From: a phage | Strand: one strand, 5' to 3' | NCBI GenBank assembly: GCA_014816185.1 | Contig: GCA_014816185.1_4095.1 | DNA length: 64,000 nt | Shown: piece by piece, positions 1 to 64,000 of the stretch | Layout: every line of letters begins with the position of its first letter | How positions within the stretch are numbered: position 1 is the stretch's first letter | The notes under the pieces: model-generated | The model's database searches: none | Told to the model about the DNA's origin: nothing | The model's input: the letters and a program-made list of their open reading frames with translations, nothing else | Made by a program: the position numbers and the translations under genes

Positions 1-28
1 AAAAAAAAAACCAGCAACAATGTGCTGG
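1..28 (-). terminator. Rho-independent terminator (minus strand)
   Basis: Hairpin CCAGCA/TGCTGG (11-28) followed on the minus strand by a U10 tract (A10 at 1-10 on +); just downstream of the minus ORF ending at 40. Confidence 0.6.
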
Positions 29-39
29 CTATATGAAAA

Positions 40-249
40 TTAGTGCTTCTCGTTTTGTTTTTTAATTTTTTTATTAAAAGACTTAACTAATAAGTCTCTA
101 TCTATTAATGGCATATTAAGGAGTGTTCCATAGTCAATGTTATCCATATATACAGAACATTCCATTAGTGCATTTTTGATTTCTGACTTATTCAGTTCTA
201 TCTCCTTCAGAACTTCTTGTATTTCTTCAGGAGATGACTGGAGAAGCAT
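40..249 (-). CDS. hypothetical protein (69 aa)
   Basis: Complete ORF abutting the stop of the upstream minus-strand gene; no recognisable motif. Confidence 0.4.
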   Translation of the reverse strand: MLLQSSPEEIQEVLKEIELNKSEIKNALMECSVYMDNIDYGTLLNMPLIDRDLLVKSFNKKIKKQNEKH

Positions 250-1085
250 TACTCGAAAAAATGACTAGGATCATATTTTAGTCCATCAATTTCCCATTGA
301 TGATTACATCCATCACATTCTACTTCCATACTATGAGATACACCAATTTCAAGTACTTCATCCATTTTTTCACGAATTAGTTTAAGTACTCCCTTCGATT
401 GTTGTCCAAGCCATTCATTAATAAATTCTTTTTCAACTACTTCATCACCATCTGGTGTTATAATTTTTGCAATAACTCCACCAATCATATCGAAGTTAAG
501 TTGAGCCATGTTTTCAAATACTTCAGAAAATATTTTTACTTTTTCATCTTTATCAATATCAGCAGTTTCAAGAAACTTAGTCTTCTGCTGCTCACTGAAC
601 ATGCGTTCAGCAAACGATGAATATTCTTTCCATGTCAGTGGTCTAAATTCTAAACGGAGTCCATTATCTAAATCAATTGATGGGATTTCTTCAAATGCTT
701 GTGCAGTTTCAAGAAGATATGATAGATTACGTTCAAATCGACCTTCTTTTTCACATTCAGGACATACAACGTTAATATCATATGTTTCTTCTTTAGACGC
801 AACTTTAATAGCAATAAGAAGCATTTCAACGTCATTTACATACAACTCATCAGCGTCAATTACATTAGGAACACAGTTTTCAATAACACGGGATACTGCA
901 TCTCCGTTTAGTAACATATCGGGGGTATTAAGTGTCATTTCATCACGTGCACTACGTGCACAAACTCCACATTTGACACCTTTTGGACCTAGAACTCCTT
1001 CTTTATAAGGAATAACGCCGTTTGTAACTAACTTAGTACTGATCTCTTCAATTTTAGTGTACTTAGCAAGTGGATTCATAGCCAT
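249..1085 (-). CDS. hypothetical protein with three CxxC pairs (possible zinc-binding structural/assembly protein)
   Basis: 278-aa ORF; GGAGA RBS upstream; CGVC, CPEC and CDGC pairs; minus-strand TATAAATA at 1120-1127. Confidence 0.6.
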   Translation of the reverse strand: MAMNPLAKYTKIEEISTKLVTNGVIPYKEGVLGPKGVKCGVCARSARDEMTLNTPDMLLNGDAVSRVIENCVPNVIDADELYVNDVEMLLIAIKVASKEETYDINVVCPECEKEGRFERNLSYLLETAQAFEEIPSIDLDNGLRLEFRPLTWKEYSSFAERMFSEQQKTKFLETADIDKDEKVKIFSEVFENMAQLNFDMIGGVIAKIITPDGDEVVEKEFINEWLGQQSKGVLKLIREKMDEVLEIGVSHSMEVECDGCNHQWEIDGLKYDPSHFFE

Positions 1086-1119
1086 TTTATTAAATCTCCA
1101 TGTAATAAATGTGTTTTAG

Positions 1120-1127
1120 TATTTATA
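1120..1127 (-). promoter_or_regulatory. T4-type late promoter (TATAAATA) on minus strand
   Basis: + strand TATTTATA = minus TATAAATA, about 35 nt upstream of the start codon at 1085. Confidence 0.45.
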
Positions 1128-1216
1128 AGACTAAAAAAAGATTAAATTAAACTAATTTTTATATTCTCTATAGTTTCATAAATATTTCTATAATACATCT
1201 ATTAAAAGGGAATGTT

Positions 1217-3421
1217 ATGGCTGGAAATACAAGTGATTACCTACTCCAGCAGTTGGTTAATCAAACTAAAGATAACAACGATAGTTTGAGTGCTATACGT
1301 GAGTTATTGGCTGAAAATATAAAAAATGATAGAAAGAAATCCGGTTCTAAAAGTGGAAAACGTAATGGAAGTAATTCATCAAGTACTGGAAACCGTGGCT
1401 CTCGAACAAATAACAAAGCTGATGATGGTAAAGAATTTGGAAAAATATTCAAATCATTATCATCTGAAGTATCGAATGTCGGCAAAACTATGATGAGTAC
1501 GTCTGCAAACGTTAGCAATGTTGTAAACTCACTAGGAATGAGTGCATCTTCATTTGCTGGTTCATTAGCAATGATCCCAGGTCCAGTTGGTGCAGCAGCA
1601 TCTGCATTCAAATTGGTTGCTGACGCTGGTTTAGCAGTTTATAATGTGTTAAATGCACAGCTTGAAGTTTATAATAGAATAAACAGTGCTGGTGTCGCTC
1701 TATCTGAAGGTTACGGCTCCATATTAAAAGGTGCTGGTGCATCAATGATGAGTATTGATGCATTTGGTGAAGCATTACAAACTCATAGTGCCGTTGTTGC
1801 ACAATTAGATGGTGCATATGGTGATGGTGTTTCTACATTTGGTAAATTATTGGGTACTGTGCAACAAGCACAAAATCAATTAGGTTTATATGGTGTTTCT
1901 CAAAAAACATTAACTGATTTAACTGCACGTAATATTAAATTCCAAAAGCAATTTGGTGGAAGAGAAATGTTACGTAGTATGGATCAAGCAAAAAGTACTG
2001 AACAGTTTATCATGAGTATGACTAAGTTCAGTAAAAGTATGGGTGAGTCAGTTGATGCACTATTAAATAAAACACAAAACTTAGATAAATCATTAGACAC
2101 ACGTTCAATGCAAATCGCATTACAAAACTATTCTGGATTATCTAGTAAAGCAGCAGTTGCAACATCAAAAGCATTTAACGAAGCTGCTGCCAGTATGGGT
2201 GATGCTGGTGCAGATTTTCTACGTTTAATTTCACATCGTTTAACTATTGGTGGAGTACCAGATGATTTATTGACTCCAGTACTGAACCAATTTGCTGATT
2301 TAGGTGAGAACTTGGTACGTAGTGGTGTTACTGATTCACAAGAAATTCGCCGTCAACAATTGGAATTTGTTAAAAAGAACAAAGAACTAATAAAGCAAGA
2401 TTTATTAAATCAGATACAATTAGGAAACACTACGGCAGCAACCTTCAACCAACAACTACTTGATATGGAAGCTGCGATTAATGATCCTAAGAGTCAACCA
2501 GCAGATAAACTAACACAATTCACTGATAGATTCAATAGATGGATTAGTAAAGAATTTACTGAACCATTTAATAAAATGTATGCAGATACACAAAATTCTA
2601 TTGCGGATTACCTTACTGATATTGCAGACCGTACTGATGGTGCATGGGAATTCATCGGAGAGTTAGCACTTGATGGTTTTGGTTTGGTTCCTATTGCGAA
2701 AGATGCAGTTGCGTATTTGGATAGGATTGGTGGTGAGTTTGAGCAGTGGTTAGAAGGGTTAGGTACTGAAATTTTTGGTAGTGGATATAATAAAGTTTCA
2801 GAAGCATTTGATAGCTTTATGAATAACCTAATGGATCTTCCTGGTAAACTTTGGGATTCTGTTAAAGGTTGGTTTGGTGGATCAGACGACAAAGTAAAAG
2901 TAGAAAACAATTCTGTTACCGATGGTGCAGAAAAAGTTAATAATTATTTTGAAGAAAAAATGAATTCATTTGGTGATTATATTTCTAGTTCATTTGATGG
3001 TTTTTTAAAATGGAATTCAAGTAGAAACTTTAAACAACCAAAACCCCTTGATGAATCAGTTGCTGAAAAACTTATTAGTAGTGGTCTTGAAAATAAGCCA
3101 AGAGCAACTGCGAGAATCGAAAAATCTGAACATGTTGCACCATATGTTACCATAACTCCAAAAACTTTTGATAAATCAGCATGGGGTCCAAATGAACCAC
3201 CAATTCAAGCTGAACCGGACGATTATGAGGCCATGAAAGCGATGATAAATAGTGGTAGTAGTATGGCAAATGCTAATAATAATGCCACAATATCAGAAGA
3301 CATGAAAGAGTTACTTAAAAAACTTGCTGATGTTAATGAGCAATCTCTATCTGCCGTGCAACAGACAAATAACTATCTAAGAACTATCTCTGAAAACACT
3401 CAAGGTGAGAGAAACAGTTAA
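1217..3421 (+). CDS. putative virion structural protein (Ala/Gly/Ser-rich, tape-measure or internal-protein-like)
   Basis: 734-aa ORF immediately upstream of portal gene; RBS AAAGGGAA; low-complexity N-terminal basic region then long Ala/Ser/Gly-rich helical stretches; function inferred from composition and position only. Confidence 0.5.
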   Translation: MAGNTSDYLLQQLVNQTKDNNDSLSAIRELLAENIKNDRKKSGSKSGKRNGSNSSSTGNRGSRTNNKADDGKEFGKIFKSLSSEVSNVGKTMMSTSANVSNVVNSLGMSASSFAGSLAMIPGPVGAAASAFKLVADAGLAVYNVLNAQLEVYNRINSAGVALSEGYGSILKGAGASMMSIDAFGEALQTHSAVVAQLDGAYGDGVSTFGKLLGTVQQAQNQLGLYGVSQKTLTDLTARNIKFQKQFGGREMLRSMDQAKSTEQFIMSMTKFSKSMGESVDALLNKTQNLDKSLDTRSMQIALQNYSGLSSKAAVATSKAFNEAAASMGDAGADFLRLISHRLTIGGVPDDLLTPVLNQFADLGENLVRSGVTDSQEIRRQQLEFVKKNKELIKQDLLNQIQLGNTTAATFNQQLLDMEAAINDPKSQPADKLTQFTDRFNRWISKEFTEPFNKMYADTQNSIADYLTDIADRTDGAWEFIGELALDGFGLVPIAKDAVAYLDRIGGEFEQWLEGLGTEIFGSGYNKVSEAFDSFMNNLMDLPGKLWDSVKGWFGGSDDKVKVENNSVTDGAEKVNNYFEEKMNSFGDYISSSFDGFLKWNSSRNFKQPKPLDESVAEKLISSGLENKPRATARIEKSEHVAPYVTITPKTFDKSAWGPNEPPIQAEPDDYEAMKAMINSGSSMANANNNATISEDMKELLKKLADVNEQSLSAVQQTNNYLRTISENTQGERNS

Positions 3422-3432
3422 GGACGAAAATA

Positions 3433-5172
3433 ATGAGTTGGAAACGACATATGACAGTGGGAAGGTCTAAACTATCGACCATCCCGAATCAGTCCAGTAA
3501 TAGCAATAAATCAACAGGAACGAAAACAAATTTCGCTTCCTATCTTCCTGTTGTATATAATGGATTGGCAAACCGTACTGAGCGTTATAGTCAGTATGAG
3601 CAAATGGACCAAGATCCTGAAATTAGAACTGCATTGAATATAATTGCTGACTTTTGTACCCAAAGTACTGAAGATTTTGGTTTACCATATAAAATCAAAT
3701 ATAAAGATGATATTGGTGATACTGAAGTAACTACTATTGAAGATCGTTTAGATGCATGGACTGAACAAAATGATTTTAAAACACGAATGTATGAAATTGT
3801 GCGTGGTCTTCTGAAATATGGTGATCAATTTTTCATTCGAGATCCAGAAACATTCGATTGGTATTGGGTAAGTCCCAAAAATGTTGAGCAAGTATTTGTT
3901 AACGAAGCCACTGGTAAAACACCAGTAATTTATTATATACGTGACGTATCATTAAATTTGAAAGATAAAGTTTTTAGTAACCTTCAAGTAGGATTTGATA
4001 AAACCGCTTATCCAGGAGCTATTCCGACAACAATGGGTGGTGGTGGTTCAGTAGCTGCGGGTGGTGCATCTGGTTTTACAAGTCAAGGAAATACTGCTGA
4101 TCCATTCAGTACTAACGGTCAATTAGACGTTATTCCTGTTGGTGCAGAACACGTAATTCATCTAACGCTAAATACAGGACAAGATGGGGTATGGCCTTTT
4201 GGTACTAGTATACTTGAGGACGTATTTAAAGTCTATAAGCAAAAAGAACTTCTGGAAGATAGTATCATAATTTATCGTGTACAACGTGCACCTGAGCGTC
4301 GTGTATTTAAAATTGATGTTGGTGATATGCAAGCACATCAAGCGATGGCTTATGTTGAAAGATTTAAAAATGAAATCCACCAGCGTAGAATACCTTCAAA
4401 CAAAGGTGGAAGTACTTCATTAATGGATGCAGCATATAATCCATTAAGCATTTTAGAAGACTACTTTTTCCCACAAACTTCTGAAGGTCGTGGTTCAGAT
4501 GTTCAAACATTACCAGGCGGTGATAACTTAGGACAAATTGATGACTTACGTTATTTCAATAATAAATTGATTCGTGGTCTTCAAATACCAGCTTCTTATC
4601 TACCACAAGGTCCAGATGATGGTGGTGTTTCATTATTTGGTGATGGTGCTACACAAGCTATGGCAAGTGAATTGCGATTCAATAATCAATGTATGCGTTA
4701 TCAACGTTTAGTTGCAAAACATTTTGATGCTGAATTCAAAAGATTTATGGTTAAAAATGGATATAACATTAGTACTTCATCTTTTGAAGTTATTATGAAT
4801 CCACCTATTAACTTAGCTTCTTATCGTAAAGCTGAACTAGATGCTAAACTAATTAATACATATCTTCCTCTTAATGACTTGCCTTATATGGCGAAACAAA
4901 CAATTCTTGAAAAAATGGGCTTTTCTAAAGCTGATATTGTTAAGAATGAACAAATGTGGTTACAAGAGAATCCACAAGATGGTTCCCAACCTTCTGGTGG
5001 TGAAGAAGATTCCGCTGGATTACAGTCTGTTGGTATTGATGCTCCAAATGATCCTGGAATGGATCTTGGTATTGATGGAGAAGGTAATTTGGAAAGTGCT
5101 GATGCCGAATACCAAGAGCAACAGAGTGGAAGTGGTGGTTTCAACCCTAATAATTTAGGCAATTCTTTTTAA
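3433..5172 (+). CDS. gp20: portal vertex protein (T4 gp20-like)
   Basis: 579 aa; segment IIYRVQRAPERRVFKIDVGDM ... DVQTLPGGDN ... RYFNNKLIRGLQIPASYLPQ aligns with remembered T4 gp20 ([22 protein letters not shown] ... VDTLPGADN ... RVPLSRIPQ). Confidence 0.9.
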   Translation: MSWKRHMTVGRSKLSTIPNQSSNSNKSTGTKTNFASYLPVVYNGLANRTERYSQYEQMDQDPEIRTALNIIADFCTQSTEDFGLPYKIKYKDDIGDTEVTTIEDRLDAWTEQNDFKTRMYEIVRGLLKYGDQFFIRDPETFDWYWVSPKNVEQVFVNEATGKTPVIYYIRDVSLNLKDKVFSNLQVGFDKTAYPGAIPTTMGGGGSVAAGGASGFTSQGNTADPFSTNGQLDVIPVGAEHVIHLTLNTGQDGVWPFGTSILEDVFKVYKQKELLEDSIIIYRVQRAPERRVFKIDVGDMQAHQAMAYVERFKNEIHQRRIPSNKGGSTSLMDAAYNPLSILEDYFFPQTSEGRGSDVQTLPGGDNLGQIDDLRYFNNKLIRGLQIPASYLPQGPDDGGVSLFGDGATQAMASELRFNNQCMRYQRLVAKHFDAEFKRFMVKNGYNISTSSFEVIMNPPINLASYRKAELDAKLINTYLPLNDLPYMAKQTILEKMGFSKADIVKNEQMWLQENPQDGSQPSGGEEDSAGLQSVGIDAPNDPGMDLGIDGEGNLESADAEYQEQQSGSGGFNPNNLGNSF

Positions 5173-5193
5173 ACATAAATAACAGTGTATAAG

Positions 5194-5220
5194 AATGAGG
5201 GTTTATTTTTACCCTCATTT
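5194..5220 (+). terminator. terminator-like hairpin after portal gene
   Basis: Stem AATGAGGGT/ACCCTCATT with 8-nt loop; only a short T run follows. Confidence 0.35.
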
Positions 5221-5245
5221 ATAATGCATATTTCAAGGAGATCAA

Positions 5246-5473
5246 ATGTTAAAGGACATCTTTGAATCTAGCAGTGATTCAATGTACGACCCTGAAGATG
5301 ATCAGAACGTATATAAAATTACTGATTCCAGAAAACCGAAACTAACATTACAAGTATTAAACAACTTAAGAAAGTACCGTGAATTTAAAGCACATGAAGA
5401 ACAACGCCGCAAAAATGTGGTTGCAGTTGTTTATGCCGCTGCACCAACTGGTGACGGTTCTGGGTTAATGTAA
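5246..5473 (+). CDS. small prohead core protein candidate (gp67/gp68 position)
   Basis: 75-aa ORF between portal and protease genes with RBS AAGGAGA; assignment by position only. Confidence 0.45.
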   Translation: MLKDIFESSSDSMYDPEDDQNVYKITDSRKPKLTLQVLNNLRKYREFKAHEEQRRKNVVAVVYAAAPTGDGSGLM

Positions 5474-5574
5474 ATCAAAAATCGCACTTTTTAAAGCTTT
5501 TAAAAAAGGCGATTTTATTCAGTACTAAATAATATCATACTTTATACGAATGTAATATATCTATGGAGGATATA

Positions 5575-6423
5575 ATGGCGAATTTAAAACTACTACAAGA
5601 AGCAATTGCGGCGTTTGCAAATGGCGAACAAGATATTGCTGATAAAAAAATGCGTAAGTATTTCGTTGAGCAAGCTCAAGAAATTAACAAACAACTAGAA
5701 GAAAGCATGGAAGATGAAGACGACGATGAAGATTGTGAAGTCGAAGTTAAAGTCAAAGATGAAGAAAAGCTTGACGAAGATTTTGATGTACAACCAGACG
5801 AAGGTCTAAATGCTGAAATCGAATACACCCTTGGTGAAGAAGATGAAAGTGCAGAAGAAGAAGTTGAATTCTCTGCTGATGCAGATGGTGACGGTGAAGA
5901 CGATGTTGACGTTGAAGTGAAAGCTGATGCTGATGTTCCTTCCGAAGACCAATGGGAATCAATCCAAGATGCTTTCCGTGGCCTACAACAAATGTTTGAT
6001 GAAATCGGTGACGGTGAAGTTGATCTAGATTCTGAAGAAGAAGTAGAAGATAGCGAAGAAGAAGTTGGCGTTGACGGTGACGACGAATTTGCTGATGTTG
6101 AATTCGGTGATGAAAAATTCGGTGAATCCTTCAAACTAGAAAAAGTTGCTCCAGTTGATAAGAAAGAAAAAGCTGGCACTCATTCCAAATCTCCAGTAGC
6201 ACCAGAAGCTAAATCTCCAGTAGCAGGAGCAGAGCCAGTTAAATTCGCTAAGAAAACTGACCAAGCACCACTACTAGACCTAGATGATAAATCTGTTCTA
6301 CCAAAAGATAGTCTAGATCTTGGTAAAAATGCTCGCGGTGAAATGAAAGATGTTAAAGCACCAAAAACTACTGCATCTAATTCTAAATCACCACTAAGCA
6401 AAGCACAACCTAAACTAAAATAA
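5575..6423 (+). CDS. highly acidic prohead core/scaffold-like protein
   Basis: ORF 5563-6423; likely start ATG 5575 after GGAGG; long Asp/Glu-rich tracts; sits between portal and prohead protease; upstream ACTAAATA late-promoter-like motif. Confidence 0.6.
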   Translation: MANLKLLQEAIAAFANGEQDIADKKMRKYFVEQAQEINKQLEESMEDEDDDEDCEVEVKVKDEEKLDEDFDVQPDEGLNAEIEYTLGEEDESAEEEVEFSADADGDGEDDVDVEVKADADVPSEDQWESIQDAFRGLQQMFDEIGDGEVDLDSEEEVEDSEEEVGVDGDDEFADVEFGDEKFGESFKLEKVAPVDKKEKAGTHSKSPVAPEAKSPVAGAEPVKFAKKTDQAPLLDLDDKSVLPKDSLDLGKNARGEMKDVKAPKTTASNSKSPLSKAQPKLK

Positions 6424-6443
6424 ATATCTGAAAGGAGATCATT

Positions 6444-7067
6444 ATGAGTAGTATGATTCGTGAATGGTCTTCATTCAATGATTCTAAAGTTGTTTTGGAA
6501 CATCGTGATAATGGATTTGGTGGGCGTGACTGCTATCTTCGTGGTATTGCTATTCAAGCCGACCAACGAAATTTGAACGAGAGAATTTACCCTTTATCTG
6601 AAATTACAAGGGCAGTAAATAACATGAACCAGCGTTTAGCTAAAGGTGAAAGCATTCTTGTTGAATGTGACCATCCAGAAACACTAACTATTAACCTAGA
6701 CCGAGTAGCAGCAATGATTACTAAGGTTTGGATGGAAGGTGCTAATGGTATGGCAGAAATCAAACTACTTGATACTGCACATGGTCAAAATATCCGTAAA
6801 ATGCTAGAGGCTGGTGTAAAACTTGGTGTAAGTTCTCGCGGTTCCGGTAACGTTGATTATAATGGAATAGTTTCTGATTTTGAAATTATCACTATTGATA
6901 TTGTTGCTCAACCTAGTGCTCCAGAAGCATACCCAACAGCGGTATTTGAATCTCTGATGAGTAAGTACGGATCACCTTGTAATAGTTCTAAAAAAATCAC
7001 TGAATCTAAAAAAGTAAATAATTTAGATTCTGAAATATACGATTTTTTCAAGAAATTAAAAGGTTAA
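6444..7067 (+). CDS. gp21: prohead core scaffold protein and protease (T4 gp21-like)
   Basis: 207 aa; RNERIYP, GVSSRGSG and IVAQPSAPEAYPT match remembered T4 gp21 (KRLYP, GVSSRGLG, GPSAPDAWVT). Confidence 0.9.
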   Translation: MSSMIREWSSFNDSKVVLEHRDNGFGGRDCYLRGIAIQADQRNLNERIYPLSEITRAVNNMNQRLAKGESILVECDHPETLTINLDRVAAMITKVWMEGANGMAEIKLLDTAHGQNIRKMLEAGVKLGVSSRGSGNVDYNGIVSDFEIITIDIVAQPSAPEAYPTAVFESLMSKYGSPCNSSKKITESKKVNNLDSEIYDFFKKLKG

Positions 7068-7078
7068 CATTTTAAAAA

Positions 7079-7086
7079 TATAAATA
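7079..7086 (+). promoter_or_regulatory. T4-type late promoter TATAAATA
   Basis: Exact TATAAATA 48 nt upstream of the gp22-like start; followed by a 9-bp hairpin. Confidence 0.45.
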
Positions 7087-7133
7087 TCTGTATGTTGAAG
7101 TACAGATATTTCAGTACTTAAAGGAGAGAACGA

Positions 7134-8249
7134 ATGTCTAAATTAGAAAAGCTTCTAAAAGAATCATCTCTTTCTGATGAGGCAAAACAGCTAATTCAGG
7201 AAGCATGGAATGAAGAAAAGAATACACTAGCCGCAGAGATGCGTGAAGAAATGAAAGGCCGTTATCAGCAAGATTTGGCTGAACTAACCGAAGGTTTGAA
7301 CACTATGGTTACTCAAGTCATTGCTGAAGAAATGGGTGCTGTATATGAAGAGAAAAAACGTCTCGTTGAAGATCGTGTAACTCTACGTAAAACACTAAGC
7401 AATTTCTCTGCGTTTTCAAACTCTGTTTTGGCTGAAGAAGTTAAACAAATGCGTAAAGAACGTAAGCATCTTCATGAATGCATGGGTAAATTCGTTAATT
7501 TTTCTAACGGTATCCTAGCAGAAGAGCTAAAAGAATTCCACACTGAAAAACGCCAACTAGTAGAAACTCGCGTTAAACTACTTGCTGAAGGTTCACGTCA
7601 AATTGCTGAAGCTCGTAATAACTTCATCAAACGTACATCTGAAAGTGCTGCTAAATATATTGCAGAAACCACTCAGAAGAATCTATATGCGTTGAAACAA
7701 GATCTAGTGGAAGCAAAACAAAATATGTTTGGTCGTAAAATCTTTGAAGCATTTGCTCAAGAGTTTAATGTCAAACAATTTAATGAAAATTCATTGCTAC
7801 GTTCCCTAACTGAATCAATTAAATCTAAAGAAGATGAAATTGCTCAAGTTAAGCAAGAACTACATGAAACTGCTAATGCCGTTAAAGCTGCTAAAACCAA
7901 ACTACGTATTATGGAAGATGCACAAGCACGTAATGCGATTATGTCTGAACTAGTAAAACCACTAACTGCACAGCAAAAACAAATTATGGAATCCCTTCTA
8001 GCTACTTCACCTACTGAAAAGCTTAAAGAAGATTTCAGCAAGTACCATAAGTCAGTACTTAACGGTACTAAAGTAAATGAATCTGCTACCACTCGTCAAG
8101 CAGTTCAGTCTTCCGCTAAGAAAACTCTTGCAGAAGGTAAAGTAATCACTGGCAACCGTCAGGCTATTGTTGAAAGCGAAGAAATGACCGCTGACGATAT
8201 GGCATTCCTAAAAGAACTCGATGTTCTTTCAGGTATCAATAAAAAATAA
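7134..8249 (+). CDS. gp22: prohead scaffold protein (gp22-like, coiled-coil)
   Basis: 371 aa, Glu/Lys/Ala-rich heptad-like sequence between protease and major capsid genes; RBS AAAGGAGAG. Confidence 0.7.
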   Translation: MSKLEKLLKESSLSDEAKQLIQEAWNEEKNTLAAEMREEMKGRYQQDLAELTEGLNTMVTQVIAEEMGAVYEEKKRLVEDRVTLRKTLSNFSAFSNSVLAEEVKQMRKERKHLHECMGKFVNFSNGILAEELKEFHTEKRQLVETRVKLLAEGSRQIAEARNNFIKRTSESAAKYIAETTQKNLYALKQDLVEAKQNMFGRKIFEAFAQEFNVKQFNENSLLRSLTESIKSKEDEIAQVKQELHETANAVKAAKTKLRIMEDAQARNAIMSELVKPLTAQQKQIMESLLATSPTEKLKEDFSKYHKSVLNGTKVNESATTRQAVQSSAKKTLAEGKVITGNRQAIVESEEMTADDMAFLKELDVLSGINKK

Positions 8250-8287
8250 ACATTTTAAAGCATTTTAATAATCAAATTTTTCAGTTC

Positions 8288-8295
8288 TATAAATA
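8288..8295 (+). promoter_or_regulatory. T4-type late promoter TATAAATA upstream of major capsid gene
   Basis: Exact TATAAATA 46 nt upstream of ATG 8341; part of an 18-nt block shared with 5526-5541. Confidence 0.5.
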
Positions 8296-8340
8296 ATATC
8301 ATACTGAAAAACGAATATAACATCTTTAAGGAGATATATA

Positions 8341-9516
8341 ATGTCACAACTACTAAATGAATCCAAATGGGTAGCAGTAAAAGAGAAACTAGTTGAAGGT
8401 CTACAGGGTACTCGTAAGTCTGTAATGGAAACTGTTCTTGATAACCATCGTAAAGTTATGCTAACTGAATCCGCAACTTCTGGTGCAACTACCGCTGGTA
8501 ACATCGCTACTCTAAACAAAGTGATTCTACCAATTATGCGTCGTGTAATGCCAACCGTTATTGCTAACGAAATCATCGGTGTTCAACCAATGACTGGTCC
8601 AGTTGGTCAGATCCACACCCTACGTGTGCAATATGCTGATAACGCACCTGGTGTTATCGCTGGTGAAGAAATGCTTTCTCCATACAAAATCGCTAAATCC
8701 TACTCTGGTGATCTAAATGCGGATAATAGCAACCCACAAGCTGCTCCTACTAGCCAACTAGAAGGTACTATGGGTCGTCGCGTTAACATCCGTATTCTAC
8801 GTGAAACTGTTGAAGCGAAATCTCGTCGTCTATCTGCACGTTGGACTGTTGAATCTGCACAAGATGCTCAATCCCAACATGGTGTTGACGTTGAAGCAGA
8901 ACTAATGGCTGCAATCGCTCAAGAAGTTACCGTAGAAATCGACCAAGAGCTACTAAGCCGTCTACGTGCACTACCTGGTGCTGCTGCTGTAACTTATGAC
9001 CAATCTAAAGTTACTGGTGTTGCAACCTTCGTTGGTGATGAGCACGCTGCTCTAGCAACTCTAATTAACCGTCAAGCAAACGAAGTTGCTCGTCGTACTA
9101 AGCGTGGTGCTGCAAACTGGGCTGTTGTTTCCCCAACTGCACTAACCATTCTACAATCTGCTACTACTTCTAGCTTTGCACGTACCACTGAAGGTACTTT
9201 CGAAGCACCAACTAACGTTAAGTTTGTAGGTACTCTAAACAGCACTATGCGTATTTTTGTTGATACGTATGCTTCAGATGCCGAGGACATTTTGATTGGT
9301 TATAAAGGTAATGCTGAAACTGATGCTGGTGTGTTCTATTGCCCATACATCCCACTAATGGCTTCCGGTACTGTAATGGACCCTAACACTGGGGAACTCG
9401 TTACAACTTTCTTAACCAGATACGGGTATGTTCAGTTGACCGATAGCACCAGTTCACTAGGTAACGCTGCTGACTACTACAGCAAAATCGCTATCAAAAA
9501 CGTTACTTTCATGTAA
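8341..9516 (+). CDS. gp23: major capsid protein (T4 gp23 family)
   Basis: 391 aa; ILPIMRRVMPTVIANEIIGVQPMTGPVGQIHTLRVQY and VEAKSRRLSARWTVESAQDAQSQHGVDVEAEL align with remembered T4 gp23; strong RBS AAGGAGA; strong terminator downstream. Confidence 0.92.
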   Translation: MSQLLNESKWVAVKEKLVEGLQGTRKSVMETVLDNHRKVMLTESATSGATTAGNIATLNKVILPIMRRVMPTVIANEIIGVQPMTGPVGQIHTLRVQYADNAPGVIAGEEMLSPYKIAKSYSGDLNADNSNPQAAPTSQLEGTMGRRVNIRILRETVEAKSRRLSARWTVESAQDAQSQHGVDVEAELMAAIAQEVTVEIDQELLSRLRALPGAAAVTYDQSKVTGVATFVGDEHAALATLINRQANEVARRTKRGAANWAVVSPTALTILQSATTSSFARTTEGTFEAPTNVKFVGTLNSTMRIFVDTYASDAEDILIGYKGNAETDAGVFYCPYIPLMASGTVMDPNTGELVTTFLTRYGYVQLTDSTSSLGNAADYYSKIAIKNVTFM

Positions 9517-9560
9517 TTGTAATCGATTTAAAAGATTTAATCAAGAAATTCAAAACAATA

Positions 9561-9590
9561 GGGACTCTTCGGAGTCCCTTTTCTTTTTTT
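9561..9590 (+). terminator. Rho-independent terminator after capsid gene
   Basis: GGGACTC-ttcg-GAGTCCC hairpin followed by TTTTCTTTTTTT. Confidence 0.8.
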
Positions 9591-9634
9591 ATAATCATCT
9601 AAATACACATAGGTGACATTAAGGAGATCAAATT

Positions 9635-9985
9635 ATGTTAACTGTATACAAATTTAACAAAGAAGAGTACTTAAAGAGTCAGCACTCAAATATAGAAATA
9701 AATGTTCCTTATGGTACGTTAGTTGGATATGATGAAGCCACTGAAACATTGTATTATAATGATGATAGATTGGATTATAGTTTAGATTCTTTCATAGAAG
9801 ATATACTTAATACACATACTGAAGATATGTTGTATGAAGAATACATAGATCATTATAGAGAACGTATGTCGGTGCTGCATTCTGATGCTCCTGTACTAAA
9901 CATAGCACAAGAACCATCGGAATTTCAGCCACATAATCCTTTTCAACGTTTAATTGATATTGGTTTAAAATTCACTATTAGTTGA
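9635..9985 (+). CDS. hypothetical protein (116 aa)
   Basis: ORF with RBS AAGGAGA; no recognisable motif. Confidence 0.5.
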   Translation: MLTVYKFNKEEYLKSQHSNIEINVPYGTLVGYDEATETLYYNDDRLDYSLDSFIEDILNTHTEDMLYEEYIDHYRERMSVLHSDAPVLNIAQEPSEFQPHNPFQRLIDIGLKFTIS

Positions 9986-10024
9986 TAGATAAATATCTCC
10001 ATATTAATGATGGAGATTGAATCT

Positions 10025-10333
10025 ATGTCACAGATATGTTATGTTATAATAAACTCTGCATGGCCTGACTATGTTAAGATTGGTTTCACTTCTAAATCTG
10101 AAATGACAGAGCGATTGAGAACGTATCAGACAGCTACCCCGTTTCGTGATTTTGAAGTTTATCATGAAGTTCACTTTGAAGACGCACGTTTAGCTGAAAA
10201 AGAGATACATAAAAGGCTTAAACAAATGAATGCAACTAGACAACCAAACACAGAGTGGTTTAAAATGTCTAAAAAGATAGCAGCAAACATCATTGATTCT
10301 GTGTGGGATGATATGGATAACGACTTGCTATAG
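10025..10333 (+). CDS. T5orf172 (GIY-YIG-like) domain protein
   Basis: ORF 10007-10333, start ATG 10025 after GGAGA; CYVIINSAWPDYVKIGFTS ... RLRTYQTATPF ... EWFKMS matches the T5orf172/MUG113 domain pattern. Confidence 0.65.
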   Translation: MSQICYVIINSAWPDYVKIGFTSKSEMTERLRTYQTATPFRDFEVYHEVHFEDARLAEKEIHKRLKQMNATRQPNTEWFKMSKKIAANIIDSVWDDMDNDLL

Positions 10334-10373
10334 GAATAAATATAGTATATATTAATCATAAAGGGATTTATAC

Positions 10374-11984
10374 ATGAGCATAAGTTTTAATAACCCATTG
10401 GATACAATGACCAGTACTGGTGCTAATGGATCTTTAGAACTAATAGTGCTTGGTGGTACACCAACTAACCCAAGACCTATTCGTTTTAATTCGTCATCAG
10501 TTATTATACCAGTACAAACGTTACCTACTGGTGAACAAGGTGCAATGGTTTTTGATCGAAACGAATTAGTTTTGAAGTATCATAACGGTACAAGTTGGAT
10601 TGCAGTATATGATACTGATACTATTTTGGAACCAATTAGAATTTCATTAGATGAAGTAAACAGAAAATTAAATTTAAAAGTAGAAAGTGTAACATACAGT
10701 AGCAGTACTGTTCCTAGTGCAAGTATTAGTGGAACAAACTTAAACATTGTATTCCCTACTGCTTCTAGTGGTGGTTCTGGTCCAACTGGTCTTTACACTT
10801 CACTTAAACCTGGTGCTATTACACAATATTCATTGACTTCTGGTCAATCTGTTGCTAGTATACGTGAACAAATGTCAGGGCAATCGAATGGACAAAGTGG
10901 ACGAAACGGTTCACAAGGTGCTCCGTGGAAAACGTCTGACGGTTGGTGTTTTGCTGATGGTATGTGGTGGCAATGGGAGGGGGAAAATGGTACAATTACC
11001 AAACAAGTACCAAACCTTAACCAAAACGCGTATTTAAAAGGTATAACAACATCAGGTGTAACTAAAACTGATAGTGTTATTGGTAGTAGTGGTAACATTA
11101 GTGGAACTGTATTGAGTGTTGCCCAGTTACCATCACACTCATTTAGTTTTAGTGGAACCACTGGTGCTGCTGGTCGTCATGGTCATAGTCAAGCACTAAA
11201 AGGTATGGACCGTAGTGGTCTAAATGCGTTAACTTCAAGTAATGATAACGGTATACCAACTGTAATCAATAACATTAACGAAGCACCAGACCACATTCAC
11301 TCATTTAGTGGAAACACTAACACACTTGGTGGAAACCAACCACACTATCATGGTATTAGCAACATTGATGTGGAACACTTTAACGTTGCATACCTATATA
11401 ACATTGCTGAATCTAACGTCGCATTGAGTGAAAAAGTTGCAAACACTCGTTATGTACTAAAAACTGGTGATACAATGACTGGTTCATTGACTATTGCAAA
11501 CAGTGCGTCAATTAAGTCAAATGATACATCATTAGTTCTATATTTCCGTAACGCAAGCGGTGGTGAGCGTGCGGCAGTGTATCATAACTCTTCAAATAAT
11601 ACATTGAGATTACGTTCCGGTGGAGCAGAAGTTACTGTAAACTCTTCTGGTACTTTAGCTGCTCCATCATTAACTGTTTCTAACAACTCAGCTACTGTTG
11701 GTGGTAAAAATATTGTTCGTTCAATTAACGGTACTGCTGCTGATGCTAGTGGCAACGTTACTTTGCAAATTAGTACTAATAACGTACAAAGTATTCGTTT
11801 GAGTGCACGTATTGAAACAAGTAAAATACCTGATTCTTCATGGACATATACACCAGAAGGTGCATTTATGGATGGCGTATGGATTTCTGTTAATGGTAGT
11901 TCAGGCACTCACTTAGAACGAATTAGTTATCGCTATGTTCAAATGCAAATAAATGGTAACTGGGAAACAGTACGTCAACAATAA
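10374..11984 (+). CDS. tail fibre-like protein with HxH motifs
   Basis: 536 aa, Ser/Thr/Gly/Asn-rich; HxH motifs (GRHGHSQ, DHIHSF, PHYHGI) reminiscent of metal-binding HxH repeats in T4 gp12/gp37; followed by a Tfa-like chaperone. Confidence 0.55.
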   Translation: MSISFNNPLDTMTSTGANGSLELIVLGGTPTNPRPIRFNSSSVIIPVQTLPTGEQGAMVFDRNELVLKYHNGTSWIAVYDTDTILEPIRISLDEVNRKLNLKVESVTYSSSTVPSASISGTNLNIVFPTASSGGSGPTGLYTSLKPGAITQYSLTSGQSVASIREQMSGQSNGQSGRNGSQGAPWKTSDGWCFADGMWWQWEGENGTITKQVPNLNQNAYLKGITTSGVTKTDSVIGSSGNISGTVLSVAQLPSHSFSFSGTTGAAGRHGHSQALKGMDRSGLNALTSSNDNGIPTVINNINEAPDHIHSFSGNTNTLGGNQPHYHGISNIDVEHFNVAYLYNIAESNVALSEKVANTRYVLKTGDTMTGSLTIANSASIKSNDTSLVLYFRNASGGERAAVYHNSSNNTLRLRSGGAEVTVNSSGTLAAPSLTVSNNSATVGGKNIVRSINGTAADASGNVTLQISTNNVQSIRLSARIETSKIPDSSWTYTPEGAFMDGVWISVNGSSGTHLERISYRYVQMQINGNWETVRQQ

Positions 11985-11994
11985 GGAATGTGTA

Positions 11995-12510
11995 ATGCAA
12001 CTAACAAATTTTAAGATGTATGAAAAAGAAGGTGGTAATCCTAATTCTTTGTATATGATGTCCGATGAAGGTATGGATTGGTATGAATCTCGTGAATTGT
12101 TTGACATTAATAAAGCAAAATTTATGTATGATATTAACGGTTTAATTGTTTCAGCATCATATAACATTTATGATCTAGTACCTTTAGGTTTTAGTGTTTC
12201 TGAAATTGAATATGATGGTGATATTAACAAACTTTATGGTATGGTTTACGATGGAAATACTATTCATGACTATATTGAAACTAAAGAAGAAAAAATTGAA
12301 CGCCTAAAAAATGAATTATCTAATTTGAAATACATTGCAATTCAAGAACTTGGACACTTAAAAACTGCTATGGATCTTGAGTTAGCAACTGATGAAGAAG
12401 CTGTATTGTTTGTAAAATTGAAAGATTATGTAACGCAATTGAATTCAATCAAACCAGCAGACATGATCAAGAAAACATTTTCATTTCCAGTTAAACCGGA
12501 AAAAAAATGA
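11995..12510 (+). CDS. tail fibre assembly chaperone (Tfa-like)
   Basis: ORF 11953-12510; start ATG 11995 after AAGGA; C-terminal ATDEEAVLFVKLKDYVTQLNSIKPADMIKKTFSFPVKPE resembles the conserved Tfa C-terminus. Confidence 0.6.
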   Translation: MQLTNFKMYEKEGGNPNSLYMMSDEGMDWYESRELFDINKAKFMYDINGLIVSASYNIYDLVPLGFSVSEIEYDGDINKLYGMVYDGNTIHDYIETKEEKIERLKNELSNLKYIAIQELGHLKTAMDLELATDEEAVLFVKLKDYVTQLNSIKPADMIKKTFSFPVKPEKK

Positions 12511-12536
12511 GACAACACGTAAAGACGTGATACAAT
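12508..12536 (+). promoter_or_regulatory. sigma70-like early promoter (TGAGAC -35, TGnTACAAT -10)
   Basis: TGAGAC 12508-12513, 17-nt spacer, TG-a-TACAAT 12528-12536; member of a recurring motif family. Confidence 0.45.
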
Positions 12537-12544
12537 TAAGTCAT

Positions 12545-12575
12545 CTCACCGATTGTGGTGAGGTGACATTTTTTT
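12545..12575 (+). terminator. hairpin plus T7 tract
   Basis: CTCACC-gattgt-GGTGAG then TTTTTTT (12569-12575); downstream of the Tfa gene. Confidence 0.6.
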
Positions 12576-12600
12576 GAAAACACACATGGAGAAATACAAA

Positions 12601-12903
12601 ATGGCTAAATCTAAAAAAGAAGTTAAAGTTGAAATTCGTGATCTAAACGATGAACAACGTAAACGTCTCGGTGACGCACTTAACAACATTGTTGTACAAC
12701 TAACTTTCATTGATGATACCAAAGCATCCTTATCTGATTTTGTTTCTAGTGTTTCTGATGAACTTGGTATCGATGCATCTGATATCAAACAAGCTGCACA
12801 ACGTATGTACAAAGGTGATTACTTTGACAAACAAAATAAACTCGATAATATCGAAACTATTCTTAGTGTTACTAATAATCTTCCACAAGCAGATGATTAC
12901 TAA
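12601..12903 (+). CDS. hypothetical protein (about 100 aa)
   Basis: ORF 12574-12903; likely start ATG 12601 after GGAGAAA. Confidence 0.5.
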   Translation: MAKSKKEVKVEIRDLNDEQRKRLGDALNNIVVQLTFIDDTKASLSDFVSSVSDELGIDASDIKQAAQRMYKGDYFDKQNKLDNIETILSVTNNLPQADDY

Positions 12904-12925
12904 TTAGTACTAAAATATATTAAAT

Positions 12926-12953
12926 AGCCTCCAATGACGGAGGCTTTCTTTTT
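12926..12953 (+). terminator. Rho-independent terminator
   Basis: AGCCTCC-aatgac-GGAGGCT followed by TTCTTTTT. Confidence 0.7.
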
Positions 12954-12982
12954 AACTTAATAAACGTAAGGGAATACAAACG

Positions 12983-15900
12983 ATGTATATCGATGCTTAT
13001 ATGGAACGTAAACGTACTGGTGATATTCTTCATGTAGTTGAACGTAAGAATGGTAAACGTATTCTACGCGAATTAGATCCAGTATATGAATATTATGTTG
13101 AATCCCCACAAGGAACACATAAAACTGTTTATGGTACAATGGCTAAACATTTTGAGTTTCAAACTCAAGCTCAAATGAATAAAAGTGTAGAGCAACACAA
13201 AAGTGAAGGTCTACGTATTTTTGAAAGTGATTGTAACATTACATTTAAAACATTAGCTAAAGAATATATGGGAAAAGGTTCACCCGATTTGAACATCGTG
13301 TTCTTCGATATCGAGACTGATTTCCATAAGAAATTTGGTTATGCTCCACCATCAGATCCGTTTAACCGAGTAACCGCTATTTCTCTATATCAATCATGGA
13401 CTGGAAAGGATTATGTACTTACTTTACCACCTGCTGATATGGAAATTTATGAAGCACAAGATATTGTTCGCCAACTAAATGAAGAAACAAACGATCCTAA
13501 CAGTACTGTAATTTTATATACAGACGAAAAGGAAATGTTTATGGAATTCTTTAGTTTAATTGATGATTCTGATGTTATTTCAGGATGGAATAGTGAATTC
13601 TTTGATATTCCATATATGATCAATCGAACTAAAAAAATCTTCAATGAAGCAACAACTGCTCGTTGGTGTTTATGGAATAAAAAACCAAATTCACGTGAAG
13701 CAGACAACTTTGGTAAAACTGTTCAAACATATGATCTGGTAGGTCGCGTCCATCTTGATTATTTGGCTTTGTATAAGAAACATGCTGGTCAAGTTGAACA
13801 ATCTTATAAACTAGATTATATTGCTGAAAAAGTAACTAAAGAAAATAAAGTATCCTATGAAGGTTCATTGGATAAACTTTACAGAGAGGATTACATTACT
13901 TTCTTGCGTTATTCTAAACAGGATAGTATTCTTCTTAAAAAGATTGATGCTAAATGTGACTATATCAACCTACACAATCGACTTGCACACAAAGAATGTG
14001 TACTTATCAGTACAACAATGGGTTCAGTAGCACTAATCGACACTGCTATTATCAACTTAGCACATACTCGTGGTGAAGTTGTTTTCAACAAAGCACCGAA
14101 AGATGATCTTGAGTTTGATCCAGAAATGGAATATTATGGTGAAGATGGTGAAGAAGAAGATGAGAAAATTAGTGCAAAAGCAGCAGGTGCATGGGTACAA
14201 GATCCAGTACTAGGACTTGTAAGTGACCTTGGGTGTACTGACTTTAACTCTCTTTACCCTACTGTTCTACGTACTTTAGGTATGAGTACTGAATGTATTC
14301 TTGGTCAATTACGTCAAGATTACACCGATGCGTATCTTGCAGCTAAAATCCAAGAACAGAAGAACAAATCTAAATCTAAATCATTTGAACCAGATTGGAC
14401 TGCGGCATGGCATGGTTTATTTGCTGCTGTTGAATTTACAATGGTTCATGAAAAGTCAGAAGAAACATTGATTGTTGATTTAGAAGATGGGAGTTCTTTT
14501 AAAGCAACGGGCAAAGAGCTATATGATATTATTTTTGCAGAAGATAGTACTATTGTACTTAGTGCAAACGGAACACTTTTTGATAAGTCTAAGTCTGGTG
14601 TAATTCCTGACATTCTAACTCAATGGTATTCTGAACGTAAAGCACAGCAAAAAATGGTCATTGACTATAAACATATGTATACTGATGGTTGGGAGTTTAA
14701 TGGCTATGAAAAAGTCGAACCACTACTACCAAACTATACCCCTGGTACAATGTTTAGAACTAATATTCATGATAATGATCCTGTATACTTACTTCGTAAA
14801 GAAATTGGTAAAGGACAGTGGGATGAAGTTGCTAAGTTGATTGTAGAAAATGGATTAGTTCTAAAAGATGGTCGTATTTTCTGTCCTAAAGAAGAAAAAG
14901 ATTACTTCAAACAACGTAGTGCTTTCTGGAAACAGAACCAACAGATTCGTAAGATTCTTCTAAACAGTCTATATGGTGCACTATTGAACAAAGGTTCTCG
15001 TTTTTTTGACAAACGTTTAGGTCAATCCGTAACATTAACTGGACGTTCTATGACCAAACATATGGCAAGTCGTATCAATGAAATTACTACTGGTGTATAT
15101 AACCACCAAGGTGGTTCAGTAATTTATGGTGATACTGACTCAGTTTACTTTAGTGTAACTCATTATCTGAAAGAACAAGGTATTCCATATAATCTATCTA
15201 AAGAAGAGATTGTTGATATGTATATTAAAATTGGTGAAGAAGTTGGTGAATCTTTCCCATCATTTATGCATGAGATGTTCAACACTGGTATTGAAAAAGG
15301 TAAGATTGTTGGTGCAGACCTTGAGATGGTTGGTTCACGTGGCCTATTCTTGAAGAAAAAACGTTATGCAATTCTGAAGTACTGGGAAGATGGGTTCCGT
15401 AAAGATATTGATGGTAAACCTGGTGAAATCAAAGCGATGGGTCTTGAAATTAAACGTTCAGATACCCCAAAATACATCCAGAACTTCCTAGAAGAGACTC
15501 TAATTGCATTACTGGTAGGTGAGAGTGAACAACAGCTAAAACAGCGTGTACGTGAGTTTAAGGACGTATTTAAGGATATGCCAGTACATGAAAAAGGTTC
15601 ACCGAAAACTGTTAAAAACTACACCAACTTAGAGGCTGAATATCAGCTAACAGGTAAGTGTAAGGTTGGTCACGTTCTTGCAGGGATTCAATGGAACCGC
15701 CTACGTGAAGTTTATGATGATAAAACTGTACCAGAAGTAACTGATGGGACAAAAGTAATTGTCTGTAACTTAAAAGATAATCCTATGGGAATTAAAGCAG
15801 TTGGATATCCAATTGACTGTGTTGAGTATCTACCAGAATGGTTCTTAGAATTACCTTTTGATACTGAAAAAATGGAAGAGATTGTTCTAACTAAAAAATT

Positions 15901-15988
15901 AGAGAATATTTTTGGTATTTTGGATATGGATATTGGTATTCATGAAAAAAGTACTGCGTCAGTAAACAATGGATTCTTCACTTGGTAA
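12983..15988 (+). CDS. gp43: DNA polymerase, family B (T4 gp43-like)
   Basis: 1001 aa; exonuclease motif FFDIETDF, polymerase motif YGDTDSVYF, KKRYA motif. Confidence 0.93.
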   Translation: MYIDAYMERKRTGDILHVVERKNGKRILRELDPVYEYYVESPQGTHKTVYGTMAKHFEFQTQAQMNKSVEQHKSEGLRIFESDCNITFKTLAKEYMGKGSPDLNIVFFDIETDFHKKFGYAPPSDPFNRVTAISLYQSWTGKDYVLTLPPADMEIYEAQDIVRQLNEETNDPNSTVILYTDEKEMFMEFFSLIDDSDVISGWNSEFFDIPYMINRTKKIFNEATTARWCLWNKKPNSREADNFGKTVQTYDLVGRVHLDYLALYKKHAGQVEQSYKLDYIAEKVTKENKVSYEGSLDKLYREDYITFLRYSKQDSILLKKIDAKCDYINLHNRLAHKECVLISTTMGSVALIDTAIINLAHTRGEVVFNKAPKDDLEFDPEMEYYGEDGEEEDEKISAKAAGAWVQDPVLGLVSDLGCTDFNSLYPTVLRTLGMSTECILGQLRQDYTDAYLAAKIQEQKNKSKSKSFEPDWTAAWHGLFAAVEFTMVHEKSEETLIVDLEDGSSFKATGKELYDIIFAEDSTIVLSANGTLFDKSKSGVIPDILTQWYSERKAQQKMVIDYKHMYTDGWEFNGYEKVEPLLPNYTPGTMFRTNIHDNDPVYLLRKEIGKGQWDEVAKLIVENGLVLKDGRIFCPKEEKDYFKQRSAFWKQNQQIRKILLNSLYGALLNKGSRFFDKRLGQSVTLTGRSMTKHMASRINEITTGVYNHQGGSVIYGDTDSVYFSVTHYLKEQGIPYNLSKEEIVDMYIKIGEEVGESFPSFMHEMFNTGIEKGKIVGADLEMVGSRGLFLKKKRYAILKYWEDGFRKDIDGKPGEIKAMGLEIKRSDTPKYIQNFLEETLIALLVGESEQQLKQRVREFKDVFKDMPVHEKGSPKTVKNYTNLEAEYQLTGKCKVGHVLAGIQWNRLREVYDDKTVPEVTDGTKVIVCNLKDNPMGIKAVGYPIDCVEYLPEWFLELPFDTEKMEEIVLTKKLENIFGILDMDIGIHEKSTASVNNGFFTW

Positions 15989-15999
15989 GGAGTAATAAT

Positions 16000-16149
16000 A
16001 TGGTTATTGTAAATGAAATTGAACTAAACTATGACGAAGTAAACGATACTTTCACTAATGAGATGTTGAATCTTACTGAAGAAAGTGTAAATGAGGCATG
16101 GGAAAAATATGTAGAATGGACTTCATTACAAGGTAAAAATGATGAGTAA
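16000..16149 (+). CDS. small hypothetical protein (49 aa, below ORF-track threshold)
   Basis: ATG 16000 preceded by AAGGAG; stop overlaps start of next gene (ATGATGAGTAA). Confidence 0.25.
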   Translation: MVIVNEIELNYDEVNDTFTNEMLNLTEESVNEAWEKYVEWTSLQGKNDE

Positions 16150-16438
16150 TATATATAAGCGTATTGGTGAAGTATTAGAAGGTAATGGTATCATTAATTC
16201 TGTACTAGCATATGATAATGATGAAGAAGTAGTTCTAATTGGTGCGGGTTTTACTCGCACTGGTTCAGTGGAAGTTGACGGAGAGATTGCTGATGTTTAC
16301 ACTCTTGTGAAAAAGCGTAAAGTTGTTTTTGTCGATGATGTACATACATTAAAAGACTTGAAAAAATTACGAGATAAAATTGGCATGAGTTCTACAATTG
16401 ATAAGCCTTATCTTCAACGTTGGAATACAAAATACTGA
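16139..16438 (+). CDS. hypothetical protein (99 aa)
   Basis: Complete ORF; no recognisable motif. Confidence 0.5.
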   Translation: MMSNIYKRIGEVLEGNGIINSVLAYDNDEEVVLIGAGFTRTGSVEVDGEIADVYTLVKKRKVVFVDDVHTLKDLKKLRDKIGMSSTIDKPYLQRWNTKY

Positions 16439-16445
16439 TAAAAAA

Positions 16446-16475
16446 TTGAGACAAGCATCATTTTTGAGATATAAT
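16446..16475 (+). promoter_or_regulatory. sigma70-like early promoter
   Basis: TTGAGA 16446-16451, 18-nt spacer, TATAAT 16470-16475. Confidence 0.5.
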
Positions 16476-16539
16476 GGTGCTTGTAGTAATCTTACATAAA
16501 AACATTTTTTGATTAACAAATAAAACGGAGAATTATATA

Positions 16540-17271
16540 ATGGATCTACGCAACGTACTACGTGACCTCGTAAACACAACCAGTGGTATTGACTTCTCTT
16601 GTATTGCAGTAAGCAGTGAAGACCGTGGTGAAGGACAACGTGTATATCTAGAAGCGTACACAGATGACCGAACTCTTGTAATGCGAGCATATACTAAAGA
16701 AGATGTTCCTGAAGTTCAGGGTCGTTTTGGCTTAGGTAATCTAGGTCTTCTTCAGGGTCTAATGTCTCTAAAAACATACAGTACCGAAGGAACCACAATC
16801 ACATCAAATGTTAAAGATGGTTCAGTTAAAAGTCTGGCATTTAAATCTGAAGATGCAAGCACTACATTTATGGTACAAGCTGAAAAACTTATTCCAGTTC
16901 AACCACGTTTTCATGAACAACCATATGACGTACAGGTTATTCCTAGTGCAGCAAAAGTTCAGGAACTAAAGAGTTTTTCTGGTGTATTTAAATCTTTTAG
17001 TTCTCTTGTAACTCCGTATACTGAAGGCGACACCCTATACTTTCACGTTGGTGAGAAAAACAAAAGTAACCACGTTGGTTCTCTAGCTTTTTCTAAAACT
17101 GAAGGTGAATTAGGTCTTGGTTTTGGTTATAATATTGATCGCGTACTTCAAGCATTATCTCGCGTATCTAATGCCGAATCAGTATCACTTGGTATTACTA
17201 AAACTGGTATGCTAAATGTAACACTAGATACTGGAATTGCAGTATACAAATTTTACGTAACTGGCTGCTAA
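16540..17271 (+). CDS. hypothetical protein; possible sliding clamp (gp45-like)
   Basis: 243 aa, downstream of polymerase; size and C-terminal half loosely resemble T4 gp45; not a secure match. Confidence 0.35.
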   Translation: MDLRNVLRDLVNTTSGIDFSCIAVSSEDRGEGQRVYLEAYTDDRTLVMRAYTKEDVPEVQGRFGLGNLGLLQGLMSLKTYSTEGTTITSNVKDGSVKSLAFKSEDASTTFMVQAEKLIPVQPRFHEQPYDVQVIPSAAKVQELKSFSGVFKSFSSLVTPYTEGDTLYFHVGEKNKSNHVGSLAFSKTEGELGLGFGYNIDRVLQALSRVSNAESVSLGITKTGMLNVTLDTGIAVYKFYVTGC

Positions 17272-17279
17272 TATAAATA
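17272..17279 (+). promoter_or_regulatory. T4-type late promoter TATAAATA
   Basis: Exact TATAAATA directly followed by hairpin GGGGAACA-cta-TGTTCCCC (17282-17300). Confidence 0.45.
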
Positions 17280-17335
17280 ACGGGGAACACTATGTTCCCC
17301 AAATTAGTTTGATTTAAAAAGTAAAGGAATACAAA

Positions 17336-17542
17336 ATGCCATTATATACATATCGTTGTGAAAAAGAAGAATGCAAACATAGCATGGAAAAAATTGTTAA
17401 AATTGCAAATCGTGATGAACCTCATGATTGTCCTAAATGTAATGGTGAAAAAACTATGAAGTTGGAAGTGTTCACTCCAGGTGATAAGGGTGCTAATCTT
17501 TATTTCCGTGGAAAATGGTTTGCAAATACTGGAGGTTACTGA
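17336..17542 (+). CDS. zinc-ribbon protein (CxxC...CxxC)
   Basis: 68 aa; YRCEKEEC ... CPKCNG; RBS AAAGGAA. Confidence 0.6.
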   Translation: MPLYTYRCEKEECKHSMEKIVKIANRDEPHDCPKCNGEKTMKLEVFTPGDKGANLYFRGKWFANTGGY

Positions 17543-17543
17543 T

Positions 17544-17843
17544 ATGAAAATTAAAATGATTAATGATTACGTTCTTGTTCGACAAATTGAAGCACAGAAT
17601 AAAAGTACTGGTGGTATTATTCTAGGTAATGTTGAACCACCATGTATTGGGATGGTAATTTCCGTTGGTCCAGGTAAAATTCTTCCGAACGGACAACTTG
17701 CAGAACATAATATTAAAGAAGGTGATATGGTTGTGTTTGGTCGTTCATCTTTGAACACACCACTGACTGAAGATCTTGGTGGCGGCGAAGATACATATTA
17801 TGTAATGAAAATCGAAGAGATTTTTGGTAAGAAAAATGGCTAA
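17544..17843 (+). CDS. groES: co-chaperonin GroES (Hsp10) homologue
   Basis: ORF 17481-17843; start ATG 17544 after GGAGG; DYVLVRQIEAQNKSTGGIIL ... VGPGKILPNGQ ... IKEGDMVVF aligns with E. coli GroES. Confidence 0.85.
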   Translation: MKIKMINDYVLVRQIEAQNKSTGGIILGNVEPPCIGMVISVGPGKILPNGQLAEHNIKEGDMVVFGRSSLNTPLTEDLGGGEDTYYVMKIEEIFGKKNG

Positions 17844-18561
17844 AAAGAAATTTATTCCATTTTGGATGGTCCCTGCTCACTGGGGACTTTCTGGAAAGGC
17901 AAAAGAGATAGCTAAAGCATACTACTACAATGATGATTATGAAGCTGATATGAAAGTTGCTGAATTGACATATCTAACTCCATATGAAGTTGAAGTGGCC
18001 CAATTGGATATTAAAAAGAAATATAGCGTAATTGGAGATTTGGAATATCTAATTGCTGTACTTGATGTTGAACTAAAATATTCTAAAATTACTCGTGAAC
18101 AGTATGATGTTAAAGTTCTTGATGCAAAACTAAGTATTGGAGTTATTACAGAAAAAGAATATGATATGGAAATCATTGAGTTAATGCCAGAAGGTGATGA
18201 AAAAAGGCTTAAGGCTATTGAATTTGCATATCGTTACGATGAAATCACACAAAGTGAATATTCTAAGGAAATATACACACTTCGTAAAGAACCTTGGATT
18301 GATTTGGATGTTGTTCTTGATCCTGAAACTAATGAAGTTGAGTTTGTATTTGACTATAATGAATATTTCTGGAAAAAGTTGAAAGCTGAAGGTCATCCAG
18401 GAAATGATGAAGAAGAAATTATCGATAACTTTGTGAGAGACTTGGGGCGTAAACTTGCTACGGATGATTTCAGTGATGATTACGACACAAAGCTGGTGAG
18501 TGCGAACGAAGGATTAGACAAGCTACCTGGTTTGCCTGAAGGATTTCGTTCATATAGATAA
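17836..18561 (+). CDS. hypothetical protein (about 240 aa)
   Basis: ORF 17824-18561; probable start ATG 17836, overlapping groES stop. Confidence 0.5.
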   Translation: MAKKKFIPFWMVPAHWGLSGKAKEIAKAYYYNDDYEADMKVAELTYLTPYEVEVAQLDIKKKYSVIGDLEYLIAVLDVELKYSKITREQYDVKVLDAKLSIGVITEKEYDMEIIELMPEGDEKRLKAIEFAYRYDEITQSEYSKEIYTLRKEPWIDLDVVLDPETNEVEFVFDYNEYFWKKLKAEGHPGNDEEEIIDNFVRDLGRKLATDDFSDDYDTKLVSANEGLDKLPGLPEGFRSYR

Positions 18562-18565
18562 CATA

Positions 18566-18600
18566 TAAAAAAAGGAGAGCAAATGCTCTCCTTTTCTTTT
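18566..18600. terminator. bidirectional Rho-independent terminator
   Basis: A-run, GGAGAGC-aaat-GCTCTCC, T-run; between convergent genes. Confidence 0.75.
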
Positions 18601-18608
18601 GAAAAATA

Positions 18609-19298
18609 TTAAACCAATGCTGGGATGTATTGGAAAAGTTTAACACCGAAATCACCTGCTGCATCAGCAGATTGGGAACGTAGGTAAACTTCGGTAACAC
18701 CATCTTTAGCAAGTAGTGGAACACCAGTTAGATCATCAATTAGTAGACGGCCTTCTTCGGATTCAGTACTTGGTACACCTTGTGGTGATTTAAGATCTTT
18801 GTTAAAGACACCCGCACGTTCAACTAGGAAGGTAACAACAGAAGCATCAGCAATACTAACTGAACCTGCACTCAATACACCATCAGGTGCGTTGGTGAAA
18901 CCAGTAACTGGAAATACTTCAAGACCATTACCTGCGATGTTAGAGGTAGCGATGATAACCGCACGTTGTTGAACAACATCGACAATACGTTTAACGTTAG
19001 TTTGTGCTGCATAAGATGCATTGTAATCAGCTTCTAGTGTGCCAAGAACAAATGCAGTTCCATCAATACGTTTGATACCTTTATCATTTAGATATGCTAG
19101 AATTTCTTCTGGAATATCAGTGTTTAGAAAACGTTGTAGACCAGCATAAGAAGAAACTGCACCAGTAACTAGAACGTTTACGTCTCCTAGCTTACTGATA
19201 GCAATGGATGCTAGGGCGTTAGTGCCACAAAAGTAACCTAGAATACGTTCAAAGGAATAACCATTGATACGTTCAAAAGAAGTATTAGTATATGACAT
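18609..19298 (-). CDS. putative virion structural protein (paralogue A)
   Basis: 229 aa; perfect SD AGGAGGA 6 nt upstream; shares QQRAV..TS and F-x-ER-x-VFNK blocks with the adjacent upstream ORF. Confidence 0.6.
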   Translation of the reverse strand: MSYTNTSFERINGYSFERILGYFCGTNALASIAISKLGDVNVLVTGAVSSYAGLQRFLNTDIPEEILAYLNDKGIKRIDGTAFVLGTLEADYNASYAAQTNVKRIVDVVQQRAVIIATSNIAGNGLEVFPVTGFTNAPDGVLSAGSVSIADASVVTFLVERAGVFNKDLKSPQGVPSTESEEGRLLIDDLTGVPLLAKDGVTEVYLRSQSADAAGDFGVKLFQYIPALV

Positions 19299-19312
19299 AA
19301 TCTATCCTCCTA

Positions 19313-19912
19313 TTATAGTTGAACAGGAAGAGCAGCACGTACTTTAATTGCTACAGCAGTAGATGCACCTGCATCACCAACACCATCAGTACCTTGACTT
19401 ACGAAAGTTTTGGTACGGAAAACTTTAGCTTGAGCGATAGACTTAGCTAGGTCAACAGTTGGATCAACTGGAGCAGGACATGCTGAACCAGGACGAACTT
19501 CTTGCTTGTTAAATACGTCTTGACGTTCACAGATGAAAGTCAATGCAACAGAATTAGCACCACCTGCTACATCAGCACCACTAGTGCCGAACGCAACTAC
19601 GTTTGGATTAGCATTTTTGAAATCAGCAGGAATAACAACTTCTGAATCAAGAGCTAGTAGAGAGGTAGTAACTAGAACTGCACGTTGTTGTAGTAGTTGG
19701 GTAACCATGAATAGGTTATATTGAGCATTACTTAGAGCAGTTTGATACGCTTCAGCTTGAACATCAGAACCGTCAGAAGTAACTTTGGTAGTACCTAGTT
19801 CAACATCAGTTGGTAGATCGATTACGATGGTAACGAAACCGTTATTACCACCCCACCATTCGCGAGCAACGCTAGACATACCATAGTTACGGTTAAAAGA
19901 ATTAAGACTCAT
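19313..19912 (-). CDS. putative virion structural protein (paralogue B)
   Basis: 199 aa; RBS AAGGAGA; paralogous to 18609-19298; Gly/Ala/Val/Thr-rich. Confidence 0.6.
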   Translation of the reverse strand: MSLNSFNRNYGMSSVAREWWGGNNGFVTIVIDLPTDVELGTTKVTSDGSDVQAEAYQTALSNAQYNLFMVTQLLQQRAVLVTTSLLALDSEVVIPADFKNANPNVVAFGTSGADVAGGANSVALTFICERQDVFNKQEVRPGSACPAPVDPTVDLAKSIAQAKVFRTKTFVSQGTDGVGDAGASTAVAIKVRAALPVQL

Positions 19913-20035
19913 GAAAATCTCCTTGTCAAATTTTGTGCAGGTATATCCTGCTTAAAGTTATTTATCAAAAAATATCACTAGCATTTAAATTTACTGAGAT
20001 ATTTAATGAATTTCTATGATATTATTTATCAAATC

Positions 20036-20064
20036 TGGGAAAGTGATTCAAGATGTGCTATAAT
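20036..20064 (+). promoter_or_regulatory. early promoter with extended -10 (TGcTATAAT)
   Basis: TGGGAA 20036-20041, 17-nt spacer, TGC+TATAAT 20056-20064; palindrome CAATGA-aaa-TCATTG 20069-20083 just downstream. Confidence 0.45.
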
Positions 20065-20073
20065 TATCAATGA

Positions 20074-25331
<5,258 letters not shown>

Positions 25332-25342
25332 TTAAAAAAATA

Positions 25343-25371
25343 TGGGACAGTATAAAAACCTGTGCTATAAT
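25343..25371 (+). promoter_or_regulatory. promoter (TGGGAC -35, TGcTATAAT extended -10)
   Basis: TGGGAC 25343-25348, 17-nt spacer, TGC+TATAAT 25363-25371. Confidence 0.45.
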
Positions 25372-25458
25372 GTAAAACGTTGAAGGAACAATGAAGTTTC
25401 TGAAACATTGAAGCCAATTAACAAATAACAAAGAAACCCAAAATCAAGGAAGATATAT

Positions 25459-26511
25459 ATGAAATCTCTAGCTGAAATTCGTGCACACCTAAAAGCAGAA
25501 CAAGAAAAAGCAGAAGCTCAAAAGAATGGTACATTTACTGGCGAGCGTAAAGCTGATTCGTTCTTAGCTTTCTGGAACGTACCTTATAACGAACCACTAA
25601 ACCTACGTTTTCTACCAGATGCAGATGAGTCTAACCCATTCTTCTGGCGTGAACGTGACATGATTAACCTAACTTTCAATGGTGTAGTCGGTATGCACAC
25701 TGATAAAGTTACCGTTCAAGTACCTTGTAACGAAATGTGGGTTCCTAAATCCTGTCCGGTTCTGAAAGAAGTACGTCAATGGTTCCAAAGTGCGAATGAA
25801 ACAGGGAACGAAGAACTAAAAGCAATGGCTGGTCGTTACTGGAAGAAGAAAACCTATCTAATGCAATGTTTTATTGCTCCTGATAGCGTTGCAGTAAAAG
25901 ACGACATTGCACCAGAAAATCCAATTCGTCGTATTCTGGCTAACAAAGATATCTTTGATAAAGTTAAATCCATCCTGCTAAACCCAGGCATCAAAGAGTC
26001 TCCAACTCACTACGTTCAAGGTCGTGATTTTGGTATTGTTAAAACTAAGAATGGTGGTGGTTATAATAGCTACGACATGTCTCAATTCTCCATGTCTGAG
26101 CGTCCACTAAACGAAGAAGAACTAGCAGCAATTGAAAAATATGGCCTATACAATCTAAATGATTTTATGCCAAAACAACCAACTCCAGAAGAGTTGAAAG
26201 CAATTGAAGAAATGTTCGAAGCATCAGTAAATGGTGAAGCATATGATCCAGCACGTTGGGCATTTGCATATCGTCCAGCAGGTGTACCAAAACCTAACTC
26301 TGGAACTGTTACTGAATCAAAACCAACTCCTGCTCCAGTACAACAAGAGTCAGCACCTGCACCAGTAGCACCTACTGCTCCAGTTACACCAGCCCCACAA
26401 GCTGCTCCAGTAACTCCAGTCGCTACCCCAGCAGCAACCACTCCTGAAGCACCAAAAGAACAACTATCTGCATCTGCACTAGTTGCTCGTTTGAAACAAC
26501 AAGGTAAGTAA
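25459..26511 (+). CDS. gp32: single-stranded DNA-binding protein (T4 gp32-like)
   Basis: 350 aa; KKKTYLMQCFIAPDSVAVKDDIAPENPIRRILANKDIFDKV aligns with remembered T4 gp32 ([38 protein letters not shown]); His/Cys cluster; Pro/Ala/Thr-rich C-terminal tail. Confidence 0.85.
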   Translation: MKSLAEIRAHLKAEQEKAEAQKNGTFTGERKADSFLAFWNVPYNEPLNLRFLPDADESNPFFWRERDMINLTFNGVVGMHTDKVTVQVPCNEMWVPKSCPVLKEVRQWFQSANETGNEELKAMAGRYWKKKTYLMQCFIAPDSVAVKDDIAPENPIRRILANKDIFDKVKSILLNPGIKESPTHYVQGRDFGIVKTKNGGGYNSYDMSQFSMSERPLNEEELAAIEKYGLYNLNDFMPKQPTPEELKAIEEMFEASVNGEAYDPARWAFAYRPAGVPKPNSGTVTESKPTPAPVQQESAPAPVAPTAPVTPAPQAAPVTPVATPAATTPEAPKEQLSASALVARLKQQGK

Positions 26512-26529
26512 TAGTTTTTGAAAAGTTAA

Positions 26530-26558
26530 GGGGCAACGGAGTTTGCCCCGTTTTATTT
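26530..26558 (+). terminator. Rho-independent terminator
   Basis: GGGGCAA-cggagt-TTGCCCC followed by GTTTTATTT. Confidence 0.75.
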
Positions 26559-26580
26559 CATAAAATTCAAGGAGCGAATT

Positions 26581-27699
26581 ATGAAAATGACAAGTGGTTT
26601 TGCGAACATTCTTAAAAACAGTACTGGTAGTGTTAAAAAGAATACTGGTGTTAGTGTTGGTTTTCATGATCCAGATACATGGGTTAGTACTGGTAACTAT
26701 GCACTAAATTATCGCATCAGTGGCTATTTTGACCGTGGTATCCCACTAGGCAAAGTAACGATGTTTGCTGGTGAATCAGGTAGTGGTAAATCTTTTATCG
26801 TATCTGGTAATATTGCACGTGAAGCTCAAAAACAAGGCATCTTTGTTGTTATGATTGACTCAGAGAACGCATTGGATTCAGATTGGCTTCAAGCACTTGG
26901 TGTTGACACTTCTGAAGAAAAACTTTTGAAAGTCAATATGGGTATGATTGGTGACGTTGCAAAATTCACCTATGAGTTCATTGAAGGATATCGTAAAGAA
27001 TACGAAAATACACCTAAAGATGAACGTCAAAAAGTATTGTTTATTATTGATTCAATTGGTATGCTAAACACTGAAGTAGCCAATGATCAAATGAAAGCGG
27101 GTAACCTTAAAGGTGACATGGGTCATAAACCCAAACAGCTTAAAGCATATATCACAAACTGTGTAAACTCTATTGGTTCATTGAACATTGGTATGGTTTG
27201 CGTTAACCACAGTTATGAATCTCAGGACATGTTTAACCCAGATCCTAAAGTTTCAGGTGGTAGTGGTTTGATTTATGCTTCATCTATGGTTATCGCAATG
27301 GGTAAATTAAAACTTAAAGAAGATGAAGACGGAAATAAAACTTCCGAAGTAAATGGTATTCGTGCTAAATGTAAAGTCATGAAGACTCGTTACAACAAGC
27401 CGTTTGAAGATGTAGAAATTAAAATTCCTTGGGATAAAGGTATGGACCCACGTAGTGGTCTACTAGATATGTTTGAAAAATACGGTCTAATCACTAAATC
27501 AGGTAACCGTCTATTGTATGTTGATATTGTAACTGGCGAACAGATTCTAAAATATCGCAAAGAGTGGATGCGTAATGAAGATTCATGTCTTGATTTGGTA
27601 ATGCATCAATTTAAAAATCATCCTTTGATTGAAGAAGTTAAAGAAGAAGAAAAAGGTGATGAAACTTTTGGTACTGATGTGGATATTAGTGAGGAATAA
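26581..27699 (+). CDS. uvsX: UvsX recombinase (RecA-like)
   Basis: 372 aa; Walker A GESGSGKS; SGLLDMFEKYGLI aligns with remembered T4 UvsX SGLLDMALELGFV. Confidence 0.92.
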   Translation: MKMTSGFANILKNSTGSVKKNTGVSVGFHDPDTWVSTGNYALNYRISGYFDRGIPLGKVTMFAGESGSGKSFIVSGNIAREAQKQGIFVVMIDSENALDSDWLQALGVDTSEEKLLKVNMGMIGDVAKFTYEFIEGYRKEYENTPKDERQKVLFIIDSIGMLNTEVANDQMKAGNLKGDMGHKPKQLKAYITNCVNSIGSLNIGMVCVNHSYESQDMFNPDPKVSGGSGLIYASSMVIAMGKLKLKEDEDGNKTSEVNGIRAKCKVMKTRYNKPFEDVEIKIPWDKGMDPRSGLLDMFEKYGLITKSGNRLLYVDIVTGEQILKYRKEWMRNEDSCLDLVMHQFKNHPLIEEVKEEEKGDETFGTDVDISEE

Positions 27700-28160
27700 T
27701 GAAACCTTGGCATTGGATTATCAAAGATGATAAATCTAAAATTATTGAAATGATTGAGTTCTTTAACAAAGAAGTTGAAGAAGCTCGTCGTGAAGTAAAG
27801 AAGATTGGCATCATTGAAAAAATTGCTCAAGAGATTCCTGGCTGGCATGAGACGCGTCTAAGCCAGCTTCAAGAACTTGAAGCAGTATTGGAAATGTTAG
27901 AAATTGAAATGCGTCAGGTACAAGCCGAGAAGTTCAAATACTTTCTCGAAGGATACCGCCGTGCACTATCTTCATCTGACTGTAAAAAGTATGTTGAAGG
28001 TGATAAAGATGTTTGTGAGTTAGCAGAACTTATAAACGAGGTATCTTATATAAGAAATACATATTCAAGTATTGTTAAATCCTTAGAGATGAAAGCTTTT
28101 CAGTTAAACAATATTGTGAGACTACGTGCCGCTGGTATTGAGGATGCACGTTTAGAATAA
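27699..28160 (+). CDS. hypothetical protein; possible UvsY-like recombination mediator
   Basis: 153 aa, start overlaps uvsX stop; C-terminal GDKDV ... KS ... RLRAAG loosely resembles remembered T4 UvsY; weak. Confidence 0.35.
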   Translation: MKPWHWIIKDDKSKIIEMIEFFNKEVEEARREVKKIGIIEKIAQEIPGWHETRLSQLQELEAVLEMLEIEMRQVQAEKFKYFLEGYRRALSSSDCKKYVEGDKDVCELAELINEVSYIRNTYSSIVKSLEMKAFQLNNIVRLRAAGIEDARLE

Positions 28161-28168
28161 TTATCATT

Positions 28169-28193
28169 AAGGACGCATATCGCGTCCTTTTTC
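28169..28193 (+). terminator. Rho-independent terminator
   Basis: AGGACGC-atat-GCGTCCT followed by TTTTTCT. Confidence 0.7.
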
Positions 28194-28207
28194 TATGCGA
28201 GAATAAA

Positions 28208-29026
28208 ATGACAAAATTAAATGAGTTTTTATCAAATGTAGCAGTTCTAGATACTGAAACTACTGGGGTTGAGAGTGAAGATGATATTATTGAATTTAGT
28301 ATCTCGTATCCACATACTTCACATGAAAACATTGATACTATTGATAACTATACATTGAGATACAAACCCTTGAAAGATATTCCACCAGAGGCATCTGCTG
28401 TGCACTTTATCAGTACTGAGGATGTAGCTAATTGTGTTGGGTATAAAGATGATTTAGATAACATTGATGCACTTATGGGATGCCGTAAGTATTTTGTTGG
28501 TCATAATGTACAATTTGACCGTAGAATGATGGTAGATAACGAATATAAATATCGTAACTCAATTTCACAGTACTTACTTGATGAAAATAAATGGATTTGT
28601 ACCCTTCGTCTTGCTAAGAAAATGTTCGCAGAAGATATTGAATTTAAAAACTTAACTCTAAGTTATTTGTGGTATAAGTTTGGATGTTATCGTGATGTTC
28701 ATCGACCTGTTAATGCACACGCAGCAAAAGACGATGTGTTCATGTGTTATCAGGTTCTAATCAAATTAGTTGAAATTGCAATCGAACGTGGACATATTGA
28801 ACCTAATGGTGATATTGGTGAGCAAATTGTAACTTTCTGCAACACACCAATGCGTTATCAATTCATGCCATTTGGTAAACACAAAGGTGAGCCAATGAGT
28901 ACAGTTCCATTGAATTACATTGAATGGATGATTGCTAATAGTGACATTTTAGATGCAAGTAACCCTAACTGTGATAAAGATTTAGTATATACATTTGAGT
29001 ACGAATATAATACTCGAACTAATTAA
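28208..29026 (+). CDS. dexA: DEDDh 3'-5' exonuclease (DnaQ/DexA-like)
   Basis: 272 aa; Exo I VLDTETTG, Exo II FVGHNVQFDRRMM, Exo III H-x4-D (HAAKDDV). Confidence 0.8.
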   Translation: MTKLNEFLSNVAVLDTETTGVESEDDIIEFSISYPHTSHENIDTIDNYTLRYKPLKDIPPEASAVHFISTEDVANCVGYKDDLDNIDALMGCRKYFVGHNVQFDRRMMVDNEYKYRNSISQYLLDENKWICTLRLAKKMFAEDIEFKNLTLSYLWYKFGCYRDVHRPVNAHAAKDDVFMCYQVLIKLVEIAIERGHIEPNGDIGEQIVTFCNTPMRYQFMPFGKHKGEPMSTVPLNYIEWMIANSDILDASNPNCDKDLVYTFEYEYNTRTN

Positions 29027-29041
29027 TAAAGGTAATCATGG

Positions 29042-30526
29042 ATGAAAACTTGTAAGTTAACCTTATTGGATGAGGTGAATTGTAAATTTGAGGGACTTGA
29101 TCCCTCAATTAGACAAAAGATGATTCGTGCAACTGAATATGTGTTACCATATGCAAAGTTCACACCAGCAGGACGTATTGGACGTTGGGATGGTAAAGTT
29201 CAGTTTATGAATTTAGGCGGGACAACTTATTATCATATGTTAGATAAGTTATTGCCTATTCTTGATGAAGCTAAGATTGACATTGAATTAGTAGATCATA
29301 GGGTAGATTATGGATTTAAATTTGACCCCATTGATGAAGATATTTTTAGTGATGTTGTATTCGGTGCAGGACACCACATGGAAGGTAAATCCATAAAACT
29401 ACGTGAACATCAAGTTAATGCGGTTAATGCATGTTTGGCTAATCCACACGGACTGCTATTGGCAGCTACTGGTGCAGGTAAAACTCTCATTACTGCTGCA
29501 TTGTCAAAGAAAGTGCAAGAGTATGGACGTTCTGTTATAATAGTACCAAGTACTGACTTAGTACAACAAACATATGATGACTACATTATGTGTGGGTTGG
29601 ATACTGGCATGTTCTATGGTTCACAAAAAGATTTTGGTCACCAACATACTATTACGACTTGGCAATCATTTAACTCTCTATGGAAGAAAACCAAGAAAGG
29701 TGAAATTGAATTAACTGAACAAGACGTGAATGATTTTATCGATGGAGTAGTTTGTGTTATCGTTGATGAGTGTCAAGGTGCAGGCGGTGACGCATTAGTT
29801 CAAGTACTTTCTAAAGTTATGAATAACGTACCATTACGTTGGGGTCTTACTGGAACAATTCCTAAAGATCCGGTAGTTGCCGCGAAAATCAAATGTAATG
29901 TTGGTGATGTTATATTTAAAATAACTGCAAAGGAATTACAAGATAAACAAATACTAAGTACATGTAATGTGAATTGCATCAAACTAAAAAGTAGTATGAA
30001 GTTTGCATCATATGCTGAAGAGTTGAAATACTTAGTAACTGACAGAGATAGGATGGCATATGTAGCGTCATTGATATCTGCGTTATCTGAATCAGGAAAC
30101 ACTTTAGTTTTAGTAGATAGACTTGAAGCAGGTGAGTTGCTATGTGAATTTTTAGGCATTCCCAAATCAGAATTCGTTCGTGGAGAAACTAAAAAGAAAG
30201 ATCGAGAATCATCTTATGGTGAAATTCGTTGGGCTGATAATAAAATACTTATTGCGACATACGGCGTTGCCAGTACTGGTATTAGTATTTCAAGGTTATA
30301 TAATGTAGTATTGATTGAGCCAGGAAAAAGTTTTGTAAGAACTATACAGTCAATTGGACGTGGATTACGCCGAGCAGAAGATAAAGACCACGTAGAAATA
30401 TATGATATTAGTGGTTCTAATAAGTATAGTGCCAAGCATTTACGAGAACGTTTAGCTTACTATAAGGAAGCACAATATCCTCATAGTATAATAGATGTTA
30501 AAGATTGGGAAAACACAGCGGGATAA
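29042..30526 (+). CDS. uvsW: UvsW SF2 helicase
   Basis: 494 aa; Walker A ATGAGKT, DExx VIVDECQ; RIGRWDGKVQFM and GVASTGISISRLYNVVL ... TIQSIGRGLR align with remembered T4 UvsW. Confidence 0.88.
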   Translation: MKTCKLTLLDEVNCKFEGLDPSIRQKMIRATEYVLPYAKFTPAGRIGRWDGKVQFMNLGGTTYYHMLDKLLPILDEAKIDIELVDHRVDYGFKFDPIDEDIFSDVVFGAGHHMEGKSIKLREHQVNAVNACLANPHGLLLAATGAGKTLITAALSKKVQEYGRSVIIVPSTDLVQQTYDDYIMCGLDTGMFYGSQKDFGHQHTITTWQSFNSLWKKTKKGEIELTEQDVNDFIDGVVCVIVDECQGAGGDALVQVLSKVMNNVPLRWGLTGTIPKDPVVAAKIKCNVGDVIFKITAKELQDKQILSTCNVNCIKLKSSMKFASYAEELKYLVTDRDRMAYVASLISALSESGNTLVLVDRLEAGELLCEFLGIPKSEFVRGETKKKDRESSYGEIRWADNKILIATYGVASTGISISRLYNVVLIEPGKSFVRTIQSIGRGLRRAEDKDHVEIYDISGSNKYSAKHLRERLAYYKEAQYPHSIIDVKDWENTAG

Positions 30527-30537
30527 ACCCGCTGTTT
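30516..30537 (+). terminator. terminator-like hairpin
   Basis: CAGCGGG-ataaa-CCCGCTG followed by TTTG; overlaps a TGaTATAAT element at 30539-30547. Confidence 0.45.
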
Positions 30538-30581
30538 GTGATATAATGTGTCATATGACAACAACAAGGATGTAAAATAAA

Positions 30582-31010
30582 ATGGAATTGAGATCTAGTA
30601 TTGCTTTTATTTGTGACCAAGAAACTTTAGAAGTTATGGATGTATTGTTGAACGATGATGGTATTATGGATGACATGGTATCTTCTCTTGACTATATACC
30701 TGAGCTAGAAACGGATGATACTAACGTATGGAGATGTAATATTGATAGTGATTCTTGGATTAATATCTATGAATTACAGACACGAATTGATTCTAAAGTA
30801 GAATCATTGAAATATGATATCATCTATGCAAGTACTGACACGAAAACTTTTATTGATGTAGTAAGTCTAAGTGGTAATTTTGATTCATATCTGGATACTG
30901 ATGTAGATAAAATTCAAGAGATGTGTGAAACTTATGGACTTGAATTTTATGGGGTAGAAGACCAAGATGATGAAGAATATTATGATGACGAAGAAGATTC
31001 GCAGTACTAA
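30582..31010 (+). CDS. acidic hypothetical protein (142 aa)
   Basis: Complete ORF, Asp/Glu-rich C-terminus. Confidence 0.5.
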   Translation: MELRSSIAFICDQETLEVMDVLLNDDGIMDDMVSSLDYIPELETDDTNVWRCNIDSDSWINIYELQTRIDSKVESLKYDIIYASTDTKTFIDVVSLSGNFDSYLDTDVDKIQEMCETYGLEFYGVEDQDDEEYYDDEEDSQY

Positions 31011-31019
31011 GGAGATGAC

Positions 31020-31517
31020 ATGAACGTATTAACACCTGAAAATAATTCTTTTGACATGGATTTAGTAACAGAACATATCCCTGAAGAAATGTATTGTGTT
31101 TTGGATCTAAGCCCAAATGGTGAATCTGATTTTTATTTTAGACATATTCTAAACACCGTATCATTTAATAGTATTAGTGCTGATCTTCAAATTGGTGAAA
31201 AGATTATTCAAGTGCCTCTAGGATGGCAAATTATGTTAGGTGATGAAGAAACTGGTATGGTTGAGATGTGTACAATTGAAAACATTCTTAACATGAAAGA
31301 ACCAAAAGCTTTTGTTTACAATCCTATCCGTTCAATGTATCCTAAGTTTGAACCAGTCAAAGTACTACGTGTATTTGCATTAACTACAAAGTGGCAGATA
31401 CCAATGTTGCCTAAAAAGAATTTACTATGCGTCCCACTACATAGTGGTGAAAATCCACCATGTGTGTACTTTGCAGATGAAAACGAAAAAATTCAAGATT
31501 TGTATCTAGGAGTATAA
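31020..31517 (+). CDS. hypothetical protein (165 aa)
   Basis: Complete ORF with RBS AAGGAG. Confidence 0.5.
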   Translation: MNVLTPENNSFDMDLVTEHIPEEMYCVLDLSPNGESDFYFRHILNTVSFNSISADLQIGEKIIQVPLGWQIMLGDEETGMVEMCTIENILNMKEPKAFVYNPIRSMYPKFEPVKVLRVFALTTKWQIPMLPKKNLLCVPLHSGENPPCVYFADENEKIQDLYLGV

Positions 31518-31521
31518 AATA

Positions 31522-32367
31522 GTGTTTGATTTCAGTAATATTAAAAATAAGTCGGTCGATGATGATGAAAAACCAACACAGCATTCTTTTTCTATTGCTG
31601 AATTTCTAAAACACATTGACCGTGCTGATTATAAGTACTATAATGACATGACCGAAAAAGAACGAAAAGAGTTTACTCCATATACTGTTTTGCGATGGGT
31701 AAGCTCTTTAGATGATTCGTTACAAGTAACCTACCCTAGTAGTAAAGTTGAAAGTGTATTTGGAAAATGGAAATCTGGTGGTAAAGAAGCACTGACTGAA
31801 CTAGTTACTGAATTAAAGTCTTCAGGGACAAATGTTTCATCAGTAACTAAGTACTGTCATAGTGATTATGATTGGCGTATTAAATTTGCAGTCCAATCAA
31901 AAGATGACGCACAAAAATTAATATCCTCAATGGTCGAATTTGGCGTATCAGGTTCCGAAATTGTTTCATTAGTAGATACTGAAGTTGTCAAATACCAACT
32001 TATTATGCTAAATGATATGGTTAATGATGGATTTTGGGATATGAAAGAACATCCAGAATTAGTATATCAGCTTATGTGTTCAGTCCATGATATGATTGGT
32101 GGACAAGAAATGCCACGTAACTGGTTAAACTTTTCTAAGAATTTCAAAAAGGCAAATAACGAATTATTTGAGTTAATTAAAAGCTCACAACCTGATACTA
32201 TATCTACTCAAATGAATGAAGATGAGTACAAAATTGTTCTATTGCAGTATGATAAAAAAACATTTGAGACATTTCTTGACAATAATGGTTTTCAAGATAA
32301 TGAAAAGAAATCTATGATGAAATTGTTTAAAGAAGAATGTAAAAAATATGGCAAAGAAATCAAGTAA
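31522..32367 (+). CDS. hypothetical protein (281 aa, GTG start)
   Basis: GTG at 31522 preceded by GGAG. Confidence 0.5.
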   Translation: MFDFSNIKNKSVDDDEKPTQHSFSIAEFLKHIDRADYKYYNDMTEKERKEFTPYTVLRWVSSLDDSLQVTYPSSKVESVFGKWKSGGKEALTELVTELKSSGTNVSSVTKYCHSDYDWRIKFAVQSKDDAQKLISSMVEFGVSGSEIVSLVDTEVVKYQLIMLNDMVNDGFWDMKEHPELVYQLMCSVHDMIGGQEMPRNWLNFSKNFKKANNELFELIKSSQPDTISTQMNEDEYKIVLLQYDKKTFETFLDNNGFQDNEKKSMMKLFKEECKKYGKEIK

Positions 32368-33058
32368 TCAAGTATATACCTGTAGATTTTGTGATCGTGA
32401 ATTTAAACGTGAAGAAACTGTAAACACACATAAATGTATAAAACGTGACCGATACGAAGACCGCCAAAGCCGCCAGATGATGGAGGCTTTTCGTATATAT
32501 ATGCAATTTATGGAATTGAATAAGTTCCCATTTAAAAAAGGCGTAGAGCCTTTTATTGCTTTTATAAAGTCAAAGTACTTTAATGATTTTTATAGTTTTG
32601 CCGAATACTATTTGAATAATAGAGATATTATTAATGTGGACGAGTTTGTAAAGTACTTGATTATCAATAACAAACCAATCACTGAATGGAGTACATATAA
32701 AGCAAAAGATGAATGGATATTAAAAACAATTCGTGCCGAGCACCCAAAAGAAGCAATTGCAAGAAGTGTTATCTCACTGGTTGAATGGGCTGAAAATTTG
32801 AATGTACAATGGAATACTTTCTTTGAAAATGTAAGTTCTGCCCGTGCAATTGCATGGATTGAGAGTGGTAAAATTTCACCTTGGATTATCTGGCTTGCTC
32901 CTAAAAAAAGTACTAATAAGTTTTTTAAAAAACTATCAAACTCAGAAATTGAATATATACTTAAATACATCGATCCAAGTTATTTTGAAATCAAAACTAT
33001 AAAATACAAAAAGGATTGTGATGAAATTAAGATTATGCTATGTGAGGCAGGATTATGA
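32348..33058 (+). CDS. hypothetical protein with N-terminal C2H2-like zinc finger
   Basis: 236 aa; CRFCDREFKREETVNTHKC. Confidence 0.5.
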   Translation: MAKKSSNQVYTCRFCDREFKREETVNTHKCIKRDRYEDRQSRQMMEAFRIYMQFMELNKFPFKKGVEPFIAFIKSKYFNDFYSFAEYYLNNRDIINVDEFVKYLIINNKPITEWSTYKAKDEWILKTIRAEHPKEAIARSVISLVEWAENLNVQWNTFFENVSSARAIAWIESGKISPWIIWLAPKKSTNKFFKKLSNSEIEYILKYIDPSYFEIKTIKYKKDCDEIKIMLCEAGL

Positions 33059-33384
33059 ATGGAAAAAGTATATATAATAAAATACCAGAAGGGTATGTAC
33101 CTGTACCTAAAGAACAAAAATCAAAACAAATATCTCTACTTAGACAAGGATCTATTACTGAAATAACTTTAGATGGTAAAACATTTCAAGTTCATGATCC
33201 TGCTCGTATTGAAAAAATTATTTCTTTGGTAGAAAGACACGAAGAACGCTTTTTCAGTTTAAGTCAAGAATTGGCAAAGACAAAACAAAATTGTAGATTA
33301 TTAGAGAATCAAATATCAACTTTGACTAATACAGTTAAACAGTTACAGGAGCAAATAAAAAATGCAGGATTCGACCGATTCTAA
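33055..33384 (+). CDS. hypothetical coiled-coil protein (109 aa)
   Basis: Complete ORF overlapping neighbours by 4 and 23 nt. Confidence 0.45.
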   Translation: MNGKSIYNKIPEGYVPVPKEQKSKQISLLRQGSITEITLDGKTFQVHDPARIEKIISLVERHEERFFSLSQELAKTKQNCRLLENQISTLTNTVKQLQEQIKNAGFDRF

Positions 33385-34000
33385 ACATTATAGAAAAGCC
33401 CGAACTGATATTGACATTGACTTCAAGGATAGTAAAAGCGTAATCGCTAAACTTCCATGTGTGCGAAGTACTGAAAAAATTACGGAGGATGGTTTAATCC
33501 CCCATAATAGTGGTGTTCATTTTGATAATATACCTATTGACCCAATCACTGGATTGGCAAGTATACAATATAAAGAAGCTGAAAGGTTAGGGTATCAAAA
33601 AGTTGATATTCTTTCACAGTCAGCTTACATGTATGTTCGTGATAGAGAGCATTTAAAAGAACTAATGAATCAGGAACCAAATTGGGATCTATTGTTAGAA
33701 CCCGAAATTGTAGAACATCTATCGCAAATTAAAAAACATGTAACTTTATTAAATGTATGGAAGCCTAAATCTATAGACGAACTAGCAATGTTTATTGCAA
33801 TGATTCGCCCAGGAAAAAGGCAGTGCCAAAGTATGAACACATGGGACGAAGTTAAAGCCACCATATGGGATTATAGTACTATCGGCACTGACCAAGCAGG
33901 AAATAAATTACGATATTTCAAAAAGCCACATGCTTACGCATATAGCTTAATGATTGTTGTACAACTAAATGCTTTAGTTGAACATCTTACTTCTTCTTAA
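33362..34000 (+). CDS. hypothetical protein with DnaE (Pol III alpha)-like motifs
   Basis: 212 aa; colinear motifs TDIDIDF, QKVDILSQ, AMIRPGK, YFKKPHAYAYSL resembling DnaE palm/finger motifs (PDFDVDF, KFDFLGL, LFRPGP, GFNKSHSAAYAL) at compressed spacing. Confidence 0.5.
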   Translation: MQDSTDSKHYRKARTDIDIDFKDSKSVIAKLPCVRSTEKITEDGLIPHNSGVHFDNIPIDPITGLASIQYKEAERLGYQKVDILSQSAYMYVRDREHLKELMNQEPNWDLLLEPEIVEHLSQIKKHVTLLNVWKPKSIDELAMFIAMIRPGKRQCQSMNTWDEVKATIWDYSTIGTDQAGNKLRYFKKPHAYAYSLMIVVQLNALVEHLTSS

Positions 34001-34340
34001 GAGCCACATTACGACGCTTGATGCGTTTCTGTGGTAAATTGCTTAAAGAAACTACTGGACCACATACGAAATTCACCGACGGTGTATCGAATCTCTGTGT
34101 GTACGGTTCAAATTTCTCCATCTCTTCTTGAAAGAATAGACAAACTGGAATGGTTCTATTACTTTGCCACCACCAATCGTGTGCTATACCTAACAATTCG
34201 TCTTGCATTGAATCATCCATATCATCGAAACAGTAAAGAGTTGTATACTGTTTGCTTTTGATTTTGATGATACCAACAAACGTTTTACCATCATACTGGA
34301 TTACAGTAATGAATGGTGGAATAGTGTTATATTGATTCAT
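33987..34340 (-). CDS. hypothetical protein (117 aa, minus strand)
   Basis: Complete ORF between + strand genes; basic C-terminus; weak RBS. Confidence 0.4.
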   Translation of the reverse strand: MNQYNTIPPFITVIQYDGKTFVGIIKIKSKQYTTLYCFDDMDDSMQDELLGIAHDWWWQSNRTIPVCLFFQEEMEKFEPYTQRFDTPSVNFVCGPVVSLSNLPQKRIKRRNVALKKK

Positions 34341-34397
34341 ATTAGTTCCATAAATATTAGTATAAATTTATACCTATTATTTATGGAAGGAAAAACT

Positions 34398-35375
34398 ATG
34401 GCTCATCACGGCGTGTTTATGTACCCTTATAATCAGGAAGTATCATTGGGCAATTTTAATATGCCATATAGCAATGAAAAACTAACTATATATAGAGGGG
34501 CAAATAATAATTTATCTTTTACTGTTCACAACGCTGATGGAAAATATACTTTATTGAAAGATAATGAATATCTTACATTTATGATTTTTGATGCACGAAA
34601 TAATACTAAACTATTTGATGTTGTATTAGAAAAACAAGAACCCAGTTGGTTATCAGAAAGTGGACAAGCAAGACAAACATTAGGAAATAAAAAGAAAGTA
34701 TATTATGGATGTATTGTTCCAGCAGGAGTTATTCAAGATACCAGTCCTGGTTCAAAATATAGATGGAGCATTACTAAAGTAACAATGGATGGTTCACTTA
34801 TAGAACCAACACAATATCTATACACAGGGATGAACTTTGAGGCATCAGCAGAGCTAATAATTTCAGACCAAGCAGCACCTGTATTTGTCCCCAGTACTGA
34901 AATATCAGTTAATAAAAATCCAGCATGGACAACTATAAAGCGTTTATATCATGAACCAATTGGAAATGGTATGATTGGTGAATATGATATTCTCGCATCA
35001 ACTCCACTACCAGCACAAATGCAGTTTGGATTAGTAGATGGATTAAGTAGTATTGCAATTTATTTTGACAAATTTATTGGTAGAATACAGCTACAAGGGT
35101 GCTTGTGTAACAACGTACCTAATGATAATGAAAACTATAAATGGTTTATTATTAAATTAGATGGAAAGGATTATATTGAAAATGGAATTGATTCAGAAGG
35201 TTTTCCAAAAGAACTTGACGGAATACAAGCATTTAATTTTAAAGGAAATTATATGTGGTTACGTTTGGTGGTTGCTATTCATCCCAAAATTGTTCCAGTA
35301 CCATATGACTATGCTGCTGTCCGAAAAGTGTATGACCCTTTCCTAACAGTACCTAAAATTTTGATACGTAGATGA
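34398..35375 (+). CDS. hypothetical protein, possibly structural (about 326 aa)
   Basis: ORF 34332-35375, start ATG 34398 after GGAAGGA; CATAAATA/TATAAATT late-promoter-like motifs upstream. Confidence 0.5.
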   Translation: MAHHGVFMYPYNQEVSLGNFNMPYSNEKLTIYRGANNNLSFTVHNADGKYTLLKDNEYLTFMIFDARNNTKLFDVVLEKQEPSWLSESGQARQTLGNKKKVYYGCIVPAGVIQDTSPGSKYRWSITKVTMDGSLIEPTQYLYTGMNFEASAELIISDQAAPVFVPSTEISVNKNPAWTTIKRLYHEPIGNGMIGEYDILASTPLPAQMQFGLVDGLSSIAIYFDKFIGRIQLQGCLCNNVPNDNENYKWFIIKLDGKDYIENGIDSEGFPKELDGIQAFNFKGNYMWLRLVVAIHPKIVPVPYDYAAVRKVYDPFLTVPKILIRR

Positions 35376-35401
35376 GACAAAACTAGAAGGTGTGCTATAA
35401 T
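35373..35401 (+). promoter_or_regulatory. early promoter (TGAGAC -35, TGcTATAAT)
   Basis: TGAGAC 35373-35378 (TGA is the stop of the upstream gene), 17-nt spacer, TGC+TATAAT 35393-35401. Confidence 0.5.
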
Positions 35402-35430
35402 CATTTGTAAGAAAAGACAAGGATTAACTT

Positions 35431-36486
35431 ATGAACGCTGTACAAAACATAATGGCACAAATTATGAATGATCCAGTACCTGCGATTGGTACATGGTCAC
35501 AACACAACTGTCCAGCTTGTGTGTTCAGAGGACATTCAAGGCCGGATACAAAGCACCGTGGTAATCATATGTTCAATGCAGATGGTTCCGTTTCATATAA
35601 CTGCTTTAACTGTAGTTTAAAAACTGGTTGGCAACCAGGAAAATATATGAGCAAAGATATGGAGTCTTTGCTCATTTCTTTTGGTGCACAAGATAAAGAA
35701 ATAGAATTAGTTAAGTTTTATATTAAAGAAATGGTTGACAGTGGTGATTTTGCTGCACAAGAAACTGTTGCATCAAAATTGTATGACCGAGTAACAGTAC
35801 GTGATTTGCCATCAAATGCAAAAACATTTTGGGAATGGGCTTCTTTACCTGAAGATAAAATTCCACAAGAATTTATAAGTGTTTTGCATAATGTCAATGA
35901 AAGAAACCCATATCTGTTAGACTTAGAATTATATTGGTCACCTAATAAAGAACATAAAATGTATGACAGATTTATTATTCCATATTTCATGAATGGTAAA
36001 ATTATTGGTTATACTGCACGACATAAATTAAAAGATCCTGGAAGTACATACAGGTTCATAAATCAAGTAAGTACTAATATACTATATAACTATGATTTAT
36101 TAAAAGATGAACGAATAAAAACAATTTTAGTATGTGAGGGTCCGTTAGACGCAGCATTAATGGGTGGTGTATCTGCTAATAACTTTAAATTATCAAACGT
36201 ACAGATTGATGTATTAAAAGATGCACAGCAAAAAGGTAAAAAAATAGTTATTGTTCCAGATAGAGATAAAGATGGATTAATAACTATAGACCAAGCACTT
36301 GAAAATGGATTCAGTGTTTCCTTCCCAGACTTTGGTGCTGTAAGAGAAGGTAGTACAATACGTCATATCAAAGACTTTGAAGAAGCTTGTGCACGATTTG
36401 GTAGGTTATTTTGTTTACAATTAATACATGATAGTATAGTAGATGAGCCATTTTATATTAAAGCTCAAACGGATAAATGGATGTAA
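35431..36486 (+). CDS. gp61: DNA primase (T4 gp61-like)
   Basis: 351 aa; N-terminal zinc ribbon CPACVFRGH ... CFNC; TOPRIM-like ILVCEGPLDAALMGG. Confidence 0.85.
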   Translation: MNAVQNIMAQIMNDPVPAIGTWSQHNCPACVFRGHSRPDTKHRGNHMFNADGSVSYNCFNCSLKTGWQPGKYMSKDMESLLISFGAQDKEIELVKFYIKEMVDSGDFAAQETVASKLYDRVTVRDLPSNAKTFWEWASLPEDKIPQEFISVLHNVNERNPYLLDLELYWSPNKEHKMYDRFIIPYFMNGKIIGYTARHKLKDPGSTYRFINQVSTNILYNYDLLKDERIKTILVCEGPLDAALMGGVSANNFKLSNVQIDVLKDAQQKGKKIVIVPDRDKDGLITIDQALENGFSVSFPDFGAVREGSTIRHIKDFEEACARFGRLFCLQLIHDSIVDEPFYIKAQTDKWM

Positions 36487-36508
36487 TACATATAATGAGG
36501 GAACATAG

Positions 36509-38029
36509 ATGATTCAAAGCACAGTGGATGTGAAACAATATGGGATTAATGCACAACAATACTTATTATCTCAGATTTTCAGTAATCCTGATTTATATGT
36601 ACGTTGTAAAAATATCCTTAAACCAGAATATTTTGATAAAACATTTCATGAAAGTATTCAATACGTACATGATTATGCTGCAAAATATAGTTCATCACCT
36701 ACTTTGAAAGATATTGAAGTTAAAGGTGGTTATCAATACGATCAATATGAAGTTCAAGAATTACATAAACAATCAGTACTTGATACCTGTGGTGAATTTT
36801 GTCGTCATAAAGCATTAGCGTTAGCCGTTGAAAAAGGAATGGAACTTGTCCATCAGAAAAAATATGGTGGAATCGAAGAACTAATCCGAGAAGCAATGTT
36901 GGTAACGGTACAGAATGAGTTAGGTTTGGACATTTTTGAAAACCCTGAAGATACAATCCGCTCACTCAGTACAATGCAAGGGTCATTTAAGAGTGGTTGG
37001 GAAACTCTTGATTACAAACTGTTCGGTGGATTTGGGCGTAGAGAGTTAGAGATCTTTGCTGCTGCATCAGGTGGTGGTAAATCAGTAGTACTGCAAAATT
37101 TAGCAGTTAACTTTGCGAAAGCTGGTATGAATGGTGCATACATTTCACTTGAACTAGCTGAAGAGTTGGTTGCTGTTCGTATCTATGGTATGATGACTGA
37201 ATCAAAACTCAGTAACGTAAAAAATGAAGCTGAAAAGATTGGATTTGCTGTTAAAGTTGAAGGTAAAAACAGTGGTATGTTGCGTATTAAACGCTTACCT
37301 GAATCTGTAACAACCACTGACGATATTGAAAGTTATCTACGTGAATTACAAATTAAGATGGAAATCAAACTTGATTATGTATGCGTGGACTATTTGGATC
37401 TATTAACTTCTAATCGTCTTGGACCAAATGATAAATCCAATACATTTACTAAAGATAAGTTTGTATCAGAAGAATTACGTGCACTTGCAACCAAAATGGA
37501 TTTAACTGTTTTCACTGCATCTCAGTTTAACCGTAGTGGTATGGACGAAGATAAGAAAAGTCAAAGTCAGATTGCTGGTGGTATTTCGAAAATTTATACT
37601 GCTGATAACGTAATTTATATTGAGGCACGAAAAGAAACTGGCGAACTATGGTTTGATTTCCAAAAAACACGTAACAGTAGTGCAGTAGGTTCCCGTTTGC
37701 GTATGTCATATGATATTGATTCATTGAGAGTTCTTGACCACGCAACTACAGTACAACAAATGGAAACCGAAGGTAATGGATTCCGTCACAGCGGTGTTTC
37801 TAAGATTGGTGGAGGGAATATGGCGTTACCACCCAGCACTATGCAAACATTACGTCATACGCTTTCTGGTGCAGCTAAATCACCATCTGTGCAACCTGAC
37901 AATACAGTAACACTAAATACTGATAGTGCTCCTAACTCTACGACACAAAACGAAATACAGAATCCACAGACACATGCTGGTACTGATCGTGTTCATGCAA
38001 TGAAGCAATGGTTAAATCAAAGGAAATGA
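36509..38029 (+). CDS. gp41: replicative DNA helicase (DnaB family, T4 gp41-like)
   Basis: 506 aa; Walker A AAASGGGKSVV; follows primase gene. Confidence 0.9.
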   Translation: MIQSTVDVKQYGINAQQYLLSQIFSNPDLYVRCKNILKPEYFDKTFHESIQYVHDYAAKYSSSPTLKDIEVKGGYQYDQYEVQELHKQSVLDTCGEFCRHKALALAVEKGMELVHQKKYGGIEELIREAMLVTVQNELGLDIFENPEDTIRSLSTMQGSFKSGWETLDYKLFGGFGRRELEIFAAASGGGKSVVLQNLAVNFAKAGMNGAYISLELAEELVAVRIYGMMTESKLSNVKNEAEKIGFAVKVEGKNSGMLRIKRLPESVTTTDDIESYLRELQIKMEIKLDYVCVDYLDLLTSNRLGPNDKSNTFTKDKFVSEELRALATKMDLTVFTASQFNRSGMDEDKKSQSQIAGGISKIYTADNVIYIEARKETGELWFDFQKTRNSSAVGSRLRMSYDIDSLRVLDHATTVQQMETEGNGFRHSGVSKIGGGNMALPPSTMQTLRHTLSGAAKSPSVQPDNTVTLNTDSAPNSTTQNEIQNPQTHAGTDRVHAMKQWLNQRK

Positions 38030-38032
38030 TAA

Positions 38033-38305
38033 ATGTCTAGTAAATCCAATAAAAAGAATCTACTTGATAGTATAGTTGACTATACGCCAGAGAAAGATAC
38101 ATTACAGAGTTTTAGTAATCGTGCAGACCACGCAATAAACTCTGTGATTCATTTATTGGAGAGCATTGAAGATGAGTTTAACCAAACTGATGCTGAAGAT
38201 TTAAAAAAACGCTTATTTCTAAGTATAAAAAACCGAGATTATAAAAAGTTTCAAAAAGGGTTAGAGAATATAGCACTTGATGAAAAACGTAATAAAGGAA
38301 ATTAA
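38033..38305 (+). CDS. hypothetical protein (90 aa)
   Basis: Complete ORF. Confidence 0.45.
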   Translation: MSSKSNKKNLLDSIVDYTPEKDTLQSFSNRADHAINSVIHLLESIEDEFNQTDAEDLKKRLFLSIKNRDYKKFQKGLENIALDEKRNKGN

Positions 38306-38306
38306 T

Positions 38307-38471
38307 ATGAAGAAAAAGAATATCAAAGAAAATGCATCTTCTGGAGCTACTTCAGCAGGTGCTATTGCATCAGTCAGTACTGGTTTACATTATCCATTAC
38401 ATCGTAGATTGCCTCCTACTAACTTCTTTGGATACAAAGTCGTAGAGAAAAAAGATAAGGACAAAGAATGA
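38307..38471 (+). CDS. small hypothetical protein (54 aa)
   Basis: ORF 38277-38471 (TTG); more likely ATG 38307 after AAAGGAAA. Confidence 0.35.
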   Translation: MKKKNIKENASSGATSAGAIASVSTGLHYPLHRRLPPTNFFGYKVVEKKDKDKE

Positions 38472-38860
38472 AACCATATACATTCTACACAATTCACACT
38501 GTAGTAGATATTGGTGATGGTAAAACCCCAACAATCATAGATTCTAAGTTCACTGGTGCTATGAACTTGTCTAGGTTGTTGGAAGCTATTATGGTATATG
38601 ACTATCCAATGATGGTAAGCGTTGTTAAAAATGAAGTCGATTTATATAAAGATAATAATTCATCTTTTTATAACATGCCAATTTCTTGGGGAAAATGTAC
38701 CATAAGCACATTCAAATTCGCATTACCAATGGATGTCGAACTTCGTTTGAATGGTATACCATTGGTTCTACCAACCGAATTAAATGGAAAACGAATAACA
38801 AAATTTATCACATCTGGTGATGATATTAACATTAGCATCAGCAAACAGACCTTTTCTTAA
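38468..38860 (+). CDS. hypothetical protein (130 aa)
   Basis: Complete ORF, start overlaps previous stop. Confidence 0.5.
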   Translation: MKPYTFYTIHTVVDIGDGKTPTIIDSKFTGAMNLSRLLEAIMVYDYPMMVSVVKNEVDLYKDNNSSFYNMPISWGKCTISTFKFALPMDVELRLNGIPLVLPTELNGKRITKFITSGDDINISISKQTFS

Positions 38861-38916
38861 TTGTGATAAATATCATAAAGCAAGACAGAGGTCTTTTTAT
38901 TTTATATGGAGAAATT

Positions 38917-39861
38917 ATGGATATAAACCAAACAGCAACTGAACTTCAAAAGTTCGCAGATGCACATAATTTGAATGTTGATGTTTCTGTTATTCTTGAT
39001 AATATGGATGCAGGTGATTTTATCACTTTAAATTCTGCGATTGATAATTCTGACAATCGTGAAATATTCCAAATTTTACAAAAATACAAAGCACAGATGA
39101 GTGAATGTTATAATTATTTTAGTACTAAAAATGTTAACAAACATATTAATGAAAGTACTGAACTTCATAGTATTGTTGATTCAATGTCACTAAAGCAATT
39201 AGCAGAAGAGTATCATAAAAATTATACATATTCAGATATAACAAAACTAACCACACAAGAATTAAAAGCAATTGTATTTGAAGATTTACAAAATCAAGCC
39301 ACACAAATGCAAGCAAAACAAATTGCTAAAATGAATGTTTCTCAGGGTCAACAACAAGTCAATCCACAAACTCAAGCTAAAATGAAACAAGCTGAGTTAC
39401 AAAGAAATGCTAATAATATGAAAGTTAGTGTTCCTGGTACACAAAGCGGGACAGATTCGGTTGAACCTGTAGTTGGTGTTGACCCAGGACAAACACCGGA
39501 GCAATCATTAGTTATTACTAAAAGTGGGACCAAGCCAAATGAGTTGAACGTTTTTCCTTTGAGTGATGTTAATCCTATTGATAATCAAAATAATCCAATT
39601 CGTGAAGAAAAATCTCCACAAGAAATTAACAGTGAACTTATGGCTAATTCCAGTTTAGAGCCTGATAGTAATCCTGATACACCATCACCATTGTCACATC
39701 ATGCACCTGGTATGGGCGAAATGATACATGCAATTTCTGATATTGAAAAAGAAGATGATATCTATGGTGATGAAAGTGTTATGGCAAACACATCACAATC
39801 TGATAATGATGACATGGTAGACCAAATTATCGATTTCTGTCATCGTATGCGAGGTCGTTAA
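38917..39861 (+). CDS. hypothetical protein, Gln/Asn-rich
   Basis: ORF 38863-39861; likely start ATG 38917 after GGAGAAA. Confidence 0.5.
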   Translation: MDINQTATELQKFADAHNLNVDVSVILDNMDAGDFITLNSAIDNSDNREIFQILQKYKAQMSECYNYFSTKNVNKHINESTELHSIVDSMSLKQLAEEYHKNYTYSDITKLTTQELKAIVFEDLQNQATQMQAKQIAKMNVSQGQQQVNPQTQAKMKQAELQRNANNMKVSVPGTQSGTDSVEPVVGVDPGQTPEQSLVITKSGTKPNELNVFPLSDVNPIDNQNNPIREEKSPQEINSELMANSSLEPDSNPDTPSPLSHHAPGMGEMIHAISDIEKEDDIYGDESVMANTSQSDNDDMVDQIIDFCHRMRGR

Positions 39862-40079
39862 TGAGAACAGTACTAAATGTGCATGGTCACAATACAATGG
39901 TTTCTAATGAAGAATATAAACTATTACAAAAGATAAAAGCACGCGGTACTGTTCCAGTTGAAAAGGTAAATGAATATTATCAGGAATTAGCTGATAAGAT
40001 GGTATCACGTGGTGTTCTAAATAAAATAGAAAATGATGACGGTACTGAATCTTACCAAACAGTTAGGAGTAGTAAATGA
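39861..40079 (+). CDS. hypothetical protein (72 aa)
   Basis: Complete ORF, overlapping start/stop with neighbours. Confidence 0.45.
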   Translation: MRTVLNVHGHNTMVSNEEYKLLQKIKARGTVPVEKVNEYYQELADKMVSRGVLNKIENDDGTESYQTVRSSK

Positions 40080-40747
40080 ATTACGAATATGATCAACAAT
40101 CAGTTAATCAGATGGCTGATTTGTTAAGTGGATTGAATGACATTGAAGCTGGTGAAACACATAACGCATCTGGGGTTCCATATAAAACTGGTGGTGATAT
40201 CGGTGCTATGGCTTCTATTTTAACTTCATTAAATGAAGCAGGTATGGATTATGGTGAACCACAACATCCACATATGGTTCAATACAATTCTCCGTATAAT
40301 GAACATTTATCAGGGAATTCACCAGTACCTTCGCCACGACCATCACAAGCACCTATTAAACCAAAAACTAATTGGAGTTTAGTGGAAGAAAAAGTACAAG
40401 GTACTAAATCTACTAAAGTTTATAGCATTAAGTGTAATCATAGTTCACAAATTATCATGAATAATATTATGATGTATGAAGCAGCACTTACATTAGTTAA
40501 TCTTCTCAATGAAGGAAGAATGTTGACAGATGCAAAAGTACTTGGTATAATCAGTTCGGGTCTTCAATACACGAATGTGATTAGTGAAGCATTGAAAGCA
40601 GCCCAGAAACGTCAACGCGTACTTAATGAATCGAAGTATGATGAAGCAAAAGATTTAGATATAATTATTGCAGAAAAGAAAGCTGAAGCGTATAAATTAA
40701 AAGAGCGTGTATTAAACTTTCTAAAAGGCGAAGGTTATATAAAGTAA
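40076..40747 (+). CDS. hypothetical protein (223 aa)
   Basis: Complete ORF. Confidence 0.5.
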   Translation: MNYEYDQQSVNQMADLLSGLNDIEAGETHNASGVPYKTGGDIGAMASILTSLNEAGMDYGEPQHPHMVQYNSPYNEHLSGNSPVPSPRPSQAPIKPKTNWSLVEEKVQGTKSTKVYSIKCNHSSQIIMNNIMMYEAALTLVNLLNEGRMLTDAKVLGIISSGLQYTNVISEALKAAQKRQRVLNESKYDEAKDLDIIIAEKKAEAYKLKERVLNFLKGEGYIK

Positions 40748-40779
40748 ATAAATGAGTGATATTTTATAAGGAAATACAA

Positions 40780-41412
40780 ATGTCAAAATATAAAAAACTA
40801 ATGGAAGCAGCTTCTCGTGCAGAAGCTATGAAGTTTATTCAACTAAATGAATCTAATATTGAAAAAGCAGAAATTGTTCTTTCAGTAAAAGGTGAGATTG
40901 TGGATAAACTCCAACGTCAATCTGAGGTTATTAACAACATGGGTGTTGACGTACTAGGCCCACTACTTGACCGTATTAAAGCCGAGCAAGGTCTAGATGC
41001 TGCACAAAATTTTAGTGATAATGTTCGTCATCTACTACAACATGCAGTTACTACCTTAATGGATGTAAAAGACAAAATCAGTACTGAAACACTTAAACTA
41101 ACTGGTGATATCACTGACGGTCCAGATGTTTCTGATATTGGAAGTGAAGATGTTGATATTGATATTGCAGCAGATACCCCAACTTTTGATATGGATGCAG
41201 ACGCAGACTTTGAAGAAGACATTATCTCTGAGCCAGTACCAACTGAACGTGAAATGAAAGAATCTGTTAAACCAAGTAAAGTTGGTGTAAAAATGGAAAG
41301 TATTCGCGGAACTGTGGGTACTAAATACTTTAGTTCAAAAGAAGAAATGAAAACATGGCTTTCTGAGAATGAAAAGAAAGTTAAACGTGTTCTAGGATAC
41401 GTTAAAAAATAA
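40780..41412 (+). CDS. hypothetical acidic protein
   Basis: ORF 40756-41412; likely start ATG 40780 after AAGGAAA. Confidence 0.5.
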   Translation: MSKYKKLMEAASRAEAMKFIQLNESNIEKAEIVLSVKGEIVDKLQRQSEVINNMGVDVLGPLLDRIKAEQGLDAAQNFSDNVRHLLQHAVTTLMDVKDKISTETLKLTGDITDGPDVSDIGSEDVDIDIAADTPTFDMDADADFEEDIISEPVPTEREMKESVKPSKVGVKMESIRGTVGTKYFSSKEEMKTWLSENEKKVKRVLGYVKK

Positions 41413-41428
41413 TTAAGGACAATTCTAC

Positions 41429-41764
41429 ATGAGATTTCGTGATCTTACTGAAGAGGCTCCTGGTAAAGATATACGCAATATGATTACTACTATTGCGTTG
41501 TCTTTAGTGTCCACGGGTCGAGAAGAAGTAAATGTTCAATCTTTGATTTCTGAAATTAAAAAGAGAACCAACATCGATGTTCCATACAATGTAATGATGG
41601 ACATTTTGAATTCCCTTCCTTTTGTACAGGATGCTAATTCTGATGTTGTAACTTTTGCAGGAAATTCAGCAGAAGGTTCAGAAGAAGTCGAGCAAGATTC
41701 TGAAGAGCAAGTTGAAGATTGGGCCACAAAAGCTGCTGTGACAGCAAATAAACAAAAAAACTGA
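41429..41764 (+). CDS. hypothetical protein (111 aa)
   Basis: Complete ORF with acidic C-terminus. Confidence 0.45.
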   Translation: MRFRDLTEEAPGKDIRNMITTIALSLVSTGREEVNVQSLISEIKKRTNIDVPYNVMMDILNSLPFVQDANSDVVTFAGNSAEGSEEVEQDSEEQVEDWATKAAVTANKQKN

Positions 41765-41790
41765 GACAAATTAAAATATAATGCTATAAT
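41762..41790 (+). promoter_or_regulatory. early promoter (TGAGAC -35, TGcTATAAT)
   Basis: TGAGAC 41762-41767 (overlapping upstream stop codon), 17-nt spacer, TGC+TATAAT 41782-41790. Confidence 0.5.
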
Positions 41791-41803
41791 TAGGAGTACA
41801 CGG

Positions 41804-42523
41804 ATGTACACACCACCAATTGTTAGCAGATATACATATGTTGGTTACAATAGAATTGAAGGCGGCCCAGAAGGTCGCCTTTATTCAACTCCAACAGGTA
41901 ATCTGCCGTCAGTAACAACAATTCTAAGTGCGACCTCGAATGACGAAGGTTTAAAGAAATGGAGAGAATTTGTTGGTGAAGAAAAGGCTAATGAGATTAC
42001 ATTAGAAGCATGTACAGTTGGTACTTTTATGCATGAGAACTTGGAATTTAGATTGGAAGGAAAGCCAGACCATGAAGGTGGTATGCCAATTCGAGTTCTT
42101 GCACGTAGAATGGCTGACAAAATTCAGCAAGAAGCATGGCCTAGAATTAATGAAGTATGGGGACAGGAAGTCCCATTGTACTATGAAGGTTTATGGGCCG
42201 GAACAACTGATTTAGTAGGTGTTCATGATGGAATCCCAACCATTATGGATTATAAAAATTCCCGTAAAGTTAAGAAGTGGGGACAAATAGAAAATTATCG
42301 TATGCAAATTGCAGCATATGCATTAGCCCATAATCAAATGTTTGGAACTAATATAGAACGTGGTGTGATTTTCATCTGTGTAAGAAAAGATCCTAACAAT
42401 CTACAATATCAAGAGTTTGTCATAGAAGGACAAGACTTCAAAGATGCAGTCAATATGTGGATTGAACGTGTAGAACAATACTATATTTTACGTGGAGAAA
42501 TTGAATCAAATGGAGCAGCATAA
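41804..42523 (+). CDS. PD-(D/E)xK family nuclease (RecB/Cas4-like fold)
   Basis: 239 aa; TTDLVGVHDG-IPTIMDYKNSRK (D ... D-x-K) followed by QIAAYALA (QxxxY). Confidence 0.65.
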   Translation: MYTPPIVSRYTYVGYNRIEGGPEGRLYSTPTGNLPSVTTILSATSNDEGLKKWREFVGEEKANEITLEACTVGTFMHENLEFRLEGKPDHEGGMPIRVLARRMADKIQQEAWPRINEVWGQEVPLYYEGLWAGTTDLVGVHDGIPTIMDYKNSRKVKKWGQIENYRMQIAAYALAHNQMFGTNIERGVIFICVRKDPNNLQYQEFVIEGQDFKDAVNMWIERVEQYYILRGEIESNGAA

Positions 42524-43064
42524 AAAAATGAAACAAGATCTATATACAATTCGTGCACTAGTAAGTAAAGGTTATGATTTAGAAGAAGTAATTAAACTTA
42601 GTGAAGAAGAGATTGATAAACTGGATTTATCAAATAAGCTAATTCTAAATATCAAAGATTATAAACAACGTGGTGCTAAACCTGTTGAAGAAATTAAAGA
42701 ACAAATTGCACAAGATATTAGTGTTGATGAAGTATCACGCAATGTACCACCAGAAGTTATTCAAGAGTATGTTGTTGATAGTGAAGAACAAGTTAAAGTT
42801 TCTGAAGAAGTAGAAATTATTGCAGAAGAACTTGCTCCTGAATTGGAAGAAGATGAAGTTGTTATTGAGCGTGTTGTTTCATCTAAAGAAGATTTGGACA
42901 TTATCAAAGAAGCATTGCAAACTAAAGAATTAAAAAGTGTTTCCAATTATGTTAAACATTTAAAATCTTTAGTACCAGAACAAATTCTATCTTCTGTAGA
43001 TAGCTCAGTTGTATCTCAACTAATTAATGAGCGTATTGCGGAAGTTAAAGAAAAAGCTAAATAA
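42510..43064 (+). CDS. hypothetical acidic coiled-coil protein
   Basis: ORF 42492-43064 (GTG); plausible ATG 42510 after GGAGAAA. Confidence 0.5.
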   Translation: MEQHKKMKQDLYTIRALVSKGYDLEEVIKLSEEEIDKLDLSNKLILNIKDYKQRGAKPVEEIKEQIAQDISVDEVSRNVPPEVIQEYVVDSEEQVKVSEEVEIIAEELAPELEEDEVVIERVVSSKEDLDIIKEALQTKELKSVSNYVKHLKSLVPEQILSSVDSSVVSQLINERIAEVKEKAK

Positions 43065-43092
43065 TCCTATAATACTATAGGAGATAGTTTTT

Positions 43093-43674
43093 ATGGCACA
43101 ACAACAAATTGCTTTACAACAAGTAAGAACTGGTAAACAGAGAGACTTACCTGATGCATTAGAAAAAGGTCAGATAGGATTCAGTACTGATGTGGGTCGT
43201 GTTTTTATTGGCCTTCCATCATCATCTGACCCAGCCAGCTTAGTCGCTGGAAGAACTTGGACTACTGATCCAAATTCAGGTAAAGAAAACGTAGAAATAA
43301 TTACAGAATTTTCACCGTGGAGAACGGTATCAAAAATAATTAATAGACCGTTTAAAGTTGATCTTCCACAAAATCAAGAAAGTATAGAAGTTATTCTTGA
43401 AAGTGAAAGTAGAGTATTCATCGATTATATTGCATATGATGATACAGAAACGGTTTTAGAATCAGGAACTATTCAACTAGTAGCCGCTGGTTCAAACACA
43501 ATGATTGCACAGTCTAATAACACAAATCGTACTGATGCAATTATATCTATCTCATTTGAAGATCCTGCATATGATTCAATAACTGGAAATATGCAATTTA
43601 ACATAGTTAACTCGGATTATTTAAATTCAGGATATCATATAGAATTTGTATATCGTGGGTGGGACAAACCTTAA
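43093..43674 (+). CDS. hypothetical protein (193 aa), possibly structural
   Basis: Complete ORF; RBS TAGGAGA embedded in palindrome CCTATAATACTATAGG. Confidence 0.5.
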   Translation: MAQQQIALQQVRTGKQRDLPDALEKGQIGFSTDVGRVFIGLPSSSDPASLVAGRTWTTDPNSGKENVEIITEFSPWRTVSKIINRPFKVDLPQNQESIEVILESESRVFIDYIAYDDTETVLESGTIQLVAAGSNTMIAQSNNTNRTDAIISISFEDPAYDSITGNMQFNIVNSDYLNSGYHIEFVYRGWDKP

Positions 43675-43693
43675 AAGGCGTCCCGCCTTTTTC
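43675..43693 (+). terminator. Rho-independent terminator
   Basis: AAGGCG-tcc-CGCCTT followed by TTTTC. Confidence 0.55.
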
Positions 43694-43737
43694 TTCCACT
43701 AAAAAAAGAAATTTATATCAATAAACAAGGATGACAC

Positions 43738-46056
43738 ATGATTAACGTAACCAAGCGTAATGGAATGAAAGAGCCGTTATCATTGGATAAGATCCATCAA
43801 ATTTTATTTTTCGCTGCTGAAGGGTTAAGTGGTATTTCCGTTTCTGAAATTGAAATCCGTGCACAGCTTCAGTTTTATGAAGGTATTGAAACCAGTACTA
43901 TTCATGATATTCTAATAAAAGCAGCAGCAGAACTTATTTCTGAAGATACGCCTAACTATCAATACGTTGCTGGAAGATTATTAAACTATAGTATTCGTAA
44001 GCAAGTATATGGACAGTATGACCCAATTAAGTATACTGCTCATCTTCAAGAAATGGTAGATACTAAAATATATGATCCTGAAATTTTGGAGAAATATACT
44101 CTTCAAGAAATTGAAGAGCTTGGACGTTACATCAAACATAAACGTGATGATAAATTCACTTATGTTGCTATGCGTCAGTGGGAAGGAAAGTATCTATATA
44201 AGAATCGCGTAACTAAGAAAATCTACGAAACTCCACAAATGGCATATATGACCATTGCAGCAATCATCTTTATGGAGTATGATCGCTCTGTACGTATGTC
44301 TTATGTTAAGAAGTTTTATGATGCTGTTAGTAACTTTGATATCAGTCTCCCGACTCCTATCATGGCTGGTCTACGTACCAATACACGTCAGTTTAGTTCT
44401 TGTGTAGTACTAAACGTTGGAGATAGTCTAGATAGTATTGGTTCTTCTAACCACGCTATACTACGTTATATTTCCCGTAAAGCTGGACTTGGTATCAATA
44501 TGGGCCGCATTCGTGCTCTGGACTCCGAGATTCGTTCAGGCGATGCAGTACACACTGGTTTGATTCCTTTCATTGCATCAACTGCTAAGACCGTTAAAAG
44601 CTGCTCTCAAGGTGGTGTACGTGGTGGTGCAGCAACAGTCCACTTCCCATTGTGGCATTTGGAATTTGACAATCTTGTAGTACTGAAAAATAACAAAGGT
44701 ACTGAGTTCAACCGTGTTCGACAACTTGACTATTGTTTCCAAGTGAACAAAACACTATATCAACGTTTAGTGGATGGCAAGAATATTACATTCTTTAGTC
44801 CTAATGAAGTTCCTGGGCTATATGAAGCATTCTGTTCTAACCAAAAAGAATTTGAAAAGCTGTACAAGAAGTATGAAGCTGATCCAAGCATTCGTAAAAA
44901 ATCTGTATCTGCTGTTGAAGTATTCAGTACTCTAATGACTGAGCGTGCAGAAACTGGTCGTATCTATATTCAAAACATTGACCATGCAAACACACACTCA
45001 ACCTTTATTGAATCAATTGCACCAATTGAACAATCCAACTTGTGTCAAGAAATCGCACTACCATCTGTGCCATTTGATGATATTAATACTGGCGAAGGTT
45101 TGATTAGTCTATGTACTTTGAGTGCAATCAACTGGGGTAACTTTGACCGCCCAGAAGATATGGAAACTGCTTGTGATCTTTCTGTACGTGCTCTTGATTC
45201 TCTATTGGATTATCAAGACTACCCAGTAGTTCATGCTGACCGTGCAACTAAAATGTATCGCCCATTAGGTGTTGGTATCATTAACTTTGCATACTTCCTT
45301 GCTAAACGTGGTTTACGTTATAATGAAGCAGCATTAGAAACAGTTAACGAGTGGGCTGAAGCATGGTCTTACTATCTAATTAAATCTTCTGTACAGCTTG
45401 CTAAAGAGAAAGGTAAGTGTGAAGGTTTTGACACACTAAAATATGCTAAAGGTATTCTACCAATTGATACCTATAAAGAAGATATTGATGCGTTGGTATC
45501 TCCTGAACTAAAACAAGATTGGGAAACATTGCGTCAGGATATCAAACAATATGGTATTCGTAACGCAACAACTATGGCACTGATGCCAGCAGAAACTAGT
45601 GCACAAATCAGTAACAGTACTAATGGTATTGAGAAACCTCGTTCACTTGTAACTAAGAAACTATCTAAAGATGGTATTCTTAAACAAGTCGTTCCTGAAA
45701 TCAATAAGTTGAAAAACAAATATGATTTACTATGGGATCAGAAAGATAACATCGGTTATCTACAAATCTGTGGTGTTCTTCAGAAATACATTGACCAAAG
45801 TATTAGTGTGAATACCAGTTACAATCCAGCACACTTCCCTGATGGTAAGTTGCCAATGTCAACACTACTAACTGAACTAATGTATGCATACAAAGTTGGT
45901 TTGAAAAATCTGTATTATCATAATACTAATGATGGTTCTGATGAAGTGGATGTTGAGAAAGTACTAAAAGAAGCTGCAAAACCAGAATCAGGACAGTTTG
46001 TGTTGCCTACACTACCTGACTTAGATGAAGGTGATTGTGATAGTTGTAAGATCTAA
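43738..46056 (+). CDS. nrdA: ribonucleotide reductase large subunit (class Ia NrdA)
   Basis: 772 aa; N-terminal ATP-cone, C-terminal CDSCKI cysteine pair; adjacent nrdB. Confidence 0.95.
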   Translation: MINVTKRNGMKEPLSLDKIHQILFFAAEGLSGISVSEIEIRAQLQFYEGIETSTIHDILIKAAAELISEDTPNYQYVAGRLLNYSIRKQVYGQYDPIKYTAHLQEMVDTKIYDPEILEKYTLQEIEELGRYIKHKRDDKFTYVAMRQWEGKYLYKNRVTKKIYETPQMAYMTIAAIIFMEYDRSVRMSYVKKFYDAVSNFDISLPTPIMAGLRTNTRQFSSCVVLNVGDSLDSIGSSNHAILRYISRKAGLGINMGRIRALDSEIRSGDAVHTGLIPFIASTAKTVKSCSQGGVRGGAATVHFPLWHLEFDNLVVLKNNKGTEFNRVRQLDYCFQVNKTLYQRLVDGKNITFFSPNEVPGLYEAFCSNQKEFEKLYKKYEADPSIRKKSVSAVEVFSTLMTERAETGRIYIQNIDHANTHSTFIESIAPIEQSNLCQEIALPSVPFDDINTGEGLISLCTLSAINWGNFDRPEDMETACDLSVRALDSLLDYQDYPVVHADRATKMYRPLGVGIINFAYFLAKRGLRYNEAALETVNEWAEAWSYYLIKSSVQLAKEKGKCEGFDTLKYAKGILPIDTYKEDIDALVSPELKQDWETLRQDIKQYGIRNATTMALMPAETSAQISNSTNGIEKPRSLVTKKLSKDGILKQVVPEINKLKNKYDLLWDQKDNIGYLQICGVLQKYIDQSISVNTSYNPAHFPDGKLPMSTLLTELMYAYKVGLKNLYYHNTNDGSDEVDVEKVLKEAAKPESGQFVLPTLPDLDEGDCDSCKI

Positions 46057-46062
46057 TTAAAG

Positions 46063-46087
46063 ATCCCGCTTCGGCGGGATTTATTTC
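46063..46087 (+). terminator. Rho-independent terminator
   Basis: ATCCCGC-ttcg-GCGGGAT followed by TTATTTC. Confidence 0.7.
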
Positions 46088-46101
46088 ATAGGAGTGATAT
46101 A

Positions 46102-46875
46102 ATGAAAGTTGACTATCGTAGTCCAATAGATATTGGATTCATAGAAGAATTTTGGGATGATCTTGATATGGATATGATTGTTCGCTATCAAAAACTCCCA
46201 CAAGACTTTATAAAAAAACATTTTGATAAAATGAACCCTAATATGTTAGTTCGATATCAAACAATGTCAACTGATTTTCTTAAAGAAAAGTGGGAGTGGT
46301 TTGATAAAAATGTTATTGCACAATATGTAGTCATGCCAATGGAATTGATTATGGAAAAATGGAATGACTTCAAAGATAACTTTCTTGATACTGTTGTTAA
46401 GTATCAAAAACTAACACAAGATTTTATTCAAGACAAATGGAATGACCTTGTTGAATTTAGAGATGGTGTAATGTCGGAAATTTCCAGATATCAAAAACTA
46501 ACACTTGATTTCATTAAAGATAAATGGGATTATATTGATAAGAACTATATTTCATATTACCAAACTTTAACGGTTGATTTTATCAAAGATAATATTACTG
46601 AATTAAATGTTGCAGCAGTATCAGCATTTCAAATACTATCGGATGATATACGCTCATTGATGGGATTAGAAGCACCAGCAAAAACTATTACTGGTAATCA
46701 AATACTCGCGTTGGACCCATGTGCCGATGGTATGGCTCGATACAATGCTCATACACCTGACAATAATAAAGTTTTGACATGGAATGAACTACTTACACTA
46801 CACTTGGGTTCACAAGAAGGAATTAGTGATATCCATTGGCTATCATATAAATTGGGTCATAAAATTAATACATAA
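46102..46875 (+). CDS. tandem-repeat protein (about seven degenerate ~24-aa repeats)
   Basis: 257 aa; repeats of the form DFIK-x-KW-x3-DKN-x4-YQ-x-L-T. Confidence 0.6.
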   Translation: MKVDYRSPIDIGFIEEFWDDLDMDMIVRYQKLPQDFIKKHFDKMNPNMLVRYQTMSTDFLKEKWEWFDKNVIAQYVVMPMELIMEKWNDFKDNFLDTVVKYQKLTQDFIQDKWNDLVEFRDGVMSEISRYQKLTLDFIKDKWDYIDKNYISYYQTLTVDFIKDNITELNVAAVSAFQILSDDIRSLMGLEAPAKTITGNQILALDPCADGMARYNAHTPDNNKVLTWNELLTLHLGSQEGISDIHWLSYKLGHKINT

Positions 46876-46887
46876 AGGAATATATAT

Positions 46888-48012
46888 ATGTCAGTTTTCA
46901 AAATTAATGAGAAGTCTCACCTAGAAAAGAATATGTTTTTTGATGAAAGTGTTGATATCCAACGCTTTGAAAGTAACAAATACTCTACACTTGAAAAACT
47001 AACAGAACAACAGAAAAGTTTCTTCTGGACACCAGGTGAAGTTGACGTATCTAAAGATAAAATTGATTTTGCTAACCTCAATGATTCTGAGAAGCATATC
47101 TTTACATCAAACTTAAAACGTCAAATCCTTCTTGATTCAGTTCAAGGTCGTGGTCCTAACCTAATGCTACTACCATATGCATCTCTACCTGAACTTGAAA
47201 ACTTTATTGAAACATGGGCGTTCTTTGAAGGTGCTATTCATAGTAAATCATATACACATATTATTCGTAACATTTATCCTAATCCATCTGAAGTTTTTGA
47301 TACTATGTTGGACATTCCAGAAATCACTGATTGTGCTGCTGATGTTTCAAAATACTATGATGACCTTGATGAACTCGGAACATTGTATCGTGCATTGGGT
47401 GAAGGCACTCATACTGTTAATGGTAAAACTATTGAAATTAATATGTATGACCTAAAGAAAAAACTATGGTTATGTTTGAATAGTATTAACATTCTTGAAG
47501 GTGTTCGTTTCTATGCTAGTTTTGCTTGTTCATGGGCATTTGCAGAGAACAACCTCATGGAAGGTAATGCAAAGATTATCCGTCTAATTTGTCGTGATGA
47601 AAACCTTCATCTAGCAGCAACACAAATGATTTTACGTCTTCTAAAGAAAGAAGATCCAGATATGGTAAAAATTGCCGAAGAGTGCTATGATGAAGTACTG
47701 GAAATGTTTATGTCTGCTATTCGACAAGAAGAAGCCTGGGCAGATTTCCTCTTTAAAGATGGTTCTATTATTGGATTGAACTCTGAAATTCTTAAACAGT
47801 ATGTCCGCTGGATTGGTTCTAAGCGTATGACGGCACTTGGTATCAAATGTCCATATACTGTATCCAAGAGTAACCCACTACCTTGGACTGAGCATTGGGT
47901 TAGTGGTGGTTCAGTACAAGTTGCACCACAAGAAACTGAAATAAGTTCTTATATCATTGGTGGTATTGTGAATGATATCCAAGTAGATACATTCACACCA
48001 TTCAAACTATAA
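46888..48012 (+). CDS. nrdB: ribonucleotide reductase small subunit (NrdB)
   Basis: 374 aa following nrdA; FFWTPGEVDVSKD and conserved C-terminal region. Confidence 0.9.
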   Translation: MSVFKINEKSHLEKNMFFDESVDIQRFESNKYSTLEKLTEQQKSFFWTPGEVDVSKDKIDFANLNDSEKHIFTSNLKRQILLDSVQGRGPNLMLLPYASLPELENFIETWAFFEGAIHSKSYTHIIRNIYPNPSEVFDTMLDIPEITDCAADVSKYYDDLDELGTLYRALGEGTHTVNGKTIEINMYDLKKKLWLCLNSINILEGVRFYASFACSWAFAENNLMEGNAKIIRLICRDENLHLAATQMILRLLKKEDPDMVKIAEECYDEVLEMFMSAIRQEEAWADFLFKDGSIIGLNSEILKQYVRWIGSKRMTALGIKCPYTVSKSNPLPWTEHWVSGGSVQVAPQETEISSYIIGGIVNDIQVDTFTPFKL

Positions 48013-48025
48013 ATTGTAACTAACA

Positions 48026-48049
48026 GGGATTCTATGAATCCCTTTTCTT
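48026..48049 (+). terminator. Rho-independent terminator
   Basis: GGGATTC-tat-GAATCCC followed by TTTTCTT. Confidence 0.75.
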
Positions 48050-48062
48050 ATGGGTATAATAT

Positions 48063-49663
<1,601 letters not shown>

Positions 49664-49664
49664 T

Positions 49665-51101
<1,437 letters not shown>

Positions 51102-51186
51102 TGTTAATCTCCAATCTTATTGTTATTTTTATAAAGTATTTACCCAATTTTACGTTTTACATAGTTTATATGGAGAAAGAAGTAAT

Positions 51187-52489
<1,303 letters not shown>

Positions 52490-52495
52490 CTTGAA

Positions 52496-53860
52496 ATGTA
52501 TAAATCAGTCGAGGGAATGATGAGTAAAATTAAGCTTACGGATAAGCAACAAGAAATCTTTGATGATTTTATAGATCGTGTTTACAACTATGCAGGTAAA
52601 ACAATTTCAGTTTTATCTGCACCAGCAGGAACTGGAAAAACATTCACTACTGCTGAGATTGTAAAAGCACTATGTAAAAATTATAATATTGCAGTAACTT
52701 CACCTACACATAAAGCCAATGCTGTTATTCGTAATATGCTAATTAATAATGCTGGTCTTACTAAGGAAGATGCACAAGTTAGTACTATACACTCTTTTTT
52801 AGGATTAAAATTAGTATATGAAAAGAATCGTCAAGTACTGAAGCATGATCCACAAAGTAAAGTTAGTAATACTAACGTTGACATTCTTATTGTTGATGAG
52901 TGTAGTATGATTTCAGATGAACTATTCCAGCACATACAAGACCAATTGTGGCGTGTCCGTAGAGCAGTTTTATTCATTGGTGATCGTTGTCAATTGCCTC
53001 CAGTTGAGTCAGAAGGAACAATGGGCGAGACTAAATTGTCTCCTACGTTTGATGTACCTGTTCAATATGAGTTAACTGAGGTTTTACGACAAGCATTAGA
53101 TAATCCGATTCTGGCAGTTGCAACTGCTATTCGTGAGTGTATTGGAACTAGTAAAAATCCATTTGATATTATGCACCAAACATATGGTTTAAGCACTATT
53201 ACACCTATTGATGATGAAGATTTGTTTTTGAATGTTTATCGTGAATTTATTATGGAAAACAAGGGTTCATCTAAAAAAATATTTGATTTCGTAAATGAAA
53301 ATAAAATCTTAGCATATACTAACTATCGAGTTAATTTGGCTAATATTTACATTAGAAGTCAACTATTTGAAGTACCAGATGAATTTACTAAAGGTGAACC
53401 AATTGTTTTTGAAAGCATAACTGAGAATAGTCCATATGTAGTACAACAAATTATACAATGTCCTGAAGTGAAACGTGAAAGTTTTATGGGGATTGATTGT
53501 TGGCAATTCCGTTTACCTAATGGTAGTTATATTTTAGGCGTAGGACCAGAAACAAGAATTGCAATGGACGAAAAACTAGATAAACTTGTTAAGGATATTG
53601 AGAAAAAAGAAATAAATCCATTGACAAAGAAACCATATATGTGGCAGGATTACTATGTAATTAAGAACAAATTACATATCATCAATTATCCTTATGCAAC
53701 CACTGTTCATAAATCACAAGGAAGTACTTTTGATAACATTTGGTTTGATACTGATTTTATTGAACGTATTGGTACAAATGATACTAAGTGTAGAATTTTA
53801 TACACTGCCATGACACGCCCACGCTATAGTGTTATGTTGAGGCAAAATGCACGATTCTAA
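52496..53860 (+). CDS. dda: Dda-like SF1B DNA helicase
   Basis: 454 aa; Walker A SAPAGTGKTF, Walker B ILIVDECSM, C-terminal ATTVHKSQGSTFD. Confidence 0.88.
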   Translation: MYKSVEGMMSKIKLTDKQQEIFDDFIDRVYNYAGKTISVLSAPAGTGKTFTTAEIVKALCKNYNIAVTSPTHKANAVIRNMLINNAGLTKEDAQVSTIHSFLGLKLVYEKNRQVLKHDPQSKVSNTNVDILIVDECSMISDELFQHIQDQLWRVRRAVLFIGDRCQLPPVESEGTMGETKLSPTFDVPVQYELTEVLRQALDNPILAVATAIRECIGTSKNPFDIMHQTYGLSTITPIDDEDLFLNVYREFIMENKGSSKKIFDFVNENKILAYTNYRVNLANIYIRSQLFEVPDEFTKGEPIVFESITENSPYVVQQIIQCPEVKRESFMGIDCWQFRLPNGSYILGVGPETRIAMDEKLDKLVKDIEKKEINPLTKKPYMWQDYYVIKNKLHIINYPYATTVHKSQGSTFDNIWFDTDFIERIGTNDTKCRILYTAMTRPRYSVMLRQNARF

Positions 53861-53943
53861 AAGACTAAATGTTATACGTAAATATTTTTGATTTTTAATA
53901 ATAAATAATCAAAAGTGTTTTGTATTATGGAGAAGAATATACA

Positions 53944-54510
53944 ATGAACAATTTACTACAAGTATTTAAAATTGAAGTTGCAGGGACGAACCTAGATAAT
54001 ATCCCATATTATATGTATGGTGATTATGATTCATCTTCCCCAACAACCGCACCGACTGACCAGCAAACTATTGATAAGTCAATTGCACTTTTGCGTTACC
54101 TACAACTTTCTCGTTTGCTTTCAACTTATTCAGTACCAGTTTATAGCAATGTTGAATTTGCTACACCAGGAACTGCAAAAACGATTCCAACTGGTGCAAC
54201 AATCACCGTTGGATATATTAGTTATCAACCTTTTCTTAGTACTTTGAGTGTTGCAGAACAAGCAGCACTAACTACTGAAGATATGAAAACAGCAAAAGCT
54301 GCTGAGATTATCCAAACACTAATCAATGATTCATTGAAAGGTAATGGCACTAATGCACTAGAAAATGAAGAAATTACTGTACAAAAAACCATACAACGTA
54401 TCAAGAATGCTCTTACTACGAGTACTGTTGATTTTATTGAGTATGAGAACGTGTATCTTAATGTTCCTTCTGTTTCTGATGCATCTGTAGTATCTTACGT
54501 TAAATTATAA
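53944..54510 (+). CDS. hypothetical protein (about 189 aa)
   Basis: ORF 53920-54510 (TTG); likely ATG 53944 after GGAGAAG. Confidence 0.5.
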   Translation: MNNLLQVFKIEVAGTNLDNIPYYMYGDYDSSSPTTAPTDQQTIDKSIALLRYLQLSRLLSTYSVPVYSNVEFATPGTAKTIPTGATITVGYISYQPFLSTLSVAEQAALTTEDMKTAKAAEIIQTLINDSLKGNGTNALENEEITVQKTIQRIKNALTTSTVDFIEYENVYLNVPSVSDASVVSYVKL

Positions 54511-54533
54511 TTTTATAACATGGAGTTCTTGAC

Positions 54534-54728
54534 ATGACTGACAAAACATTTTATGATCGTATTATTGAAGACAAGGGAGTTTTTGATAAGGTAGTTTATG
54601 ACCTAGAACTTATGATCAAAGACGCACCGAACCCCCGTGTGCGAACCCAAGCAGAATTTGCAAAAACTTATCTTGTTCAAGTTCAAGCAATCTGTGAAGC
54701 AATTAAAAAACACAATGATAGTGCTTGA
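54534..54728 (+). CDS. hypothetical protein (64 aa)
   Basis: Complete small ORF; stop overlaps the -35 of the IF-3 promoter. Confidence 0.4.
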   Translation: MTDKTFYDRIIEDKGVFDKVVYDLELMIKDAPNPRVRTQAEFAKTYLVQVQAICEAIKKHNDSA

Positions 54729-54753
54729 CAGAACTAATGTTCTATCCTATAAT
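54725..54753 (+). promoter_or_regulatory. sigma70 consensus promoter upstream of IF-3 gene
   Basis: TTGACA 54725-54730, 17-nt spacer, TATAAT 54748-54753. Confidence 0.65.
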
Positions 54754-54797
54754 TACTATCGAACAAAACATTAAAATCATATTGGAGCTTTTATTAC

Positions 54798-55860
<1,063 letters not shown>

Positions 55861-55875
55861 AATATAGACTTAAAA

Positions 55876-58037
<2,162 letters not shown>

Positions 58038-58038
<1 letters not shown>

Positions 58039-58829
58039 TGCCAAGTAAGAGTAAAAGTCAGGCTAAATTCTTCGCAGCCGCCGCACACAATCCAGAATTT
58101 GCAAAGAAAGCTGGAATTTCACAAAGTGCTGCTAAAGAATGGAATGCCGCTGATGAAAAGGAAGGAAATCTTAAAAAAAGTTCTAAACTTCCTAATAAAG
58201 TAAAAGAAGCAAGTATGCGTAGTTTAGTCGATATTGTACAAGATGCAGAATTAGCTGATACAGACGACAGAACTTGTGATATAATGGATTCATGTGAAGA
58301 CGACAAAGATAAGTTGGATGAAATGCCACAACGTTTCGATAGTTTTCAAGGTCAAGACCGAGACGAGTTTGTCGATAAAACTGCCGAAATGACAGGTAAG
58401 CACAACATGGTTAAGTTCGCAGAACATAAAGACTATGATGTATATATGAACAAAAACGGTACTGGATTTATCGCTTACGATAAGTCTGGTAAACAGCTTG
58501 CTATAGTTAGTGGGCATTTATCCAATGATGCAGTACTTGGTGTTCAAAACGTTTTTGAAATTGCCGCAACTGCTTCTAAAACTGGAACTAAAGGTATAAT
58601 TTATAATATCTTTATGGATATGATATCACATGGTATTAAAGTTCTGAGTGATAGTCTGCATACTGATGATGCAATTAAATTCTGGACCCGTTTAATTGGT
58701 TCCCATCAAGTTTATATTGTTGGTGGTGGTGAAGTACTTGCAAAGGCGAGTCCAGATAAGGTTCATAAGTACTGGAGTGATGATGAATCAAGTCCAAGTG
58801 CCGAACTTCAACTTATGTTAGTAAAATAA
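58038..58829 (+). CDS. hypothetical protein (263 aa)
   Basis: Complete ORF overlapping previous stop; basic N-terminal segment. Confidence 0.5.
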
Positions 58830-58833
58830 TAAT

Positions 58834-58865
58834 ATATCGGGACAAATCGTTCCGATATTTTTTTT
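58834..58865 (+). terminator. Rho-independent terminator
   Basis: ATATCGG-(11 nt)-CCGATAT followed by TTTTTTTT. Confidence 0.6.
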
Positions 58866-58894
58866 GAGACAAAAAAAAACATTGGTGATACAAT
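58865..58894 (+). promoter_or_regulatory. early promoter (TGAGAC -35, TGaTACAAT)
   Basis: TGAGAC 58865-58870, 18-nt spacer, TG-a-TACAAT 58886-58894. Confidence 0.45.
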
Positions 58895-58928
58895 GTTTTA
58901 TGACAAAGAGACATGATAAGGAATTCAA

Positions 58929-60893
58929 ATGGCTAAGAAAGAAAGTGCTGTTCTACAGGAACATGATGTTCAACGACTAAATGATTATCAACATGCTCGT
59001 TTGCGTACCGAGATGTATCTTGGTTCTCGTTCAGTGCATGAAAGTCAAGTACTGATTTTTGGTGAATCAGGTTATGAGGTTAAGAACGTAGAATGGGTTC
59101 CTGCAATTCTTACTGCTACACGTGAAATTATTGATAACAGCTTAGATGAATTTAAAAAAGCTGGAACCAAAGAACCTGTTTTGAAAGTTGATTTCAATGA
59201 AGAAGAACTATCATTTGAAATTAGTGACAATGGACGTGGTATTCCAATTGATTATGTTCCAGAGTATCAGAAAAACTTGTGTACTATGGTAATGACTGAA
59301 ACAAAAACAGGCCGTAACTTTGACGATTCAAAACGTGATGAAACGATTGGTCAGAATGGTTTAGGTGGTTCTGTTGCAATGATTGTCAGTTCTAAGGCAG
59401 AGTTAGAAATTCATCGCCAAGGTCGTCCGTATAAAACACAAAGTAGTAATGATGGTTATGATGGGTTTTATAAGTTCAATCAGAAGTTTGAGGAAGGAAC
59501 TATTATGTTCCCTGAGCTTCATGTACACGAACCTACTATTAGAAAGGTACAAACCGATAAAACTGGAACAACAATTCGTTTTACTTTGAGTAAAGAAGTT
59601 TTTCCAAACAGAAAACTACCAACCGAATTACTTTATAGTATTCTTAAAGAAATGGCAGCAGCTAACCCAACTTATAAAATCTTTCTGAACGGGAAACGTA
59701 TTGCTATTAAAGGAAACACTGAAAAAGCACTCTTCAATGCATCTAAATTAATGCAGTTGAATGTTAAAGATGATTCATTCAATTTTAACAGTACTTTTTA
59801 TATTGTTCCTAATGCAGTAGCTGGCATGAACACGAATTTCCATATGCATGGGTTGGTTAACAATGCTCCTGCATTTGATGGTGGTACACATCTTGATACA
59901 TTCAAGAAATTCTTCTCACTCGGTGTAGGAACTGCACTAGAGAAAGAATCTAAGAAACGTAGGATGAAACCTAATCGTTCTGATATTGAAGAAGGTTTGT
60001 TGATTTATAATGTCACAACTATGAAAGCACCTTCATTCAACTCACAGATTAAATCTAAACTAACTAATGAAAACGTAATCCGTCCAATTCAACAAGCTAT
60101 GAATACCGAATGGTTTGATGAATTAGTTAAGAAGAACAAAGAATGGGTTGATGAAATCTTCGAACGTTGTGCTGCCCGTACAAATAAGAAAGATGCAGAA
60201 GAAGATCGTCGCCTAGCAAAGAAACTTCTAAAAGGTAAAGTTGCAAAACTATTGGATAGTACTGGAACAGACCGTTCACAGTGTATTCTATTGATTGCAG
60301 AAGGTGACTCTGCAATTTCCAACATGGCTAGTGCTCGTATACCAAGTATTCATGGTATTCTACCATTGCGTGGGAAAATTATGAACGTCAGTGGTACTGA
60401 GAAAACCAAAGAATTAATGGATTCAATGGCTTTACATGATATAATGGCTAGTATCAACTTAGTTCCAGGTGTTAAAGCAGAACGTTCTGAACTAAACTAT
60501 GGCAAGCTTTACATCTGTGCTGATGAAGATGAAGATGGGAAGAACATTGGTGCTCTAGTGTGTAACTTCTTATTTAAATTCTGGCCTGAATTGTTTCAAG
60601 ACCCAGAAAATCCATTTGTGTATGTATTCAAAACACCATTTATCATTCTTGAGAAAGGTAAAGAATCAAAATACTACTATGGTCATAATGTGCATGAATA
60701 TAACCCAGATGATTGGAAAGGCTGGAAAGCAACGCGTGCAAAAGGTTTAGGAACTTTAGAAAAAGCAAACTTCCGTGATGCATTCACTAATAGTGTTGCA
60801 GTAGCGATCACCGATGATGGCCGTCTTGGTGAAACTCTTGATTTGATTTTCAACAAGAAACGTGCAGATGATCGTAAGAACTGGATGGAATAA
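58929..60893 (+). CDS. gp39: DNA topoisomerase II large subunit (GyrB-like; T4 gp39 and gp60 equivalents fused)
   Basis: 654 aa; ATPase-region IDNSLDE and TOPRIM LLIAEGDSA; size matches uninterrupted gp39+gp60. Confidence 0.88.
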   Translation: MAKKESAVLQEHDVQRLNDYQHARLRTEMYLGSRSVHESQVLIFGESGYEVKNVEWVPAILTATREIIDNSLDEFKKAGTKEPVLKVDFNEEELSFEISDNGRGIPIDYVPEYQKNLCTMVMTETKTGRNFDDSKRDETIGQNGLGGSVAMIVSSKAELEIHRQGRPYKTQSSNDGYDGFYKFNQKFEEGTIMFPELHVHEPTIRKVQTDKTGTTIRFTLSKEVFPNRKLPTELLYSILKEMAAANPTYKIFLNGKRIAIKGNTEKALFNASKLMQLNVKDDSFNFNSTFYIVPNAVAGMNTNFHMHGLVNNAPAFDGGTHLDTFKKFFSLGVGTALEKESKKRRMKPNRSDIEEGLLIYNVTTMKAPSFNSQIKSKLTNENVIRPIQQAMNTEWFDELVKKNKEWVDEIFERCAARTNKKDAEEDRRLAKKLLKGKVAKLLDSTGTDRSQCILLIAEGDSAISNMASARIPSIHGILPLRGKIMNVSGTEKTKELMDSMALHDIMASINLVPGVKAERSELNYGKLYICADEDEDGKNIGALVCNFLFKFWPELFQDPENPFVYVFKTPFIILEKGKESKYYYGHNVHEYNPDDWKGWKATRAKGLGTLEKANFRDAFTNSVAVAITDDGRLGETLDLIFNKKRADDRKNWME

Positions 60894-60904
60894 TATAGAC
60901 TAAT

Positions 60905-60927
60905 GGGGAACATGGTGTTCCCCTTTT
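60905..60927 (+). terminator. Rho-independent terminator
   Basis: GGGGAACA-tgg-TGTTCCCC followed by TTTTACC; same stem as hairpin at 17282-17300. Confidence 0.65.
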
Positions 60928-60943
60928 ACCAAGAGACAATGGA

Positions 60944-62356
60944 ATGGCTAAAAGTAAAAAAACAGAAAATCATAATATCGATAACCAAACACTAACTCTA
61001 CTAGATTATAACAGTTCTGATTATGTGAATACAACATCACTAGAATATTCGATGTATACACTAGACCGTGCTATTCCTGGAATTGATGGTCTAAAGAGTT
61101 CACAACGTAAAGCAATCTTCACATTATCTAAAATTAGTGGGGAAATTAAAACAGTATCATGTGCTGGAAAAATGATTAGTGATGGTATCTATCTTCATGG
61201 GGACACGTCAGCATCGGGAACACTTCAAAATCTAGCATCTCCAGTAGCTAACAACTATCCTCTTATTGGAAAACGTGGTGGTTTTGGTACACAAGTAAAC
61301 AGTACACCAGCATCTGCTCGTTACACTTATGTTAAAAAGAATAAGAGTACTGAGATGCTTGTTTTGCGTGATGCTGATATTATACCAATGAAAGAGAACT
61401 ATGACGGGACAACATATGAACCTGTTCATTTCTTGCCTATTATTCCATTATCATTGTTTGGTAATGATAGTATGTCAGTTGGTTATAAGAGTACAATTCT
61501 ACCACATAAAATTGAAGATATTATTGATAATTGCATTCGTGCTATTGATAAAAAACCACTAAAAGAAATGACCCCATATTATGTTTCATGTGGTGCAAGT
61601 GATGTTGTGACTAAGCTTGATGAAAATAAGTATGAATTCTATGGTAAAGCTGAGGTTATTGATGCAAGCACGGTTAAAGTAACAGGCTTACCACCTAATT
61701 ACAGTATTGAGAAATTCATCGAAAAACTAATCAAAATGAGTGATGATGGTGAGATTCGTGATTATGACAATGATAGTACTGATGTAATTGATATTACCAT
61801 TAAACTTCCACGTGGAACGTCAGCTAAATGGACAGAGATGGATGTTATTGAGTATTTTGGCATTAACAAAAAAATGACTCAACATTTAACTGTTCTAGGT
61901 GAAAATGGCAAAGTGAAAGTTTACGATACTACGATGGATTTGATTAAAGACTTCGTTGATTTCCGTTTCAAATATTACATCAAGCGTTATGAAAAGAAAC
62001 TTGATGATTGTGCTGCTGAAGTTCGTTATAAAATTCTAATTAAAGAATGTTTCGATAATGATATGATTGCTAAGGTAAAAGGATTTGCAAACCGTGCTGA
62101 AATGGTTGAATTCGTTAAATCGTTAAATACCGAAATTGAAGCGACGGAAGAGAATATTCAAAGCATTGTAAACTTCCCTTCATATCGCTGGACGCAAGAT
62201 AATTATCAATCAGTACTACAAGATATTCAAGATAATCTTGATTTGATGGATAAGTACAATGAACTGTTATCTAATCATGACTTAATTTGGGACATTTATA
62301 AATCTGAACTAAAAGAACTAAGAAAGATTGACTTTACTCCTAAATCAGACAATTGA
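60944..62356 (+). CDS. gp52: DNA topoisomerase II medium subunit (GyrA-like, T4 gp52-like)
   Basis: 470 aa; N-terminal YTLDRAIPGIDGLKSSQRKAIF resembles the GyrA active-site region. Confidence 0.85.
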   Translation: MAKSKKTENHNIDNQTLTLLDYNSSDYVNTTSLEYSMYTLDRAIPGIDGLKSSQRKAIFTLSKISGEIKTVSCAGKMISDGIYLHGDTSASGTLQNLASPVANNYPLIGKRGGFGTQVNSTPASARYTYVKKNKSTEMLVLRDADIIPMKENYDGTTYEPVHFLPIIPLSLFGNDSMSVGYKSTILPHKIEDIIDNCIRAIDKKPLKEMTPYYVSCGASDVVTKLDENKYEFYGKAEVIDASTVKVTGLPPNYSIEKFIEKLIKMSDDGEIRDYDNDSTDVIDITIKLPRGTSAKWTEMDVIEYFGINKKMTQHLTVLGENGKVKVYDTTMDLIKDFVDFRFKYYIKRYEKKLDDCAAEVRYKILIKECFDNDMIAKVKGFANRAEMVEFVKSLNTEIEATEENIQSIVNFPSYRWTQDNYQSVLQDIQDNLDLMDKYNELLSNHDLIWDIYKSELKELRKIDFTPKSDN

Positions 62357-62366
62357 TATATTTAAT

Positions 62367-62396
62367 GGAAGACCTTATGGGTCTTCCTTGTCCTTT
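62367..62396 (+). terminator. terminator-like hairpin
   Basis: GGAAGACC-ttatg-GGTCTTCC followed by a T-rich stretch. Confidence 0.5.
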
Positions 62397-62397
62397 A

Positions 62398-62405
62398 TAT
62401 AAATA
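62398..62405 (+). promoter_or_regulatory. T4-type late promoter TATAAATA
   Basis: Exact TATAAATA 38 nt upstream of ATG 62444. Confidence 0.45.
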
Positions 62406-62443
62406 ATCTATAGATAATGGCAGCTTGGCTATGGAGAATTATA

Positions 62444-64000
62444 ATGACAACTTTTACCCCACGATGGGATATAAAAGCCGATGCTCGATATATACAAGAA
62501 GGACAAGACATTCTTGTGCGTTTGAGTATCAATAAAGAAAGCACAACGGATGATAGCTATGTATTAAATGAAGATGAATACTTAGAAATGATTCTTAACA
62601 TACAATGCTTGGATAGTTCAGGTGCTGTATTTGATCCAGAACCACATTATACTTTTTATGTTGGTAATGACGAAAATACTTTTGTTCCTATTTCAGATGG
62701 TACAACTGGTAATAAATTAGTAAATGGTAAGCATAAGTGTAAAATCAGCAAAAATGAATTTAACTTATCTGCAAGTACTAATAGTGAAGATGTTTATTTT
62801 ATAAAAATTCATTGTAAAAATGATGGAACCTATAATAATACAGAAATTATAAATTTTTATTTACAAGCAGTAAATGTTATGTATTTTGGAAATATTTCAC
62901 CAAGTGGTGTTCTAGGATTAACTGATACATCAATAACATATGATAGTCAAGAAGTTTGGGTTACACCCGGAGTTGAGATTGGTGATGACAAAAAGCTTTA
63001 TTGTATTGGTGATGTTGAGTATGGCTCCAACAGTACATTGTTCGTTCAAGGATTTGGAAGAAGACGACCTTTCATTTTGGGTACTGACATGACTACTGAT
63101 ATTACACCTCGTGTCTTTTTTCCAGCATATCGTTTGATTGACATGGATATTTCTGAAGTTCCAGATAAACATATTACGAATGATTTCGCAGTATTCAAGC
63201 CAGCACAATCAACATGGCCTATTTCTGGTATAAACAAAGAAGTAAAAGTTAATATTCAAAATAGAAATGGTAATTTAATTGACACTGGAATGGTGTTCAA
63301 CCCAAATGGGCAATTATTGCAAACATTTTTATATGACTCAGATGCTTGTGATGCATATTTTAAAGTTGAGATTGTTGATATATTAAGTACATACACCGAA
63401 GAAAGTGAAAGGTTTGCTATCAATCAACGATATAAAGCATATCAAATGTGGGTTTGTCCTGAAGACATAGATACTATATATTCTATTTCAGAAAAACCAC
63501 TACCCAATCATTTATATCAATTAAAAGATAATGTTGTGTATCCATACGTAATTAGTGGTGAATACGATAATGGAACAATTAAGCCCGTTTATGATAGTAG
63601 TGATTGGATTGATTTAGGATATTATGACTCTACTCTTGGTGATAATATCATTGGTATGCAAAAAATGTTCAGGGTTTTGATAAACGCAGAAGAAGGTAAT
63701 AATATAAACTTTATTACTGATAGTGATTTAGGAACCATACATGTTGGTGAATATTTTGGAGACAGTATATATCCTAAAATTGAAACTGATAGCTCTAATC
63801 AAGTTTCGTATGTTTTAGATGGTGGTGATGACATTAGAAAGTATGGGATAGATTTGACACCAGATGGATATCTTGTAGGAACTGCATATGCCAAAAGTAT
63901 TGATTTTAGTGAAAATGATGATATTAAATTATCGTTTTATGTTAAAGCATTTAGTACTGAAGGTGGTGAAGCAAGAAAAATATTTAACCTTAAGATTGTA
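62444..64000 (+). CDS. putative virion structural protein, 3'-truncated at window edge
   Basis: ATG 62444 after GGAGA; open frame for 519 codons to the window end (absent from the ORF track, consistent with no stop); Asn/Asp/Gly/Tyr-rich. Confidence 0.6.
   Translation, partial: MTTFTPRWDIKADARYIQEGQDILVRLSINKESTTDDSYVLNEDEYLEMILNIQCLDSSGAVFDPEPHYTFYVGNDENTFVPISDGTTGNKLVNGKHKCKISKNEFNLSASTNSEDVYFIKIHCKNDGTYNNTEIINFYLQAVNVMYFGNISPSGVLGLTDTSITYDSQEVWVTPGVEIGDDKKLYCIGDVEYGSNSTLFVQGFGRRRPFILGTDMTTDITPRVFFPAYRLIDMDISEVPDKHITNDFAVFKPAQSTWPISGINKEVKVNIQNRNGNLIDTGMVFNPNGQLLQTFLYDSDACDAYFKVEIVDILSTYTEESERFAINQRYKAYQMWVCPEDIDTIYSISEKPLPNHLYQLKDNVVYPYVISGEYDNGTIKPVYDSSDWIDLGYYDSTLGDNIIGMQKMFRVLINAEEGNNINFITDSDLGTIHVGEYFGDSIYPKIETDSSNQVSYVLDGGDDIRKYGIDLTPDGYLVGTAYAKSIDFSENDDIKLSFYVKAFSTEGGEARKIFNLKIV

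Follow-up and report, generated by a model that had tools for sequence, protein, structure and literature searches.

Putative T4-type late promoters with a shared initiation region upstream of two head genes of a 121Q-like jumbo phage

Two identical 16-nt blocks, TAAATAATATCATACT, located upstream of two head genes of an Asteriusvirus jumbo phage are best explained as the cores and initiation regions of T4-type late promoters, which would be read by the host RNA polymerase with a phage-encoded gp55-like sigma factor. We assign a probability of about 0.7 to this explanation, which includes their membership in a conserved subclass of such promoters and the homogenisation of the cassettes that contain them. 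The DNA analysed, a stretch of 64 kb (hereafter the window), shares 99.5% identity with 121Q/PBECO4. An earlier note on this DNA had placed the 16-mer at 5526-5541 (R1) and 8290-8305 (R2); both are exact matches on the + strand, and no further exact copy is present in the window. The promoter pair is a real and fairly ordinary signal, whose interest lies mainly in the unusual likeness of its copies.

The late-promoter motif and a candidate late sigma factor

The late promoter of phage T4, TATAAATA, is read by gp55 together with gp33 and the gp45 clamp. A related motif, ATAAATA followed by AT-rich DNA, was predicted as the late promoter before structural genes in the phages CBB and GAP32 (PMC5259590). 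The earlier note had raised the prospect that the motif might recur frequently and at random within coding sequence. Instead, over 350 kb of a near-identical genome TAAATA occurs at 2.56/kb in non-coding as against 0.43/kb in coding DNA, and TATAAATA at 0.34/kb as against 0.01/kb. The non-coding enrichment is 6-fold for TAAATA, 16-fold for ATAAATA and about 30-fold for TATAAATA, and many structural genes have such a site 20-70 nt upstream. A logo of 59 late-promoter sites contained at most 0.2 bit of information past the core and nothing informative upstream of it, except for an A at -1 as counted from the core, with no sign of a -35 element. A general extended late-promoter consensus was rejected on this ground. 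The extended element proposed in the earlier note thus survives in part: bases past the core are conserved at both R1 and R2, but this is not a general property of the late promoters. The extension is the mark of a small subclass before structural genes.

The candidate for the factor that would read these sites is the product of 121Q gene 591, located some 5 kb upstream of the window and annotated as a sigma factor for late transcription (279 aa). Profile searches recovered phrog_12791 (2.7e-154) and phrog_234, labelled 'late sigma transcription factor' (8.4e-18); no Pfam match and no phmmer match to any solved structure was recovered, and it is through the PHROG profiles alone that the protein is linked to gp55. 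The CBB authors found no gp33 or gp45 homologues (PMC5259590), and hence the mechanism of activation may differ from that of T4. Promoter analysis is absent from the Asteriusvirus genome papers examined, and the papers on PA5oct, Sharanji, fEgEco12 and phAPEC6 contain neither late-promoter nor 5'-end data for the R1 and R2 sites.

Architecture of the two promoter cassettes

The T4 late box spans -13 to -6, is followed by an AT-rich segment and is not accompanied by a -35 element (PMC2988020); given this span, a C-A dinucleotide falls at -1/+1 in both copies. R1 comprises TAAATA at 5526-5531 (-11 to -6), ATAT at 5532-5535, C(-1) at 5536, the start A(+1) predicted from the T4 geometry at 5537, and TACT at 5538-5541. 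Its box (5524-5531, ACTAAATA) matches TATAAATA at six of eight positions, with AC instead of TA at -13/-12. R2 is the second copy of the 16-mer preceded by TA (8288-8305, an exact match on the + strand), and comprises a perfect TATAAATA at 8288-8295, ATAT at 8296-8299, C(-1) at 8300 and a similarly predicted start A(+1) at 8301. The 8290 copy was earlier said to extend a late promoter, and it indeed completes the perfect box; more generally, the reading of both copies as late-promoter sites before head genes is supported. The block from -5 to +5 is ATATCATACT in both, with ATAT at -5 to -2, and 43 of the 59 candidate late-promoter sites have a purine at the predicted start position.

Each promoter is embedded in a larger cassette. 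The R1 cassette (5477-5577, + strand) begins with an intrinsic terminator hairpin (5478-5516; -12.1 kcal/mol, z -3.8) that follows a 75-aa gene and is itself followed by UUUUAUU; it continues with the late promoter, a 38-nt leader, a GGAGG Shine-Dalgarno sequence (5565-5569) and the ATG at 5575 of an acidic 31-kDa virion protein (121Q gp600). The start of this gene is most likely 5575 rather than the in-frame ATG at 5563, because it agrees with the 121Q annotation and with a conserved GGAGG-N5-ATG arrangement. The protein is as acidic as the earlier description had it (pI 4.06, 31% Asp+Glu) and is present in virions. The R2 cassette (8242-8343, + strand) comprises the stop of the scaffold gene, an AT-rich spacer, the late promoter and a 40-nt leader that is unstructured (folding z +0.7), with GGAG at 8330-8333 and the ATG of the major capsid protein at 8341. 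The scaffold gene has its own late promoter, a perfect TATAAATA at 7079-7086 (+ strand) that lacks the extension of the 16-mer; its orthologues retain both this promoter and the hairpin described below.

Alignment of the R1 and R2 cassettes yields 80 identities over 106 columns (about 100 nt, 75%), with a local score of 70, as against 41 for the best unrelated pair among 36 upstream regions. Shuffles of the two regions gave a mean of 19 (sd 3.1) and a maximum of 36 in 2000 trials, placing the real score about 16 sd above them. The leaders of both contain ACGAAT, ATCT and the Shine-Dalgarno context. The cassette has only two copies in the genome, by both blastn and direct count, and these flank core head genes. 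The 16-mer identity is the best-preserved part of a paralogous cassette of about 100 nt.

The arrangement suggests that the host RNA polymerase with the gp55-like sigma would read both promoters. R1 would drive the genes for the acidic virion/core protein and the prohead protease, with read-through extending to the scaffold gene, and R2 would act as an extra promoter of the capsid gene's own. At each, TAAATA would serve as the recognition core at -11 to -6, ATAT would melt, initiation would occur at C(-1)A(+1), and TACT would be the first RNA made, giving an unstructured leader of 38-40 nt with a strong Shine-Dalgarno sequence. We infer both the dependence on the late sigma and the strength of the promoters from these features.

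Significance of the shared block

The full-genome search for the 16-mer that the earlier note had called for was carried out as a direct count on the 350 kb assembled from the unannotated, near-identical genome of ECO103 4-12-1 (a 98.9%-identical phage), where the exact 16-mer occurs at the same two sites only. Searching phage genomes by blastn with the two 101-nt cassettes recovers relatives and is blind to the bare 16-mer. Two copies with two mismatches occur in the same 350 kb, one of them upstream of virion-protein genes. The near copy in the window, TAAATAATATCATAGA (20013-20028, - strand), agrees at 14 of 16 positions, or over 15 bases in a row when the preceding A is included, and is found 116 nt upstream of a pair of paralogous genes for virion proteins (19912-19313 and 19298-18609). 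Their products (20.92 and 24.30 kDa) match gp210 and gp211 of phAPEC6, which had about 70% mass-spectrometry coverage (phAPEC6 paper). This coverage is at most an indirect hint of the tie to high expression that the earlier note had suggested. A scan of IMG/VR recovered the exact 16-mer in 115 stretches, with one match each among the 80 listed and none of those listed being one of the capsid-gene relatives; in so large a database a query of 16 nt is too short for the scan to be informative.

The mere repetition of a 16-mer is unremarkable in this window: six different 16-mers are repeated as against 3.9 expected from third-order Markov simulations, at least one being repeated in 186 of 200 simulations of the window, and matches to the present 16-mer with up to three mismatches are only mildly enriched (9 versus 4.1 expected). 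These figures are what would be expected if AT-rich intergenic regions with a late core merely happened to share ten further bases. However, given the promoter context, the sharing is significant: for the 32 TAAATA sites that precede genes, the probability that any pair agrees in all ten post-core bases is about 0.01, and the next best pairs are alike in eight of ten. Further, the 13-mer TAAATAATATCAT occurs four times in the 350-kb genome as against 0.22 expected (analytic Markov expectation), and all four sites are non-coding, upstream of ORFs and on the correct strand. The pair is judged to be real because of the head genes downstream, the footprint that is invariant across genera (see below) and the similarity of the cassettes over about 100 nt. 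With the score of that alignment far above its shuffles and the same bases invariant in the orthologues of both sites, coincidence is very improbable.

Conservation and probable homogenisation of the cassettes

Orthologous promoter sites, including those of CBB and GAP32, were recovered in the sequences of relatives. Across the 11 orthologous sequences of R1 the invariant columns are TAAATA, CATA and the Shine-Dalgarno sequence, and across the 11 of R2 they are ATAAATAA and ATA. In at least five genera, TAAATAA-N3-CATAC emerges as the footprint that is invariant at either orthologous position, with the bases flanking CATA (A, T and C) nearly invariant over the same span. The conservation beyond the promoter core that the earlier note had suspected is borne out by the CATA, which is invariant at both positions in at least five genera.

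The likeness of R1 to R2 is itself lineage-specific, with scores of 70-80 in the 121Q clade versus 25-39 in other genera. R1 of the 121Q clade scores 40-71 against other R1s, which score 83-154 among themselves, and R2 of this clade stands near its orthologues in the nearer genera (93-106). On the strength of these scores, the two cassettes were probably homogenised in the 121Q lineage by short-patch gene conversion with R2 as the donor and R1 as the recipient, both the conversion and its direction being read from the similarity values. Parallel selection may be an alternative, since the R1-R2 tract is not identical along its whole length. The lineage-specific ATAT within the exact match is more simply explained by homogenisation than by function. 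Hence, the match would run ten bases past the core because the sites belong to a conserved subclass, TAAATAA-N3-CATAC, that was then homogenised in the 121Q lineage. The R2 cassette was found only in relatives with a capsid protein at least 72% identical, and more distant ones have a spacer of 10-34 nt before the capsid gene, with no promoter. Only in the branch of the enterobacterial and Vibrio phages would the capsid gene appear to have gained a promoter cassette of its own, with the exchange with R1 coming later.

Alternative explanations and the hairpin at the capsid promoter

The presence of TATAAT-like hexamers within the block raises the question of whether it is instead a host sigma-70 promoter, with TAATAT or CATACT as the -10 hexamer. 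This was rejected, as no + strand site at R1 or R2 passes even a lenient -35/-10 scan; additionally, the early-type promoters of the phage differ (TGTGCTATAAT) and the downstream genes code for virion proteins, making this reading scarcely credible. A different proposal would be that A-N3-CATAC and the A-rich stretch are targeted by a dedicated factor rather than the polymerase, thereby coordinating the amounts of head proteins. Such a factor might be a DNA-binding regulator positioned over the start site, or a protein or RNA recognising the shared 5' end of the mRNAs (AUACU...), and whatever reads the conserved CATAC could just as well be a molecule different from RNA polymerase. The confinement of the extension to few promoters and the sequences shared by the leaders are consistent with this, as is the greater likeness, within each lineage, of the two promoters to each other than to their distant orthologues: in a Vibrio phage they are TAAATAgAGTTATATAAA and TAAATAaAGTTATATAAA, alike in 13 of 15 post-core bases, as against 4-5 of 10 in comparison with the window. 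However, common descent with conversion explains the likeness within a genome equally well, initiation-region sequence is generally known to alter promoter opening and escape unaided, the leaders are devoid of conserved structure and no candidate was identified. A dedicated factor is consequently considered rather unlikely.

The remaining proposals concern structure. The R2 core is enclosed by a 9-bp inverted repeat, with the 5' arm TTTTTCAGT at 8277-8285 and the 3' arm ACTGAAAAA at 8303-8311 (both + strand), the latter beginning two bases past the predicted start and overlapping the 16-mer by its final three bases. This hairpin (-6.7 kcal/mol, z -3.3) was equalled by none of 200 shuffles. Across the seven R2 sequences that are in register, 92% of the cells of the arms are paired and two pairs have changed on both sides; the counts refer to these seven of the 11, the other four being out of register in the MAFFT alignment due to shorter loops and having the same arms as the window. 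The covariation was exceeded in just one of 500 shuffles and at none of the slid registers. The arm variants are TTTTCTGT/ACAGAAAA in the GAP32 group, TTTGT/ACAAA in L139 and CTTTTTCAGT/ATTGAAAAAG in RaK2, with the compensatory changes CAGT/ACTG, CTGT/ACAG and TTGT/ACAA and additionally a G.U pair in RaK2. Stems enclosing the core are also longer over the 32 late sites (mean 5.84) than in shuffled flanks (5.06 +/- 0.18), and distant relatives contain GGCTG-TAAATA-N7-10-CAGCC upstream of a gp600-like gene. At the scaffold promoter a 12-bp hairpin (7082-7093/7100-7111; -14.4 kcal/mol, z -2.7) contains the promoter core in its 5' arm.

These observations could suggest that the block at the capsid gene matters as structure, with the core in a hairpin loop and the ACT of the 16-mer opening the 3' arm, and that the hairpin acts either in read-through RNA, in processing, stability or as a pause signal, or in DNA, by aiding promoter opening. 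Yet R1 carries the same 16-mer with no significant enclosing hairpin (z -0.09), and the hairpin was accordingly rejected as the cause of the shared block, which structure leaves unexplained. Moreover, the seven sequences contain just two to three independent compensatory events, and the T-run half and the A-run half of the arms could each be a feature in its own right. The 3' arm ends 19 nt upstream of the Shine-Dalgarno sequence at R2 (8311 versus 8330-8333) and 12 nt upstream at the scaffold gene; stopping short of it, the arm is not expected to mask translation. Structure as the significance of the block is hence an improbable reading. A composite version, tentative and still on the unlikely side, is that the internal head-operon promoters of the Rak2-like phages are both embedded in structure and share a concerted start-site identity that would be read by a lineage-specific factor to set the stoichiometry of the head proteins. 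TAAATA would be held in the loop of a hairpin preserved by compensatory change, and this hairpin would control how a minimal gp55-like sigma opens the promoter when the DNA is supercoiled or replicating; alternatively, it would set the fate of read-through RNA through 5'-end protection, processing or pausing.

Implications and comparison with known systems

For annotation, the late-promoter reading locates the main pair of head-gene promoters in the 121Q/PBECO4 jumbo coliphages, with predicted starts at A5537 and A8301, and one gene start is corrected to 5575. The short published late consensus would under-describe a small subclass in which a block at the start site is conserved, and anyone engineering phages with strong late expression cassettes would turn to this subclass first. 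If the cassettes were homogenised as appears, the exchange between R1 and R2 is a small, clear example of viral regulatory DNA evolving in concert. Of all the features, only the hairpin at the capsid promoter might open a way to new biology.

The above-described features are reminiscent of several previously characterized systems. One parallel is with the CBB/GAP32 prediction, made in the same phage group, which has the same motif, structural-gene position and AT-rich downstream region (PMC5259590). That prediction is a 7-nt consensus, and the available portion of its report makes no mention of a start-site block, paralogy of the head cassettes or an inverted repeat at the capsid promoter. Another parallel is offered by the PeSLs of T4-type phages, which combine an early sigma-70 promoter with a stem-loop and are dispersed in many copies alongside variable genes (PMC2839356, PMC4122927). 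R1 similarly combines a terminator stem-loop with a promoter, is repeated in the genome and has signs of recombination, but its promoter is of the late type, and its two copies flank conserved core head genes. The hairpins recall the T4 genes e, soc, 49 and I-TevI, whose late promoters are embedded in inhibitory RNA hairpins (PMC3014915): R2 lies in a hairpin loop and the scaffold promoter in a 5' arm, and, as in T4, transcripts initiated at the promoter would lack the 5' arm whereas read-through RNA would carry the whole hairpin. The T4 hairpins tie up the Shine-Dalgarno sequence or AUG in their 3' arm, whereas the 3' arms at R2 and the scaffold gene leave both uncovered. As in the T4 late promoters themselves, an A/T box lies about one helical turn before the start and is followed by AT-rich DNA without a -35 element, the sites precede virion genes, and 121Q has, by profile match, a candidate gp55-like sigma. 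Differing from T4, the conserved core is shorter, (A)TAAATA, with AC at -13/-12 in R1; the two head promoters retain the additional initiation block A-N3-CATAC; and the candidate sigma is larger (279 aa), with the relative CBB having no gp33 or gp45 homologue reported (PMC5259590). In the final reckoning, R1 and R2 are best regarded as further members of the known late-promoter type.

Two late promoters with a common block in the head-gene region

The window comes from a jumbo coliphage (genus Asteriusvirus) whose head region is 99.5-99.7% identical to those of 121Q, PBECO4 and UB. The gene order, taken from the 121Q annotation, is portal (3433-5172), a 75-aa protein (5246-5473), virion structural protein gp600 (5575-6423), prohead protease (6444-7067), scaffold (7134-8249) and major capsid protein (8341-9516). 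The 16-mer TAAATAATATCATACT is found on the plus strand at 5526-5541, before gp600 (R1), and at 8290-8305, before the capsid gene (R2), where it completes a perfect TATAAATA (8288-8295). There is no further copy in the window, and 350 kb assembled from an unannotated genome 98.9% identical to the window's phage has the exact 16-mer at the same two sites only. The gp600 protein is very acidic (pI 4.06, 31% Asp+Glu, 31.12 kDa) and its mass matches phAPEC6 gp228c, a protein detected in virions; its gene carries, at 5700-6100, imperfect GA-rich repeats (families D1, D2, D4 and D7) coding for Asp/Glu runs. The leader of the 75-aa gene (5176-5245) contains a hairpin, AATGAGGG...CCCTCATT, at about 5194-5219, which in the orthologues is replaced by differently sequenced hairpins at the same location. 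The 1.1-kb endonuclease gene found 3' of the capsid gene in 121Q (gene 604) is absent from the window (window 9517-9634; collected sequence L001, 7518-8784). EJP2, WPEC3, RaK2 and PA5oct have other genes here, that of PA5oct coding for a Hef-like homing endonuclease, which suggests a hot spot for insertions immediately 3' of the capsid gene.

As a bare repeat the 16-mer pair is not beyond chance, as six different 16-mers are repeated in the window versus 3.9 under a 3rd-order Markov model, but in its context it is. For the 32 gene-upstream TAAATA sites in 114 kb, a match of any pair at all 10 post-core bases has a probability of about 0.01, and all other pairs agree at no more than 8 of the 10. 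The complete upstream regions of R1 and R2, running from the stop codon of the previous gene up to the ATG, share 80 identities in 106 aligned columns and have a local score of 70, versus 41 for the best unrelated pair among 36 upstream regions; 2000 shuffles gave a mean of 19.0 (sd 3.1, maximum 36). Four copies of the 13-mer TAAATAATATCAT are present where 0.22 would be expected, and all of them lie in non-coding DNA 5' of an ORF and on its coding strand. Frequent occurrence in coding DNA, a concern raised in the earlier note, is not seen: TAAATA is 6-fold, ATAAATA 16-fold and TATAAATA about 30-fold denser in non-coding DNA. A second exact 16-mer repeat, TATAATGTCACAACTA, at the capsid gene start (8337-8352) and inside a coding region (60006-60021), is most likely a chance repeat of the kind expected in AT-rich sequence.

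Promoter core, initiation region and late sigma factor

In the window and the neighbouring 50 kb of 121Q, many structural genes are preceded by (A)TAAATA at a distance of 20-70 nt. The late promoter predicted for the related phages CBB and GAP32 is ATAAATA with A/T-rich downstream sequence, and was compared to the T4 late promoter (PMC5259590). The 121Q gene 591, annotated as a sigma factor for late transcription, is located outside the window, some 5 kb upstream. It hits the late-sigma profiles phrog_12791 (2.7e-154) and phrog_234 (8.4e-18) of PHROG, with no match in Pfam and no direct match to any solved structure. No sigma-70-type promoter was predicted on the plus strand at the R1 and R2 sites. 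The finding is real, and R1 and R2 are most likely two late promoters whose conserved part reaches through the predicted start site; the kind of promoter is already known, being of the T4 type and earlier predicted for the same phage group. We infer the roles of the two sites beyond this promoter identity.

In T4 the late box spans -13 to -6, the AT-rich segment downstream melts and a -35 element is absent (PMC2988020). Applying this geometry places TAAATA at -11 to -6 (R1 5526-5531, R2 8290-8295), ATAT at -5 to -2 (5532-5535, 8296-8299), C at -1 (5536, 8300), the predicted start A at +1 (5537, 8301) and TACT at +2 to +5 (5538-5541, 8302-8305). Transcription would start at A5537 and A8301; the predicted +1 is a purine in 43/59 candidate sites genome-wide. 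Measured from these starts, the leaders are 38 nt (R1) and 40 nt (R2) long; neither has predicted structure (z 0.06 and +0.72, respectively), and they end in GGAGG-N5-ATG and GGAG-N7-ATG.

Elsewhere, two divergent TAAATA cores (34351 plus, 34383 minus) overlap within a near-palindromic region (34340-34390) in the 42-nt spacer between genes 33987-34340 (minus) and 34383-35375 (plus), each core lying within the leader of the opposite gene. A repeated extended -10 type motif, TGTGCTATAAT, with similar upstream sequence at about 20055, 25362, 35392 and 48255, is clearly distinct from the late sites and probably represents this phage's promoters of the early or host-sigma class.

Conservation of the extension

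Orthologous head regions were gathered from annotated phages and IMG/VR contigs. In the R1 orthologues (n=11) the invariant columns are TAAATA, CATA, ATC, GGAG and the ATG context, with the A and T following the core and the C following CATA nearly invariant; those of R2 (n=11) are ATAAATAA, ATA and AAAA. Because of these invariant columns in both sets, TAAATAA-N3-CATAC is a phylogenetic footprint of the R1 and R2 positions; it is present in Asteriusvirus, the Munch/7t3/Kae01 group, EJP2, Hallingskeid, Mimasvirus (GAP32, CBB, XbC2 and Kaldavass) and Eneladusvirus. The proposal of the earlier note that two head genes share a conserved late-promoter element is broadly right, with conservation running through the predicted start site. 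Across 59 late sites, no position beyond the core carries more than 0.2 bit of information. The post-core extension marks a small subclass and is no general late-promoter trait. A third member, TAAATAATATCATAGA (20028-20013, minus strand), lies before a pair of paralogous genes whose virion proteins have masses of 20.92 and 24.30 kDa, equal to those of phAPEC6 gp210 and gp211; the peptide coverage of gp210 and gp211 (about 70%) is comparable to that of the capsid protein. These phAPEC6-matched proteins are the one, indirect, basis for tying the block to abundant products. A conserved initiation block confined to a few structural-gene promoters is of modest novelty.

Origin and homogenisation of the cassettes

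Almost every relative examined has R1, with its TAAATA box, before the gp600-like gene. R2 is limited to phages with a capsid protein of 72% identity or more; PA5oct and about 50 IMG/VR lineages have a scaffold-capsid spacer of just 10-34 nt that lacks a promoter. R2 keeps a TTTTAAAGC motif resembling the terminator-hairpin loop of R1, and this retained motif fits an origin of R2 by early duplication of the R1 cassette, the intergenic block holding the promoter.

The family-wide footprint accounts for 12/16 positions of the 16-mer. The other four, ATAT, read ATGA, ATCA or AGGA in R1 and ATAA or AAAG in R2 of other genera. R1 and R2 score 70-80 against each other in the 121Q clade and 25-39 in other genera; 121Q-clade R1 scores 40-71 against other R1s, which score 83-154 among themselves, and 121Q-clade R2 scores 93-106 against R2 of the nearer genera. 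These scores point to homogenisation of R1 and R2. R1 of 121Q-like phages shows R2-typical characters, a TTCAGT ahead of its core and an ACGAAT within its leader, and that of WPEC3 has the entire AAATTTTTCAGT. The simplest reading of these sequences is short-patch conversion of R1 by R2, which would have covered about -20 to +25 within a cassette that is otherwise of R1 type and has a terminator hairpin and GGAGGATATAATG of its own. Parallel selection is a tenable alternative. In the Vibrio phage, too, the two promoters are alike (13/15 post-core bases) yet unlike those of the window. Paralogous head cassettes, probably homogenised, are likewise modestly novel.

Hairpins at late promoters

Two inverted arms (TTTTTCAGT, 8277-8285; ACTGAAAAA, 8303-8311) enclose the R2 core within their loop; as RNA, this hairpin folds at -6.7 kcal/mol (z -3.3; equaled by 0/200 shuffles). 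Compensatory arms are seen in Mimasvirus and Eneladusvirus (TTTTCTGT/ACAGAAAA), in the collected sequence L139 (TTTGT/ACAAA) and in RaK2 (CTTTTTCAGT/ATTGAAAAAG, one G.U pair). In the pair count for the arms, pairing holds in 92% of cells, and both sides are altered in two pairs; the covariation score was matched in 1/500 shuffles, with only 2-3 independent events behind it, and no slid register of the arms had a pair altered on both sides. This conserved hairpin surrounding the capsid promoter is also of modest novelty. R1, with the same 16-mer, has no significant enclosing hairpin (z -0.09), which rules out such a hairpin as the cause of the common 16-mer; structure therefore does not account for the block.

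Over 32 late sites the stems enclosing the core are somewhat longer than expected (mean 5.84 versus 5.06 +/- 0.18). A 12-bp hairpin (7082-7093/7100-7111; -14.4 kcal/mol, z -2.7), kept in orthologues, has the scaffold late promoter TATAAATA (7079-7086) in its 5' arm; as the predicted start, 7092, is inside the arm, this hairpin would be possible only in read-through RNA. At the R1 position, upstream of the gp600-like gene, seven distant relatives (IMG/VR sequences L143, L161, L162, L175, L182, L192 and L195) conserve GGCTG-TAAATA-N7-10-CAGCC-TTGCC, in which GC-rich inverted arms of 5 bp hold the late box in their loop, and other lineages have GTAGT/ACTAC or TTGTA/TACAA arms. A terminator-like 15-bp hairpin (AAAAACTCCAAGATT/AATCTTGGAGTTTTT) at 55872-55931, with a TAAATA box in its 25-nt loop, lies directly 5' of the ATG at 55932.

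In the T4 genes e, soc, 49 and I-TevI the late promoter lies within a hairpin found in longer transcripts only (PMC3014915). The architecture of R2 is similar in placing a late promoter inside a hairpin, but differs in that its 3' arm leaves the ribosome-binding site uncovered.

Follow-up and report, generated by a model that had tools for sequence, protein, structure and literature searches.

Genomic context

The feature described here lies in a 64-kb window, the whole stretch of DNA that was analysed, 8% of which is non-coding. Between positions 6000 and 9600 the window shares 99.4% identity with Escherichia phage PBECO4 and 99.2% with 121Q, both of which are Asteriusvirus jumbo myoviruses of ∼350 kb; on the basis of this identity the source phage is assigned as an Asteriusvirus jumbo phage near-identical to PBECO4 and 121Q. 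The feature is located within the head-gene block, all genes of which are on the + strand, and it occupies the spacer between the genes for the prohead protease and the scaffolding protein. The coordinates of the genes and of the elements discussed below are collected in Table 1.

Table 1. Genes, promoter elements and hairpins in and around the protease–scaffold spacer (positions in the 64-kb window)
Feature	Position	Strand	Remarks
Portal gene	3433–5172	+	
Two small or acidic genes	between the portal and prohead protease genes	+	
Second copy of ATAAATATCTG	6420–6430	+	Putative late promoter 24 nt upstream of the protease start codon
Prohead protease gene	6444–7067	+	gp21-like; upstream cistron, read-through RNA from which would carry hairpin A
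Late promoter box TATAAATA	7079–7086	+	T4-type, −10-like, of the scaffold gene; exact match
ATAAATA core of the scaffold-gene box	7080–7086	+	
Hairpin A, 5′ arm AAATATCTGTA	7082–7092	+	Overlaps promoter positions −10 to +1
Predicted late transcription start	7092	+	+1 = A; from T4 geometry, with −13 = T7079
Hairpin A, loop TGTTGAAG	7093–7100	+	8 nt
Hairpin A, 3′ arm TACAGATATTT	7101–7111	+	
Hairpin B, alternative and weaker	7098–7119	+	AAGUAC 7098–7103/GUACUU 7114–7119; part of the minimum-energy fold of the leader from 7092
Shine–Dalgarno region of the scaffold gene, AAAGGAGAG	7120–7128	+	GGAG 7123–7126; outside hairpin A
Scaffolding protein gene	7134–8249	+	371 amino acids; annotated as such in 121Q, Ecwhy_1, A4 and Munch
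Capsid-gene sister hairpin	8277–8311	+	TTTTTCAGT 8277–8285/ACTGAAAAA 8303–8311
Major capsid gene	8341–9516	+	
T5orf172-gene sister element	9989–10017	+	ATAAATA 9989–9995

Late promoter and candidate sigma factor

The box upstream of the scaffold gene is found exactly where the sequence-only reading had placed a late promoter, and the distribution of its core motif bears this assignment out. The heptamer ATAAATA occurs at 16 sites on the + strand of the window versus five on the − strand, and 14 of the 16 are situated 18–71 nt upstream of the start of a + strand gene. A 50-kb stretch of phage GAP32 shows the same placement, with 13 of 14 ATAAATA sites likewise upstream of gene starts. The full octamer TATAAATA is not enriched in the window (seven observed versus 10.2 expected), and the informative motif is the 7-mer rather than the 8-mer. 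In 13 of 15 relatives the scaffold-gene box reads TATAAATA, with CATAAATA in RaK2 and AATAAATA in the uncultured contig L021. Elsewhere, the intergenic DNA of the window has promoters of the sigma-70 type (TGnTATAAT) instead.

Late promoters of the ATAAATA type were reportedly predicted in GAP32 by Abbasifar in 2014. In the report on phage CBB (Buttimer 2017, PMC5259590), ATAAATA is described upstream of structural genes at 35 sites, and in GAP32 too, and is likened to the T4 late promoter. The identification of the element at 7079–7086 as a T4-type late promoter of the scaffold gene is thus well supported by motif, placement and conservation, and the late-promoter call itself has already been published, as a prediction, for the relatives CBB and GAP32.

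An 11-nt block that contains the motif, ATAAATATCTG, had also been noted upstream of the protease gene; it is present there, at 6420–6430 rather than at 6423–6433, and ATAAATA at this site is kept in some relatives only. When up to one mismatch is allowed, the 11-mer is not significantly enriched in the window (five matches versus 3.8 expected), and it was rejected as a repeated element on this count. Four of the five matches lie at putative late promoters, and the block is common to the protease and scaffold sites because it is the promoter core.

A candidate for the factor that reads these promoters is the product of 121Q gene 591, which is annotated as a late sigma factor. This gp55-like gene lies outside the window, ∼5 kb upstream of its start, and, as in T4, it adjoins gp47/46-like genes. 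Its matches are to two late-sigma families, PHROG 12791 (E = 3e-154) and PHROG 234 (E = 8e-18), the latter being named ‘late sigma transcription factor’; a Pfam search and a PDB sequence search gave no match, and PHROGs alone recognised it. Judging from these searches, the gp55-like sigma appears to be very strongly diverged. The scaffold-gene late promoter is probably read by this sigma. A gp55-like sigma is also noted in the CBB report, in which no gp33 or gp45 homologues were found (Buttimer et al., PMC5259590), so that late initiation may differ from that of T4.

Hairpin geometry and stability

The promoter box runs into an inverted repeat of 11 perfect base pairs, referred to here as hairpin A, which would be extended to 12 bp if U7093·G7100 were counted. 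The sequence-only reading had described a perfect 9-bp hairpin at 7083–7108 with its left arm at 7083–7091. The hairpin is real and conserved, and the two inner 9-mers of the repeat, ATATCTGTA and TACAGATAT, are present at 7084–7092 and 7101–7109, respectively; the stem is in fact 11 bp in length (7082–7092 paired with 7101–7111) and the earlier coordinates were off by 1–3 nt. The overlap of the promoter box with the left arm had been recognised correctly, the arm starting inside the box and extending to the predicted +1 position.

A folding-energy calculation, which had been proposed as a check, supports the structure: the RNA from 7075 to 7140 folds with −13.2 kcal/mol (z = −2.6) and only one of 200 shuffled sequences folds as well. 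Folded as single-stranded DNA, positions 7078–7115 give −7.3 kcal/mol (z = −5.0), a value reached by none of 200 shuffles. Four inverted repeats in the window have at least 11 perfect base pairs and loops of 3–12 nt, versus an average of 0.3 in dinucleotide shuffles of it; of the three besides hairpin A, two are evidently bidirectional terminators. A scan of positions 5000–10500 against Rfam 15 at a permissive threshold returned nothing covering 7000–7200; elsewhere in the scanned region there were four sub-threshold, chance-level matches only.

The position of hairpin A, which starts 15 nt past the protease stop codon and has UAUUUCAGUACUU directly on its 3′ side, could indicate a weak intrinsic terminator or attenuator of protease transcription placed just before the next promoter, where it would reduce read-through and promoter occlusion. 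Several other late promoters of the window are indeed found in or beside terminator hairpins (for example at 55896 and 53901). However, hairpin A was not called in a terminator scan because it has fewer than three G–C pairs and no run of five or more U residues. Its stem is AT-rich, with two G–C pairs among 11 (two or three if G–C or G·U pairs are counted), and its tail, UAUUUCAGU, holds no clean U-tract, whereas the clear terminators of the window have G+C-rich stems followed by T4–T8, as at 9560–9579. Nor is hairpin A marked as a terminator in any annotated relative, although G17 and Munch annotate terminators nearby. Termination or attenuation as its principal role is accordingly regarded as unlikely. 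The same scan detected no terminator-like site in the protease–scaffold interval; a clear terminator is first encountered at 9560–9579, after the capsid gene, and read-through from the protease and portal promoters would therefore be expected.

Conservation

The protease–scaffold spacers of 15 annotated relatives and of IMG/VR contigs were compared. Hairpin A is kept in all Asteriusvirus genomes, in the Munch/fENko group, in Kaldavass/XbC2, GAP32 and CBB, in Yersinia phage fHe-Yen9-04, Serratia phage BF and Erwinia phage pEa47, and in the uncultured contigs L017–L019. This range comprises Asteriusvirus and four other lineages, among them the Munch/fENko group, Mimasvirus and Eneladusvirus. In the more distant contig L021 (64% protease identity) the hairpin is shortened to 6–7 bp. 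RaK2 retains the box and the 5′ arm (CATAAATATTTGTAT), while the loop, the 3′ arm and the CAGTAC block that follows are gone. Since L021 is more distant and yet has the hairpin, the RaK2 state is most simply explained as a loss in that lineage, and it shows that hairpin A is dispensable and its role modulatory. Among the 39 IMG/VR relatives with at most 56% protease identity, neither the promoter nor the hairpin is found in the spacer, which measures 5–21 nt in 38 of them and 76 nt in the remaining one (L054). In this comparison the hairpin A element is thus restricted to the RaK2-like group.

Pairs were counted on MAFFT alignments from which the L021, Kaldavass and Munch-group rows had been dropped or in which they had been re-trimmed. 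Across 11 distinct sequences, 99.2% of the cells of the stem are paired. One pair is compensatory: three sequences have U–A in place of C–G and two have the U·G intermediate. A further four pairs vary on a single side, always to G·U; the sole unpaired stem change is a single mismatch in CBB, and Kaldavass/XbC2 has a 1-nt bulge. The loop varies both in sequence and in length (7–11 nt). Read on the + strand, every single-sided stem change replaces C by U or A by G; on the other strand such changes would create A·C mismatches, which argues for a structure formed by + strand RNA or single-stranded + strand rather than for a protein-binding palindrome. The covariation score of the alignment is equalled by 36 of 500 shuffles, and the retention of the 5′ arm could be due in part to promoter function, since in RaK2 this arm persists without its partner. 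These alignments provide moderate evidence that hairpin A is conserved as a + strand RNA structure.

The same data bear on the possibility that the hairpin has no function at all, the 5′ arm being kept as promoter and the complementarity of the 3′ arm being due to chance or hitch-hiking in an AT-rich spacer that evolves slowly. The 3′ arm is missing from RaK2-type phages, which are nevertheless viable, the formal covariation is modest and AT-rich sequence forms repeats easily. Against this, perfect repeats of at least 11 bp are rare in the window (four versus 0.3, as given above), the two arms have kept their complementarity in several genera and in the distant L021 while the loop between them diverges freely, and all single-sided stem changes but one keep the pairing. 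A functionless repeat is considered to be most improbable.

Predicted transcription start and leader

In T4 the late promoter is an 8-bp TATA box at the bacterial −10 position, which precedes the start by about one helical turn (PMC2988020), and the adenines that gp55 reads, flipped out in the cryo-EM structure of the T4 open complex, are those at −12, −9 and −8 (PMC7892883). This fixes TATAAATA at −13 to −6, and with the same geometry transcription is predicted to start here at A7092, where the 5′ arm ends. All 12 relatives examined have an A at the position equivalent to +1. Literature searches on Asteriusvirus, RaK2-like phages and PA5oct returned motif predictions and short-read RNA-seq only, with no mapped late start sites.

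As the 5′ arm coincides with promoter positions −10 to +1, a transcript from the scaffold gene's own promoter would keep at most 1–2 nt of this arm and would not form hairpin A. The stem begins at 7082, inside the box, so that no plausible spacing places the whole stem in such a transcript. The earlier proposal that the late transcript begins with the stem-loop is not supported by this geometry, in which the 5′ arm would be left untranscribed.

That proposal belongs to an explanation in which late transcription begins no further downstream than the base of the stem and a 5′-terminal stem-loop protects the scaffold mRNA from 5′-end-dependent decay or modulates initiation. Stem-loops at the 5′ end are known stabilisers of mRNA, as in ompA and the T4 gene 32 leader; hairpin A is both stable and conserved, and at a neighbouring late promoter, that with ATAAATA at 5175, a conserved hairpin (5193–5220) lies wholly downstream of the predicted start. 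At the scaffold gene, however, the stem starts within the ATAAATA box and transcription is expected to begin ∼6 nt past the box, at ∼7092; inclusion of the whole hairpin in the transcript would require a start inside the promoter element itself. That hairpin A serves as such a 5′ stem-loop on the scaffold mRNA is therefore very improbable.

The leader initiated at 7092 has a predicted folding energy of its own of only −6.4 kcal/mol, from the weaker hairpin B, which begins 6 nt from the predicted 5′ end; relative to hairpin A, this end (∼7092) coincides with the loop-proximal tip of the 5′ arm. Equivalents of hairpin B are predicted in every relative but RaK2, with −5.9 to −7.3 kcal/mol, and it is 100% pairable in 11 relatives, without covariation. 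According to the folding model it is possible that hairpin B forms in the promoter-initiated leader. GUAC is common to hairpin B and to the 3′ arm of hairpin A, and the two hairpins are consequently mutually exclusive. A leaderless mini-ORF that would begin at the predicted +1 (AUG 7092 to UAA 7119–7121) was rejected as a candidate feature, its AUG being absent from ph0011, from A4 and from all other genera.

Ribosome-binding site

Hairpins that include a late promoter are known from T4. In its genes e, soc, 49 and I-TevI the sequence of the late promoter doubles as the 5′ strand of a hairpin (Uzan & Miller 2010, PMC3014915), the 3′ strand holds the ribosome-binding site and only transcripts from the late promoter are translated (PMC3014915). 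The scaffold gene could be controlled in the same manner, with hairpin A blocking its translation from read-through RNA so that only copies from its own promoter are translated. Consistent with this, the late promoter encodes the 5′ strand of hairpin A, the same phage has the exact design at its T5orf172 gene (see below), where the 3′ arm covers the Shine–Dalgarno sequence, and the mutual exclusion of hairpins A and B means that the two forms of mRNA would differ beside the ribosome-binding site.

The 3′ arm of hairpin A, however, ends at 7111, leaving a gap of 11 nt to GGAG and of 22 nt to the AUG. For the region from the Shine–Dalgarno sequence to the AUG, an unpaired probability of 0.46–0.76 is predicted in read-through RNA versus 0.52–0.70 in promoter-initiated RNA. 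With no consistent difference in accessibility, and with neither the Shine–Dalgarno sequence nor the start codon in the 3′ arm, masking of the scaffold ribosome-binding site by hairpin A was rejected. In addition, the scaffold gene and the genes upstream of it are all late head genes, for which there is no obvious need for silencing. Translational discrimination of the T4 type at this gene is thus quite unlikely.

Neighbouring late promoters

Nesting of a late promoter in a hairpin is repeated close by. In the hairpin upstream of the capsid gene, TATAAATA (8288–8295) lies in the loop and the predicted +1 is A8301; over nine relatives this hairpin shows two compensatory pairs (A–U to U–A and C–G to U–A), 94.9% of its cells are paired and only one of 500 shuffles is as good. 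At the T5orf172 gene, which is mobile-element-like, the stem is formed by ATCTCCAT (9995–10002) and ATGGAGAT (10010–10017); the ATAAATA box overlaps its 5′ arm and its 3′ arm covers the GGAGAT Shine–Dalgarno sequence of the probable true start, ATG 10025. This stem covaries, being CTTCC/GGAGG in Munch and CCCCAC/GAGGGG in GAP32, CBB, Yen9-04 and BF. Judged by its layout and pairing, the T5orf172 element is a full match to the I-TevI-type design of T4. At the promoter at 17273, the box precedes the stem.

The generality of this arrangement was assessed with a measure of pairing that straddles the predicted start, the alternative ‘read-through minus promoter-initiated’ energy being confounded by upstream terminators. 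Summed over all 14 putative late sites of the window, start-straddling pairing amounts to −100.6 kcal/mol versus −49.5 ± 9.6 kcal/mol in shuffles. Pairing of −6 kcal/mol or stronger is predicted at ten of the 14 late sites versus 25% of other intergenic positions (p = 0.004), and sigma-70-type promoters resemble the background. The 50 kb of GAP32 show the same trend at a borderline level (p = 0.056). A far-reaching interpretation would be that the late promoters of RaK2-like jumbo phages are systematically nested in start-straddling hairpins, such that every late gene is produced both as a folded read-through mRNA and as an unfolded own-promoter mRNA, sorting processing, decay and translation genome-wide, or, alternatively, that in a group which seems to lack gp33 and gp45 hairpins in the non-template DNA strand help the diverged gp55-like sigma to open its promoters. 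Either form of this generalisation is speculative and unlikely.

For the scaffold gene itself, a DNA-level element could be either an operator palindrome for a dimeric regulator or a cruciform or single-stranded DNA hairpin that aids promoter opening, loosely as in phage N4. The overlap of the repeat with the promoter, the single-stranded DNA fold (z = −5.0) and the enrichment of start-straddling inverted repeats at late promoters are compatible with such an element, as is the fact that gp33 and gp45 homologues are not reported for the group (PMC5259590), so that activation may be unusual. On the other hand, the changes in the stem suit + strand RNA, being to G·U with one compensated pair, and make DNA half-sites unequal. 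The two arms are 7–11 nt apart depending on the relative, unlike the half-sites of a fixed dimer site. Furthermore, the promoters have no DNA geometry in common: at the scaffold gene the box falls in the 5′ arm, at the capsid gene it falls in the loop, and at 17273 it precedes the stem. An action of the repeat at the level of DNA is considered very unlikely.

Proposed role of hairpin A

The reading that is best accommodated by the geometry, the pairing pattern and the gene order is that hairpin A is a conserved hairpin between cistrons of the polycistronic head-gene mRNA, superimposed on an internal late promoter, rather than a 5′ cap structure on the scaffold mRNA. We put the probability of this reading at roughly 0.55. 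Read-through RNA from the upstream portal and protease promoters would have both arms and would fold into a hairpin of approximately −12 kcal/mol, whereas transcripts from A7092 would lack the 5′ arm, their leader being open or at most forming the weak hairpin at 7098–7119. In the read-through RNA hairpin A would most likely act as a boundary, either as a barrier to 3′-to-5′ decay or processing or as a weak pause site or attenuator. Such a boundary could help to set unequal levels of protease and scaffold message, and the internal promoter under hairpin A would boost scaffold transcription. We infer this boundary or attenuator role as the most economical reading of the data.

If the prediction of the start site is true, the scaffold gene of these ∼350-kb phages would be expressed from two forms of mRNA that differ at the protease/scaffold junction. 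The current view of late transcription is unchanged by this result; taken alone, hairpin A is a modest conserved cis-element.

Comparison with known systems

Intercistronic stem-loops are known to block 3′-to-5′ exonucleases or to mark processing sites, as in the malE–malF REP element and the pap operon. Hairpin A resembles these in being a stable hairpin shortly after a stop codon within an operon, with no good U-tract, and in separating cistrons that are needed in very different amounts, here the protease and the scaffold. It differs from them in that it is AT-rich and overlaps an internal promoter. The likeness to Rho-independent terminators is limited to a stem-loop 3′ of a stop codon followed by a U-containing stretch; unlike them, hairpin A has only two G–C pairs in its 11-bp stem and lacks a U run.

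The predicted ATAAATA promoters of CBB and GAP32 share with the present one the motif, the placement before structural genes and the phage group, and the site is orthologous. The accessible part of the CBB paper (PMC5259590) is concerned with the motif only and makes no mention there of promoter-overlapping hairpins or their conservation. New here are a conserved instance of a promoter within a hairpin that is clear of the ribosome-binding site and the recurrence of this nesting at neighbouring late promoters in the jumbo-phage group.

The idea of a promoter in a hairpin is itself classic T4. As in T4 genes e, soc, 49 and I-TevI, the TATAAATA box of the scaffold gene lies within the 5′ arm, upstream transcripts would fold and own-promoter transcripts would lack the arm. 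Unlike in those genes, in which the 3′ arm includes the Shine–Dalgarno sequence or the AUG, the 3′ arm at the scaffold gene stops 11 nt short of GGAG. The T4 hairpins also silence early and middle read-through RNA, whereas read-through at the scaffold gene is late head-gene mRNA. If the present reading is true, the T4 idea of a late promoter in a hairpin arm would be extended to distant jumbo phages, and to a case in which the hairpin acts elsewhere than on the ribosome-binding site.

Hairpins at late promoter boxes

The protease-scaffold spacer of RaK2-type phages is about 22 nt shorter than that of the window. It retains the late box together with the 5' arm of hairpin A (the stem-loop of this spacer, whose 5' arm overlaps the scaffold late box), but has neither the loop nor the 3' arm and is also without the conserved CAGTAC block; the RaK2-type spacer is a natural deletion mutant of hairpin A. 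In the window, the predicted late start coincides with the AUG of a nine-codon mini-ORF, the UAA stop of which adjoins the Shine-Dalgarno sequence. This coincidence is probably due to chance, since among the relatives compared the AUG is missing from ph0011, A4 and the other genera.

At the major capsid gene, the box lies within the loop of a 9-bp hairpin which shows compensatory changes at two pairs among the relatives and the 3' arm of which begins 2 nt beyond the predicted start. The 10-bp hairpin on the 3' side of the portal gene lies entirely downstream of the start predicted from the preceding ATAAATA (the late-box core) and could be a true 5'-leader stem-loop. Relatives have a hairpin in the same position with a completely different stem sequence (in Munch, GTTCACTTC/GAAGTGAAC; in GAP32, TTCGTTCA/TGAACGA).

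The stem GGGGAACA...TGTTCCCC is present twice in the window: one copy immediately follows TATAAATA, spans the predicted start and has no T-run, and the other is followed by TTTT and is terminator-like. Two further ATAAATA motifs each lie in the loop of a long hairpin, the second of these having a terminator-like stem (AAAAACTCCAAGAT...ATCTTGGAGTTTTTTT). In GAP32, an ATAAATA is followed directly by a strong terminator hairpin (AAAAAGACAGCATATGCTGTCTTTTTT), the G+C core of which would remain in a transcript begun at this motif; either this ATAAATA is not a promoter or the unit is self-attenuating.

One of only four perfect 11-bp inverted repeats in the window, ATGAGCAAAGA-tatggag-TCTTTGCTCAT, is found within a coding sequence.

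Intergenic extended -10 sites of the sigma-70 type (TGnTAYAAT) often have a TTGAGACA-like -35 box upstream. These predicted promoters indicate units of early or middle expression that are interspersed among the ATAAATA late units.

Positions of the promoter and hairpin features (window coordinates unless a phage is named)
Feature	Position	Sequence
RaK2 protease-scaffold spacer	4355-4398 (RaK2)	
Post-portal ATAAATA	5175-5181	
Post-portal hairpin	5193-5220	GAATGAGGGT/ACCCTCATTT
Mini-ORF	7092-7121 (stop 7119-7121)	
Capsid hairpin	8277-8311	TTTTTCAGT/ACTGAAAAA
Capsid box	8288-8295	TATAAATA
Capsid predicted start	A8301	
T5orf172 ATAAATA	9989-9995	
T5orf172 stem	9995-10002/10010-10017	ATCTCCAT/ATGGAGAT
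Repeated stem, without T-run	17282-17300 (17272-17300 region)	
Repeated stem, terminator-like	60915-60933	
ATAAATA in loop	53901 (53880-53920 region)	
ATAAATA in loop	55896 (55870-55925 region)	
GAP32 ATAAATA-terminator	31105-31140 (GAP32)	
11-bp inverted repeat	35647-35675 (gene 35431-36486)	
Sigma-70-type sites	12528, 20056, 25287, 25363, 30539, 35393, 41782, 46095, 48256, 58886	TGnTAYAAT

The T5orf172-domain gene

Upstream of the T5orf172-domain gene, which some annotations describe as GIY-YIG-like, ATAAATA continues into the 5' arm of a stem that covaries across genera (CTTCC/GGAGG in Munch; CCCCAC/GAGGGG in GAP32, CBB, Yen9-04 and BF). The paired segment contains GGAGAT, a well-spaced Shine-Dalgarno sequence for the ATG at 10025, and the mechanically called start at 10007 is thus probably in error. 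Only the transcript from the late promoter would be translated. With a late promoter and a hairpin covering the Shine-Dalgarno sequence, the locus looks like the full arrangement of T4 I-TevI, here on a mobile-element-like gene.

Follow-up and report, generated by a model that had tools for sequence, protein, structure and literature searches.

Decoration and cement proteins of phage capsids are small, are expressed late and at capsid-scale copy number, are restricted to particular clades and possess a flexible terminal arm that may become ordered once they bind. RaK2-like jumbo phages (121Q, phAPEC6, RaK2, K64-1) are models of very large capsids as well as therapy candidates. Cryo-EM of phAPEC6 and 121Q has revealed a hexagonal network at a ratio of about 1:1 with the capsid protein, which the authors could not link to a gene. 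The phAPEC6 map has a resolution of 10 Å, and the authors allow the density of the second layer to be part of the capsid protein itself. The heads of both phages also enclose a radiation-sensitive 'inner body' of 91 x 18 nm. We describe a pair of adjacent genes whose products are prime candidates for the outer network. The searchable literature to mid-2026 and the PDB sequence set gave neither a high-resolution capsid structure of a RaK2-like phage nor a role assignment for this pair.

A tandem pair of virion protein genes

The DNA under study, referred to below as the window, is a stretch of 64,000 nucleotides. A previous sequence-only reading had described two adjacent minus-strand ORFs of 229 and 199 aa, and we found both at exactly the coordinates given there. 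The 1.7-kb region that holds them matches Escherichia phage vB_EcoM_phAPEC6 (Asteriusvirus), in which the genes are named gp210 and gp211, at 100% identity; with 121Q, PBECO4 and about 20 further Asteriusvirus genomes the identity is 98.7% or more. Orthologues of gp210 are RaK2 ORF107w, CBB_271 and 121Q 618, and those of gp211 are RaK2 ORF106w, CBB_270 and 121Q 617.

19313 to 19912, minus strand: gp210, 199 aa, 20.9 kDa, pI 4.8, the upstream and shorter paralogue ('A type')
18609 to 19298, minus strand: gp211, 229 aa, 24.3 kDa, pI 4.6, the downstream paralogue ('B type')

phAPEC6 is a RaK2-like jumbo myovirus of about 350 kb and not T4, though it has T4-like core genes. Besides a DNA polymerase, GroES and an RNaseH/FEN nuclease, the window holds the following:

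3433: portal
6444: prohead protease
7134: scaffold
8341: gp23-like major capsid protein
22307: large terminase

The gp210/gp211 pair is located between the head module (portal to capsid) with the GroES gene on one side and the large terminase on the other, while the tail genes are distant.

Some genes close to the pair can be described further. The convergent neighbor of gp211, gp212c (17824-18561, plus strand), codes for a very acidic protein (pI 4.6), matches phrog_13349 'virion structural protein', overlaps the end of the GroES gene and adjoins the gp210/gp211 pair in all lineages. It is missing from the phAPEC6 virion list, and its orthologue in fENko-Kae01, CDS_299, was detected with 24 spectra. 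gp215c (16540-17271, plus strand; 243 aa, phrog_12062) is present in phAPEC6 virions at 26% coverage and its orthologue CDS_295 is abundant in fENko-Kae01 (46 spectra); Pfam, NCBIfam and PDB sequence searches returned no match for it. On the upstream side, gp209c (20080-21117, plus strand) is labeled 'DNA polymerase' in MK817115, yet its match to PF02739 (E=2.5e-16) shows it to be a 5'-3' exonuclease of the FEN/RNaseH kind, and the start chosen in that record yields a product shorter than those from ATG 20131 or TTG 20080.

Both proteins had been suspected to be abundantly made, duplicated virion proteins, and published mass spectrometry on phAPEC6 and three relatives bears this out. ESI-MS/MS of phAPEC6 virions identified gp210 with 6 peptides (69.8% coverage) and gp211 with 13 peptides (69.9%), compared to coverages of 74.9% for the major capsid protein and 68% for the sheath, so that both rank with the best-covered proteins of the virion (PMC7247149). 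RaK2 ORF106w and ORF107w were seen as abundant gel bands at their predicted masses and were called 'two distantly related proteins' (PMC3622015). CBB_270 reached a coverage of 91.3%, the top of the CBB data set, and CBB_271 one of 56.4% (PMC5259590). The orthologues in fENko-Kae01, CDS_300 and CDS_301, were detected as well, so that the pair is found in four virion proteomes (RaK2, CBB, phAPEC6 and fENko-Kae01). gp210 and gp211 thus belong to a family of virion proteins from jumbo phages that is already catalogued, and their duplication and abundance have been known since 2013.

How abundant the proteins are can be estimated from two sides. The coverage of the pair in phAPEC6 and CBB is about equal to or above that of the capsid protein. 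In fENko-Kae01 the two proteins gave 0.25 (55/217) and 0.21 (40/187) spectra per residue, the capsid protein 0.27, the sheath 0.035 and the annotated tube proteins 0.016-0.033; the sample was merely ultrafiltered and contained many non-structural proteins, and these ratios are therefore rough and semi-quantitative. With the same reservation, the pair exceeds sheath and tube by a factor of 6-14 (6-7 for the sheath). There was no sign of proteolytic processing, as the RaK2 bands run at the predicted mass and CBB_270 is covered to 91%.

Copy numbers of this order would suit an internal capsid site equally well. The pair might represent internal head proteins, for instance of the inner body, that are packed with the DNA and possibly ejected. 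There would be room for hundreds of copies in the inner body, in keeping with the abundance, and the position near the head genes suits this reading equally. [quoted passage not shown] According to the RaK2 and CBB data, however, gp210 and gp211 appear unprocessed, and both proteins are acidic (pI 4.6-4.8). A better-placed candidate is the orthologue of gp228c, which is encoded between the portal and protease genes, and the phAPEC6 authors put forward RCC1-like proteins for the inner body instead. We consider an internal location of gp210 and gp211 improbable.

gp228c (5563-6423, plus strand) encodes a protein of 286 aa that matches phrog_15696 'virion structural protein', and a late box lies upstream of it at 5525. 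In the fENko-Kae01 proteome its orthologue CDS_283 ranks first by intensity (131 spectra, 1.17e7), while coverage in phAPEC6 is just 16.7%. This makes gp228c a candidate for a processed core or inner-body protein.

Expression signals and codon usage

The region contains the following signals.

20015 to 20029, minus strand: distal T4-late-like box ATAAATAATATCATA, the same 15-mer as upstream of the major capsid protein gene
19959 to 19966, minus strand: proximal T4-late-promoter-like box GATAAATA, within TTGATAAATAAC, about 45 nt before the gp210 ATG
19937 to 19951, minus strand: 5' leader hairpin of 5 bp, GCAGG-ATATA-CCTGC, directly after the proximal box
19919 to 19924, minus strand: Shine-Dalgarno sequence AAGGAG of gp210, 6 nt before the ATG
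19305 to 19312, minus strand: Shine-Dalgarno sequence TAGGAGGA of gp211, 7 nt upstream of the ATG; it overlaps the gp210 end
18567 to 18598, both strands: terminator-like hairpin of 14 bp between the convergent gp211 (minus) and gp212c (plus), with a U-rich run on either strand

The very strong ribosome-binding sites that had been pointed out earlier stand up to a ranking by anti-SD duplex energy: among the 86 window ORFs of at least 80 aa, gp211 comes first and gp210 ninth, alongside the capsid, scaffold and protease genes. The stop codon of gp210 is separated from gp211 by 14 nt without a terminator between them, and a short intergenic gap is kept in RaK2, CBB, fENko, BF, XbC2 and Vibrio phages. 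This close spacing suggests co-transcription and coupled translation of the two genes.

Upstream of gp210, the proximal box in the form TTGATAAATAAC is conserved across genera, from Escherichia to Vibrio phages. The distal 15-mer, when up to 2 mismatches are allowed, has 7 matches in the window compared to 1.19 expected, and 4 of them lie just upstream of virion protein genes. An 11-nt core of this box also precedes the tube gene gp275c. The leader hairpin was compared in 8 phages: all cells (100%) are paired, three of the five pairs show compensatory changes and none of 500 shuffles reaches the covariation score, in a small sample of 8 sequences with changes in two lineages. From the sequence we infer that a late transcript may start near the hairpin at 19937-19951, which would resemble a 5'-terminal stabilizing stem. 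By eye, a T4-late-like box (T/G)ATAAATA followed by a short hairpin recurs on the plus strand at approximately 7079-7115, 9988-10020 and 17272-17305, and one of the recurring sites lies upstream of the scaffold gene.

The pair had been proposed to be flanked by a bidirectional terminator, and this holds in part. The hairpin at 18567-18598 folds on the minus strand (-19.7 kcal/mol, z -6.4) as well as on the plus strand (-16.6 kcal/mol, z -5.4), has U-rich runs on both and bears the label terminator in the records of UE-S1 and G17, whereas a strict terminator scanner flagged it on the minus strand only. Judged from its letters and folding, bidirectional action is plausible. A terminator is found on the downstream side of the pair only; the upstream side is taken up by a divergent promoter region.

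Codon usage sets both genes apart from most others. CTA makes up 70% of the Leu codons in gp210 and 80% in gp211 compared to 25-31% elsewhere, TTA is near 0 compared to 30-35% elsewhere, and CGT accounts for 94% and 90% of the Arg codons in gp210 and gp211, respectively. When 74 genes were ranked by capsid-gene-like codon usage, the pair came 2nd and 4th, the sheath gene 10th and the tube gene 21st. The capsid gene (8341-9516), gp210, gp211 and gp228c (5563-6423) share a pattern in which CTA makes up 68-80% of Leu codons and TTA is almost absent. CTA is a rare codon in E. coli, and a search of the window for a phage tRNA that would account for the bias found no tRNA gene.

These signals bear on a function put forward earlier. 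The RaK2 paper of 2013 tentatively proposed ORF106w/ORF107w as the tail tube because of their size, abundance and beta-strand content (PMC3622015), and a tube protein of about 21-24 kDa would indeed be plausible in a large myovirus. However, codon bias and late-promoter box match those of the major capsid protein gene, and the abundance in fENko-Kae01, semi-quantitative as it is, appears to be capsid-scale and far above that of the sheath. Moreover, gp275c, gp274c and gp273c adjoin the sheath gene gp277c and match PHROG tail-tube families, whereas the pair lies about 80 kb from gp277c. The gp275c/gp274c/gp273c family is annotated as tube in several records and reaches PA5oct-like and SCTP-2 phages, in which tblastn found no homologue of gp210. 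The predicted fold of the pair, described below, is not tube-like, and no tube-family profile matched. A tail-tube role for gp210 and gp211 is thus unlikely, and the proposal that one of them forms the tube has in our judgment very little probability.

The three genes gp273c-gp275c (L005 36644-39307, outside the window) are consecutive, lie downstream of the sheath gene and match PHROG 4542, 13438 and, weakly, 45. They give a low MS signal and are, besides the pair, another set of structural paralogues in tandem.

Paralogy, distribution and predicted fold

The sequence-only reading described the two proteins as paralogous, with shared blocks, and our comparisons agree. A pairwise BLASTP alignment of gp210 and gp211 (E=8e-9) has 35% identity over the central 89 aa, including the QQRAV..TS and ER..VFNK blocks. 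An alignment of 58 sequences of both types matches end to end with 12 invariant columns, among them Q-R-x-V, S and E-R, and the main difference of gp211 from gp210 is a helical insertion of about 35 aa following the first strand. Both proteins match PHROG 9326 ('virion structural protein') over its full length (profile positions 1-195 of 195), with E=3.4e-86 for gp211 and E=1.3e-86 for gp210. The earlier failure to place them in a T4 family is expected given that the phage is RaK2-like and not T4. The family as such was already catalogued under this PHROG number.

The family, PHROG 9326 or RaK2 ORF106w-ORF107w, is spread over the RaK2-like jumbo phages of the genera Asteriusvirus, Alcyoneusvirus, Eneladusvirus and Mimasvirus. 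Homologues are limited to these phages and to related metagenomic contigs: tblastn hit 74 phage records, there are 29 and 74 clusters at the 90% identity level, and a profile search of 1.84 billion representatives matched just 42 clusters. Each genome or contig examined, including metagenomic relatives at 25-40% identity, has two adjacent copies on the same strand and opposite to their neighbors. The surrounding order is conserved as well: GroES/Zn-ribbon, a structural gene, the gp210/gp211 pair, FEN/RNaseH, two small genes and TerL. Sub-family HMMs assign nearly every member to either the gp210 or the gp211 type, indicating that the duplication is older than most of the clade, and the retention of both copies over a long time argues for non-redundant roles. 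A clean split of all distant members into the two types broke down in the clade that diverges most, whose two tandem copies both score gp211-like.

This clade (L013 10001-10903, L015 4409-5281; P0130, P0131, P0135) differs in further respects: the downstream copy ends in an additional domain of about 90 aa that contains GGxGY-type repeats, and the TerL gene is seemingly divided into two ORFs that flank a third, small one. Vibrio phage 2.275.O encodes a third, divergent copy of the gp210 type (NVP2275O_488, L012 1135-1818, 66 bits) directly upstream of the pair, with a box-plus-hairpin leader of its own. In one metagenomic relative, a 267-aa ORF that has no PHROG match (L006 9068-9871) separates the FEN/RNaseH gene from the pair and may be a mobile element or a homing-endonuclease-like insertion. 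The single large protein matched in the profile search was P0141 (1054 aa; Laminin_G_3 and He_PIG repeats, signal-like N-terminus). Its apparent fusion of an 'anchor domain' was rejected, as the match was made through three repeated stretches and is a repeat artefact.

Beyond the family, gp210 and gp211 had no significant match in Pfam or NCBIfam (at Pfam E<=0.1, only a sub-threshold GLMA_C), and PDB sequence searches with single sequences and the 58-sequence profile gave nothing below E=0.3. Two GenBank labels were also set aside. No haemagglutinin model in Pfam or NCBIfam matches phAPEC6 gp211, which is named 'hemagglutinin repeat-containing protein', and scans of the same databases lend no support to the label 'recombination protein' of the CRJP21 orthologue of gp210.

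AlphaFold2 models built from the family alignment were fair to good in confidence and reached pLDDT 79 and pTM 0.77 for gp211 and pLDDT 85 and pTM 0.81 for gp210. Both are predicted to have a disordered N-terminal arm of about 20 residues bearing family-invariant residues, followed by a strand, a 26-residue helix with the QQRAV motif and a mixed sheet, which together form a generic ferredoxin-like alpha/beta sandwich. Foldseek against BFVD recovered the family itself and weak matches to uncharacterised proteins of Atu_ph07 and uncultured phages; the fold comparison gave no tube-like match. Neither by sequence nor by fold was a known decoration family matched (gpD, Soc, Dec, Hoc, pb10, phiKZ minor capsid proteins). 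Extra domains are tolerated in some members, namely the helical insert in gp211 and the C-terminal domain of about 90 aa in P0130 and P0135.

The models are of relevance for a further possibility, in which the pair would belong to other abundant surface structures, either as the 'fibre-anchoring' protein at the hexamer center or as the bases of the hair-like fibers on head and tail. The density at the hexamer center looks dimeric, neither it nor the capsid fibers have been linked to a gene, and the extra C-terminal domain of some distant members would suit a design of anchor plus display. Yet the hexamer center provides for approximately 540-810 copies and tail rings for tens, which is below the near-capsid-protein signal of both paralogues, and neither model has fibrous or coiled-coil features. 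We regard such a surface role as rather unlikely.

A candidate for the outer capsid lattice

We propose that gp210 and gp211, which may act as a hetero-pair, make up the outer lattice that decorates the T=28 capsid, a reading to which we assign an even chance. The placement on the capsid is suggested by abundance, capsid-gene-like expression signals, head-module neighbors, lack of processing, acidic pI, the conserved arm and the inserted domains. In this proposal, gp210/gp211 would be a late two-gene operon with a T4-type late box, a 5' hairpin, two strong ribosome-binding sites and a terminator, and its output would be two anciently diverged paralogues in roughly equal, capsid-scale amounts. 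Each alpha/beta core would be seated on the layer of the major capsid protein as a decoration or cement protein, while the conserved unstructured N-terminal arm would lock onto a neighbor, either the capsid protein or the partner paralogue. Jointly, the pair would make the hexagonal network seen in the heads of phAPEC6 and 121Q.

Hetero-association is suggested by co-expression and co-retention. More tentatively, and with less confidence than in the lattice as such, we suggest that a hetero-pair whose fold is new among capsid accessory proteins builds the 1:1 network, that the zig-zag over the local two-folds might correspond to alternating paralogues, and that the network might be a two-component cement specific to RaK2-like phages.

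As duplication and abundance were already published, we reason that the new element is the reassignment from the tail tube to the capsid lattice. It would offer cryo-EM model builders two specific chains for the T=28 head and would correct the two misleading database labels, but it does not amount to a new kind of biological system.

Comparison with known systems places the pair as follows. With the tail tube proteins of myoviruses (T4 gp19/Hcp-like; PHROG 4542 and 45) gp210 and gp211 share size and virion abundance. They resemble the inner-body proteins of phiKZ in being abundant paralogous head proteins of a jumbo phage with an inner body; however, the phAPEC6 authors report no sequence similarity of the phiKZ proteins to any phAPEC6 protein, and gp210 and gp211 are apparently not processed. 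The likeness to decoration and cement proteins (lambda gpD, T4 Soc, phage L Dec, phiKZ minor capsid) would extend further, as gp210 and gp211 are likewise small, appear to be made in capsid-scale copies and late with the capsid protein, are clade-restricted and probably have a flexible arm. In contrast to these families, they are predicted to adopt a ferredoxin-like alpha/beta sandwich and not a beta-tulip, OB or Soc fold, and they come as two always co-retained paralogues instead of a single species.
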